A DNA stretch of 64,000 nt from Styela clava (GCF_964204865.1 NC_135256.1:9486001-9550000); one strand, 5' to 3'; positions 1-64,000 are shown, counted from the stretch's first letter. The notes: a model not told the origin generated them from the sequence alone. A program made the numbers and translations.

Positions 1-289
1 ATGGATTTTGTATCTCTGCGGAAGCCGAACTCCAATGCAACATTATGGAGGCTCGAGAAACCGATTTTACTTAATTGGATTTTATTGTCTGAATTATATA
101 CATAAGTATAATATATATATATAAAAGCAAACCGAACATTGGAAAAACGAAGTGATCTTTAAAGTGTAGCAAGTTTAATAATAGCGGCAAATATACTTCG
201 AATATATTTAAGAAATATAAATATACACACGGATTTGAATGGAAACTTGCGGAACTAGGGTGCTGCGGAAACCAGGTTGATAACCACTG
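1..289. mobile_element. End of a non-autonomous hAT-type element (runs off the window)
   Basis: Ends in GGTTGATAACCACTG, the reverse complement of CAGTGGTTATCAACC, matching the CAGTGGTT hAT terminus at 2472 and 23177. Confidence 0.5.
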
Positions 290-314
290 ATTTAGATCAA
301 TAAATATAACTTAC

Positions 315-1341
315 CTGTTAGGGAGGTTAGAAAAGTTTCAGAAAAATCTCCAAATGAGACGATGCAACTTTCTACTGGAGTCAAGGAAGTAGAGCCACCA
401 ACCAAAAAGTCTTGAATAGCATTTGTCCAGCATTGGATATTATCGTTCACACTGGCAATAAACATACAGTCATTCATGGAAAACTCAATTTTAATTTTTA
501 ATATATATGTTGCTATGCAGATGTTGTAAACGGGTATTTTATATTTATCTATAAATATTTATTTTTTGGTAATTTTTATCGTCATTTTCTTACCCATAGC
601 ACTGTTCAGTATTTGCACCTCTGTACCAATCCGAATACTTCACAACGTAGTCAACAACCGATCTCCAGTACCAGCCATCCGTTACGGTAATCCTATTCAA
701 ACATTCGCGGAAATAGACTCGAACAGAATTATCTGGTAAATCAGATTCACTTCTTCGACGTCTTCTTTGCTGTTGGTGTTCGGCGTTGTGACAGCCTGAA
801 AACCAGATACTAAGTGCATTTCGATAGTTATGTTATTTTGAGCATAGCTGCTTGAGAAAATATTTGAAAAAATCTTCATGTTAAGCACAATCTCACTTGC
901 AGAAAATCCAGACCTAAAATATTTGACCACAATTTCATTTATTAATCTGATTTTCCAAAGTTTTTTGATATTGTTCTCTACGAATCATGCGATTAAATCA
1001 GCATCATCATCTATAATATATCATCATCTGACTCTTGTAGTTACAGTGACAAACGCCAAGTTGAGAATATCTGTGATTGCGCCAATGTCCATTCAGTGCG
1101 AACAGACTGTCCTCGTTTTTAGAATGTTTGGCAATTTCTTCAATAAAATAATATTAACAAGCATGTAACTGCGCTCAATCTTCTTAAGTAATTTTTGCAG
1201 ATCGAAGTCCAAGAACTGAAACGCTCACGTCAACACGGGACTTAAATAAATATATATATTTCAGAACTCACCATTGACCAGCGGTATAGTGAAAGTAGCA
1301 ACCAAACATAAAACAGCAATTGTTGATTTCGGACGCATCAT
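315..1341 (-). CDS. Uncharacterised secreted proprotein, first three coding exons (1341-1272, 795-594, 451-315); continues left of 315
   Basis: GT-AG introns with consistent phases (1,2,1). Signal peptide MMRPKSTIAVLCLVATFTIPLVNG, then CHNAEHQQQRRRRRS (polybasic site), then ECLNRITVTDGWYWRSVVDYVVKYSDWYRGANTEQCYGVNDNIQCWTNAIQDF... Confidence 0.75.
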
Positions 1342-2471
1342 TCTGATGATATTACACCCGACGCAAGCAGAGTACAAGAGAGCAACTAGCTACTTCTGAG
1401 CATGTAGTCGCATTTGATGAGTTTTGAGTAAAGGGTAGGGTAGCAATGACGTAAAATTATGTAATCGGAGGTAATTTGTTTAATATGAAGTATGCAGAAG
1501 GACATAATGACAGGATTTATAATCCTTTAAGCCTAATTGTTGTAATTTGCGTCCTATACTCAAGTTGCACGGATTTTTGTTGCGTCAAACCATGTAGATA
1601 GAATATAAATCACCTTGAGCATTCGTCTTCTTGGGGTGACGCTTCTTTTCGAATAGGTCTCTATTAAATATCTCTTAGATAACTAATAATAATAATTAAT
1701 AAGTTTTATATTGGTGATGAAGATAGGTAAATGTATTTTGCAAGTCCAATTGAGTTAATCCATATTGATTTTATAAACAGCTTTCGCAATCCTTTAATTG
1801 TCCATTATTTATGCAAGTATTAAATTATTGGTTATGAGTGAAGCGATTAATTTTAATGTTATAATTACAACGAAACAAATATATTACTTTTGATTCCATG
1901 GAATATAAAATATGATAAACTTAGGCATAGCTCTAACTGTGCTATGTTGCCCTGTAGCTCTTTATCAGTACTTTTCCAAGTTTGCTCACCGGCCCGGGCC
2001 TTTTTTGGCTAAAAGTTTATAAAAAAAAATTCAGTCTTCAGTTTATTACTATTTAATCACAAACTAACTGATAATGACGATATGTTAAAGGTATCGATAA
2101 TCTGACCACGAGATCGTTGAAATTCAGTCACAGAACCCCGGCAAGGTGCGTATTTTTAATTTTGTTGACCTCATCGCATGCAAAAAAAAAGAATAGCATA
2201 AATAACTCATATTAATTTTGAAGAGGTCATCACACTATATTTTGAAGTGAAAAAGGATAACATAAAGCCCACAGAAAGTTTTGAAGTAAATGAAAGTAAT
2301 ACCGTTCTAGTGAAAAATACAATTTTTAACCACTGAAAATTTCGAAGTAATTGGTCCAGTAGTTAAAGAGTAAAGTGATTTTTCATAACGATAGGACGAA
2401 AAACACAAAGAATAACATTAACAAAATGATCTATAGGTTCATTTCGTGTCCAATAACAAAACGATCTATAT

Positions 2472-4481
2472 CAGTGGTTCTCAAACTTTTTCAGTCCCAG
2501 AGCCGCATTTCAAACGTCAAAGTTATGAAGAGCCGCACACAAACAACGCAAGGTAAAATAGCAACAATCCTTATTAAGAGCGTATTTAAAATACCAAATC
2601 ACCGTAACAACACAACACACGTAACAACTAGGACTGGGCAAAATATTCGAATAATAAAATATTCGAAAGGCATTCTACTATTCGAATATCCGGTACCACG
2701 TGACCTGCGCCGCTCTGCTTAGTGCAACTCAATCGTGAATTGTGCGAGATTTCCCAACGGCGCTCGCTATCAGAAAAAAAACGATAACTTTGAAAAGTCG
2801 TCTTTGCGTTGTGTGGTTATATGCTTATCTTTGAACTTAACGTATCGTTTCATTTCCATATTTTGCAAAAAAACGTACTGACCGGCGACCGTTCCCTAAA
2901 TTTAGAAACGTCAAACCAGATTAGCTATTTAAAATAAATTTCCCAGATTTTAAACTCCGCATGCTTGGTGAACTGTCATTAGCCATTTCTTGCATTACCG
3001 AACATAAAGTTGATTACAATTAAATGTTAAAATGACTTTTCGGCGTTAGGTCGTTAGAAAACTCTAGTTATATAAATAGCATGGATTTAAAAATGACAAA
3101 AAGTTTTTCCAAAAGCTGGTATGAGTTACTTGTATGAAAAACATTCATTAAGTTGTAGCCAGATAAGAAATGTCGTGTCCCTTCAAAGCACTTTGTATTA
3201 GCTCTTTAGTGATCCCTTCTATCCTTGGACAAGTAATGTTTCTAATATGTAAACATTTCACCTGACCATGCATGGCCGTTGAGCCAAGAGTAGAACGTAA
3301 AATCAATAGCGAATTTCGTTGCAACAATACACACTGACTCGTTAAAACTTGAAGGAATTAGTTATAATAAGCGTCTGACCCTCTATTAGACACAAAGGCC
3401 TAAAATGCCTTTATTGCCAATTTATTTAATCGCTATTTCAAATCAACATTCAGGATTCACGCAATCGTAAATTTGCTAGGTTTATCTATCTAATATATAC
3501 CAAAATAACACGAACACCATAGAAAAGCACGAGGAACTCAATTATCATGTTAATAAATATCTGCATCTCGGTTACCGTTCACTTTAAACAGTCACGAAAT
3601 TTACAAGCGATGATAAGGAAGATCAAATCCAAGGCAGAGCATAAAACTCAGAATAAAATTAATTTGTTTTTGAAATCAGCCGTTAATGTATTCAACAGCT
3701 GTCGCTGATGTGAACGCAAGGGTATACTAGAAATATGTAACTTCGATATCTGGCGACCCCTTATTCTTGCAAAAAAACGAGAAAGGGCGGGAATATAGAA
3801 CACCAACTTTAGGATATCGCCGCCGAAACGATCGCGGTGACAAAGACAATCAGCGATTATGATGAAATTAATCATGAACCAGTAAATGGAGTATCGACCT
3901 CCGACGTTCTGGATCCCTGTTATGTATAAAAAATATTCAAATTATTCGATTCGAAAAAAGATTTGATTTTGCCCACCCTAGACTAACAGCCATTTAATTT
4001 GGCTTTGATTTCTAATAAGTTTTTCAAAGCGGGTCATAATCGTGGAAGATGCAAGGTGCAGCAGCTGCTTGAGATGATCGCCAGATATTTCGGGACTATT
4101 TTCGAGTACGGGAACAAAATTAAAATGCTCTAGAAATTAAAATAATCATTGAGTTATTTGATTTATACATAATATTCGAAAATGCGACAAAAACTGAAAA
4201 TCCACGAAAGCAAGCCAATTATTACAGCCATGTCTAAAATCTTTCCAAGTGAAAAGTGACCGAGTGGCCGCGAAAACGCTTACTGTTGCGTCACTATTGC
4301 ATTTTGTAGATTAGTCAACGCTACGCAAATGAACACGGGAAATCCATTCGACTAACTAATAGACTTCCGCATTTTAATTTCAAGTCAATGAATAGTTTTC
4401 AATAAAAAATTTTCTTCGAAAGTAATTATTTTTTAAAGCATTAACAAGAGCCGCGGGAAAGGTTGTTGAGAGCCGCATGCG
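2472..4481. mobile_element. Non-autonomous hAT (Charlie/Buster-like) element with right end truncated
   Basis: Starts CAGTGGTTCTCAAACT; GAGCCGC subterminal motifs at about 2500-2535 and 4448-4480; no right TIR visible. Confidence 0.55.
2629..3980. mobile_element. Nested non-autonomous hAT element (TAGG...CCTA termini)
   Basis: TIRs TAGGACTGGGCAAAAT / ATTTTGCCCACCCTA; repeated (T)ATTCGA subterminal motifs at both ends; TSD degenerate. Confidence 0.6.
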
Positions 4482-4511
4482 TATGTAAATTTCGATGTGT
4501 CCAACAACTAC

Positions 4512-4970
4512 TGGTTTGAACATTTGACTGATTTATCTTGGTACTACTTACTTTTGGTGTGTTTACGTATGGTTCACTGCATCGCGAGTATTGGCTGATT
4601 ACTTGGTTACTTCTTGTTATGGTTAACTGTCTAGAGCTTTAGTCTGTCTTTAGATCTGTTCTCATAAGCTTATTAATGGTGCTATAGTCATTGGGTATGA
4701 ATAATCTATTTCTTAAGTTTCTTACATTGGGATAATCTGTTCTGACAAAGCCTCATTTAAATGTAAGTGAATTGGTATATTCTTGCTTTGTATTGTGCCT
4801 GGTTGCCTGTACTCATTTTAATATTCATCTTTATTGTTTGTCAGGTCACTTTGTCTTACTGATATCTGGATTGAATCACTTTGGGAGAAATCTATTCGTT
4901 TCATTTCGGGATATTAGTTAAGAGACATAGTAGGCAAGGGTGATTTGTCAATGGGCAGAAATCCAAATTA
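4512..4970 (+). repeat. 5' LTR (459 bp)
   Basis: Near-identical to 12640-13108: about 5 substitutions and 2 indels counted by eye. Confidence 0.95.
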
Positions 4971-7900
4971 GTGACATTTAATGATACTGCACCTACACCT
5001 ACAAACTGGAGTCTGAATCAAGCAGTTCTTCTTCAACCTTTCGAGGATTCAGCAATACATCAAAGCAAGAATGCCAACTAACAATGGCAGAATTTTTTCA
5101 AGGTCAGAATTTCAAACAACTCAAGAGTAAGTTTCCGGTACTCAAAGTAAATTTGGAAAGAATTTTAACACGATTTGAGCACTCTCTGGAAAGAAGAGAT
5201 TTTGAAAAGGTCAAAATACTGTTTCACGATGCTAACGATAAAATAGCATTTTTGGTCTGTCTAATTGATACTATGGAATTGGCTCTAATTGAAGAAGACA
5301 GTACTACACAAAGTGAGGAAAAACCCGTTATATCCAAATTTAGTGAAGAAATTTTACGCGTGGAAAACAATATTGCAATCGATTTTGAGAAATATGAAGA
5401 CAAACTAGATATAAAGCCGGTGATATCATCTCTTGTAACCACTCAAAACAATTATAATAATGATCCTCCTATGATTAAGTTATGTGGTATGGATCCGCCA
5501 TGCTGGAACGGACAAAAAGTAGACTTTTATACCTGGAAAGAACGTTTTACAGATATAATGCACCATGCTAGAATTACGGATGATTTAGTGCAAATTTCAT
5601 GGCTTTTACGCAATGGTGCAATGCCAAACGATTATCAAACAATGATATGTGACTGTAAATCAATTTCAAGTGCATGGGAACGCCTGGAAGAGCGTATTCC
5701 TAAATCAGTAGTTCAACGTGAAGTAATTAAGCAATACGAGCAAATAAAACCTTTATATAAGACCTCTCGTAATCCAGCGAACCTTAGGCGACTGGCTCAC
5801 GAAATTTCTCTCTTCTGCCGACGTATGGAAGATCTTGGGTTAAAACAGGATGCAAACTCGGTTTTTTCTGTCAATAGAGCATTAGAGTGTCTAGATGCAG
5901 ACACTGCACTGCGATATAATAGTTCCAGCAAAGGTAATCATAACTTGGAATCTATAACGAATTTTCTGAGATCTGAAGCTACAGCGTTGGAAATATCTGG
6001 TAACTTTATCAGTCAAACCGAGAATATGAGGTTTCGACCGAGACAAAACCAGTCGCCAAGATCTAATTTCAATACGGTTAATCATGCTACAGACGAGAAT
6101 GATAACATGGGTTCAGTTCAGCCAAGTCAAAGCACAGTCACTTGTATTTTTGGATGTGGAATTCAGCACCGCCTTATAGACTGCAACAAATATCAAAACC
6201 TATCAATTCCTGAAAGAAAAAACTTTATAGCAGATGATCGAAGATGTTTTATATGTCTAGGAACTCACTTTGCAAGAAATTGTGCAAGAACAACAGCCGA
6301 TAGCTGTGTAAATTGTAACCAAAGACAGCATCATTGGTCATTATGTCCCGGAAAAGTACAGGGAAATTACAATACAATGAGAAATTCTGGTATGAACGAC
6401 TCGAATTTGGAAAGTCAACATATTCACTCTAATGCAGCAGTATTCAACCAATCTCAGATGCATTCAAGACAATTGAGCGCTTTTAATTTGGATTATTCTC
6501 CATTACTTGTTGCAGAAGTGCAGGCGAGTGACAAAACATGGATCAAGGCAAATTTCTTTCTTGATGGTGGCAGTAACCATTCTTTGGTAAGACGTAATTT
6601 TGTAAAATCATTGAAACAAAAGGCAATAGGTCATGGGTTAATTCGGTTTGGTGTCGCAGGAGGAGCCATTCATGAAGAATCTTCTGGATGTAAGATTATA
6701 ATTTAAAAATTAGACCTCTTTCACGAGACCAGATATTTGATATCAGAGTTACGGCTGTGAGAAAACCTTGTCACGATGTTACACCAATTCCGCCATCTAT
6801 TTTTAAACAGTTTGAATATCTAAGAGGAATTCAGGATAAAATACCAGTTGGGCAAAAAACAGTCGATGTTCTTGTTGGTAGAGATTATGCACCTTTAATT
6901 CAAACAATGCATTCATTTCGTTCGCCAATTGATCCCGATAATCATCCTTCAGCAGCTTTCACATCTCTTGGATGCTATCTATATGGAGGCATTATTCAAG
7001 CACCGCAACGATCTTTCAATCATGTAGCAAATATTAATAGTTTTTCATCATTAGAAAATGAAGAGTTGCGCAAGTTTTTCCATGGTGAAGTTCTTGGAGT
7101 GCAACCCACAACTTTGTGTGTTTGTTCTAACTCAGAAATTGCAGAATCAGCATTTATCAAACATGTAAAAGCGACAACCAATATTAGTGCTGATGGCCGA
7201 GTTTGTGTCAAAATGCCATGGAAACCTGGTTTCCCAGAAAAATTGCACAACAATTTTGAGAAGGCGTATGAACAAATGAAAAAACGGGAACAAGAATTGT
7301 ATAGAAAAGGAAAAACGGAAGAGTATAATATGGAGATTAAAAATCTGCTTCAGCGAGGCGTAGTACGACGACTAACACCGGTTGAAACGAAAACGGCTAA
7401 AGTTGAAAATGCATGGTACCTCAATCATCGTATCGTAGAACGTCCGGATAAAACCTCAACAAAATTAAGAATAGTATTTGATTCTGCGTGTCCTTTTAAG
7501 GGTACATGTCTCAATGATAGTTTAGAGCAGTGCTTCCCAAACTTTTTTGACCATCGCCCCCTTAAAGTAGTTTATACAACTTCATCGCCCCCCTGTACTA
7601 CAAAAAAATATAAAGTCAGAAACGAATACATTACAGACCAAATAAGAAGACAAATCATAGTTTATAGTGTTTTTTAATGAGATAGATCAGATTGGTGTTC
7701 TTCAGCGAGTTTTTTTATTATATCTAAAATTACCCCGTTTACTGATGGAAAGGTGATTTCGTTGTTTTAATAGCAATAGTAGCACGGCTGAAAACCCCCC
7801 TTTTTACCATATAATAGGTCGGAAATGAAAGAATCCAGGGTTCTACCTCCTCAAAAACCGCCGTGTACTCTTGCCTTATAGCATTTCACTTCCTAAATCC

Positions 7901-8153
7901 ACCCCGTTTCACATTAAAATAATAAAACCAAAGTTAATTTTCCCAAACTTATAATAATGATTTTCGTACATCTCATTCATTCGTACAGCCTGATGACCTG
8001 CACCAAAAAACTTCGGAAAAATTCATCCCCGATTCCTCATCCTATCACGGCCTCCAGTCCGATCACCAGTCCATAATTAACCAGCCATTTGTTTTTGGAT
8101 TCATAGACTCGGATGTGGAAGAAGACGTGACTGACTATCGGCTACGGCCCATG

Positions 8154-9412
8154 CAGGGGTCGGCAAATTTTATGTCGCTCGCAGGACAAATTCAGGGTTG
8201 CTAGTATTTTGCGGGTCGCATATATTTTTCGAAAGTTAAAAACGGAACAGCGCGCAAAAACTGCGACAATTCGTGAACTCAACTCAGTCGTCTTATTAAA
8301 AAAATATTACAATGACATTTAATGTGTCACTGTCTTGTTGCTGCATCACGCTGGATAGCTTTACGACGCCAAGATTGAAACATTTTCTAAATGGGCATCA
8401 CCAAACCCACTTTTTTGCTTGTTCTTTGTAATGTTCATTTTCGAAAATAATGGTTTGCACAAATACGTACTTCCAAACATCGAAGTGAATATTTTCGCAT
8501 GATTTGTGAAATTTTGATAAATATTTTCTTTAAGAAGATACATTCTTACAAAAATTATGCAGTGATCAATCTCTCGAATAGAATATGAATTTTATTTCCT
8601 TATTGCTTTGCAATATATTCGAATATTTACTGCGCTATTGAAGCCCTGCACTCAGCATCAACTTTTCTGCGTGTTTCCATTTGTCTAATTATAATTAAAT
8701 TGTAGGCTCGTTAAACGAGTGGCTGTTCACTAAATTGTTAGGATATAGTATAATTCAGTATAAACGTGTCTCGCGATAAATTCTGTTACGTAAAAAAATG
8801 TAATTTACTCCTCGAGCGTAGATTATAAATAAAAAAAAATTCATCGTCAAAACCGCCGTTTGGATATTTCCCCGGGCATAGACTTCCTTGTTTACTTCGT
8901 GACATTGGCCAATCAGCAAGATGCAAAAAACGTAACAATGCCCCCTTTCGCATCCGCTCAGACACTCTCACTCAGACAGATTTTCAGGCGTGGTCGTGAA
9001 CATTACCTCATTTTCGCGTTTTTGAATTATATTCGTTAGTTTTTAGTTGTTTTTCGGAAATTTAAATATATAACAAATAAGTCAATGATTACTTTGTCTT
9101 TCTATGAGTTTCAGTTTAAATACAGCAATCAAAAATTAGTGTAGAAATAGCTGTGATAGACTAGGCTAAAATTCTTTATCGGTACTTTTAAAAAACAGAT
9201 TGTTAAATGATGTGTATTAGAATGATAGTTTGAAACAAATACCCCATTTCACAGGCAACAACTCGCGAAACCACTCTTAAAATAAGTACCAATAATTTTA
9301 AAATGGTAAAGTATGGGAAGAATTTTCCGCGGTCAAAGGTCAGGGAAAGGTCCATTCAGTGAATCGTCCCGGGCCAGATTATTTTATTCCGGCCGTATTT
9401 TGCCGACCACTG
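8154..9412 (-). mobile_element. Inner deleted hAT (Buster/SPIN-like) element with a transposase C-terminal remnant at 8361-8543
   Basis: TIRs CAGGGGTCGGCAAA / TTTGCCGACCACTG; remnant MFGSTYLCKPLFSKMNITKNK...DAHLE resembles the hAT dimerisation domain. Confidence 0.8.
8861..9354. mobile_element. MITE family A, copy 1 (diverged)
   Basis: Colinear similarity to 13117-13833 and 18511-19006. Confidence 0.8.
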
Positions 9413-12400
9413 GGATACGCAAACTACCTTGCCTTACTGCGAAGACGAGACCAGAAATCCTTTCGCGTGTGATAATCGCCCACGTGATTCAAGCCTGCGA
9501 ATGCACACAGAGTACAGAATTAAGTGCGCCGAACATAAAACAGGTTTCGCAAAATCGCCCCCCTATCGCCCTCTAAGACTTTTTCGCCCCCCTCTGTATC
9601 GTTTTCGCCCACTGGGGGGCGATATCGCCCACTTTGGGAATCACTGGTTTAGAGAAAGGCCCCAGCTTTGCGAATTCTTTGTTCAGATGTTTCATGGCAT
9701 GGCGAGCTGATAGTGTGGCTTGGCTATTGCTGGTGATATATCGAAAATGTTTAATCAAATTCAAATGGCAGAAGTCGATCAGAAATTTCATCGTTTCCTT
9801 TGGCGCTATGGGGATTCATCGTTGCAACCAACAATCTTTCAATGGCTTCGGGTTATGTTCGGAGATAAATCTAGTCCTGACTTGGCATGCTTTAAAATTA
9901 AATTTTTAGCCGATAAATTTCGAAAAGATCATCCTCTTGGAGCTGTTGTATTGGACAAAGATACATACATTGATGATGTCAGTCATTCTGTTTCGAATCA
10001 CATTCTTGCAAACAAGGTTATCAATGATGTTGATCAAATACTTATTCGTGGAAAATTCTCTATAAAGATTTGGAACTCAAACCATCCTGAAGTAGATCAA
10101 AATCCTGGTGAAAAAGTTGTTGATGTACTTGGTCATTCCTGGAATAAAACTGATGACAGTTTCAGTTCAAAATTCAAAGACATTTCTTTCATGCAAACAG
10201 GATTTTCTAAAAGAAAAGCGTTAGCATGTGTAATGAAATTGTGGGACCCTCTGGATTATTTACTTCCAGTCACAATGCAGTATAGAATAGATCTTCAAAA
10301 GATCTGGGCAGATGGATTTAGCTGGGACCAAACTTTGCCAGATGATGTGGTCAAATGCTGGTATAACAATGTTCGAGAAATGTCCAAGTTAGCTCAAGTT
10401 TCAACTCCAAGATGTCTGAAACCTGAAAACACAACTGGACCTTCTCAACTGCACGCATTTTCAGACGGTGGAGATTTAGCCTATGGCACTTGTGTGTTCT
10501 TAACTTCTTACGGTGGCCTACAACAGGTGGAGTTAAGCTAACATTCGTTGCAGCAAAGGGATTTGTGGCGCCACTCAAACACAAAAGTACTCCAAGAAAG
10601 GAGCTAATGGGAGCAATAGGCATGAGCAGATTGGTGCATGAAATAAGTAGAGCACTACCGTACAATATTGCATTCAAGTATTTCTGGATAGACAGCAAAG
10701 TTGTTATTTATTGGTTGAACTCCCAATCTGGAAAATTCAAACCATTCGTTGCTTCAAGAGTACAAGAATTTCAAGATACACATAAGAATCTAACAAAAGA
10801 AGTCAAATTCATTCCAAGTCTTCTTAATGCTGCAGATTGTTTAACAAAACCTATTTCCTGCGAGAAGCTTACAATTTGGCATGAAGGACCTGAATTTCTA
10901 AGGCAACCAATGGAATATTGGCCGAATGATGATAACTTAAAATTAGATGAATTATGTCAAGAAATATTGGAAGAAAAACCACCAACTAAGTCGAAAGCAT
11001 ATCGCGGAAAAAGACAATTCAACGTCGTTAAAGCAGATTTGCCTTATCAAAATGATAATGATTTAGCGGATAATTTTTCTTCATGGCAAGACTTGCTAAG
11101 AGCGACAGCTTGGATGAAGGGTGCATTTCAGCAAAAATCATTTGTCAATTTGGAATTAAAACTGCCGATGTCGTACAATACACAGAGAAAGCAAAATTGT
11201 GTATATTCAGAATTTGTCAAAAGTCTATGATTGATGAATTTGGGAAGGCTGTCAAAACTCTATGGAAATTAGACTTGTTATTCGATTCTCACGGAATTCT
11301 TCGTATTGGTGGAAGACTGAATAGAACTGATTTATATATGGAAATGAAGCATCTAGTCGTACTTCCGGGCAAACATTCCCTCGTTCGTCTTCTTGGAGTG
11401 TTCTATCATAAAAAGTTCTTACATCAAGGGTATCGAGTTATATTGGCAAATATGAAGAATGACGGTATTGTTCTTATTGGTGGAAGAATACTCTTAAAAT
11501 CAATAGCATCAATGTGTATATTTTGCAGAATTCGTCGTAGAAAGTTGCTACAGCAACGCATGGGAGAACTTCCTTCATTTCGAATGCAACCACAGATGGC
11601 ACCATTCAATTCTGTAGCAATGAGTTTTTTCGGATACTTGAAAGTAAAGCAATCTCGAAATGTAGTTATCAACGCGTCTGTTTTGATTATTACATGTGCA
11701 ACCACTCGTTATATTCATCTGGAACTGTGTCTGGCTCTGGATACTAATTCGTTCCTTCGGGCATGGAGACGATTTGTATCTATAAGGGGAATTCATCCTG
11801 CATTTGTATTTTCCGACGGAGGTACTACATTTCACGCTAGTCAAGCGCCTATCAAGGAATGGATCGAGAAATGGAAATTTCAGTTGATTCAACATGAGAT
11901 GGCAGAGAATCAAACGAAATTTGATTGGAAATATAATGTGCCTTACGCGTCACATATGAATGGAGTAGTAGAATCGCTTATCAACTCGGTTCGCAAAGCA
12001 CTCGATGCATCAGTGGTGAATTACAGCAGGGCTCTTATGACCTACGAAGAATGGACAACTGTTCTCAACGAAATTACTTATATCATCAATAGTCGACCAC
12101 TTTTCCCAGATGGAAACCCTTTGGAATATAATTGTATTACTGGCAATACTCTTTTACATCCATATGCAAAGCAGGTAGTCCCTCAAACTACACAAGAAGA
12201 GAAATTCAATCCACGAGACATGCTAAAAGTGGCGGAAAACAGAGTTGAGGTGTTCTGGAAAACATGGATGAAACACATACCGCATCAGCTATTACTTGCT
12301 AACAAATGGTTTCGAACAAGACGCAATCTTCAAGTTGGAGATTACGTATTAATTATTCAACCTGGATTTAAAGGCGGAAGTGCACCAGGAGGTTTATGGA

Positions 12401-12639
12401 AAAAAGCACTGGTTCACAACATTATGCCCAGTTCAGATGGCTTGGTGAGAAGTGTTACAATCAAAGACAGCGATGGGAATTTATACAATCGACCAATACA
12501 TAAACTTTGTCTAATTGCGACCAAAGAAGAGCTACAGTGTGGGTTGAAAGACATCTAATCTCATATCAGTTACTCCGAGTCAACAATGTTCAATATTATC
12601 GTCTTTTTCATTGCATTCATAGAGTGGGGGGGGGGGGGG

Positions 12640-13108
12640 TGGTTTGAACATTTGACTGATTTATCTTGGTACTACTTACTTTTGGTGTGTTTACGTATGG
12701 TTCACTGCATCGCGATTATTGGCTGATTACTTGGTTACTTCTTGTTATGGTTAACTGTCTAGAGCTTTAGTCTGTCTTTAGATCTGTTCTCATAAGCTTG
12801 TTAATGGTGCTATAGTCATTGGGTATAAATAATCTATTTCTTAAGTTTCTTACATTGGGATAATCTGTTCTGACAAAGCCTCATTTAAATGTAAGTGAAT
12901 TGGTATATTCTTGCTTTGTATTGTGCCTGGTTGCCTGTACTCATTTTAATATTCATCTTTATTGTTTGTCAGGTCACCTTGTCTTACTGATATCTGGATT
13001 AAATCACTTTGGGACTGTTGGGAGAAATCTATTCGTTTCATTTCGGGATATTAGTTAAAGAGACATAGTAGGCAAGGGTGATTTGTCAATGGGCAGAAAT
13101 CCAAATTA
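12640..13108 (+). repeat. 3' LTR (469 bp)
   Basis: Preceded by a polypurine tract (AGAGT plus a long G run), followed by TSD ACTAC. Confidence 0.95.
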
Positions 13109-13116
13109 ACTACTGA

Positions 13117-13833
13117 CTATGAACCTTTCCCCGAGCATCGAATTCCTCGTTTACTTCGTGACATTGGCCAATCAGCAAGATGCAATAAGTGACGTAACAA
13201 AGCTCCCCTTTCGCATCCGCTCAGACACTTTTCTCGCTCAGACAGATTTTCAGGCGTGGTCGTAAACATTCGTGACCGTTCATTTGAACCCACGTACATT
13301 TGAACCCATGACATCCGCGGGTTCAATCTATATACGGGTTCTAAAACCCATGGGTTAGGTTAGTATGGGTTCAAATATCTATAAAACAAAAAAAATGTCC
13401 ATAGGTGCAATAGTATGCAGGTGCAATTGTCGTGGGTTCAAATGTACGTGGGTTCAAATGTAATGGAACCGTAAACATTACCTCGTTTTCGCGTTTTTGA
13501 ACTCTATTCGTTAGTTTTCAGTTGTGTTTCGGAAATTTTAAATATAAATCAGATAATTCAATGATCACCCTATTTTATTTGGAGTTTTAATTTAATTGCA
13601 GTAATAAAAATATTAGTGTAAAAATAGCTGTGATAGGCTATGCTAAAATTCTTTACCGGTACTTTTGAAAATCAGATTGTTGTATGCGGTGAATCATAAT
13701 AATGGTTTGAACAAATACCCCATTTTACAGGCATCAACTCGCGAACCACTCTTAAAATAAACTCCGAAAATTTTGCAATGGTGAAGTACAGGAAGAATTA
13801 TTCGGGGGTCAAAGGTCGGGAAAAGGTCCATAG
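13117..13833. mobile_element. MITE family A, copy 2 (TA-flanked), immediately upstream of FNTA
   Basis: TIRs TGAACCTTTCCCCGA / TCGGGAAAAGGTCCA flanked by TA; contains a 200-bp nested insertion. Confidence 0.85.
13271..13470. mobile_element. Small foldback MITE with 9-10 bp TSD (Mutator-like)
   Basis: Inverted repeat CATTTGAACCCACGTACATTTGAACCC; (C)GTAAACATT duplicated on both sides; absent from the other family A copies. Confidence 0.8.
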
Positions 13834-13967
13834 AACGGAGGAACGGAGATTCGTCATAACGTCGGTAGATGTCAGAAGTGACCTCGCGACTTTCTGCGTC
13901 ACCTTAATACCGTATCTTGCAAGTGAGCTTTCCCAGGCGGTTCATCGTTGTATTTTGGATTGCAAAG

Positions 13968-16900
13968 ATGTCATCATCTTCAGACGACGGGGAGGATTAT
14001 ATATATTACAAGTATGTCTAAACAATTTTTGACCACTGTATTGTTGTAGTGAACATGCAGAATAAGGCTATGAAGAAGAAACTTTGCTTATTACAGTATT
14101 ACAGTATTAGGCCTACTTACAGCTGTACAGACTTAGACTATTGCTACTCACAATTCTTTTTTTCAGAGATCGTCCAGAGTGGAATGATGTAACACCAGTA
14201 CCACAAGATGATGGACCTCACCCAGTTGTACAGATTGCTTACAGTGAAAAATGTATTCCTTCTTTTATTCACTTTTATGGTTACTTTAATTTATCTTTAG
14301 GCCCATCTTTGTTTCTTGATTTTATCTCAAGAATGCTGATAAGAATTTGATTGTTCCCCAGGGCAAATTATATGGCAAACTTAATGGATTGAAGGATCCA
14401 ATTAATATAAATATTCTGATAGGCTATATATTATCCACCTATAGTTATATAATTGTTACCATTTTTACAGTCAAAGATGTCTTTGATTACTTTCGAGCAG
14501 TTTTGAAATCAAACGAAAAAAGTGAACGAGCTCTCGAACTCACAAAAAGTGCGATTGATATGAATCCTGCAAATTACACAGTATGGCAATATAGGTATGC
14601 AATATTTGTAATCAAACTGGTTGGTGTATTATGTAAGGTGTTGGGAACACACTGTTGTCTCAAACCTAATAAATCTGGCCGAGAAATGCTGACTAAATTG
14701 CAATCGAAGTGATGTGCAAGAAGACTTCTTGCCATCAAAAGGTTGTTCTCATAACTTTTTGCAGAGGCTATATGTTATAGCCATTTGTATCCATGAAAGA
14801 ATGCGATTAGGCTTTTTTTAACACCTCTGCTGGAAAGATTTGCCATAAAGCAAGCAAAATACTTTCAGTACAAAATTTTTTTTGAGATTTGAAACATCGC
14901 AGTGGTTGGGAACTGGCTGTTAATTTTGAATGACTAAAAGCCTTATTGGTGGGGATGGGATAGACAAGTTAAGATGACGAAGTTCGTTACAATATCTGTC
15001 ACAGAGGCAGAATGACATCATATTTTGTCAATGGCTAAGATTGTGCATTCTTAAAATTACTTTTAGAGCAATGATATTCATAGTCTTTCAATTTGGATAA
15101 GGCTGATCAAGTGTAGGTGTTGGAGCAAGATGTCCAGAATGGGGTAGCAATACTCCATACGTGTTGATTTTTTTTATAATTGGGATACAATTCTGCCTCA
15201 TCCTGTTCAATTTTGAATAGTTATGCTTTCGTACCTATATTAACCACTTACTCTTTGGCTAAATTATTTTATAATCAATTCTATCATACTTTCAAGATCC
15301 GTTTTGGGGTTGCTATTTTGACTGTGAGATTTCATTGTCATCCTCCAATTGCCAAGTGTTCTTTACTGCAATATTTCGTAAGATGTATTCGGTCTCACCT
15401 CTTTTTACATAGTAGTAATAGTATTTTGATAATTCATACAGTTGTGATTAATGGCATTCTCTCATTTTTATATAGGAGAGTTCTCTTGAAACATTTAAAA
15501 AAGGACATTACAGAAGAAATGAATTTTCTCTCTGGTCTTATTACCGAGCAACAAAAAAATTATCAGGTTTGGCATCACAGACGAGCGCTGGTTGAATGGT
15601 CAGGGGACCCCTCAAAAGAATTAGAATTTACGGCAGAGATTTTGAATTTGGATCATAAAAATTATCATGCATGGCAACATAGACAATGGGTAATAAAAGT
15701 AAGTAAAAGCTTAGCATTATCTTCTGCGTTTATAACAATATTTGTTTGTATATAAAATACATAGAGAATCTGATTACTGCAGATTTTTGTGTGAATGACA
15801 GCATTGCATGAAGAGTTTTATGTCAACTTTTTGAACACAATATAATAATGTTTATTATAAATTTGTTAGACGAGGAAACAATAAATTTCGGAAGTCTCGA
15901 ATTATTGTCTTTAAAATTGAAATTGATCTACTCATTTTGTCAATGATTCTTCTGCCCTGGATACTATTTGATTCAACTGAAATAGAAAAATAAACATACT
16001 TATAGTGGCTGAAAATAAGTTGAAAAATGAAGTTAATAATCTGTTGATAATTAGAAAATCACCTTCCATACATTGCAGGAATATTTATTATGGGAAGGTG
16101 AACTTGATTTTGTGGATTCATTTCTTGAGTCTGATCTTCGCAACAATTCTGCTTGGAATCACAGATATTATGTTGTTTCTCATACTAAAGGATTAACAGA
16201 CGAAGTTGTTAAAAAAGAAATTGAGTAAGATCATACATTTCTCATATTGTAAGTCTGGTTATATTCTGTTTATTGCAGAGGTTCCTGGCCAAAGATTTAT
16301 AGAACACCAAGCGGTAGTGTGATGAACAAGACTCATTCATCCAATTCTCTTGTAATTTCTGAGAGGAAAATCAACATTGAAATTGCATATACGCCGAAAA
16401 TCAATTTACGTAAAACAAACATTTTTTTCCCATTTTTCAATGAACTGTAAGTTATATAACATGCAGTTATACAGTAAAATCAATATAAATACAATATAAA
16501 ATACCACACTAATCTAGAAACGAAACCATGCATTTTGAGAATATGTGTATATGAAGCTAGAATCATGTGTTTTATTTGAGCTCAAATGATGGCGCACTTT
16601 ATAATAAATTCTGAAACAACATTTTTAGATACGTAACAAAAAAGATTGATATGGTCACAAAGAACGAAAGTGCATGGAATTATTTGAGAGGGTGAGTATT
16701 TTTTCAAATTTGCCAGCCAGTAGTTACCATATTGGCACAGAGAGATTTGAAATGAAGCATTATTAATCGCTAATTGTTAACCACTTCGGAATATAGTATA
16801 TTTGAATCATGGGTTTCACCCAAGGTTGCCAAATTTTTCAAACTCATGGCTTGTTCTTGTTGGCATAAGGCGGTTGATTGTCCGGTGCTCTGATACCAGC

Positions 16901-17699
16901 AATATTGTTGTGATTTAGGTTATTGATTATTATTCTTTATTACAGCATTCTTCTCGATCGAGGCTTAACGTGGAGTGAAGAATTAAATAAGAAAATTCAC
17001 TCATGGAGAGGAGAAGGATTGAAGTCCCCTCATCTGTCGGCTTATTTGTTGGATATGTATGAAGAAGAACTAGGAAATAAGAAAACAAATGATGTCAAAG
17101 AAACACTGCACAAAGCGATGGAGGTTGAATTTTTTATTATTTCCTATGTTTTTTATGTATAGTGTGAACTGGACACCACAAAATTCAATGAGTTAATTGA
17201 TATATTTTCAAAAATGGTTTGTGTTGATTTGAATCGGAATGGTGCTCGATTTGTATGTGATATTGAGCTAGGATTTTCGGACTTATTCGAAGAAAGACTT
17301 ACTTGCATGACGCCTGGTTACCAGTCCATGTCAAGAATGGGAATATAATATGAAACAAATATTCAACATTAATTTTGGTTATTCTATCACCATTTATTAA
17401 AGGCTTCTTTAGTCTGAATTTTTCCTGTCGCTGGGGTAATAAAAAAATCAATGCAATACATTATTTTCTTCTTAATTTGGAGAAGACCCTTGACAATCAG
17501 TCACATAATTGTGTAGAACTACCGAGTTTGAAATTGTAGGAACATTTCCAGTTAGTGCAACTTGCCAAATGTAATAATATATTGACCAATCATAAAATTT
17601 CCATAACAGCTATGCAAAGAATTAGCAGAAGACACAGACAAGATCAGACGCAACTACTGGGAATTTTTTTCACGATCTCTAGAAGAACGATATTCATGA
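13968..17699 (+). CDS. FNTA: Protein farnesyltransferase/geranylgeranyltransferase type-1 alpha subunit; 8 exons (13968-14011, 14167-14252, 14471-14594, 15476-15698, 16079-16224, 16629-16691, 16946-17123, 17610-17699)
   Basis: [88 protein letters not shown]; exon phases consistent. Confidence 0.96.
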
Positions 17700-18076
17700 G
17701 AGACTCTTCCAATCGCTGGAGAAGGATGGCTTCTTGCCAATCATCTGAGAATTTAATTCAGAATACACTAATGATCAATTTCGATCCACATATCATGTGA
17801 ACCTTTGAGAATCAAATTTGTTGTGCTCCAGCTGGAGACAGCACATACTTTTATTTGTTTTATAAAGAATCATGCAACGGCTACGTTGTCAGTTCAGTGT
17901 GAACATTGACCAGTAAATGTATCATTGCTCATTGTGTCCAGTTGTGAATTAGCTATTAGGGCCCCAGTTGTTCGACAATATGTAAGTACACTTTGGTACT
18001 GTTATTAATGGGGCAGAAAAGGATTAATGGGGCAATGTGAATTAGGAACTTTTATCATTTATTTTCTATTATGCTA

Positions 18077-18335
18077 GGCGGTGTGACACATCATGCTAAG
18101 CGTTAGAAATACGCTCTCTGTTGCATTTCTGATTAACGCGACACTGGGGATAATAGTGTGTGAGAGGATTGCTAGAATCCTCACCACCGTATGCGGATTC
18201 ACATAGCGGCTGGTCTCTTACCACTTCCCCAACCATCGAGTCAATACATTTGGAACAAATAACTGGCCAACTAATCCCATACCTGACATGGACTGCTAAT
18301 CGGACGAGAGGATGTGGTTCATCATATGATTAAGA
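18077..18335 (+). mobile_element. Diverged tRNA-derived SINE copy
   Basis: Colinear with 48967-49305 (GAGAGGATTGCT, ATCCCATACC, CGGACGAGAGG). Confidence 0.7.
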
Positions 18336-18510
18336 GAATTATCAACTTTTCTACTTCTACACAAAGTTTTCTTACCTGGGTTTTAGTGTTGGTGGAGAAC
18401 CGGTACCTATATTCAGAAAGATGCATTGAATGTGGTTGATATCGGATATTGTACTCTTACCGCGCATTGTTTGATCGATCTAACCTGCGTAGCTTGCAAT
18501 AAATGCTGTA

Positions 18511-19006
18511 TGGACCTTTCCCCGACCTTTGACCCTCGAAAAATTCTCCCTATACTTTACCATTGCAAAATTGTCAGGGCTATTTTAAGAGTGCTTTTGC
18601 GAGTTGGCGCCTGTAAAATGGGGTATGTGTTTCAAACCATCATTATGTTTCATCGCATACAACAATCTGTTTTTTAAAAGTACCGGTAAAGAATTTCAGG
18701 CTAGTCTATCACAGCTATTTCTACACTAACTTTTATTACTGCAATTAAATTCAAACTCCTAGAAAGACAGAGTGATCATTGAATTATCTGATTTTTATTC
18801 AAGTTCCCAAAACACAACTGAAAACTAACGAATAGAGTTCAAAAACGCGAAAACGAGGTAATGTTTACAATCACGCTTGAAAATCTGAGTGAGAAAAGTG
18901 TCTGAGCGGATGCAAAAAGGGGGCATTGTTACGTCACTTTTTGCATCTTGCTGATTGGCCAATGTCACGAAGTAAACAAGGAAGTCGATGCTCGGGGAAA
19001 GGTCAA
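18511..19006. mobile_element. MITE family A, copy 3 (inverted relative to copy 2)
   Basis: Starts TGGACCTTTCCCCGACCTTTGACCC and ends CTCGGGGAAAGGTCAA; reverse complement of 13117-13833 without the nested insert. Confidence 0.85.
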
Positions 19007-19851
19007 TTACGTTATTATACAACAGTAATTTATTTATCTTTTTAAAAAAACATTTCACTCTGTAATACACAGTTTTATTATAGAGGGTTATCATTCTCTG
19101 TAGTTTCATATGCCGCCGCTGGGGCTCGCGGCTGCTGTTTTCCACCTATTTTTCCAAATGATTGATGCTTTTAGGTGAGTGAACCGGTACCACTCTATTT
19201 TGGCAACTCAACTCAAATTCTGTACGTCCAAAAACCTTACTTGAAGTTTTATTTTATCTCCTGGTTCTATCTCCAGTTTTAACCTATATGTTTTTATCAA
19301 TTATTTTATCGTCTGGTACCGGTATGCTGAATATGGTCGAAATAAACTTAACTTCTACCTATACACTCATTAATATTGAACAACGGACTCCGTTCACCCC
19401 TACCTGCATCCCGTGATCCTAAGAAGTCAGCTTCCTATCGATCAGGCTTGACGTTATAAGTCTGTAAGTAATATCCGTTTAGACTTCTTTACTGGTTTGC
19501 TGCGAAACAGAATTGTTGTTCTGTGTACAGTCTCCAACTCGAATACAAGTATCACTAGTGTGACATGGATGAACTTCGTATTTTTGTGTGTCTTGGTAAG
19601 TTTACTTTTTTGCCCAGAAAAATTGAAGGAAAAGGGTACTGCCATCGTACAGGACGGCAATTGGCCATTTTCCTCCAGGAATAAATAAAAAAAAGTTACG
19701 GTACCGGTAACCATAAAATCCGAAAACTGGAAGTTTAAAAACATGAATTGGATTCTTCATATCTGTATATATCATTTATATGTAATCAAAAAAGACAAAA
19801 GAACCCGATACCCCAATCCATGACTTGTGCATAGACTGCTATGGAACATTC

Positions 19852-20305
19852 GGGTCTGGTATAGTTTAGTACGACATGCACTTCTAGTTGGCCTGGCTCA
19901 ACAATTTTTGCATATGTCAATCCTAACCCTCACCTGACTACGTCACCCAAAAATTACGTCATTTTGACGTCACAGTGGCGTAATAATGCCTACCAAAGTA
20001 TGCGAATGGTCGTCCAAAACGCGCAGACGAGCACCCGAAATCGAGCAAGCTATTTCTCTCGTTTTCTCGTCACAACGATCACGATAGGAGAGAGATAGCC
20101 GGCTTTAGCGAGTTCGTTATCGGCGGCGCAGATGTCATTTCGGGCGATCGGAATTATACTTTGGCAAGACCTATGACGTGATGGCGACGTCGTAGTGACG
20201 TAATTTTTGGATGGCATAGTCAAGTGGGGGTTAGGAATAACATATGCAAAATTCGTTATGCTACGCCCACTGGAAGTACCTGTGGTACTAAACTATACTA
20301 CACCC
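19852..20305. mobile_element. Foldback MITE with imperfect TIRs of about 110 bp
   Basis: GGGTCTGGTATAGTTTAGTAC ... GTACTAAACTATACTACACCC, flanked by direct repeat GAACATTC. Confidence 0.8.
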
Positions 20306-21643
20306 GAACATTCAATCTATTTATCAAGCTTGTTTTTTTAGTAACAATTTTTTGTCACTGCTGCACTGTGTTGTTTTTGCAATGAAATTGAACTAGGCCT
20401 ACAGCATTACCGTTTTGCGTCAGGGAGTGTTTTTTTTGTTCCATGTTTTTGTATGAAAAGCACTGTTGTGTTACACATACACGTCTTACATTTATAATTT
20501 AAAAGGTAGAAGTTTATTGCATTCAATTATTTACTTCAATTTGCTGTTTTCGGTAAATTGCTCTCAAAGTACTGCCCGATTGTAAATCGCGTTTTTCTGT
20601 GTTTGTTTTATTCTTTTTTGGTGGGCGGGCACGTACAATGTACGCTTTTTAACTTTTTTAAAGTTATGCCCATCTCCCAGGTATCTCTGCATTTTGTTTT
20701 GTCTGATTACTTTTTGTATTGTTTATGCCAGAGAACCAAAATAAATGACTGATTGATTTATTTGTAAATAAAGTTATTACACAGCCTGTCAGGCTGTGGT
20801 AGTGGTATATACAGATATAGGGTGGCTTAGCTAATTTGCGGCCATCAACTTCATCAATGTAATTAATGTCGAAAAAATTAACACACCGTGACGATATTAC
20901 TCATGCGTTATCGTCCACTTATCCCTCGTAGCTCTGCGAAATTACACTAAAATGCGGCCACAAACAACGAAGTTACGAACTTACGACCTAACACCCGACT
21001 TGAAGAAAAAAAAAACGAACCTTTTTTTTATGTCGCTAACTACCCATTGTCCCTGTAGAAAAGCTTGAAAATTTATAGAAATATAAAGAGAATGAGATAT
21101 AAAGATAAAACTTGTCAGTTGGGTAGAGTTGTGGTACTTTTAACCATCTTTAAAGTTCGCGTTTCTACATTTAAAGAAGGGGGAATGGGCTGGGGGTGCG
21201 CATTTCCAAAAGGTCGATAATATCTTTGTCGACCAATATGCGACCATCATGTTTTTGTGTGTTTGATCGCTGTGATGTGGTGCTTTGTTTATAATTTGGC
21301 GAATTGTGTTTGAAATAACCGTGTTCTTAAAATATTTGACGGTCAGAAATGCAATTAGAAGCCTAATTTTTTCATGCATGGCTGCTTAAACGATTTCCAA
21401 GTCTCAAAATCACTGGTCTTTCGGTCGCAAATACGTCTTCCGAGTATCGTACTCTGGTGGTTTGTATAGATTTAACCCCTGATTTTAGAAAGTTAATTCG
21501 AGTTGTAGTGTGTAGAATAAATGCCCATCACCTACAGTAAAAAAATTAATGGGTTAGAAATATTGGTTTCTATTTTATAGCGGTTTGAATGAAATCGTTC
21601 GCAAACTGGCTGTACCATTCTACTGATATATGGGTACAGTAGT

Positions 21644-24600
21644 ATGGTTATGAAATATTCCATTTGTTTTTCCGCAGCGCTCATTTCAACATGTCTTGGT
21701 GAGTTTTACATTGCAAGTGCACCGAAAACAATGAAGTTTATACCGAGAACTGATCAAACTGTTCGAAGACGCGAACTGCCGGGAATCATCAATTTCATGA
21801 TGGGTTTGCCTGCACAATATTTACATCGCACTGAAACATGGCCAGGTAACGTTGTCGATATGCAATTTCAATTGTTAGTTCAATTTACAAATTGGATGTA
21901 TTTCGACTTTTGATGACGAAACCACATTTTTAAATTGATGCGGTTGTAAATTTTTTTGTGTAGATTTTTTCATTCAGTCACGCTTCCTATATTGTATCAG
22001 ACAAGTAAATCTTTGTTGGCTTTGTAGGTATGGCCTTATGATACACCCCACAATACCATGAGTATCTGAGAATTTCAAGTTGAGATATGATCCAAAGAAT
22101 ATTATCGTGTGTAAATGATTTTGTTGCCAAATACCTGTAAGCGTCAAACATCTCGATTAGAAATCTTTTTCATGCAAATTTGTTCAAAGTAAAGGCATGG
22201 TCCTCCAACTGAAAGTCCACAAAAGACCTAATAGAACATGCTATGTTTGAAAGCGTTATACTAGTTTTTTGGGTTCGCAATGTTTATATAATTTTTTTAA
22301 GGTCTTCAGAGCATTGATTTGTTCAATCCACCAACAGCGAATGTTCTGATAACGTTACATCTTCCAAAAGGGAACGATTTTGCTTTGAGCAAGGTATTTT
22401 TGTTCTATCCATGATATTTTATTGTTTTTAAATATTTTATTCTATAATATGTATCCAGAAATCTTATTTGTGTAAGTGCTTTTTTCACATTTTTTTGTTT
22501 AGATTTTTTAAAATTTCCTTATCCATTTATTACCTTTAGATTTCATGTATTATTTCTATTTTAGCACATCATCAAGTACACAACAGATAATTTGGAGTCA
22601 AGCATTCCACCAATATTTGAAATGAATTCTGCTCTAATTTCTGATTATTCAAGTCAATCTGTCATTCGATCATTTGTGCTGCCTGATCAAGTAAGTTGAA
22701 GACTAGTTGTAATGTTATGCGTGTAGAGTTTATTTACATGTCCATTGATATATATGACTTATTTTTGTCGCTTATGTGTAAAAAAATATTGAGTGTTGAT
22801 TGTGAATAACAATATACTGCATGAAAAAGTAAATATTGAATGAAATTTTTGAGTTTTCCCCTTGTTTTCACATAAATATTTAAAATAAATGAGTTAGTCA
22901 TTCTACTTTTTCTGTGAGCTGCTGTCGACAATAATTTCAATCTTACACTTTACGATAGTGTTTTTTAATACGATTGTAGTTATTGGTATCAAGTTCAAAG
23001 GAATGTAATCATTGTCAAAATATATGCGGAGAAGCCAGAATGTATTGATCAGTTCAATTAATTTACGAATCTTGTATATGCCTAGTGAGAACTTCATAGA
23101 CACTGTGCTTCATACACACAGAGGCAGCTTTAAAATATTCTGCAAGTCGCTATGAAAGTTACTAGAGTGTCTAGAGCAGTGGTTCTCAAACTTTTCAAGT
23201 CGCTCCCCCTTTTTTGAAATTTGTCAAGTCTCGTACCCCACCTCCAAAATAACTAGCTAACAATAAGCTACAAATAACAGATAGAAAGGCGAAAGCATGT
23301 TTTTTTTTAAAAAAACACGATGAAAAAACGTGGATGAAATGTAAATATCTAAAATAAAGAAATGTAAATATCCAAAATAATGCGGTCAGTATGATATCTA
23401 TCGAATATTTTATTTTTAATTAGCTTCGCGCTCCCCACTGGTCTAGATTATATTTTATTTTGCAGACCTTTTAAATAGCCCTCACAGCCACTTTGGGGCT
23501 GGGGCTGGGGCTATATTCATCCAAAATCAACCCCTACATGGTATAATTTGATTGTTACAATTTTTTTTATACTATTTCTTAACCCCCTACATTGATCTGT
23601 ATAGTTTAAAGGCTCAAGCATCGACAGGGCTGATGTTCTTCAAATGAGGAAACGCATCATGGAGGAAGATGCAATTATTCGTTCATTGCCAATAACAATC
23701 ACTTCTTTAAACACAAACAATGATGAAGATTGTCATTTCTTTGGAGAATTACAAATGTTGATGGATGCTGTCACACAGTTGGTATGATATAAAACAAGTG
23801 ATATTCAAATTTTGTTCAATTCATTTAATTTATGAAAGTATTCCATTACCTAATATCATTTTGGTGGTATGATGCAAAGCAATCATTTTGAAATTGTTTT
23901 TCCAAAATTTATCTCGGAGACTGACTTCTTTATTTGTGAGTGAGTTCGTGCGACCTTGCTTTGAGCAAATTTTCTATAGAAATATTCTATTATATAGGGC
24001 ACTTTTCATTTTAATGGATTCATTCGAATCATTCCGAATCAAATGATTCACTTTAATCTACTGTAACTGTAGGAGATCAACTTGCACTGGTATTTTGGAT
24101 TTACCTTTTTCTTGTCTATAGCGTGAAACTGACACTGAAGCGATGCAGAGTGTTCATGTTCTATTAACTTCATTGGATATTTTATCTCAAAGATATGGTC
24201 CCACTTCACCTCAAGTGAAAGAAGCAATCAAATTATTCGAATATTACATTCCTCAGGTGAGCCAGTAGTTTACACTTCTTTAAAAATCGTAGTTCACATG
24301 GAGCTCATTCAGTGTCATTCAGTGTTAGTAGGTTTTTCATAGATAAAACTGCAATTTACTGAAAAAGACAAATTTTTTTTATTTCAGTGAAACCTATTCC
24401 AATACAGATTGGGATGAATCACAATCGGCATTGCATTCTCAGCACAATCTCAAATTTCTTAAAATACTTCCTGCAAAATTCAACATAAAGTTAAACAAAT
24501 CAGCGCCACCCCCGATAATATGACTATTTCCTGCTGTTATATTGTTTATGTAAAGTAGTTCTACTTCTCCTTTTTTGGCATTTGTCTGTATGTTTCTTTC

Positions 24601-25604
24601 AGTTCATTGAATCATTGGAGGGCGTTTATCATGGAAAAGTGTTGTGTGAAGTTGATGTAACTGGTGCTGCTCCCGCTGTATCTGATTATCTGGTGAGATT
24701 CGAATATTTTTTCTGCTGGATAATTGACTGACCCCTGACCCATATTCAAATTTTCTTCAGCATATTATTTTTTTTTTTTTGGAACTATCCAGCTGGTAGG
24801 TAACACTGAGCAGCTTCCACAGGATACATCTATACATTGATATCCAGCATCTGATTGATTAGTTATTCCAATATTCAATCTATATTCAATAACCAAATGA
24901 GAAGCTATCATTTCCAAAATGTCATATGTCTTAGTTTCTTTTCATTTCTCCACCACGATAAATCTTGAAAATTTTATGCCAATTTATTCATAGACTTGAT
25001 TACATTTGAAAAAATACCTAATTTAGTTTTGCGATTGAAATGGTTTATGCTATAGTAATTATGTTGTATATTTTTATATGTATGATACTTGTTTCTAAAT
25101 TTCCTATGAAATCTGTTATTACATCTAAAATTCTGCTGTTATATTTTTGTTCATTGGGGAACGTTTTTATGTCAGCGAAACCGTTGTCTTTCGTTTTGCG
25201 AACTCATTTGTGCCTGGTGGTGAGGCGAATTTTTAAGACTACGGTAGTCTACTGTGGCAGATCGCATACTACTTTGTTCTGGCCTTGGTCTCCATGTATT
25301 TGAGCATCGCTTTCATGTTATTATATATTAATCTTTCATACCACAATATTTGTAGATACGTCATACACGAAGTCTTCAACAAGCCGCTGTTCCTGCGTCA
25401 TCTGGTAATGCAGTTAACTTTACGCAGCTCAACCTTGCAGAACCAAATACTGCAGAATTTGCAGTAATGTTCAGCATCATGCTTTGGCTCATGATTGGGT
25501 TTTTCATTGCTGTCCTTGTTGTAACTTATAACATGTTTTTTATGGACCCAGGCAAGGATAATATTATTTATAGAGTTACTAGCCAGAGGATTAAAATGGA
25601 TTAA
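21644..25604 (+). CDS. ATP6AP2: (Pro)renin receptor / V-ATPase accessory protein 2; 7 exons (21644-21845, 22302-22393, 22565-22690, 23605-23781, 24122-24256, 24603-24692, 25356-25604)
   Basis: Signal peptide; WPGLQSIDLFNPPTANV; furin-type site RHTR; TM helix; C-terminus MDPGKDNIIYRVTSQRIKMD* matches the known ATP6AP2 tail. Start may be 21644 or 21650. Confidence 0.93.
23177..23440. mobile_element. hAT MITE in an ATP6AP2 intron
   Basis: CAGTGGTTCTCAAAC...CCACTG with TSD GTCTAGAG/GTCTAGAT. Confidence 0.75.
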
Positions 25605-26147
25605 AGCAGAGATGAAACAGAAATAGTGGTTATTTGATTGTGGATTGCAGAGTTTTTTGTGTAAAATTGAAATTCAAAGTTGTTTCTTGCGTCGTTATAT
25701 TGAATACTGTGGTTTGTGGTTATTGCTTTCCAGTTGAATTTGACTTCATTGGTTAAAATCGATGTTAAGAATCAAATTTGTTCCTCATGCAGTGAGCCAA
25801 AGTATCCAAGTCAATGCGGTACTTTCATCAAATATTCAATTTTTTCATATTGCCACCTTGGTGTTTGGCATCAAAGTCGCAGGAATTCCTATTATTCATA
25901 GATAGTCAGATCCATTGGTTCTAAAATCGTGAACCTATTATTCTACTGATTGATCCCAAGACTTTCTATGCTCGAAAAGTATTGTAAATATAGTAAACTA
26001 CACTTCGAATAAGCCTTTAGGCAGGCAGTTGTAAGCTTTTCCCATATTGACCAAAATCTTTCAGCTTCGGCATCAACTACCCAATTTATTATGATTTGAG
26101 TGAGTTGATGGGCATGAAACACCGGTGACGATTGATTTGCGGGCTCC

Positions 26148-26303
26148 CTCGTATTATGTGAACCAAGGAAACCGGAACATAGTACGTGGGGAGTCACTTG
26201 GCTAGTCCCCAAACTCGTAATAGAACAAAAATGAGAAAAATTGGACTAAAATTATGTCCTAACCCTAACCTGGTACACATACTACGTTCCGGTGCCCGCC
26301 GGA
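26148..26303. mobile_element. Palindromic MITE family B, internally deleted copy
   Basis: CTCCCTCGTATTATGTGAACCAAG ... CCTAACCCTAACCTGGTACACATACTACG, shared with 30653-30882. Confidence 0.7.
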
Positions 26304-27463
26304 TATGATGATGATATATATATATCACTTATAAATATTGTTGATAGATCGGCCAATTATATGTTATGCATTGGGATCGGTACTTGACTGGAAAATTGTC
26401 CCAAAATTGAGATATGCTGGAATTTTTTCACAGTGTTTTAAATGTAAACTTTCTATCGACTGCATATCAGGCAATGTATTTGGCAATGTATACTTCTCCA
26501 TGATCTAATTTAATTACTACAAAATGGAAATCATTTCGAGCATTGCATTTTATGGTATTTTAATTTTTCATTATCTTATATCATTGAGTAATGATGACCA
26601 GAATCTGTTCTATGAGCATTGATCATATCTTGAATATTCATGGGTGTATGCCCTGATTTTTGCGTTTAGTTAACTAGATCTCAACTCTCCTTTCACACAG
26701 ACCAAAAACGAAAATCATGTTTGTATTATTTATCTCAGCCACAGTCAACAATGTGGCTTTAGTTGGTTATACTAGTCATCGGTTTCGAATTTATATATTG
26801 TTGATGTCAAAGTTCAAAGAATTATGTATTGACATGTTGTCCACTAAAAAACTCGACTAAAGCAACATAACGTAGTGTGTCTTCGCTATTATAACTGAAT
26901 TATATTTGATGTATTTTCTTTGTTGTAAGTTCCTTTATGGCTGATAGGTATGCTCTTCAATATCTGACCGTTGTATATCAAATTTATTTTGTGTTTGTGC
27001 AATTTTCTTCTATTTACTCAATGAATATCTATTTAGTAGTGTGTAAAAGGCCATTCTAGAATATCTGTAATACCGGGTGTAATACTAGAGTGAGCTCTCG
27101 GATTCGGAATAGAATAAATCTCCAATATTCGGTCTTGGTTCATCTGTACAACCTGCGCGGATACTTATCGTGGGAGCAAACCGGAGTTACAGCGGAAGTT
27201 TGTTCTAGTTGAATTTACTCAAAGTGCAGAAGTCCAATCGCCATCGTGGGATTACTATCAGACTTCAACAAATAATTAGGTCATTTTGCTAGATTGCTGA
27301 TAATGCTTTTTTCTATGTTATTTTCAAATTTCCAATCTTGCTACAAAACAAAATTTTCACAAAAATCCGTTCTCACAAAATAAATTCTCGCTCAAGTGCG
27401 CTGTAGAAAAACTCCATTGTTTCGAAAAATATTCCCGCAAGAAAACATCTTGGCAAAATTACG

Positions 27464-27697
27464 TTATCGGGAAGCAAATTCCGAAACAATATTGTCGAAA
27501 TAGTTAGCTTTCGCCGTATTTCGTTCTCCACTATGTTGGCATTTGTCAATTATCGTTCCCAAGACTTGTTCTCTCGTTAATCGGCTGCTCCGATTTATAC
27601 CCAGGTGATGGCTACGCTCCTGTTTAACGTATTCCAGTTTTAAGATTAAAGACAGGTTTGGCAAAATATCATAATGGAAATCACTGCAAAGAGCCAT
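27464..27697 (-). pseudogene. Degenerate hAT (ZMYM1/Tip100-like) transposase C-terminal fragment
   Basis: ILPNLSLILKL...SRLTREQ...YFDNIVSEFASR resembles the end of hAT dimerisation domains. Confidence 0.55.
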
Positions 27698-29015
27698 TTT
27701 CCATAAAATGGCTTTTTTAGCATTTATGTGAAATGCACAAGCTCCGTCTTAGGCAGCAGGTCGTCCTGGGAGCTGACGCTGGAAGAGTTAGGATTTCTGA
27801 ACGTCCCAGGCCATTTCACAAGATTGCTAGTTTCCACTTCTTCTTCTTACTCCCGGACATATTAACTAACGGATTAGTTATTCTCTTACCAGGCCTGTAC
27901 TTCTAATTTGACTACAGTCTGTGGTTTGGCAACATGATGAAGTCTTCTTCTCGTTCAACTTTGGCTTCCCCAGGGATGATCCGTGCAGTTGTACAAAAGA
28001 TATGTTCGGAAGAATGCCACATCCCCGGTGTTCATTCCCTGGTGTCCATATGATCACTCGATGATCTTTGATATGTATTGAAAGTGTTAATAAACTCAAA
28101 TACTTTTAGTAAGATTTATAGTAAGTATCTTTGATGCATGCAGTCTGTTACAGATGACTCACAACTTAAAAATTGATTTGTTGTTGTAAACTATATCAGT
28201 TGATACCGGTATATATGTATGTACAAATGTGTATCCAATCTGTTTGAATTTATAGTGCATGTTTTAATAAAATTGTAGTTACTGTTACCTATCATAGAAT
28301 GTAAACTTATTTAAACAATGCTGGTGCGGGTTGGCACGTCTGCATTACAATGCCTTCGAGAAATTAACATAACGAATTTATTTAGTTAAAAATATTTGTA
28401 TTCAGCAACGTATTTATTTTACTGTCTATCGCAACATTTTCAATATTCGCAATGTTGTGGAGGTCTACATTCCTTCTAATTTCTAAATGGGTAACATGCG
28501 CAACTGGATCTGTGATATGTCTGTCTCAGAGCTTCAGGGATTCAAGTTCTGATTTAAAAAAGGTGGTGCAATGAAACAGCGACATTACATTTTTAAAACT
28601 TCGAAGGCCTTCGAGCAATGCAGACACGAAATGACAATGGCGAGTGGCAGTAATGTGGCGATTTGCAGACTGCGTGATTTAACTTCCACTCAATGCAGTG
28701 TTCGCACTGACGCGGCTATACCACTTGAAAATCTTTCCGCTTTCCGCCATTTCGATTCAAAAACAGTTCTGAATCCAATGTCTTTCTACACATGTAGGCT
28801 ACTCTCATCAACTGCGGGTTGAAATATTTTTCTTGAGTAGTTTACGCCAGTGCATAACATCATGATGACGTGGTAGTATCGAACTAGCTCAGGATATGAA
28901 ATTATTTAATTATATAATATTGATTAAATGAGGTCTGTGACAGGACATAATTATAGTCGAGTTTATTTTTTCCAAACATTAATATATTAAACAGATACAA
29001 ATGCCGGGAGCCGGA

Positions 29016-29368
29016 CACCGTTTTAAAATCCACACTTAGTGAAATTTATAAATGTCATTACCATTTCAACAAACAAAAGTCAAACGGGAAACCGTTTCAA
29101 AAACCAGGCTTAGTGAAATTCATAAATGTCACTACCATTTCAATAAACGAGTCAATCGGGAAACCGTTTAAAAAACCACGCTTAGTGCAGTTCATAAATG
29201 TCACAACCATTTCAATAAACGAGTCAATCGGGTAACTGTTATAAAATCCACGCTTAGTGAAGTTCATAAATGTCACTACCATTTCAATAAACGAGTCAAT
29301 CGGGAAACTGTTATAAAATCCACGCTTAGTGAAGTTCATAAATGTCACTAACATTTCAACAAACGAGT
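29016..29368. repeat. 72-bp minisatellite, about 5 units
   Basis: CTTAGTGAA(A/G)TTCATAAATGTCACTACCATTTCAATAAACGAGTCAATCGGG... units start at 29035, 29109, 29181, 29253 and 29325. Confidence 0.92.
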
Positions 29369-30381
29369 AAAATACAAAATATAGGTGATGGGCTGGGTTT
29401 CAATTTTCGTGTAGGGCCGTAGGCGATTGAGATATAAGTATGTGTTCCATCAAAATAGAAAGATTAGGCTTGAGGGAAAAGAGATTATGTGAAGAAAACC
29501 TTATCTATTCGTGCACCTCTTGACGAAAATAATAGTTAGTCACAGAAATAAAGGTGGAAAAATTCTATTGATAAAACTTTTCTGGATAACGTTTAGAGAT
29601 GAGGGGTGCCACATACGACCCGTGGAAGCTATTTATGTAGCCGGTAAGAGACTTGATATTTATTAAAGCTTTTTCATTTGTAACGGCTGCACCAATGTGG
29701 TTCCCGGTGTTTTGTTACTTGACTATGTCACACTATGGGGTGAAAATTCGATTCAGAAACGTGATATTTTTTGCTGCTGTGATTTGGTGTTGTGATTAAA
29801 AACGTCAAATCATTTACCACTAACAACAATGTTGATTATAAATGGCGGAAGTTCGACATTGACTGGTGTCCAAAATATTTCACTGTTCAACACTATCAAG
29901 ATACGATTAGCGCAATTTGCTAAAAAAGCCACACAATTGTATAAAACACTCTGCTAGTTATACCATAGCATTGTAGATCAATTGCGAGTTGAAAATATTC
30001 ATTGAAAAGTGTCTTTGGTAAAGGAATATATAATGAAGCAGATAGCTTATTATTTCGTGACCCACCGACACGCAAAATATTGAAGAAGATCGAAATTTCA
30101 CTGGCTCTCGTCATCAGAAATTGAAGTTTTGACCCATTGCGATAGACAGCTGCACGCCTCTGATTTGGAGCATGGAAACCAGTCGTCTGTATGATCAGCG
30201 CGCTTCGCTGGTCGCAGATTCGGTAGCGTAAAGTATCTGGGGTAACTCAAAATATAAATATTTAAAATTTAAAACATTTTGTACAGTATTCTGAATATAT
30301 AGAATATAGATATTTTATACAAGGCTTGTCTATATTGTAAAGATCAATTCACTTATAAAGTTTAAATAGTAGAGAAGATCA

Positions 30382-33300
30382 ATGGAGAAAACTGTGGATA
30401 CGAGATTTGCAATTGCCGATTACGTGGTTTTCATTGGTGAGAACATTGAATTGCAATATCTTGTTTGATTTTTTGTAGGAATTTTTGTCAATGCACAATC
30501 ATTGTTTATATCCCCATGATCATTAGCCAGCGTGTTATTAATTTACATTTCTTAAATTTATTTGTAAATGTGTTATTGACAACAAAGTGGACTATTGATT
30601 CTTTATGTTAAATTCTTTTTTGGTCGTTGTTGGGTTCTCACAGGCATTTTTGGGTACTCCCGTAGTATGTGAACCGAGATGGCGGACATTGGAACGTAGT
30701 AAGTGTACCAGGTAAGGGTTAGGCCATAATTTTATTCCAATTTTTGTTATTTTAATTCTATTACGAGTTCGGGCACTATTTAAGTGACTCCCTTAGTATT
30801 TGTACCTGAAATTATGGCCTAACCCTAACCTGTTACTACGTTCCGGTGTCCGCCATCTTGGTTCACATACTACGGGAGTACCCATTATTGTATCGGTACT
30901 CGTTCCCCTTCCCCATATATATTCAAGCATTGCTGTCTTGTTAATGTGTTGTGGTATTGTCTAACATGCAGTATTTATTTGGTGTGTTTGCGTTGTTCGA
31001 ATCTAATATAAATGAAGTTTACTTCATTAATTTTTACAGCGTTGTTGGTCGTTCCTTCCTTCATCGGGGTGTATTTCGCTTACAAGGATAGGAAAAGTTC
31101 TTCGACGAGCAATTATTTTTTTGGAGAAAAAAAGCTAAATGCAGTATGTGCGACTTATTTTTATAACATATCTCCAAACAAGACAATAGACGACCGATAA
31201 CGTCAGAGACAACGATGTTATAAAATTTTATGAAAACTTAGAACGCCGGCGATATATAACAGCGGTGTTGAGGGATTCGACTTGTCTGTCCTATTGTAGG
31301 TTTTCTGCGATTGCATTTTAAGAAAAAAACTTAATACTTCTTCAGTGTTTGCGACTCGCGAGCCATTTTGGGATTTTACAGTTTCACAGTAGGAATCGTA
31401 GGAATATTCCGTTGGAACAGATACACGATATTTTATCACTTGTTGGTATCTGTACTACTTTACGTAATGTTTTTTGATAATATATAATTTAATTTTACAA
31501 ACGTACAAACTTTCTTCGGGATTGCAATTCATATTTATTCTGTATTGGATGTTCACAAAAACGACATAGAAAAGATAAACTAATCGTTATGAGCTTTAAA
31601 AATTTAAAAAGTTCTTATAATGAAGAAACGACCATATTTAACCAAGCACCAACGTTATTAATTTATAACGGTTTTCACAGCGTTGGTTTTATGTAGTGCA
31701 ATTGCATTTTATTTTGCTGTTCCTTACTTATTGCCATCGTGGCTTTTATGCATGGTAGTTACGATAATTTTTATCATGCGGTAGTCATATTATTGCGATA
31801 ACATCTTTTGAGCAAGGTCGCTGTGGGAATTTCAACTGCGGTTACAAGCATATCGGCAATAACAATGATTGGATATCCAGCTGAAGTATATATCGTGGGA
31901 ACGGTGTACATATGGGCTCCTATTGCGATTATTCTCGCTACCATGGTCACAATCGTGTACTACTTACCTTTTTACAACAATCTTGAACTGGAGACTATTT
32001 ATGCGGTAGGTTAATATTCAGTGTTATTAACTAATTTTTAATTTCTATCCAATACTATTAATAAATCAGAATCAGACTCCATACCGTTACATCGGTTACA
32101 TGAACTGGCATAATCGATATATACCATAAGAGCAACCTCCCGGCACATTCCTAAGAGTAGTTCGAGAAAAACGTTTCACTGGGAAAAACATTGACTGTAT
32201 TTATAAAATCAGTGACAAAAAATTTGTGGTTATAATTTCCGACTAAATAACATATTGATATCAAGCCGAAGGAAAAGCAATCATTGACATAAAGAAGTTC
32301 AATCTGTTTTAACGTACAACTGAATTTTCTGGGTTTTATTTTTTTTTTCAATTTTACGTGACTGAACAAGTGCATTTGTTTCACTTTCTTTTGAGTATTG
32401 AGTGAAATAATCTCGTGCTTCCTGCACAAAGCTTCCTACAAGTGGGTCATGTGGCATTTTTGATATTTTGCTAAATAGTGGTGATTTTTTTGTTCATCTA
32501 AATATTTGTGACAATTTGAGAAATAAATGAACAAGTACCACCAGAAAGTAAAATCCAATGTGCTACCGACGCAAAGAAAATACATGATATAAAATGCGAT
32601 AATGTCAAAAACGAGATAGCGATCAGAGACCGCCGACTTATCGATCTAGCGGCGTGTATCCTTCGCTCTGACTCAATAGTGACACTGCGTCTCCCATTAC
32701 TAATTAAATAATAACTCGCTAATTATACGACATAATTCCTCTAAAATCAATGGGCTTCTGGTCCGAGATATGATGAATGCACATGCAAAATGGAGCAGAT
32801 TCAACCTCGCTTTCGTGAGATATCGCGTAACATACGAAAGTGTCTAACAGACAAACAAACAAACGGACAAATACCTATCAACATACTTACCGATCAAGAC
32901 CGATAAGTAACAAACCTAAACCAGAAAATTCTCACTCTCATGTGATAGGCATAGACGTTTTCAATTTGTTAGAATATGATCCGAGCATTTCGTGTCTTGT
33001 ATGTTTGTTTTGAAGAGGTCTAACTAAGGATTTGAATCATTTCCATTTACACATACAGTATTTAGAGTTGCGATTCAACAAATCCACAAGAAGGATTGTT
33101 GCGGTTATGGTTCCATTAAGCGAGGTATGTTATTAAATTGAAAATTATTTTTTATGAGTTGGAAAAATAAACTTGACTTGTTGTGACAAAAATCATTCTG
33201 TGTTTAATGTCATATCTTCATTGTATATACTGGCAATATATACAAATATTTTAGATATTTATAATTTTTCATTGTTTTCGTTTTAGAAGCGAACTAACAA

Positions 33301-36300
33301 TGCGTCTGTCTTGACTACGTTAATATGTCCGGCGAAGTATTCTATATTCAAAAATTTAAATTTACAGATCAGCCTCCTCACCTAAGGTGCTGAATATTTG
33401 GTAGTTTATAATCCGAAACGGAAAAGTCCAGTTCTATAACATATTATATAAACGCTCGGTTGATCCATGCCTACCTGCCTTTACTCTCTTCTCAGCTGAC
33501 GATTTTGATAAGCTCATAAAGTAATTGAAAAAATATTCAATATAATGAGTTTTTCTATATTCAAATATTAATTATGTTTCAAAATTTTCAGGTATTTTTC
33601 ATGGGCACGGTTGCATATATTCCAGCTTTGGCGTTGAGTGCTGTAACTCCAATAACAGTTCCTATTAGTATTGGAATAACTGGCGGGATTTGCACCTTCT
33701 ACACAGTTTTGGTAAGGTCAAACAAAAGACTGGTTTTCTATTTTCATATTTATATCATTACCACAAAGAGTTATCAGCAAATCAATGCATATTCACGCAT
33801 TTGGATCATTTTCTAAAGGATGGCTCAAACTTGCAACTTCGCGTTACCTTATGTTACTAACTTGCCCATTCCACAATAAAACATAATTCTCTGTGTCAAT
33901 TTTGTATACTTTGTCTGGTCTGGCACTCACCTGGCTTATGTACAGAATGCTTTTATTTTGCAATGGTAACTGCAAGTGTTCGGGTGTTTTGATATGTCAT
34001 AAATAGGTCAGAGATCGTCAGGTTTTGTAGTTATGTTAATTATACGACATTCGTTTTAAGTATGGCTTGGCTTTAAACTCTATAGAATATTATCTCAATA
34101 ATACAACTTTACAATTTCATCGTCAAGGAAAAATGGTGATTTGCCATAAATTCTACTGTTCTAATTTTATGAAACAGTTATATTCCTGTATTTTAGGGAG
34201 GAATCAAAGCAGTTGTGTGGACTGACGTAGTGCAGTCTCTTCTGATGCTAGGCGGGTCTATATTTGTTCTTACATGCGGAATCGTCCACTTAGGGGGATT
34301 TGGAGAACTTGAAGCTGCTCTCAGTCGTGGGGAAAGGCTGACGTTTATGAGGTATACCGTAGCCTACTTTAAAAAAAATACCCGTTCATTTTTATGAAAA
34401 ATGTATTATAGTTTGCTTAAATAAGTTTAGTGAGAAATAAACGCAGTTATATGGCGTCGAAAGTACTGAGAACCATTTCGCCTAATTATCGATTACAATG
34501 ATGTGATAACCAAAAAAATTTTGAATTACTTTTTTACCAGTTTCGATAAAATTGATATTTCATCGCGAATGTCACCATTGGCCATATTAGTTGGGGAGTT
34601 TTTTGTTTTCAATCATTACCTTGGATTTTCGCAACCAATATTTCAACGAATTCAATCTTGCAGGAACAAGACACAATCACAGTAGTAAGTATGGAATGTT
34701 TTTATTTACTTTTCAATGGAATTACATTTAATGCAGTTGAATAAGAATCAAAAAGCTTATCCCGGAGTAATTTTGTGTTTCAGCGCAATTATAGCATATA
34801 TCATTCCCGCTATCACGATTATCTTCATAGCAATAGGAAATGGATTACTTTACTACGCATTCTTTGAAGGATGCGATCCGGTTGAGTCAGGAATTCTAAC
34901 CAGCAGAGATCAAGGAATGCCCTATATTGCTCTTCATTTGTTCAAAAACTTTCCAGGATTGTCGGGGTTGTATGTTGCTGCTGTGTTTAGTGGGAGTCTC
35001 AGGTAACACATTTCTAGTGAACGAATATTTTTAGGTATTGAAAGCTTTCCTAAACGCGTAGAAGAATAACATAGAGATATACTTTCATTTGTATAAAAGT
35101 CTGCCCAGGTATGAGGTCCTATCGATGGACAAACAAAATATATATATTATACAACTTCCGATACGCAAGTGTTGTCAAGCAGTATTTTTCAGTGCTGGCT
35201 ATCTACTTTTGTTTCCACTTTAATATTTGTAGCTCAACAAATCCAGAAGTATAGTAAAAATACAAAAATATCGGATTTTGGGAATATTTAACTTGGTATT
35301 GTTTTACTTCCTGGTCTAACACATTGAAATATTTGCAGCACTGTATCGTCAGGAATTAATGCTTACTCAATCGTTATAGTCGAAGACTTTATGTTAGCCA
35401 TATACCCTCGGGCATCAGAGAAATTAAAACTGTTTGCTGGAAAGACAAGTGGTAACTATCATAATTTATCAACTTCACTAGATTCTCTAAATAAAACGTG
35501 AGTGAGAAAATTGTAATTCATTAGCAATTCCCTTGGTCAATATAACCCAGCAACTCTAGTCAGCTTTGTGTGCGGCGAAAGCTATATATGTTTTTAAACT
35601 GGAGTGCGTACAAGATTTCCAAGACTTTCATTATACCTTCGCGACATAGAATTGTTCAGAATAGGGGACCAAAAGAACCAATGACCGATTGCTCCGTTAT
35701 GTTTCATTCTATAGCTTTACTACTGGGTGTAATCGTCACCTTCTGTGGATACATGATATCTACACTCGGGTCAAACGTATTTAAAATTCTCCGAAGCTTG
35801 ATGGGAGCAGTTGGTGGTCCAGTTTTCGGGATTTATATTCTTGGACTTCTTTTTCCATGGGCAAATTCCACAGTGAGTATTTGTTTGCTGCATAATTTCT
35901 GATTTTATTTCAACTGATCATGAGTTTTTATATTTTAATTCAATTCGTTTTTTTTATGTATTTGCTTAGCTGAGCAGATATGAACTAATCCTGAAGATGT
36001 AGTTTTATATAGAAAGACTAACTTTTGTGTTCTTGGCAATGGTGAATTTGTCTGTTATAGAAATAATCGTTATATTATTCCAGTTGCAAGCATTTGTTTT
36101 GTTTTCTAAACCAGGGAGCCATCGCTGGTGTTCTTGTAGGATATGCATTTATGGTTTGGGTGTTTCTCGGTTCTATTTTCTTGCTTACTGCACCACCGAG
36201 GATCCAGCTTCCGCCAATAACAACGGATCTCTGCCCGTTATTGAATGGTTCGTATACAACGATGTCAACGCTTACTTCAAGCATTACAACTCTACAAGAT

Positions 36301-38151
36301 GGTTCGGCAAGCGAGTAAGTTTACTGTTCACAAAATTGAATAAACAATTTTTTTTATCTGAAGCGAATTTAATTAACTTTTTTGATCAAGCCCTGTCATC
36401 CTTAATCAAACTCGAAGTAAATCCAAGATAGCTGAATTATGAAATATTTATTATTATTTATTGTGGACACGAATTGGACATTTGGACCGCTTTGTTGTTA
36501 TGTTGTTGTTGTTAGTATTCTTCTTGTTGCAGTTATTGTTGTTGTAGAAAATTAACCTTTCTCTTTAACTACTGAGAAAAATTGTTGGAAAATTTTCAGT
36601 GGTTAAAGATTGTTGTTGTCACTAGACATCCATCACTTTTATTCATTCTGTGGGCTTTATGGGATTCGTTTTTCGCATTGAAGTTATGAGTTAAGACGAT
36701 AAAAAATTGCGCACCGTTTGGCGGTTCCGCAATCGTATATCAGCGATCTAGTGGTCAGTCGAAGTCGGGAAGACTTTCCGTAAACTGTAAGATTTACCAT
36801 TGCTACGTCGATTTTGGTTTTCGTGTCCATATATTTTTTATCCTAAAGCTTCATATCTATACAATATAAATGTGTATAGCGCTTGACACCTGTTGATAAA
36901 AATTCTAGCATATAGTGAAATCCCAGTCCTAAACCCGCTACTTGCAAAGCGGTGCTTTAGTAGGTATTATAATTAAAGAATTTTTATCAACTGTTATATA
37001 TACATATTTTTGTTTGAAAATATTTCGAAACACTTTTTTTAGTAACTAGAAAAATAAACGTATAGAACTTTATAATTGCTATATATATATATCTTTATAA
37101 TGTCTACCATATGACGCGTGTTATCACAATACGGTTTAACATTATACAATTCCAGGGGTTATCGCGTTGATCAGCTAATCTACAGCATCAATTTTCATTA
37201 CTACATATTAACCGGAGCTCTAGTCACTATTGTTACAGGATTGATTGCATCCGGAATATCAGGTGATTTATTACTTTTATGAGATATTACTCGAGTTTGA
37301 CCGAGCAAAGCGTTGAAACAACTACATAAAACTATGATGCCCGTGGATTTTCTATCTTATTGGGAAGATTGTAATATTTTTATTACACCGCATGGTTTTG
37401 ACTTGTAATGCTGAAATTGTTAAACCGTGTTGATCACTTTTCAAATTTTAGATACACACAGCTAATAAAAAGATTATAAAACTATGAAGTTCCAGTACGA
37501 TGTAGTTTTCTTTAATTAGTTCCCAGTTACACCTAGAAATCTATGTCGGGATCAGGTCTCACTGGAAACGTAATTGAAATTGAGCTAAATGTAATTTTTG
37601 TCAAGTCAGTGTTGACACCTGTCCGAAGCGCCAAGACTAGACTATAATATGAGTCAACTGCCTTGTGCAGCATACGTCTATATTGAAAATAAGCAGCACT
37701 ACGCGATTTGGCGCTCCAGAAGTATGTGTACCAATATGGAGGGAATTAATTTTGCTCGCCTACTTGACATCAAGAGGCTGAAGCTTATAGGCAGTAGGTA
37801 TATTCATTTAGCTAACACAGACAGTTCCCGAACTCGTAATAGAACTGAAATACGGAAAACCGGAATAAAATTATGGCCTAACCCCAACCTGGTACACATA
37901 CTACGGGAGTACCCACGATTTTACTGATTCGTTCTTTTCACTTTAAAATAATTATTTTTCTAGGATTCAAGAAACCACGAGAACTTGATCCGAAATTATT
38001 CTTACCGATATTTGACAACAAACGATTTCCTGATTGCGTTAGAAAATTTTTCCGATGTGGTGTACCGAAAGATGATTATTCCAGTTGTCACAAAAACAAA
38101 AAAACGGAAGCCTCTTCAGAAGACGTTGAAGAGAACTTTTTAATGACCTAA
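30382..38151 (+). CDS. SLC5 sodium:solute symporter (SMCT/NIS/SMVT, SLC5A5/6/8/12-like), about 13 exons
   Basis: ADYVVF, YFFGEKKL, SAITMIGYPAEVY, YLELRFNK, GGIKAVVWTDVVQ, GCDP, DQGMPY, PGLSGLYVAAVFSGSLSTVSSGINA, GGPVFGIYILGLLFPWANS; ends ...EENFLMT*. Confidence 0.93.
30653..30882. mobile_element. Palindromic MITE family B (about 230 bp)
   Basis: TIRs of about 80 bp, GGTACTCCCGTAGTATGTGAACC... / ...GGTTCACATACTACGGGAGTACC; TSD CATTTTTG/CATTATTG. Confidence 0.88.
32615..32911. mobile_element. DINE/HINE-like (Helentron-associated) short element
   Basis: Subterminal inverted repeats ACTTATCGATC / GACCGATAAGT, (CAAA)n microsatellite, and a 3' hairpin CTTACCGATC..GACCGATAAG. Confidence 0.55.
37710..37914. 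mobile_element. Palindromic MITE family B-related copy
   Basis: Ends TGGCCTAACCCCAACCTGGTACACATACTACGGGAGTACC. Confidence 0.65.
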
Positions 38152-38429
38152 ATTTGGGGAAATCTAGATCTTCGAGAACTTCACGAAACAACCCTCACAC
38201 ACCTTCTTAGCCAAAATACTTGTTGCACACTGCCATCTGATATATTTTGAACTCCATCGCAAAAAGTTTGCAGAAACTAGCGTCCCAAACCTTTCGCCTA
38301 ACGCTTGATAACTTGACATGTTTTAAGTAGAAATAACAGAAACCTCAGAAGCTAATCACTAACAAGTTAATTATATGCTTTATTTTATAAACAATTTGTA
38401 GCTTTAAAAACTGACTTGTAGTAATTAAA

Positions 38430-41400
38430 TTAAACTTTTTGAAATATCTGTGGATATCCTAGCATTAGTAAAGCTTTTCTCGCAGCGCTTTCTCTCGCAT
38501 CCAGCATTGTGGTCATTCCTGAATCACTTTCGGCACTCATTGATTCCATGAACTTGTGTAACGCTCTACTACTGACCACTGCAAAATATACTTGACCAAG
38601 GTCAATTTGTGACTTCACCTGTGGAAGGAAGTATAATACATCCGTATATAATGTAACTATAAAGCATTTTTACAATCGCTTCATCAAATTGAATTTGTAG
38701 ATAGATTATCGAAGAAGGGGTGAATTTGGGTTTCAATATAATCTTTATTCAATTCAGACTGGGTTTTCGTTAAAACAATGAAATAATAATGTCACTTGAC
38801 CAACCTCAAAAGTGTGATATTGCGGTGGATGATATCCCCACTGTACGGCATTTTCCCTCAAAACTTGCGTGTATGGTCGAACATCCGCAGTTGCTGGTGA
38901 GACGACAACGCCCATTTTTTCAAGAAGACACTTTGCCGCAGCTTCTTCTGCTTGATCTTGGGTGTAAGATGGCTGAAATAATCAAACATCAGATATGAAG
39001 TGTTCGCGTGGCATGATATTTGGGCGTAGACCGTATTAATAGGGAAACGTGCAAACATTTAGTTGCAGTCGATGCATTATATCATTTTACATGTGCCTAA
39101 ACGGCTCAAAATATAAAAACAGGTATATATAAGATTAGGGTTAGAAATAAGTCTCACTGCAGGAATGCTATTCTCTCGTCTATCATCACTAGGGATGAGA
39201 ATTTCAGGTAATTACCTTAACCGTTAACCGGGTAAAATTAACCGGTTAACCGCAGCGTGACGTTTCACATAATAATTCATAATTTTAGCTTGTTACGTCA
39301 CAATGGTTAGAAAGCAATTTCGCGTGACCCTATCCCGCTCGCTCAAAATTATTCACGAATCGAGATAGTTTCGTGATCGCTCTGCTGCAAGAGATATGCA
39401 GCGTGGGTAGGACATATGGAAGTATTTTAGTAAAACCCGATTCCGTTATTAAATGTCATTTAGGTGACAAATTTTCAGTGTTTGATGTGCAAATTCTACT
39501 TTGAGATATATAAAGAAAAACAGCATCAACTACACACTTGTTGGTTGACATTTTGAAATAAAATCGCGAACAATACATTTCGATCGAAAACTGATTCATA
39601 TTAATTATTGTCAAATTTTCATAATCAGAAATCTTGGTACTTAAATTATTTTTCACATTCATTAGGTTCTCACCAATACAGTTAGCAATATTCTTTTGAA
39701 TTAAACGCCACGGAAGATGAATTTGCGATGACGTAATCATTTTTTAAAGAATTGTACATTATAAAGATGATTTAAACCTGAGATGTCAGTTAACGGTTAA
39801 AATAAATCGCAAGCGTTAACCATCTTAAAATCGGTTAACCAGTTAACCATTCCCAGCCTTAGTCATCACATTATATAGGTCATAATATCTGAAAGGTGTA
39901 TGCACAGACAATTCTGTTGTTATCACACACTTTATTCACATAAAAAAATCAAAACACATTCTAGGCAGAAACAGGTCCAGTCATCGGCATTGGTATTTCT
40001 TTATATCAGACTACAGTACATGTGATAAGCACACGGATTAAAAGTGATCTCCAGACATGAATAGCTAAGGATCAAAGATCACTATATTACACTGTTATGC
40101 GTCACAGACAGAAATGGTGGACGGGGTGAAACGAGAGGGTTGCAAACATAATTTCTAACCAAGCTAAATATCGACGCGAAGTCAACGCCGTTGTTCCCTC
40201 GATTGTGCCAAACAGTATCGTGTATAAGTATTGTGGTTATTGGGACGCCATGCCGATCCATCATAGCTTTAAGTCGACCACATAATCCTGGTTAGGGACT
40301 AACCACAACATATTGAATTTAATTTTCTTGCTAATCCAAAATCTTTCAACGCAACGCAACAGTACACAAATGTCATCGGCATCGCGAGACAAAAAAAAAA
40401 TTGAAAAACAAGCGTACTGAATTCTTGCGCTCGAGTTAATTAAAGCTAGACATAGAATTTTTTTTACTGTTTTATTACCTGTTCTGATGTCGCCAACAAA
40501 ACATCATCAGACAAGAAACTTTCTGGCATGATGTCGAAATCTGTAGAAGATTTCTCAGATGACGAATCCGACGAAGTCAATTTTTCACGGGCAAATGACG
40601 TCATAGTAGTGGCCATTTGCGATTCCTTTCTTTTTGATACTCGGGCTGTTTCATATATTGGAAGAGTTCCACCGTCCCTTAGACACAGTTCATTTGCAGC
40701 CTCTGGATTTCAAACGTATGAGTAGTGAAAGTAAGTTGGGCACGGTAATAGAATTAAGAATATAGAATTACTATAAGAATAAAACTATTTCAGAAAAACT
40801 GAACTAATGATTGTCGACTGTTATGGAGGTTATTTTAATTCATACAGAGTAGAAAACCTTTTTAAATCTATATCTCAAGTGGGCGTAAGCCTATCTAAAG
40901 AGCCTTAAGCGAATATTTACAAAACAAAATGTCGATTGACTGGTTTCAAAAATGCAGTCCTTACTTTTAAAATTCAATATTTTTGATTCGTCAATGTTTG
41001 CTTCTTGTAAGGCAATTCTGGCACAACTTTGTTCCGCATTCTCTCGTTCTTTTGATACAGAATCGATTGTTTTCACCTGAACATCCAATATATAACGTAT
41101 TTATTATAGGATATTCAACAAAGGTCAAGGCTTTTATATCTTTCTGCGAAAGGTATTTTGTTATAAACGTTAACTATATACATAAATACATTTCTACAAA
41201 ATGTGAATATAATACAATGTGGTAAAAGCATTAAGAGATAATAGGAGTAAACTGTATCCTACCTGTAGTAGTATGTCGTCCGTAAACTTATGCCTCTTGA
41301 AAAAATGAAAATCTGATTCCGAGTCAACGCCTGTGCTCCAACTTGCAAACAATGAATGTATTTGCGCAACTCCGATATGAAGTTTGGAAGAACCGAGGAA

Positions 41401-44400
41401 CGTATGATAATTTGGTCGTGTACCAACCGCCGCTTCGCAAAATTGATTTAAAACAGCTTTTGCGTTTTTTCTATCGCCAACTTCAAGGCCAAATTTCTTC
41501 AATGCCTGGAATATAAATTAATCTATTTCTATTAATATATATATATATATATGAGTGTATCAATTTTTGGACACGTTGTGGACATATGAATAGTTTCGCT
41601 CAATTATGTTTTGACGTTCTTGAGGTGATTGATTTTTGGGAAAAATCAATTTTCTTTGCAAATATTGAACCAATTGATTTAACATTTGCAGTACCAGACG
41701 ATGATTTGGGTCGCTATGCTATTACGTTTATCTTAAATTTCCTCCTATTCGTCTGTGAACCAATATTTCACCAAAACTTTTACAGTCTTATTTAAATTCA
41801 AGAGAACAATTTATAGGCTATATGGTATGCTCGTCCCGCTTGCCAGTCAATCACTGCCCAGCGCAGCTACAGCTAGGCCTAACCGCTCCGGTACACCTTA
41901 AATGCATGTAGAGTATTTTTACGAATAATATACCACACGACACCTGAACTGCAGCTTCAGTTTCTGCTTCCTCCGGACTAGAATTTGGTACTTTCGATTT
42001 GACGACAAACTTAGTTTGAAATTTGACAGTACTGTTGAAATATTCACCATCTCTCCGATCTTCGTAAACCGGAGACCCCTGTGCTGACTGTGAAGCATAA
42101 TTATTAATTTATAACCAAATAAATGAACATTTAAATTTATAATATATTTATATCAATAATTATTATCAAGCATGTACCTATTGCAAAATGCAAAAAGATT
42201 TAATCGAGAATCGAATATATATTTTCAAAACAAGATCATTTTTGGGCCATAAAACTTAAATCCAGAAATTGAAAAAATCTTGTTTCTTTCACGACTCGTT
42301 TTCCAATATTGTGTATCATATATTTTTCCACATTGATAAAAAGTCTCATGTTAATTTATATTACCGACTTACCTGGTCAATTAGAAGGTTCTTCAATATT
42401 TTCTGAAAATGACCTGCTTTTGATCCCCCACCGCCACCTACTCCAGTAGTGCCATTTCCCTCACCCGGACAATTCTTTTGGGCAAGCATAGTGAATTAAT
42501 ATATAAACTACATTTGTTATCATGTATAGAATTAGTGGTAAATGTATCGGCATAATGCCGCGATATCGCAAAACTACTATTGCCCAATACAACTATCCAA
42601 ATTAAAATATTTCATTGACTCACAGCTTGTTTTGTATCAATAGAAAGGCCATTGTTTTTATTGTGTTCTTTTTTCTTTCCAAAAATTGGATTGAACGGAA
42701 TCATTAACTTCTTTTTAACTGACTCAGACGGAATTAAGCAACTTGTGGAACTTTTTCGTTTTCCCAATGTACTTCCAGCAGTCTCACTATCTTGCAAACC
42801 AGATGGTCCTTTGAACACATAAATAGTGATCAGTATATCATTATATCAGTATATCATCGCTTAAAGTTTAAACTTTAAAGGACATTCGTAGCAACTGTGC
42901 GTTCGATATCGTTCGTTTTAAACAAAAACTTGTGACTAATATTCTTAGATGGATTAATATAAACCTGCTGGTGCCCCCGAAATATATGTGCCAAGATGGC
43001 GCACAACCTGAACATAGTATGTGTACCAGATTGGGGTCAGGTTGTGTGTCATTTTGGTACACAAACTTCCGAGTGCCAACCTGCTCATAAAGCGAATCGC
43101 GTGATTCATGAGCTGTTTTTTTAAATTTATTCAATGAGTAGGTTATTCATCTTCTGCGTGTACTCTTGTACCTGGTATGTCCGATCCAGCTTCGTGGCTC
43201 TTATTATTTTCCTCGACATGTTGCTGTTTTGCTTTTTCCAAAGCTGTTACAATGAAACAACAAAATAAAATGATATTAGATAATGATGACTAAAAATGAA
43301 ATAAAATCCTTCAGGATTTGCAATGTGATGTTGTAAACAAAAATTGCCATTAACACTTAGGCCTATGGTTAACGATATTGAACGGTTGACGAAAACGCCA
43401 AGCTTTCCAGACTGCCACGAGGCCTGTCTGCCTGTTTGTCGCCAGTTGATAACAAATTTACAACCCAGAGTCGCCGAAGCACGGCCGAGACCACCATGGC
43501 GACCAATTTGGTCGCAATTGCAATCCCTTTCTCGCGGAACACAGTTTGGGAAACGCTGGTTTAAAGTATCGAAATCATTATCTTTATTATCGAAATGACT
43601 TGAAACACATATTGAGATAAAACTATAGATGTCACGAGATATCACTGCGTTGAAAATATAAGGAATGTAATTTGTCTATCAGTGCCAGATTTAACGTAAC
43701 TTTTTTGAATATACCGGACAATTACGTGATTGTGTTAATTGTTAAAACGAGCAAATTACTTTCAGCCTTTGCAGTCGTGTCTGCCGACCCAAATGTGTCG
43801 TCTGTAGTTTCAGTGGATTTGTAACGCACTGCTCCAATTGTTGAAGTTTTCTGAGGAAGCAAAAACTTGCTGTTGGATGCGGAGGTTCCAATGTAATTTG
43901 AAATTGGCGTAGATTTTAGGTTTGGAACTGAATAAGGCCGAGACGATTTCTGTTTCTTGTTTGATACGTATAATCGACTTTTCTTGACCTTGAGAGAAAA
44001 ATGGCTACTTTTTTTCTGTGCTAACTTATTGTATTCAGCTGACTTTCTTTTGTTCTTCCTATTTCGTTTCTTGTTCTTTTTTCTCTTGTTTTCCTGATCT
44101 GACAACATCAAGGAATTGAAACAAGTAGGTTTTTCGTATTTTTCATTTTGTTGAGGCTCATCGAGTCTTCCATTCGACACAAAAAGGTCACTCACGCGAT
44201 CGAGTTGATGTCGCAAATAATTGGCCTGGAAGGAAGAAGATTATTTACATGAGGCTCAGACACAGAGAAAAATAAAATGGACAATAAAATTACAATAACA
44301 ATAAAACATACATAGAAATTAGTAAAAGAAAATATAACATCACATATCCTCTCAAGTATTTTTAATTTTGACAATATGGTTTGTAAATTAAACCGCATGC

Positions 44401-47400
44401 CAAACTGTGTTATCAGTATATTTAAGTTACACTCATGATTCACCTTGCTAAACAATAACGTTATTTTTTCTTCTGCTAAACTTTGTTGTTCTGATAACAG
44501 AATTTCCAATTCGTTCAATTTTTCTTCCACTGATTTTGTGTTTAATGTAAATTTCACTTCTCCTGAAGCAAATACTCGACGAAGACTTCTTAACAACTGA
44601 AAGAGAAATGTGGGTTGTTATTAAAATCATAACAAATAAGATTTCCGTTTCAAACGAATGTTTCGGTGTATCAAAATTGTCATGAAACGTCTAAAGCAGT
44701 TGTTCTTAAACTGGGTTCGATCGAACCCCTGGGGTTCGGTGGAGCTGTTCCAGGGGTTCGACGAGGGTGCTCTGAAACAGTTGCATATTATAAGACTTTT
44801 TTATCACCCTGCATACTAATTATGCAAAAATAACTATAGTTCATGATGACTAATTACTAATGACTTAAACAATTGAATGGAACAATTAATTGGTGTTACC
44901 CTTATTCATATTCTACCGTACTAATAAAATTTACCTCAATTTTACGGATAAATCGAAGATAGGCAGTAATTGTACATGAATGAATGCAAAATCATAGCGT
45001 GTTTGAATTTCACTAGGTGATAAATTTGCGACAAGGAATAGTTTATCGCACAGCTTTACCCGAAATTATTATGATCCATTCAGGACAACCTCGATATGGC
45101 GCCGAATTAATCCTATCTCTATTTCTGTAAAATAAAACAATTGGCAAACGATTTTATTCGCATTTCAGCGCAGTTTAAAGTTTGAGAACAAATTGCTTGA
45201 ACTACCAACGTTTATGGGGTATATTATCATCTTTCGGATTTTCAAAGTTATTTTTTATCAGTTTCCGCCTGTTCACCCGCATAACTTATACAACAAAAAC
45301 CACCTGCTCATTCTGCCGCCAACGTCATTGTGACAAAACAATGGTTATTCCCAAATGGTTATTGATATCTAAGGTTTCATCACAATGTTCATATTCTATA
45401 ACCTTGCAAGAATTAGCTTCCGCTTTATGACGTTACGGTTTGGCTTCTAATTTCAACCGTTCAGTACAATGGGGTTCGGCGGGAGCTTGCAGAATAGCGC
45501 AGGGGTTCGGCAGGCTCACAAAGATTAAGAACCACTGGACTCTAAAGTATTACACCGCCATATATATGTCAGTTTTCGTTTACAATTTGTTTTTTTGCCT
45601 GTTATACGGTGGTCAAGCAAATAATTATTAAAGAAAACAAGATGATTCTCCAACGGATTAGACAGATTACCTCTCTATTTGACGACATCGCCGCAGGGTA
45701 AGGTGCTTCGTCACTTTTTTCGGAATCAAGGCGGTCTTCCAACACATCAAAGCTCGATTTGATTGTTGTCACCACATTGAAATCGCATAGTTTGATCTAA
45801 CAAATTTATGGTTAAAGTTTCGTTAGTTCAACGAAAAATGATATGTAATAATTAACCCAATTAATATATTAAAATATTTTTTAAAAGTACGCGATGTAAA
45901 CTAAAAGTCTAGGTTGAACAACTGGAAAACAATTTTATTAAAAAAAATATTAGCAACTGTGTTATAAGTATTACAAGATTAATAAAACTTCACTCAGATT
46001 ATTTCTAGTTTTGATAATAAATTACCGGGCAAAATAACGCGACGCTGAGTTTTTTGAGCTAGCTTTTTCGAAAAACAGTTTCTATTTGTGCGGTTCACGT
46101 TGAAAAAATCTATTTGTTGATACACTATAAGCCTTTTTCCTTCAGTGTTATTGTTACAAAATTACCTTCTCGATATTTTCCACAGTTTGATTATATTCTC
46201 GATCTGATGTAAAATGACTTTGAAGAACTGCATCATTTAAAAATACTTGTATTTCATCAAAACAAAAGTTTAATTCTTCAACCGTAAACTCCAGTCGAGG
46301 ACTGTGCATTGTCTTATTCCTGATCTAAGAATTATATAAAATTTATGACGTGTTTACGCTCTATCGTAAAACCTTCATAAATAGTTGTAACTTTCTTTAA
46401 TAGTTTATGCAAATATCTGTCTTTACATATTGCACGCTTGTCTAGCTTTAGTAGTAGTCTAACTAATCCTATTGTTACTTATCATAACTAGGCTTGCACG
46501 TAATTTACAGATTTACGGAATTACGGAATTATTTCGAGTTACGGAAGGGAAGTTACGAATTACGTAAAGTCGTAATTATTGGTCGAGCGCTTTCGCGATT
46601 GAAACGAGCTCTCTTCAAAGCAGTCAATTCCGTCGATTGTAAAAAGTGAAAGTTTAAAAAGAAGTTAAAGCTTCGGTATTTGCAGCCGTTTTTCTCACTT
46701 TTCTCTCTCTTGCCAATACGTCACCGTGATAATTAATGTCGCGCTATTCAAACAGCAATATGACGACGGAAGAGAAATTGCGTTATGAACCAACGCAACT
46801 TCGTCTTTTCGGCATCGGTAAAGCGATTGAGACGGCAGAGAAACAACAATATGACGGGATTTCCCGCGATCCGGTAAAAATCCTTTGCGGACCGGCGGTT
46901 GGGAAGCACTGTTTTAGGATACTTAAATCGAATCCAGAATCCTATTCTATTTTTATAGTTACCGTATTTAAATAGTGGGATTTTTCCACCACAATGATTG
47001 AAATTAAAAAAAAAAAGCTAAATTGTAGCCTAAATGTTTAATGTATAACTATCTTTATGCAGTATTTAATTGAAAATGTCCTGATCATTGGATTATATTT
47101 AACCAAGGCAACGAGATTCACGAATTTCGACGATCGTTTTTTTTTGTTTTTAACAGTTCAATATTCTCAATTTAACTACTATCAAATATCAAGTATGAGC
47201 CAGTGTGTTTATTCTGTGCGAGAACCATTTTCAATTACAAAACCTTGATGTTCTGTTACCGGTTCTATCGTTTTATATCAGTCCGGACTTGTCCTTGCTC
47301 AATATATTTTCCACAATGCCTCGCAATATTTCGGCCAAATATGATTAACTGTCTTTACCAAATGCGGCAACTTATTTTGATTCTTGAAAACCACCGACAC

Positions 47401-50400
47401 TCGACCAAATTTGTGTCAATCTTGGCCGATAGGATTGTCGACTTGAGTTAGAAAAATAAGTTAACTTTTTCGTGCGTGCAAAATAAATGTCACAATATGC
47501 ATTTTTTTGCGATATAACTTTGTATTTTCGGAAAAGCCATATCATATAAGTACGGTATTTAAATTATGCGCAAATAATTAATATTTGATCTAAATTTGTT
47601 GCAAATAATGTTACAACATTTAGGCCGCGACATGATTTAATGTAAAATGAAGCATGGTAATCGGAATAACGTCAATAAGTCGGCATCAATAATTATTATA
47701 AAATGCTGACTAGGTAGTAAAGTCGAATAATGTTAAAAACGGTGCAATAACAAGTCTTCGTCGCGAGGCAAGAGCAAGTATAATCAAACGAGAGAAAACG
47801 CTCGTCATGGCATTGATAAATTGGAAACCCGACATTTTTTCGAATACGATTTTAAAAAAGTCAACTATCGTTTCATAAATATCCGTATACCAGTGTCGGT
47901 AATGATAAAATTGATCGCATAAAATTGGGACGGTTAATTTGCGAAGGTGATAAAGGAAATCAAAGCTAGCACAAAAGATAACATTCAGAATAAAATTAAT
48001 TTGAATTCACTCTTGTCTTAACATCTGTCCCCGGCGTGTAGTACTGCCAGGAATATGAAAACCCAAACTCGATGTCCCAATCGAAAATGAAGTGAATTCA
48101 AGTGGTTGTTATGATAGGTTTAAATGTGTGAAAAAATATCGCAATTACGGGGTCATTACGTAATCGATTTGGCCGTAATTACGGAATTGATTTTTGTCAA
48201 TTACGTGCAAGCCTAATCATAACTAATGTAATACTTTATAATAAGTATAAAGTTGAAGTAATAGAAAAACTATAAAGCAATATTAGCCCTCCCCGGGAAG
48301 AAAAAATAACCTGTCTCACACGATGCACCTGACCCAGATCAGTGACGTAATTCTCAAACGGACGAAACTGTGTCATAAAATTCATTAGTCCGGTGGCATC
48401 AAAATCTTTAGCAGTGAAAATATTGGAAGACACTCGACTTCCTTTTGGCATAAACACCTGTAATTAGTTTTCAGGTCAGTTATGGTCTTGCTATAAAATG
48501 TTTATGAAGTTTTCAAGAAATATTTTGATGATAGTTTCAAGACTGCAGCAGGTAAAATTTCATTCAGTAAATGTAGAAATTGGCCTAATATTTCCAATTT
48601 ATTGACTGTATGCACTGTAAAGCGACTGTTAAATAAAAATATTGTATTTATTATTAGTATGTATTATTGTATCTATTATTTAGACTGTGAGAGTGTAGAG
48701 TAAAATCATGCACGAAGAACACTCAGCAAGAAATTGTAGCCATATATGGGTGTAACTAGTTATGCGATTTATTTTTAGACTGCAGTGAAATTCAGGTTTA
48801 TATTATACCTTGGCGATTTCCCAAGGTCCGTAGTCAACAGAAAGCCATTTGTTGACATCGCTGCGCCTCCAAACTTCACCTGGTTTAATCGATTCTCTGT
48901 GTAGTTTCGATACTTCTCTGATAAATTCTCGTTGCCTAAAAATCAACCACAGTTTTTATTCAGCACGGCGGTGTGGCTCAACGGGCTGAGCGTTAGGAAT
49001 ACGCTCGCCACCGCACCTCTAATTACTCTGCGTGGGTTCGCAGGTTCGAGTTCCATGCAGGGATGGTTATGTGCGAGAGGATTGCTGGACTCCTCGCCGT
49101 CGTTGGGTGGTTCACGTAACCGCTGGTCGGTTACGGCTTCCTCCACCACCAAGTCCATGCTTCCGAAAACAAACAATATAACTTATCCCATACCCGACTT
49201 GGAATGGTAACCGGACGAGAGGCCGTGGTTCGCCATATGGATAAGCCGTTTTATCGGCTTTCCTCTCCCCCGGGATAAATATGTAAATCCTATCCTATCC
49301 TATCATATTTGGTTGTCATTTTTGACAGTTTCTATATGTAATTTATGATCAATCGACGATTCTGGAGCTAATGCCCAACAATCGCTATAGGTAGAAATTT
49401 CAGTTTATGACCGTGAATATGTTATATAAATTGCCTAACAGTGCACAAAAAAACTTGGAATTTAACTCCTGGGTCGGGAAAATTGTGATCTACCGACTCT
49501 TTGTGTTGGGCTTCAGGAATATACGCAGAATATACATACACAAATCTAGTGCACCATTTAGAACAACCAACCTGTATATGCGTGATTGAAAATATTAGGT
49601 TAACAATTTTGCCCGACTGCGAATACATATTCATTAATAATTTTTCAATCCAAATTTCATTTATGCTGAGAGAATTACTAATCCTCCTACTCGAGGTATT
49701 TCTTAGATAAATTTTCAGAAGCAAGTAAAAACACTTGACAAGTTAGAAAAGCAGTTGCATGTAGCCAGGAATGCACCGAAAGGTCCATATACATCTATTT
49801 TGATGTCCAGGTATTTTAAACAAATCTGATAAATTCCATACCATCCAATCCGGGCATTGTTCGTGTACTTATCTCTTAGTTCTAGATGAAATTCTATAAG
49901 GAGTTTATCCACTAGCGACGCCACTGCATCGCAGGTACATCTAGAAAAAATTAATTACGCTTTTACCATACACGCGATACTTTGAGCAATAGTTTTTTCT
50001 TACGCCCAATGTCTTGTGGATAGATAAATGTACAAAGCGAAGTGAGTAATCGACAATACCGAGGGTACACAATGTCTGTGTGTTCTATCGTTTTTCACTT
50101 AAAAGTTTTGTGTGATTACATGAATTAAAACTTTTTCACCGTGTGCAGGTTCCGCATTTCAGAGATGTCGTGGTCGGTGAAGTCGGGAGTTTTATGATAA
50201 CGTAGATTATAGTCACTATGAAAAAAGATTTGATACTCGGCCTACTTTTTTTTTTTGTATCCATATATCTGAGCATAAATCATATCCATATACTTGATTG
50301 AAAAATGAGATTTAAATGTGATGGGTTCAAAATGGAGAAGATACTTAATTTTTCAACAATAATATTAGTCTAGCAGAACGAGCCATAAGTCGGCTCTACG

Positions 50401-51022
50401 TTCATTGTAAACATAATACCTGAGTGCTATTCCAACTTTAAGCCAATTTTTGTAGCGATCATTTTCAAATATGGCCTCCCATCCATCTCTTTCCTTCAAC
50501 ACCTCAGTTAGTTTCGAATGGCATGGATCTACAAAGTATTCTAATTGGTGAAATATATCCCAATATTTTGAAAACTTATTTTTTCAAACAGCAAAGAAAT
50601 TCAATTTTGTAATCAAATGAAAATCTTAGCAAAGCACTTTGTTTGTTATCATATACATTTGTAAGAGATCCGATGATTTGTCTAATTTTGAACTGCTAAT
50701 TTAAAATAGATATATATAGTGCATTGGAGTTCAACTCGTAATCTTTAAGGTTCGTAGAGGAATTGTGGAAACCAAATAAGGTAATTTTAATGCATTTAAA
50801 ATGACTGACGCACAAATACCGTTATGGTAATAGACAACTAATTATTATTATATCTATATTACCTGTGGCATCCTCAACACTTTTGGCAGTAGAGGTTTGC
50901 GAACCAAGTTTATCCGATTGCGAAGAAGACGCATTACGGCTTGAATATCTCCGTAACGACTTTGACGAATTTTTTATGACCTTATAACCTTTTTTAAGCC
51001 TACTAGTGAGTTTCTCATACAT
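38430..51022 (-). CDS. CXorf38/DUF4559-like HEPN domain protein with a basic linker and four C-terminal dsRBD-like repeats; 18 exons (51022-50863, 50540-50420, 49940-49842, 48935-48809, 48457-48311, 46324-46166, 45796-45671, 44596-44444, 44225-43760, 43243-43172, 42808-42624, 42474-42373, 42087-41944, 41505-41263, 41076-40965, 40702-40479, 38972-38805, 38618-38430), about 998 aa
   Basis: All introns GT-AG with consistent phases; total 2997 nt, open. CXorf38-type motifs YKNWLKVGIAL, WEIAKVFMPKG, DFDATGLMNF and IRNKTMHS. Repeats end in AExEAAxxAL-type helices. Confidence 0.85.
39190..39861. mobile_element. Non-autonomous hAT element (intronic)
   Basis: TAGGGATGAGAAT / ATTCCCAGCCTTA; TSD ATCATCAC/GTCATCAC; TTAACCG subterminal repeats. 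Confidence 0.8.
44697..45537. mobile_element. Non-autonomous hAT (Charlie-like) element (intronic)
   Basis: CAGTTGTTCTTAA / TTAAGAACCACTG; GGGGTTCG subterminal repeats; TCTAAAG on both flanks. Confidence 0.8.
46489..48215. mobile_element. Young non-autonomous hAT element (intronic)
   Basis: Perfect 17-bp TIRs TAGGCTTGCACGTAATT / AATTACGTGCAAGCCTA; perfect TSD ATCATAAC; ATTACG subterminal arrays. Confidence 0.93.
48967..49305 (+). mobile_element. tRNA-derived SINE, apparently full length
   Basis: A-box-like TGGCTCAACGG, B-box-like GGTTCGAGTTCC, and (CCTAT)n tail; second copy at 18077. Confidence 0.8.
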
Positions 51023-52516
51023 TACACACGGCAAAGCCCTACATTTCAAAATTTACTCAAAAACTACCCAGTCTTTTTCACATCTATGAGAACCTCAACT
51101 TTTAATAAATTAGACGTGAATGTATATGTATGCATCCATTGTTACGTAACAGTATCAAATATACAGAAATTCACCGTACTAGTTGACTGCATTACGAATA
51201 AACCTAGTGCATTCCCACAACTTTATTCAAGGCAGGGCGACATAACTACAAATCTAGCTGTGTACCTACTTATACATTGATTTACTCACGATTGTGATTT
51301 ACTTTAGAATATATATATTAGTTTGTTTGAAAGTGAACTGTATTTTTTGTCCGTGTTCAGTTAGATGAGTTGAGAATTGTTCATTACAAAATTCTTCAAT
51401 CGGGATTATCCATATTACATATTTCGAATATTTCAGCGGTTTCGAAAATTTCATGGTATTCATTTTTATTATCTATTGTCAAACGTAATATTTCAACTAA
51501 TTTTATCGGCTGATGCCGGTAAAGTGGGATATGTGAAATTGAAGAACAAACGAATAAACGTCGGAACGAAAACGAAATTGGACCTTCAATAAAATTGAAA
51601 AATATTGCATTACCCAAAACAAAGGAGGTGTAAATTCACCATTTTCACGTAGTGGTTTCATTGGAATGACGGCGCAATTAGTGCATATTTGATACCGTCG
51701 GAACAATTTGGATTCAGACATTATTACTCAACAGTCCCGATACGGAGATGTGGATAATCTTGCAAAGGAAACAATAAATAAACCTTATATCGACCTAATG
51801 CTTCCAATTTCCGTCTCAGAAGCAAAATACACATTGCCACGGATATTGCAAACCGTGTTCTCGTACCTGAGACCGTAGTACACTACCTTATACTTCATTA
51901 CCAGCAATTTAATCACCAGCTAATTTCAATCAGATATATTTCGGATTAATTGCTTTTTATAATTAATTTATTTGTATTTTTTGATTTATTCGCAAACATT
52001 TTATAGTGTGTGGTAGAATTTATTTTGCGTTGGTTAATGGTGCAAAAGACCGCTGATGTTATACGCGGCATAAAACATATTATAACATCAAAAAAGCGAC
52101 TTTCGGCGATTCTTTCTATCATTACAAGATATGGTAAACCAAGTAAGCACAGAACCACCATAGGAAGCTTATCTTAGGCTGAAGAGGTGACTATCACTAA
52201 AACGTCTGTTCGTGTATTACGGAAACTGGATTTTCTCGAGAGTTTGACCTACAGGCTGTATAATTTCAAAAGTAATGACCGCAATCGTTTCAGTCGAGTA
52301 ATCTTTCATCCGACATGCATCAAAAATTATGTGTCAAATCATATTATTAAGTAAATCCATTTGTACATTGGAGTCTCTTTTTCCTTACATATGGACTTGG
52401 ATATTCATTTTATGCATATTTGCCTTGCCATATTACAACAGAATCATCATGGGGAGAAATTTGTTTCATGTAACATTGAAGTATGCATAGTAGCGTTGAA
52501 CAATACGAGTATGATC

Positions 52517-52751
52517 GGTACTCATGTAGTCTGTGAACAAAGATGGCGGACACCGTAACGTAATATGTGTACCAGGTTAGGGTTAGGTCATAATTTCAGG
52601 TACAAATACTACGGGAGTCACTTGTCTAGTCCCCGAACTCTTGATAGAACTAAAATAAGGAAATTGAAATAAAATTATGTCCCAACCCTAACCTGGTACA
52701 CATACTACGTTTCAGTGCCCGTCATATTGGTTCACACACTTCGGGGGCGCC
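52517..52751. mobile_element. Palindromic MITE family B
   Basis: Same TIRs as 30653; TSD GTATGATC/TTATGATC. Confidence 0.85.
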
Positions 52752-55700
52752 TTATGATCTATATTCTGTATTATTATAACAAAATAAAAGCATTAATTCG
52801 GGAAGAGGATGGATGAAACCAAATAATTGTGACAGTAAATTTAATTATGTCGAATTGTAATGTAGCGGTAAGTTCAAACGATTGATTGGACACGCCCGCT
52901 AAATTGTGAAACCCGTAGAAAATTTAATCTGCTGCAAAACCACGCCTTACGTTCTATAGTCTGATGACGCAAGTAAAGAACTTTATCCTCCGGTAGAGAT
53001 GCGCAGATTGAACAGATAAAAAATTCACGGCAGTCAGACATGGAATGCAAAGTGCAATGCTGAAATAGCATCACGTGAACATAATTTTTCCGAGTGCACC
53101 AAGAATAATGGTATATACGCCGGAGTAAAAGACATGAGGCAAAATCAAGGACATGACACCGCACACGTACACAGCCCTGGGGTAAAATAAACAATAAAAA
53201 AAAAGAGAAAAATCGATTCCGGTCATTAAACAAAAATTTAGTCCTGTTCGATTTTTGGTTTCCTAAAATGCAACGTTACAAAAGCAAGTTCATTGTTTGT
53301 TTGCAACACTAAGGAGTTCGTGCCCATTGACTTAATTAAGTTCGCTTCGCTCTACTCTGTCTTATTTGTATGTAACCTATTAAAAGACCATTTTTCTTGC
53401 ACAACGGGTTAATATGAATTGGACCTTCAGGCAAAATTTAGCAAAGATGGATTAGTGTTCTTTATTTGCGATAACGTTTGTCGTCTGCATTTGAATTCGA
53501 ATCAGAAATAAGCACGTATATGGCTATACGTAAAACATCATAACACACCTAGAAAATAGGAATAATGACGACGGCGTGATAGTTTTTGTTATCTTTTACA
53601 CGAAAAATTTCTTATGTTTTCTTACTATATCTAAGAAAGACACATTATAGAACATTTATATTCAACTCCATAATAATGTACTAAATAGTCAAATATTAGC
53701 CATCTTATTGTAGGGGTTATTAGTGAATTTTCTCGAAATGCATAACATTTCCTAAACGCATTCAGGGTAATATGTGTCAGTATCTTTAGTTCAGTTAATC
53801 AGCGATGTGTATCATATTATACTCTAAGACCTAAGTCGATTAGTGTATATCCGCAGACTTGATATTCATGTCACAAACCACCATCATAACAGTATCGTCA
53901 AATGGTTTTCAAAACCGACTAACGATAAAATAATTTAACTCTTGTCAGGACAAATAGCATGATAACAGTCAGAATAACTGAAGGCGTTATCAAATACATG
54001 GTTACGTTAATAACTTTATTACGAGTAATTCGTATAACAAATTATTGGTGAATTTATTACGCCGTGTGTCAGTTAGGTAATGTCACAAAAACGTGATCAT
54101 AATAACAGATATGAATTCCTATTATTCAGTTTCGTGATCATTTTGGATTAACAATTTTCACAAACAATTTCGATTTAAAAAACGTGAATTTGAACATGGC
54201 ATAATCCTCACTCTTTATAGTCCCGAACATGAACTCATCGTCCGATCTTGAATATGTGTAAGAATATATTTTAAGATGTGATCGCAAATTTTATAAATTT
54301 TACACCAACGAATATTGTTAGAAAAAGATAAAAATGTGAGAAGTATTAAAACTATTCCATGTAACGATTCCTTCGTGGATATCAACAACCAGTATGACAT
54401 ATATACTCCTATAATTAAAGTTGAGCCCGAGAAGCTTATTTCAGAATACCAACAATACAACGTATATTTATTTTGGATGATTCGCGAAGGCGAATGTTTT
54501 TGCCAAAACTATAGTGATATATCAAATATATATATTAGTAATCCAACATCTCATTAAAGATTTTTTTGATAAGGTTTTTGTTTATGACAGAAACAAAACT
54601 GAGAAAATAGAAAAACGATATTTGCATAAAAACATTTTTTCAATACTTCAATTTATTTATAGTTAACAACTTATCGACTCCGCCAACCTCAAAAACGAGT
54701 TTAATTTTGCTACAGATTAAGTTAAAGTTTGTTTCCTAAAACTTAACTCGCAAGACGGTAGACATAAACATAGAAACAAGTTTTGCAAAATTGTGGTAAC
54801 TCGAAAAATTGGCTATGTGTGCAACTGTTTTAGATTGTGCTATAAAACTGAAAACGACAAGTTTTCAATTGCGAAAATTGTTTTTCAACATCCGTTTACA
54901 TTGACCGAAATCTTTCAGCTGCGCAGATATTTCACATAATGCTCTAGCGATGTTAAACTAATAATTTCTAATATTTATCAATGTTAGCAATAATATCATA
55001 AATATATTTTAAATTAAAGACAAATATTTATATACACAAAACGTCACAGAGATCAGTTCATATGATCATTTCAACGTGTTCAAAATAAGTAATTATAAAT
55101 CAAGCAATTGTCGGCGTAAATTAGAGGGGAAATTAATTCGGTACGTTTGGAAAACAACAGTAGGCATACTATATTACTGCTAGTAGTCTTACACAATAGA
55201 GGACTCATGTAAACAAAAATCCTCTTTGTTGTCTGGTGTATCATTATGTTTGAACCTTGGATTTCGAATCAATAACCTCCATTATGAACTCTCGTGTAAG
55301 TGATGAACTCGTTCTGTATATTGCATGCATTGTTGGAAGTTTCCACAAATAAATTGTATTCAATGTCCGCGAATTGGCAGATTTTCGGATAGCACTCAGT
55401 TGAATCGTGTCATTCGATATTCTGCTCCTCATCTATATTTTCAAAAACTTATCATCTGGATGATAAAAATATTGTTGTCGTAATGGGGCACGGAAATATT
55501 GTTTACGTCCCTTTCGTTTTGGCCAGAATATCTTATTTTGCGACACCCAGGTTTCATTAGCTGTAATTTCGATATTTGATTGATTCGGGTTTGCGGCTTA
55601 GTGCCATAAACACGTCGTCCATAATCATTCGATGATTTTCGATTCCATAAGAGAAAAGAAACGATAAAAAACACGATAAACGACGGTTTAACATGCCGTC

Positions 55701-58700
55701 ACGAAATGTCAAAAAGTGGCGGAGACTTGATGACTTTATGATAAGCTGCGTTGTTTTGTTGCTACCGGCAAAATTCTGTTTTTGCATCATTGCCGCAAAA
55801 CCTGTTATTGGATCGTTATATTCTGAGTCATCTTCCGCGCGCTGTTTATCCAAATTAAGTAGGCGAGCTAAATTTAGTGTGCGCTCATCATATTGAATAC
55901 AACTTCAATCCAATCTAAATAGCTTGTTGGTAACGACTGATTTAATACATTTGTCATTATTTGGTCACGTCTTTTATGCGATATCAGGGGGCATTGCTCT
56001 GCATTCTGCGATTAACGCCTGAAATGAAAGTTCTGAATAAAAATATCCAAGACAATGATATGTATATCAAATTTTATGAAAGCAAATTAGTGGGTATATA
56101 GGTGCGAGCTCAGATGTTATATCGTGTACAATTTTGACTTTGCCAACAATCTTCTACACATGATATCACTTGCGGAACTTATGAAATGACCAATGTTTCC
56201 CGATATTTCCACGCCAATATGTAAAGATCTATAATCGAAATTAACCTATAGATAACTCAATATCAAAAGTCATTTAGTCGTTTAATTAAAACAGATAACT
56301 CAGACAAAAATTGAAGGGCTATCGAGTTAGCTTGATTTAAGTCAACCACAATCTGAAATAATAACAGTTGCATTTTCAAATAAAGAAAATAGAAAAATTC
56401 GCAGAATATATTTTGCTTTTTTTTAATTCTGCATAGCTTACATAATGAAAAATTGAAAAAGAAGACTAGTGTGGTTTTATAAAAAAAAGTAGTAAATCCG
56501 GATAAAACCTCTTTAAACTCGTACTATCAGATTACACTAGAATAAAAATACCTTTTATCTACCACATGAATATACGTTGTGTTATTGGGCAATTTTATTG
56601 AGTTCAGTCAATGATGTAACCAAAAAACGTATTCAAAATTTAAATTTTTGTTGCCATATATTGGAATGGAGTAAAACTGTTGCATTGTGCCTATTTGATA
56701 TAGTATGTTAAAATAAATATTGTTTTTCAATTTGTCATATAGACAGAATTTTTTCTTTCCCACCATTGCAAATAAATCATATCAAGCACTGACTAAGGCA
56801 ACATATTCCGTTGAGCAAGTCGTATTCTTTTTCAACAAAATACATATAATTTTTCATTTTCTTACTTTACATAAATTTATATAACATTTTATTCTACCTT
56901 CGTTGACCTATTACCTCAAATAGATTTAGGAGATTTGCAGCAATGGCACGAAACGCCTATGGCAATTGGAATTATAAATACTTATTGTTGTCACTGTTTT
57001 TGCAGACGTTTTCAAATTTCACGTCGATATTTCAACTTAATTTTTTTTCAATCAACCAGATTTTGTCTATTTATCGTAAAATTTCGTTCCGAATACGTAT
57101 TTTGGTAGCGAAGTATAGTTGATTTAAAAATATGTAAATTATAGAATGAAAGGGCACCTGAATAAATAACATTTACAAAAGCAAAGTTGATCTTACGCGT
57201 ACTTGCAATCAAAAATGACTTAATATAGAACTTTATTTTAACAATGTAAAATTCAAAGTAAGTCATCGGGCAGGTTATATCTTTTTGCCTTGTTTGAATT
57301 CATTCAGCTAAATTCATCTAATTAGCAATAGTTTCGCTGACGTTGAACCAAAACAGATTACTGATTTAATGCAGGCTGGTATACCTGCTGCCGGCTATGT
57401 TTTATAATTATTAATTTAATTTATTTGCATTGTTTGTGCAAACTCCTTGATTCCGGCTACAGCCACCCGTCGGGCACGCCGTATTATACCACTATAAACA
57501 ACATCGGCCGCCTATTTACCGTTTGATACCCATAAACTGTCATATTCTTCATTTGTTTCTTCACATTAGATACAAATTATCAGTACCTAATGTTTTGCAG
57601 AAGATTTGCATACCTTACCAAGCGAGGGATAAAGCTGTTGAAATATTCAAAGAGCATACTTGACTTTTATCTATAATTACTGTAAATCATTACTGTGTTG
57701 GTATCTCGTGTAATTTAAATAAACCTCTGCGAAGGGACAACGCTTTATAGACATGTTGGTATTTACCACCTAATTTTACTCTCATTCCTGCTTGAGGGAA
57801 CGACATAAATTTTGACTACGTCACTTCGCAATAATTTATTATCGTCATAATATATCGCTTTTAATGTCATTTGATTTTAATCGGAAAAAATAAAATTTTA
57901 CGTCGCTGAAAATTAACTGTGATATGATTCAGCAGCACATTCGCCTCCGAAACTGTTTCGTAAAGTTTCTGTATCAAAATAAATCTGTTGTTTTCAACAT
58001 TCCTGTCATCGATATCACAAATTATATTGAAAATTTCGATGGCGTCACAATTCGTGTGTTTGATCACGCGTGTAACAAAATGTGTTAATAAAAAAACATA
58101 CTCGAACAACAAGTCATTCATAGATGAACTTAACGCTACAAAAAGATGGCAAAATTGATTCATTTTCTATTGTTTTTTTTTTCTATGACATATATCTCTT
58201 GATACAGCTGGTGACTTCGAAACCCTTGCAGGCACGGCTATCGGGGAAGTTGCTGCAAGTCACCATCGTAAAAATATTACATCAGTTTGAGAAATAATGT
58301 GAATTTGTTAATATAATTAAGCTCCAGACGCTCTTAAGAAGTTTAAATTTGTATTTTTCACTGCTTTGTTACTCTTAATCCTCTAACTCGGTGACAAATT
58401 TGTACTTCACGCCCCATTCTGTTGCTCCTATAGACATTGATTATTAATTTTGAATGATGTAAAATAAAATTCCAAATTGCGACCAATTGTTATTTGTTAT
58501 ACATAAAATCAAACAATATTCTTTTCAAAAAGCATCGGTTGAATAAAAAAGAAACCAGAAGTGTCGCAGAAGAACTATTCGTCTTATGCAAATATTTTTA
58601 TAACGTAACACTCACTAGATTATTTTACAAAAGTTGAACGAAGGTGCAGCAAATTTATATTTATCAAGTTATAATTAGTAAGTCAAAAAATCATTGAATG

Positions 58701-59284
58701 TCTTATATGAATCATCAGGAATGAAGTAACTGTCTGAGATTGTTACAAAACGGTACAATCATAACTGAAACTGGAAATGAAAATATATCACGATTTCCGA
58801 AACTACAATTCCATCATCTACACTTACAGTCTGAAAAATTATTTTCCCGTAACTCGTATCAAATCTATGGCAGGGGGACTTATCAACGTCAGTGAATGTT
58901 TTCGAGGATTAATACAAAGCTTTAGCTTATACACCACATTGATCGGTAATTTCCCATATGGTTGTTGTAAAGTCATAATTTTGTGACATATAAAATAAAT
59001 TAATTACCGTGACTAAATGAAGAAAAATATTATTAGGGTTTATTTAAAATATTAAATCTCGATGTATAGTAAAATGATACTTTTCTATTTGACTTTAGAA
59101 TACTTGGTACCACGGAACAGCCCTGTAGAAGTCTGTGATCGAAAAGGTTTGATATAATTGATAAAAGTAAATTGGGTATCAGATTTTATTAAAACACACA
59201 CTCCACTCACAAACACTACCAAAACAAAATAATTAAACTATGAGATCGAGAAGATAAAATATTTAGATAGTCATAATTTTATTT

Positions 59285-59519
59285 CGTACTCCCGTAGTAT
59301 GTGAACCAAGATGGCGGACATCAGAACGTAGTATGTGTACCAGTTAGGGTTAGGCCATAATTCCAGGTAACAATACTACGGGAGCCACTTGACTCGTCCC
59401 CGAACTTGTAATAGAACTAAAATAAGGAAAATTGGAATAAAATCATGGCCTAACCCTAACCTGATACACATACCACGTTCAAGTGTCCGCCATCTTGGTG
59501 CACACACTACGGGAGTGCC
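59285..59519. mobile_element. Palindromic MITE family B
   Basis: Same TIRs; TSD TTTTATTT on both sides. Confidence 0.85.
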
Positions 59520-60888
59520 TTTTATTTCACGCAGTAGGGATGTCTTCGAGTATAATTTTTACTATAAAATACCTGCGTAAAATGTCTAACTAAACGATCT
59601 CTGAACGTATTGATTCTAATGGATTCTCATGTTTTCGCGTTAGTTTTTAAAATTCCTGGTCTATGGAGATAAAGTTTGAACATCACATAAAATATGGCAT
59701 TTCTAAGCGTTACTTCACATATTTGCTCAAATTAATCAATAATGTAATCGATGCGAAAACCTATTTTTGCATTAGGCAGGTATTACGTCTTTAAAACAAC
59801 GTTTAAATTTTTTTACGCATCCCTGACATTCGCAGTTGGAACCTATGTGTGTAACTCTATTTTAATTATTTTTATTTTACTGACCCTAGTGACTGCTGAA
59901 GATCTACGTCTTGGCGCGAATTTCTTTTTTTAAATTGAATAAGTATTTTGATTAAGAATTTTGGAAATTGAAAGAGTAGAACGCCATAATATCAGATAAT
60001 TTTTCACTGATTCTTTTTTACTACCGACTTTTTGGCTTTTTCTTTTCTTCATTTGAACTTCCATACGGTTTAACAACTACAGGTTGTTGTTGTCGTTTTC
60101 TTAAAATAAAAGATATAAAATTAACCGAAATATATTTGTCGTGCTTTGCCCTAAGGGTGATGAACAACCACCATATAACCGGCTGTTCAGAGCGTAAAAA
60201 CACATAACGTCGTATAGAACATCGAAAAACGGAACTTTGTGTCAGCAGTGGTACTTTATATTGAATGTGTCGTATTTAATATGTCTACGTGTCAAAGCAT
60301 TAGCCTGAGAAATGCTCTCTGAAGATAGGAAATCATTAAAACTTATATCGTGTTAAGTTTTCAATTTTTATCGTATTTCCTGTTTTATATTTCTGAGCTG
60401 TAACAAAATGTAATTCACAGTATTTTTTTGGTTGCTCGATTGGATAAAACATTAGGTACAGAGTATATGAACAAATGATGTTCTTAGATTTTTTTGTACA
60501 ATCAGAATTTTCCATTATAACTTTATATATCATTTTTTAAAATTATAAACTAAAAATAAATTCTTTCTTTTTTTTTCTGAGAAGCAACTGTCTAAAGAAC
60601 ATTTGATATATTTCCAAATTATTGTATTAAAAACCACACGGTGTACTATTTTTATTATATGTTAATTGCCTGAGATACTATACAGAAATGACCTTGCTTC
60701 GATTAATGCGAGTTTCTTGCTTCCTTCTCGCTGAACATTGAATTGAATATTCTCTACAATTTTAGTTGCCACTGTTATTATTTTTGATTTTCATTAATTT
60801 TTTCTGATACAGATTACTGTTTATAACTTAATATCGAAACTATTTCTTCTTTGTTTTTGTTTCAACTAATTTAGAAAATACAACGACT

Positions 60889-63800
60889 ATGCTTAGATAC
60901 GGCATTCTTTTACTGTTTGCCGTGATATTCAATTCGGTGCAGACTGGTGGCACTAAAAGATGTACCTCCAAGTCAACGCCGATAGGTGAGTACCGTTTTT
61001 TTATGTGAATTTTTCTTCAAACAGCAGATTCGATACCTTATATTTCTGATCCAATCCCGCAAACATCCCGACCCCGAGAGAGTAACTTTGATTTACAGAA
61101 ACTGTCTAGATATATATTTTGAAAACTGAACTTTCTTGAGAGTGCAATAAAACTTTTGAAGTTTTGACAAGATGATGCCGAATTTATCCTATTTGTTTGG
61201 GCATTGGTATTTATTCAAAATCTATTTGGCGCTATATAAATTTATTTTACCCTAACTTTTTTATTTTAGAACAAACATGCACGTTTCAAAGTGATGATGC
61301 TACAATTACTATTGATGGAGACGAAGAAGAATGCAAAAAATACCCAACAAATTGCTGCTGGAAAAACGACAGATGCTTGACAATCATGAAATGTACGTTG
61401 AAAATCATTGCTGTAAAAACAGATAATATTATTTTAGTGAGATTGATAAACAATGTAGAAACTGTATTTCGTATTAGTATCGGCATAAGCTTTATATTAT
61501 AATGTCACAATTTATAATATAACCAGTTAAGTCCCTGGAGGTAAATCAAAAGTTGATTTTAATGATATTCATTTTTTTTTATTTTTAATTTGGAGTTTAG
61601 AGTTATTGCCCTAATTCGTTTATTTGGTTGCCTAATAAACTGCAATCTTCTATGCTTGTTTGTGCACAAATTTCATTTTGGTGGTATTCGACTTGTGCTT
61701 TGAAAACGCTAAAATGGATTCAACGTTTAGACGTCTTCTGTTTTTTCAATTTATTTCTCAAAACTTTCGTTCGTGCACTATTCGCAATCAGTAAAATTTT
61801 TTACAATGTAAGTATAGCAGTTTGCTTGCTCACTGATAAAACGTAATGGAATGAACAAGCATCAAATATCAAAAAGAAATATTGTATTTTGATCTTGCCA
61901 ATTATTTACGTTCAGCTGCTGGCAAGAAAAAAGAATCAAAAGAAAAAACTATTTTCAAGAAACCAGGAGCTGCCAGATTTCTTCCTGGATTTCAACGTAA
62001 GTTTATGTGTGAATTTTTATTTTTGAATTCATTCATTAAAATAACAGTGAAACATCAAACATGTCAGTCACGTTGTTATTTTTTCTCAGAATATTATCAG
62101 AAACGAAATATGTTGAATTTACATCAAAATGTGTAAAGCACATATATTTTACAAAGGTAGAATTAAGATTTTTATCTCTTCTGTAATTTTTAGCACCGAT
62201 TCCACCCATTTGCCCCAAAAAGAAGCCTACGGTTCCACTGGAATGCAAATACCTGACCCCGCAGCCGTACGTGCTTGATCCACCAGTAGATGTACCTTAC
62301 TGTGTCCGGTAAGTATTTTGTTTTAATTAGTTCAGACTGAACGCAGATGCATTCCGTAATCGATTTTTAAAAATACAAATCAATCAACACGTAACGTTTG
62401 TCAAATGCGTAAGCGATTTCTTAACATTTTAAACCGAACGCTATTAATTGTATCTTGCCCGGTTTTCTAAACTATAATATCTATATTCCGACGAAAAGGT
62501 ATTTTTATCTAATCAATTGATATTGTCATATTTATCAGGTTTTATATCTTCGAATATATAAAGGTTATTTTGTCTAAATAGGTTCCCTGAGAAGGGCCCG
62601 CTGACTGTTTGTAGGCATTGGGTCTGTTTTTGTTTTTTCCGAAGCAGGCCGTTGCACGGACCTACTATTCACGGACATTATAACTTCTAAATAATGCAAA
62701 ATTAGACTAAAACTAGGCTAAAACAAAATATTTTTATTATTATATAATTTTTGCGGTTAAGGATACCCTGCTCTGATGATCGTAAAACTCAAGCCATGTT
62801 AGACAGAGAACATTTCGAATGCGGAAGTCAACCGGGATGCTATTTCGACAAAGAATTATCCGATTTTCGACAAGCTTTCGGACCGGGTGTCCTCGCCGGG
62901 GTTCCGGTGTGCCAGTTAGCTATCAGGAACTTGATTTTCCAAAGGGAAGCGCAAAAGTCTATTGCCATGGTAAGTTATCCATCTTTACAAAATGACACAC
63001 TTAGAGACTTTGGAGCACATAAAATTATGCATTAAGGCAACCCTTAAATACTAGTTTTAAAATAACAGTTTAATAGTGTCTTATTTTTAGTAATAATTTG
63101 ACTTTGCCAATTTCAGGTGAAGAAATGGAGTCCTTATTACACCCATTGCTTGCTTGAACGATATGAAGAAGAAATGCAAGAGGAAAGACAGGGATGCAAA
63201 TTTATTGATGTATTGTTGGTTTTCAAAATCTTACCAAAAATGGCTGGGTGGAAAGGTATGTCGTGTTCAAAATTTGGCATAATAGATTAGTTTCCATTTA
63301 CCAGCAGTTTCAATTAAATAGAGATGAATAAAAAATTTCTATCGGATCTCACAAAAAATAATAAATATAGTATAATAAATCAGGACTGACAACTACCTAA
63401 AGTTGGAATAAATGCAAACCAAATTTACAACTACAAACCGCATTCGTAGTGAAAAACAAACTTCAATTGCAAATGTTGTACTATAAGATGCATCGTTACG
63501 TCCTTGCGTGATTATTTTAGCATAAGATTTAACACCCGTAATCGTGTTCAACAGTATTCAAAACGCTATTGTTTTTGTAGTTGGAGCATCATACCTAACT
63601 ATGTTGGCGCACTATCTTAGTCAGGGTGTAATAAATTGAATAGGCAATGGCGATATTTCCCAATATGGTATCCTTTTACGTGCGAGTGACTGCTTATTCA
63701 TAGACTTGTTCCAAGCCGAAGTATGAGAACACCCATTAATATAAAATATTGTGCAGATCAAAGTTGAAAAACAACTATACATAGTCTCTCTATCAACGTT

Positions 63801-64000
63801 ATCTATAGTAACGTTATCTGTAATAAACAATAATAATTATCGGTTTTTGGAAATCAACCTTTCAATTTATTCAGGAATCAACAGGAGACAATGTCATCTT
63901 ATTGATGGTTGTTGGAAATTTTCAAAATGTTTTTATCCGTACGAACTAACCCAAGATTTGACTGTCAAAAGTGGACAACGATTTGACAGGCACAACTATG
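60889..64000 (+). CDS. Secreted Cys-rich protein with divergent trefoil (P-type)-like domains; at least 7 exons, runs off the right edge
   Basis: Signal peptide MLRYGILLLFAVIFNSVQT; motifs EEECKKYPTNCCWKNDRC, RIPC..ECGSQPGCYFD..GVPVC and GWKGINRRQCHLIDGCWKFSKCFYP; phase-consistent exons starting near 60889, 61270, 61916, 62194, 62762, 63117 and 63875. Confidence 0.75.

What the first reader, a model, noticed from the sequence alone, without database searches (positions are those of the whole stretch)
38430..51022. HEPN (CXorf38-like) nuclease domain fused to four tandem dsRBD-like repeats: candidate dsRNA-sensing RNase
Seen in sequence: 18 phase-consistent exons splice into one open frame of about 998 aa. 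The N-terminal part has YKNWLKVGIAL, WEIAKVFMPKG, DFDATGLMNF and IRNKTMHS. From memory these parallel human CXorf38 (YKNWVKAGHCL, WEVAKAFMPRG, CDAVALL, CRNEIMHS). The C-terminal part has four repeats with dsRBD layout (helix, PxY, strands, AExxAAxxAL helix). Established: R-x4-6-H is the HEPN RNase active-site motif (RNase L/Ire1 KEN, Cas13, Csm6); HEPN domains act as dimers; dsRBDs are the sensors of PKR and ADAR; human CXorf38 is a small protein without dsRBDs. Inference: a single-chain sensor-effector in which dsRNA binding or repeat-mediated dimerisation activates RNA cleavage, for antiviral or anti-transposon defence or for RNA processing. I cannot verify whether this architecture is already catalogued.
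Basis: partly seen in the sequence, partly recalled or inferred. Interest (0 to 1): 0.9.

Follow-up and report, generated by a model that had tools for sequence, protein, structure and literature searches.

The report
Tunicate CXorf38-type HEPN protein with dsRBD repeats
This is a real sea-squirt (Styela clava) gene that joins a predicted RNA-cutting HEPN domain of the CXorf38 family to four very divergent double-stranded-RNA-binding-type repeats; the same domain combination was described by computer analysis in 2013 and has never been tested at the bench.

Summary
On the minus strand, 18 GT-AG exons (window 51022-38433, stop at 38430) encode 994 aa, not about 998. Exon by exon they are identical to RefSeq XP_039251565.2, Styela clava "uncharacterized protein LOC120329024".

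Residues 74-284 match Pfam DUF4559, the CXorf38 family, at E 1e-28, and all four quoted motifs are present, including R216-x4-H221.

Pfam's dsrm model does not detect the four C-terminal repeats. A profile built from them aligns over its full length with bona fide dsRBDs (hhalign 94%, score 40; shuffled maximum 13). Repeat 1 also matches a dsRBD of a hemichordate protein that has the same layout of HEPN plus four dsRBDs.

The architecture is not new. Anantharaman et al. [quoted passage not shown]

Three things are particular to this copy:
- All four repeats have lost the KKxAK RNA-contact motif and are neutral to acidic.
- The family's Zn-ribbon insert is missing.
- A 245-aa basic linker separates the two halves.

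A predicted homodimer of the HEPN domain puts the two Rx4H motifs face to face (score 0.53; best control 0.00). The "dsRNA sensor" reading is therefore only partly supported here. No RNA reads could be examined.

Verdict: new member of a known kind, of modest interest.

The parts
50863..51022 (-). Exon 1 (start codon at 51022-51020; aa 1-53 plus 1 nt); basic, serine-rich N-terminus
   Evidence: Identical to P0004 aa 1-53, GT donor
50420..50528 (-). Exon 2 (aa 54-90); start of the DUF4559/HEPN domain, YKNWLKVGIAL
49842..49940 (-). Exon 3 (aa 90-123); HEPN helix. The family's Zn-ribbon insert would lie at the exon 3/4 junction and is absent.
48809..48935 (-). Exon 4 (aa 123-165); ends in ...GPWEIAK
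48311..48457 (-). Exon 5 (aa 166-214); VFMPKG and DFDATGLMNF, with D185 at 48398-48400. The alternative donor after 48320 gives isoform X2 (991 aa, lacks VRQ).
   Evidence: Pfam DUF4559 profile positions 108-156, E 1.8e-4 for the exon alone
46166..46324 (-). Exon 6 (aa 215-267); HEPN motif R216-N-K-T-M-H221 at 46304-46321
   Evidence: Pfam DUF4559 profile positions 153-203, E 2e-5 for the exon alone
45671..45796 (-). Exon 7 (aa 268-309); end of the DUF4559 match (aa 284 at 45746), helical
44444..44596 (-). Exon 8 (aa 310-360); long helix, coiled-coil-like
43760..44225 (-). Exon 9 (aa 361-516); low-complexity basic linker with KRKKNKKRNRKNKRK (aa 407-421, window 44043-44087)
43172..43243 (-). 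Exon 10 (aa 516-540); linker
42624..42808 (-). Exon 11 (aa 540-601); linker
42373..42474 (-). Exon 12 (aa 602-635); Gly-rich stretch, then helix alpha1 of repeat 1
41944..42087 (-). Exon 13 (aa 636-683); strands and alpha2 of repeat 1
41263..41505 (-). Exon 14 (aa 684-764); end of repeat 1, then alpha1, strands and the 27-aa insert of repeat 2
40965..41076 (-). Exon 15 (aa 765-802); alpha2 of repeat 2 and start of repeat 3
40479..40702 (-). Exon 16 (aa 802-876); repeat 3 alpha1, strands and an acidic Ser-rich insert
38805..38972 (-). Exon 17 (aa 877-932); alpha2 of repeat 3 and alpha1 of repeat 4
38430..38618 (-). Exon 18 (aa 933-994) plus the TAA stop at 38430-38432; strands and alpha2 of repeat 4
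   Evidence: sub-threshold Pfam DND1_DSRM match on aa 922-985
45746..50469 (-). Genomic span of the DUF4559 (CXorf38-type HEPN) domain, aa 74-284
   Evidence: Pfam PF15112, E 1.1e-28, 101 bits; coordinates
42415..44177 (-). Genomic span of the basic low-complexity linker, aa 377-621 (net charge +25, pI 10)
   Evidence: no dsRBD signal in it
38445..42414 (-). Genomic span of the four divergent dsRBD-type repeats: R1 41485-42414, R2 40993-41469, R3 38910-40977, R4 38445-38885
   Evidence: hhalign 94% probability against dsRBD alignments, with controls; BLASTP of R1 to a Ptychodera dsRBD, E 3e-5; coordinates

Best explanation
**What it is.** The single-copy Styela clava gene LOC120329024 is a tunicate member of the CXorf38 (Pfam DUF4559) family of HEPN-domain proteins. 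It has the family's known 'HEPN + dsRBD' architecture.

**Layout (994 aa).**
- A short basic N-terminus.
- An all-helical HEPN domain (about aa 70-290) with the R216-N-x3-H221 motif and the conserved D185.
- A helical, coiled-coil-like stretch (to about aa 376).
- A 245-aa basic, disordered linker containing a KRKKNKKRNRKNKRK patch.
- Four tandem, strongly diverged dsRBD-fold repeats (aa 622-990).

**Most likely mechanism (inferred, not shown).** Like other HEPN RNases, the domain pairs into a homodimer whose two Rx4H motifs form one composite, metal-independent endoribonuclease site.

The C-terminal repeats descend from true dsRNA-binding domains of the ancestral protein. In this lineage they have lost the canonical RNA-contact residues. 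They more probably act as a protein-protein, self-association or regulatory module ('type B' dsRBDs). RNA contact would then fall to the basic linker.

The biological role is most likely RNA surveillance or innate defence, as proposed for the family in 2013.
For: **Shown here**
- Exon-by-exon identity with RefSeq XP_039251565.2, with all introns GT-AG.
- The gene is single copy in the genome.
- Pfam DUF4559 at E 4.5e-29 and 1.1e-28, aa 74-284. Three exons also hit it in collinear order on their own.
- The HEPN half aligns with the Ptychodera protein at 29% identity, E 1e-27, and with the fish protein at 27%, E 3e-14. YKNWLK, WE-AKV-MP-G, D185 and R216 N217 M220 H221 S222 are invariant.
- Those two relatives carry DUF4559 plus Pfam dsrm. 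Ptychodera has four dsrm stretches, E 6.7e-24.
- The profile of the repeats against dsRBDs: hhalign probability 94.6%, E 6.5e-8, over the full length. It still reaches 94.2% when the two hemichordate domains that BLAST directly to it are removed. Column-shuffled controls give mean 8.0, maximum 12.8, against 41.4 observed. Other parts of the protein score 10 or less.
- Repeat 1 against Ptychodera dsRBD3: BLASTP E 3e-5.
- A sub-threshold Pfam DND1_DSRM match covers repeat 4.
- The nearest ESM Atlas clusters are mostly dsrm families at 0.80-0.86. This is a lead only.
- The KKxAK motif is degenerate in all four repeats, which have pI 8.2, 7.1, 4.7 and 6.4.
- Homodimer prediction for aa 60-300: score 0.53, best of 3 controls 0.00. 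The tool's mark was reached by 21 of 30 proteins solved as pairs of one chain and 0 of 23 solved as single chains. The three runs share at least 88% of contacts, and pLDDT is at least 77. The interface contains residues 217, 220-225 and 182-187.

**From the literature**
- CXorf38 was defined as a HEPN family, predicted active and fused to dsRBDs in several deuterostomes (PMC3710099).
Against: - No RNA reads could be examined, so the single transcript rests on the RefSeq model and on orthologues with the same fusion.
- Both AlphaFold2 runs failed (mean pLDDT 38 and 36). Neither the HEPN fold nor the dsRBD fold was confirmed by structure comparison.
- Pfam dsrm does not detect the repeats.
- Against the eight canonical dsRBDs of this genome alone, only helix alpha2 aligns (score 23.9).
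- The DUF4559 match stops at profile position 221 of 305.
- The complex tool warns that on eukaryotes only 1 of 7 pairs without an older solved relative reached its mark, and that a pass may come from memory.
- No member of this family has a demonstrated RNase activity.
- Loss of KKxAK does not prove loss of RNA binding.
Confidence: 0.72

Rival explanations
1. One reading: a single-chain sensor-effector. The four repeats bind (viral or transposon) dsRNA, and this binding drives HEPN dimerisation or relieves autoinhibition, so that RNA is cleaved. It would be a functional analogue of RNase L or PKR.
For: - The family-level architecture and the 2013 proposal of dsRNA substrates.
- The hemichordate and fish relatives keep KK-type motifs in several dsRBDs.
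- The HEPN motif is intact and a dimer is predicted.
- Repeats 3 and 4 keep the helix-alpha1 Glu, and repeat 2 keeps a His in the beta1-beta2 loop.
- A 2026 preprint proposes an autoinhibited state for human CXorf38.
Against: - At the three Lys positions of KKxAK, the four Styela repeats keep 0, 1, 0 and 1 basic residues.
- The repeats are neutral to acidic, and two of them carry inserts of 27-29 aa.
- The Pfam dsrm model fails on them.
- No binding or expression data exist.
Confidence: 0.2
2. A non-catalytic protein. The HEPN-type domain serves only as an RNA- or protein-binding scaffold, as proposed for the sacsin HEPN domain, and the gene encodes an adaptor rather than a nuclease.
For: - No CXorf38-family member has been shown to cleave RNA.
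- The Zn ribbon present in the two relatives compared here, and listed for the family in the 2013 paper, is lost in this protein.
- Only profile positions 2-221 of 305 of DUF4559 are matched.
Against: - R216, N217, H221 and D185 are invariant between tunicate, hemichordate and fish despite 27-29% overall identity.
- The predicted dimer juxtaposes exactly these residues.
- The 2013 analysis scores the family as 'active'.
Confidence: 0.06
3. A gene-model artefact: two neighbouring genes, a CXorf38-like gene and a dsRBD-repeat gene, joined by prediction through low-complexity 'exons' 9-12.
For: - The linker exons have no detectable homologues.
- No reads were examined.
Against: - All 17 introns are GT-AG and keep phase with no stop.
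- RefSeq gives two isoforms of the full-length model, which differ only by a 9-nt alternative donor.
- The hemichordate and fish proteins have the same fusion in one chain.
- No other DUF4559 locus exists in the genome.
Confidence: 0.02

Closest known systems
CXorf38 family of HEPN domains (Pfam DUF4559, PF15112), dsRBD-fused versions, as defined by Anantharaman, Makarova, Burroughs, Koonin and Aravind 2013 (PMC3710099)
   Same: - The N-terminal DUF4559 domain with the RNxxxH motif.
- C-terminal tandem dsRBD-type domains.
- A deuterostome distribution. The paper lists Ciona among the taxa that have the family.
- The Ptychodera protein P0007 has exactly HEPN + 4 dsRBDs.
   Different: - The Styela protein lacks the Zn-ribbon insert.
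- It has a 245-aa basic linker in place of the first dsRBDs of its relatives.
- Its four repeats fall below Pfam detection and lack the KKxAK motif.
- Repeats 2 and 3 look like a lineage-specific internal duplication (z about 11).
Human CXorf38 (a protein consisting of the DUF4559 domain alone)
   Same: - The same Pfam family.
- The same catalytic-type motif: human 162-RNEIMH as quoted in a 2026 preprint, and a conserved Asp that corresponds to D185 here by its place in the conserved FD motif.
- A helical segment follows the core in both.
   Different:
RNase L / Ire1 KEN-domain HEPN RNases
   Same: A HEPN RNase domain that works as a dimer, coupled in one chain to a sensor or regulatory module, with a proposed innate-immune role.
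   Different: - A different HEPN family; there is no Pfam cross-hit.
- The sensor of RNase L is ankyrin repeats binding 2-5A plus a pseudokinase, not dsRBDs.
- Activity is demonstrated for RNase L and not for this family.
Type B (non-RNA-binding) dsRBDs, for example the third dsRBD of TRBP/PACT or Staufen dsRBD5 (my own knowledge)
   Same: The dsRBD layout, with the basic RNA-contact residues of helix alpha2 replaced, as in repeats 1-4.
   Different: A protein-protein role is documented for those domains. Here it is only inferred from sequence.

Membership tests
CXorf38 / DUF4559 (PF15112) | Match to the Pfam profile above the gathering score | tested here: met
   101-102 bits against a cut-off of 27, E 1e-28 to 4.5e-29, aa 74-284. 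Collinear partial hits in exons 2, 5 and 6.
CXorf38 / DUF4559 (PF15112) | Family signature blocks YKNWLK, WE(V/I)AKV(F/Y)MPxG, (F/T)D, RNxxMHS | tested here: met
   Conserved in the alignment with the hemichordate and fish members.
CXorf38 / DUF4559 (PF15112) | Zn ribbon inserted into the HEPN domain (listed for the family in PMC3710099) | tested here: not met
   The Cys cluster is present in P0006 and P0007. P0004 has an 18-column gap there and no Cys. This is a frequent but not obligatory feature, so the protein is filed as a member that lost the insert.
CXorf38 / DUF4559 (PF15112) | C-terminal helical part of the profile (positions 222-305) | tested here: inconclusive
   Not matched by HMMER. 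Long helices are predicted at aa 255-376, but only in low-confidence models.
HEPN superfamily | R-x4-6-H motif | tested here: met
   R216-N-K-T-M-H221, invariant in three phyla. Window 46304-46321.
HEPN superfamily | All-alpha four-helix core fold | tested here: inconclusive
   AlphaFold2 mean pLDDT was 38 and 36. DSSP shows only helices in aa 77-250. There is no sequence hit to a solved HEPN structure. No fold search was run because the models are unreliable.
HEPN superfamily | Dimer with the two Rx4H motifs facing each other | tested here: met
   Prediction only. Score 0.53, best of 3 controls 0.00. The mark was reached by 21 of 30 proteins solved as pairs of one chain and 0 of 23 solved as single chains. 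Contacts agree at 88% or more, and pLDDT is 77 or more. The interface includes residues 217, 220-225 and 182-187, with residue 220 of one copy touching residue 220 of the other.
HEPN superfamily | Metal-independent endoRNase activity dependent on R and H | not testable with these tools
   Needs biochemistry. It is also untested for human CXorf38.
dsRBD (Pfam dsrm PF00035 and its clan) | Match to the Pfam dsrm profile | tested here: not met
   No hit exon by exon, in the six-frame genome scan, or on the full protein at E up to 10. The only signal is a sub-threshold DND1_DSRM match on repeat 4, E 0.0038, 17.9 bits against a cut-off of 25.7.
dsRBD (Pfam dsrm PF00035 and its clan) | Profile-level homology to bona fide dsRBDs over the whole domain | tested here: met
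   hhalign 94.6%, and 94.2% when the closest relatives are removed. Score 40-41 against a shuffled maximum of 12.8. Other parts of the protein score 10 or less. R1 matches Ptychodera dsRBD3 at E 3e-5.
dsRBD (Pfam dsrm PF00035 and its clan) | alpha1-beta1-beta2-beta3-alpha2 fold | tested here: inconclusive
   The structure models are of low confidence. Helices fall at the expected alpha1 and alpha2 positions of most repeats, and no strands are modelled.
dsRBD (Pfam dsrm PF00035 and its clan) | Canonical dsRNA-contact residues (KKxAK at the alpha2 N-terminus, GPxH loop) | tested here: not met
   R1 PEEAE, R2 RENAE, R3 QDQAE, R4 MLDAR. No repeat has an intact GPxH; R2 keeps only the loop His. pI 4.7-8.2.

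The most novel reading that the evidence does not exclude
The deuterostome CXorf38 + dsRBD proteins, this one included, could be an unrecognised dsRNA-triggered HEPN RNase pathway, a single-chain counterpart of OAS/RNase L. In the Styela branch the sensor may have been rewired. The acidic, KKxAK-less dsRBD repeats would act as an intramolecular lid or as a docking site for another factor. The basic linker would take over RNA contact.
Probability: 0.15. Interest if true: 0.65.

Novelty: new member of a known kind. Interest (0 to 1): 0.3.

Why it matters
The CXorf38 family includes a human gene of unknown function. It has been predicted since 2013 to be an active HEPN RNase with an immune role, and nobody has shown this.

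A tunicate member with an intact catalytic motif, a predicted composite dimer site and degenerate dsRBDs gives a natural contrast to the hemichordate and fish versions, which keep canonical dsRBDs. It could be used to ask whether dsRNA binding is needed for activity.

In itself the finding adds an annotation to a RefSeq "uncharacterized protein". It also shows that Pfam misses its four dsRBD-type repeats. It does not reveal a new kind of system.

Tried and rejected
- **Joined model.** I never joined the exons into a spliced protein for any search. Searches used single exons by reference, and then the RefSeq proteins that the search returned. Identity with P0004 was checked exon by exon and split codon by split codon.
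- **AlphaFold2.** The single-sequence run on P0002 and the 3-sequence alignment run on P0004 both failed (mean pLDDT 38 and 36). No fold search was run, because such models give meaningless matches.
- **Homologue searches.**
  - The search with aa 620-994 found only the protein itself.
  - The search with aa 55-300 added one fish protein.
  - The profile search added one hemichordate protein; low-complexity words probably filled the candidate list.
  - The representative search with exon 6 gave the Styela protein and one junk tandem-repeat protein, P0001, which I rejected as spurious.
- **Small HMM.** An HMM built from nine bona fide dsRBDs (eight from this genome plus the fish protein's first dsRBD) gave only fragmentary, non-significant hits on the repeats. 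One search used the wrong strand for the minus-strand hits and is void.
- **PDB sequence searches.** Nothing for the Styela protein. The family profile hits solved dsRBDs, but through the relatives' first dsRBD and not through the Styela repeats.
- **PADLOC.** No hit.
- **Second DUF4559 hit.** The hit on contig C16 is a weak match in an unrelated 727-aa ORF with a long coiled-coil-like C-terminal half. It was read by eye and not scanned against Pfam, and I rejected it as spurious.
- **RNA genes.** No tRNA or Rfam feature in the region.
Full report
**1. What is in the sequence**

The window has no N and is G000:C8:9486001-9550000 of a 377-Mb assembly.

I searched the model exon by exon, by reference. 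The exon with IRNKTMHS (window 46157-46324, minus) matched one real protein among 1.84 billion representatives. This was P0002, 994 aa, 95% identical. A second hit, P0001, is a junk tandem-repeat sequence.

P0002 is RefSeq XP_039251565.1, [quoted passage not shown]. Its cluster also holds version .2 (P0004) and a 991-aa isoform X2.

Using P0002 as a guide, I placed 17 introns. All are GT-AG. An exon-by-exon comparison, with the six split codons checked one at a time, shows that the window encodes P0004 exactly. It has 18 exons, 2982 nt and 994 aa, with a TAA stop at 38432-38430.

Isoform X2 uses a donor 9 nt upstream in exon 5 (after 48320) and lacks VRQ. P0002 differs from the window's protein at 9 residues, none of them in a motif.

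I did not build or search a joined sequence of my own. From here on, the database proteins stand in for it.

The gene is single copy. The DUF4559 profile found one further, weak hit, on contig C16. It lies in an unrelated 727-aa ORF with a long coiled-coil-like C-terminal half, and I rejected it by eye as spurious. The whole protein matches only this locus.

**2. The N-terminal half**

Taken alone, exons 2, 5 and 6 hit Pfam DUF4559 (PF15112, the CXorf38 family) at profile positions 2-19, 108-156 and 153-203, in collinear order. The full protein scores 101-102 bits (E 1e-28 to 4.5e-29) over aa 74-284, which covers profile positions 2-221 of 305.

BLASTP gives 29% identity (E 1e-27) to a Ptychodera flava protein (P0007). 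It gives 27% identity (E 3e-14) to a fish protein named si:ch211-91p5.3 (P0006). In the three-way alignment, YKNWLK, WE-AKV-MP-G, D185 and R216 N217 M220 H221 S222 are invariant.

Anantharaman et al. 2013 defined CXorf38 as a new HEPN family, predicted to be active, with a Zn ribbon inserted into the domain (PMC3710099). The Cys cluster of that ribbon is present in P0006 and P0007. The Styela protein has a gap there and no Cys.

A 2026 preprint still treats human CXorf38 as a hypothetical HEPN RNase. It names the motif 162-RNEIMH, a proposed His-Asp dyad, and a possible autoinhibitory helical tail.

No other HEPN Pfam family cross-hits the protein. No solved structure is detectable by sequence.

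**3. Dimer prediction**

Two copies of aa 60-300 were folded together.
- The score was 0.53, and the best of 3 controls was 0.00.
- The tool's mark was reached by 21 of 30 proteins solved as pairs of one chain and by 0 of 23 solved as single chains.
- On eukaryotes the mark was reached by 17 of 29 such pairs, but by only 1 of the 7 with no older solved relative, so a pass may come from memory.
- The three runs share at least 88% of contacts, and pLDDT is at least 77.
- The symmetric interface contains residues 217, 220-225 (the Rx4H motif) and 182-187 (around D185). Residue 220 of one copy touches residue 220 of the other.

This is the arrangement expected of a HEPN composite active site. It is a model and not a measurement.

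**4. The C-terminal half**

Pfam dsrm does not see the repeats. There was no hit exon by exon. The six-frame scan of the genome found 21 other dsrm sites and none in this window. The whole protein gave nothing at E up to 10.

Other evidence shows that they are dsRBD-type domains.
- **Relatives.** The hemichordate relative has DUF4559 followed by four Pfam dsrm stretches (E 6.7e-24). The fish relative has DUF4559 plus dsrm.
- **Direct match.** Styela aa 623-719 aligns with Ptychodera aa 519-610, its third dsRBD and the start of the fourth, at 31% identity, E 3e-5. Styela aa 878-932 aligns with an inter-repeat segment of the fish protein, E 0.003.
- **Profile comparison.**
  - A profile of the four repeats (aa 622-690, 696-792, 798-897, 906-990) aligns over its full length with an alignment of 13 bona fide dsRBDs. 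hhalign gives probability 94.6%, E 6.5e-8, score 41.4.
  - Without the two hemichordate domains that BLAST to it, the values are 94.2% and score 40.4.
  - Column-shuffled queries give mean 8.0 and maximum 12.8.
  - Seven other segments of the same protein score 10 or less.
  - Against only the eight canonical dsRBDs of this genome, just helix alpha2 aligns. The score is 23.9, against a shuffled mean of 8.9 and maximum of 15.4.
- **Repeat 4.** It has a sub-threshold, nearly full-length match to Pfam DND1_DSRM (E 0.0038, 17.9 bits).
- **ESM Atlas.** The nearest clusters by protein-language features are mostly dsrm families, at 0.80-0.86. This is a lead only.

Structure could not settle the question, because both AlphaFold2 runs gave mean pLDDT below 40.

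**5. The repeats are degenerate**

In the joint alignment, the canonical S-K-K-x-A-K at the start of helix alpha2 reads PEEAE in R1, RENAE in R2, QDQAE in R3 and MLDAR in R4. No repeat has an intact GPxH loop motif; R2 keeps only the loop His.
- R2 carries a 27-aa insert.
- R3 carries an acidic Ser-rich insert of about 29 aa.

The repeats have pI 8.2, 7.1, 4.7 and 6.4. Seven of the eight canonical dsRBDs of the same genome have pI 9.0-9.9. This agrees with an earlier first-reader note on the same stretch (s1-817711).

By pairwise z-scores, R2 and R3 are duplicates of each other (z about 11). R1 pairs with hemichordate dsRBD3 (z 9), and R4 with dsRBD1 or dsRBD4 (z 6-7).

Between the two halves lie a helical, coiled-coil-like stretch and a 245-aa linker. 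The linker has net charge +25 and includes KRKKNKKRNRKNKRK. It has no detectable homologues and no dsRBD remnant.

**6. Interpretation**

The protein is a member of the CXorf38 HEPN family with the family's known dsRBD fusion. The catalytic-type residues are under strong conservation, and the predicted dimer puts them together. An active, dimeric, metal-independent endoRNase is therefore the most likely mechanism. That follows from what is established for HEPN RNases and was not shown here.

This is plausible for the ancestral protein and for the hemichordate and fish versions. It is weakened for Styela by the loss of the RNA-contact residues. I rate a protein-interaction or regulatory role for the repeats, with the basic linker as the likelier RNA-contact surface, above canonical dsRNA sensing.

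The rivals are a non-catalytic scaffold and a mis-joined gene model. Both are less likely, for the reasons given in their entries.

**7. Novelty**

[quoted passage not shown] It lists Ciona among the taxa with the family, and it suggests dsRNA substrates such as viral replication intermediates.

Full-text searches found no experimental work on the fused form. The architecture is therefore already catalogued.

What is added here is the assignment of an "uncharacterized" Styela RefSeq protein to that architecture, the recognition of four repeats that Pfam misses, and their degenerate state.

**8. Limits**
- All homologue-search quotas were used and yielded only two relatives, so alignments are shallow.
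- No human sequence was fetched or compared.

Noticed in passing
window 48963-49300 (intron 3 of the gene): A roughly 338-bp interspersed repeat. The first look found at least 1319 candidates in the genome, and the scored copies are 96-98% identical. It looks like a young SINE-like family. No tRNA or Rfam match was found in it.
   Followed up: partly
window 43357-43543 (intron 9 of the gene): An older interspersed repeat of about 190 bp, with at least 292 candidates at 73-88% identity. It accounts for the 142-aa open segment seen there on the minus strand.
   Followed up: partly
window 9720-12558 (+): Pieces of the pol gene of a BEL/Pao-type LTR retrotransposon: RVT_1, Peptidase_A17 and DUF5641, in three overlapping frames. 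Two upstream ORFs, 5084-6706 and 6757-7677, have no Pfam match.
   Followed up: no
window 15180-15755 (+): An exon-sized ORF with protein prenyltransferase alpha-subunit repeats (PPTA, E 3e-19). It is probably part of an unrelated neighbouring gene.
   Followed up: no
window 48311-48320 (exon 5 donor region): Two in-phase GT donors lie 9 nt apart and correspond to RefSeq isoforms X1 (994 aa) and X2 (991 aa). The three residues VRQ sit just before the R216 motif.
   Followed up: yes
P0002 compared with P0004 (the same gene in two RefSeq versions): Nine amino-acid differences in 994 between XP_039251565.1 and .2, spread over all regions and avoiding the conserved motifs. This is consistent with allelic polymorphism between assemblies.
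   Followed up: partly
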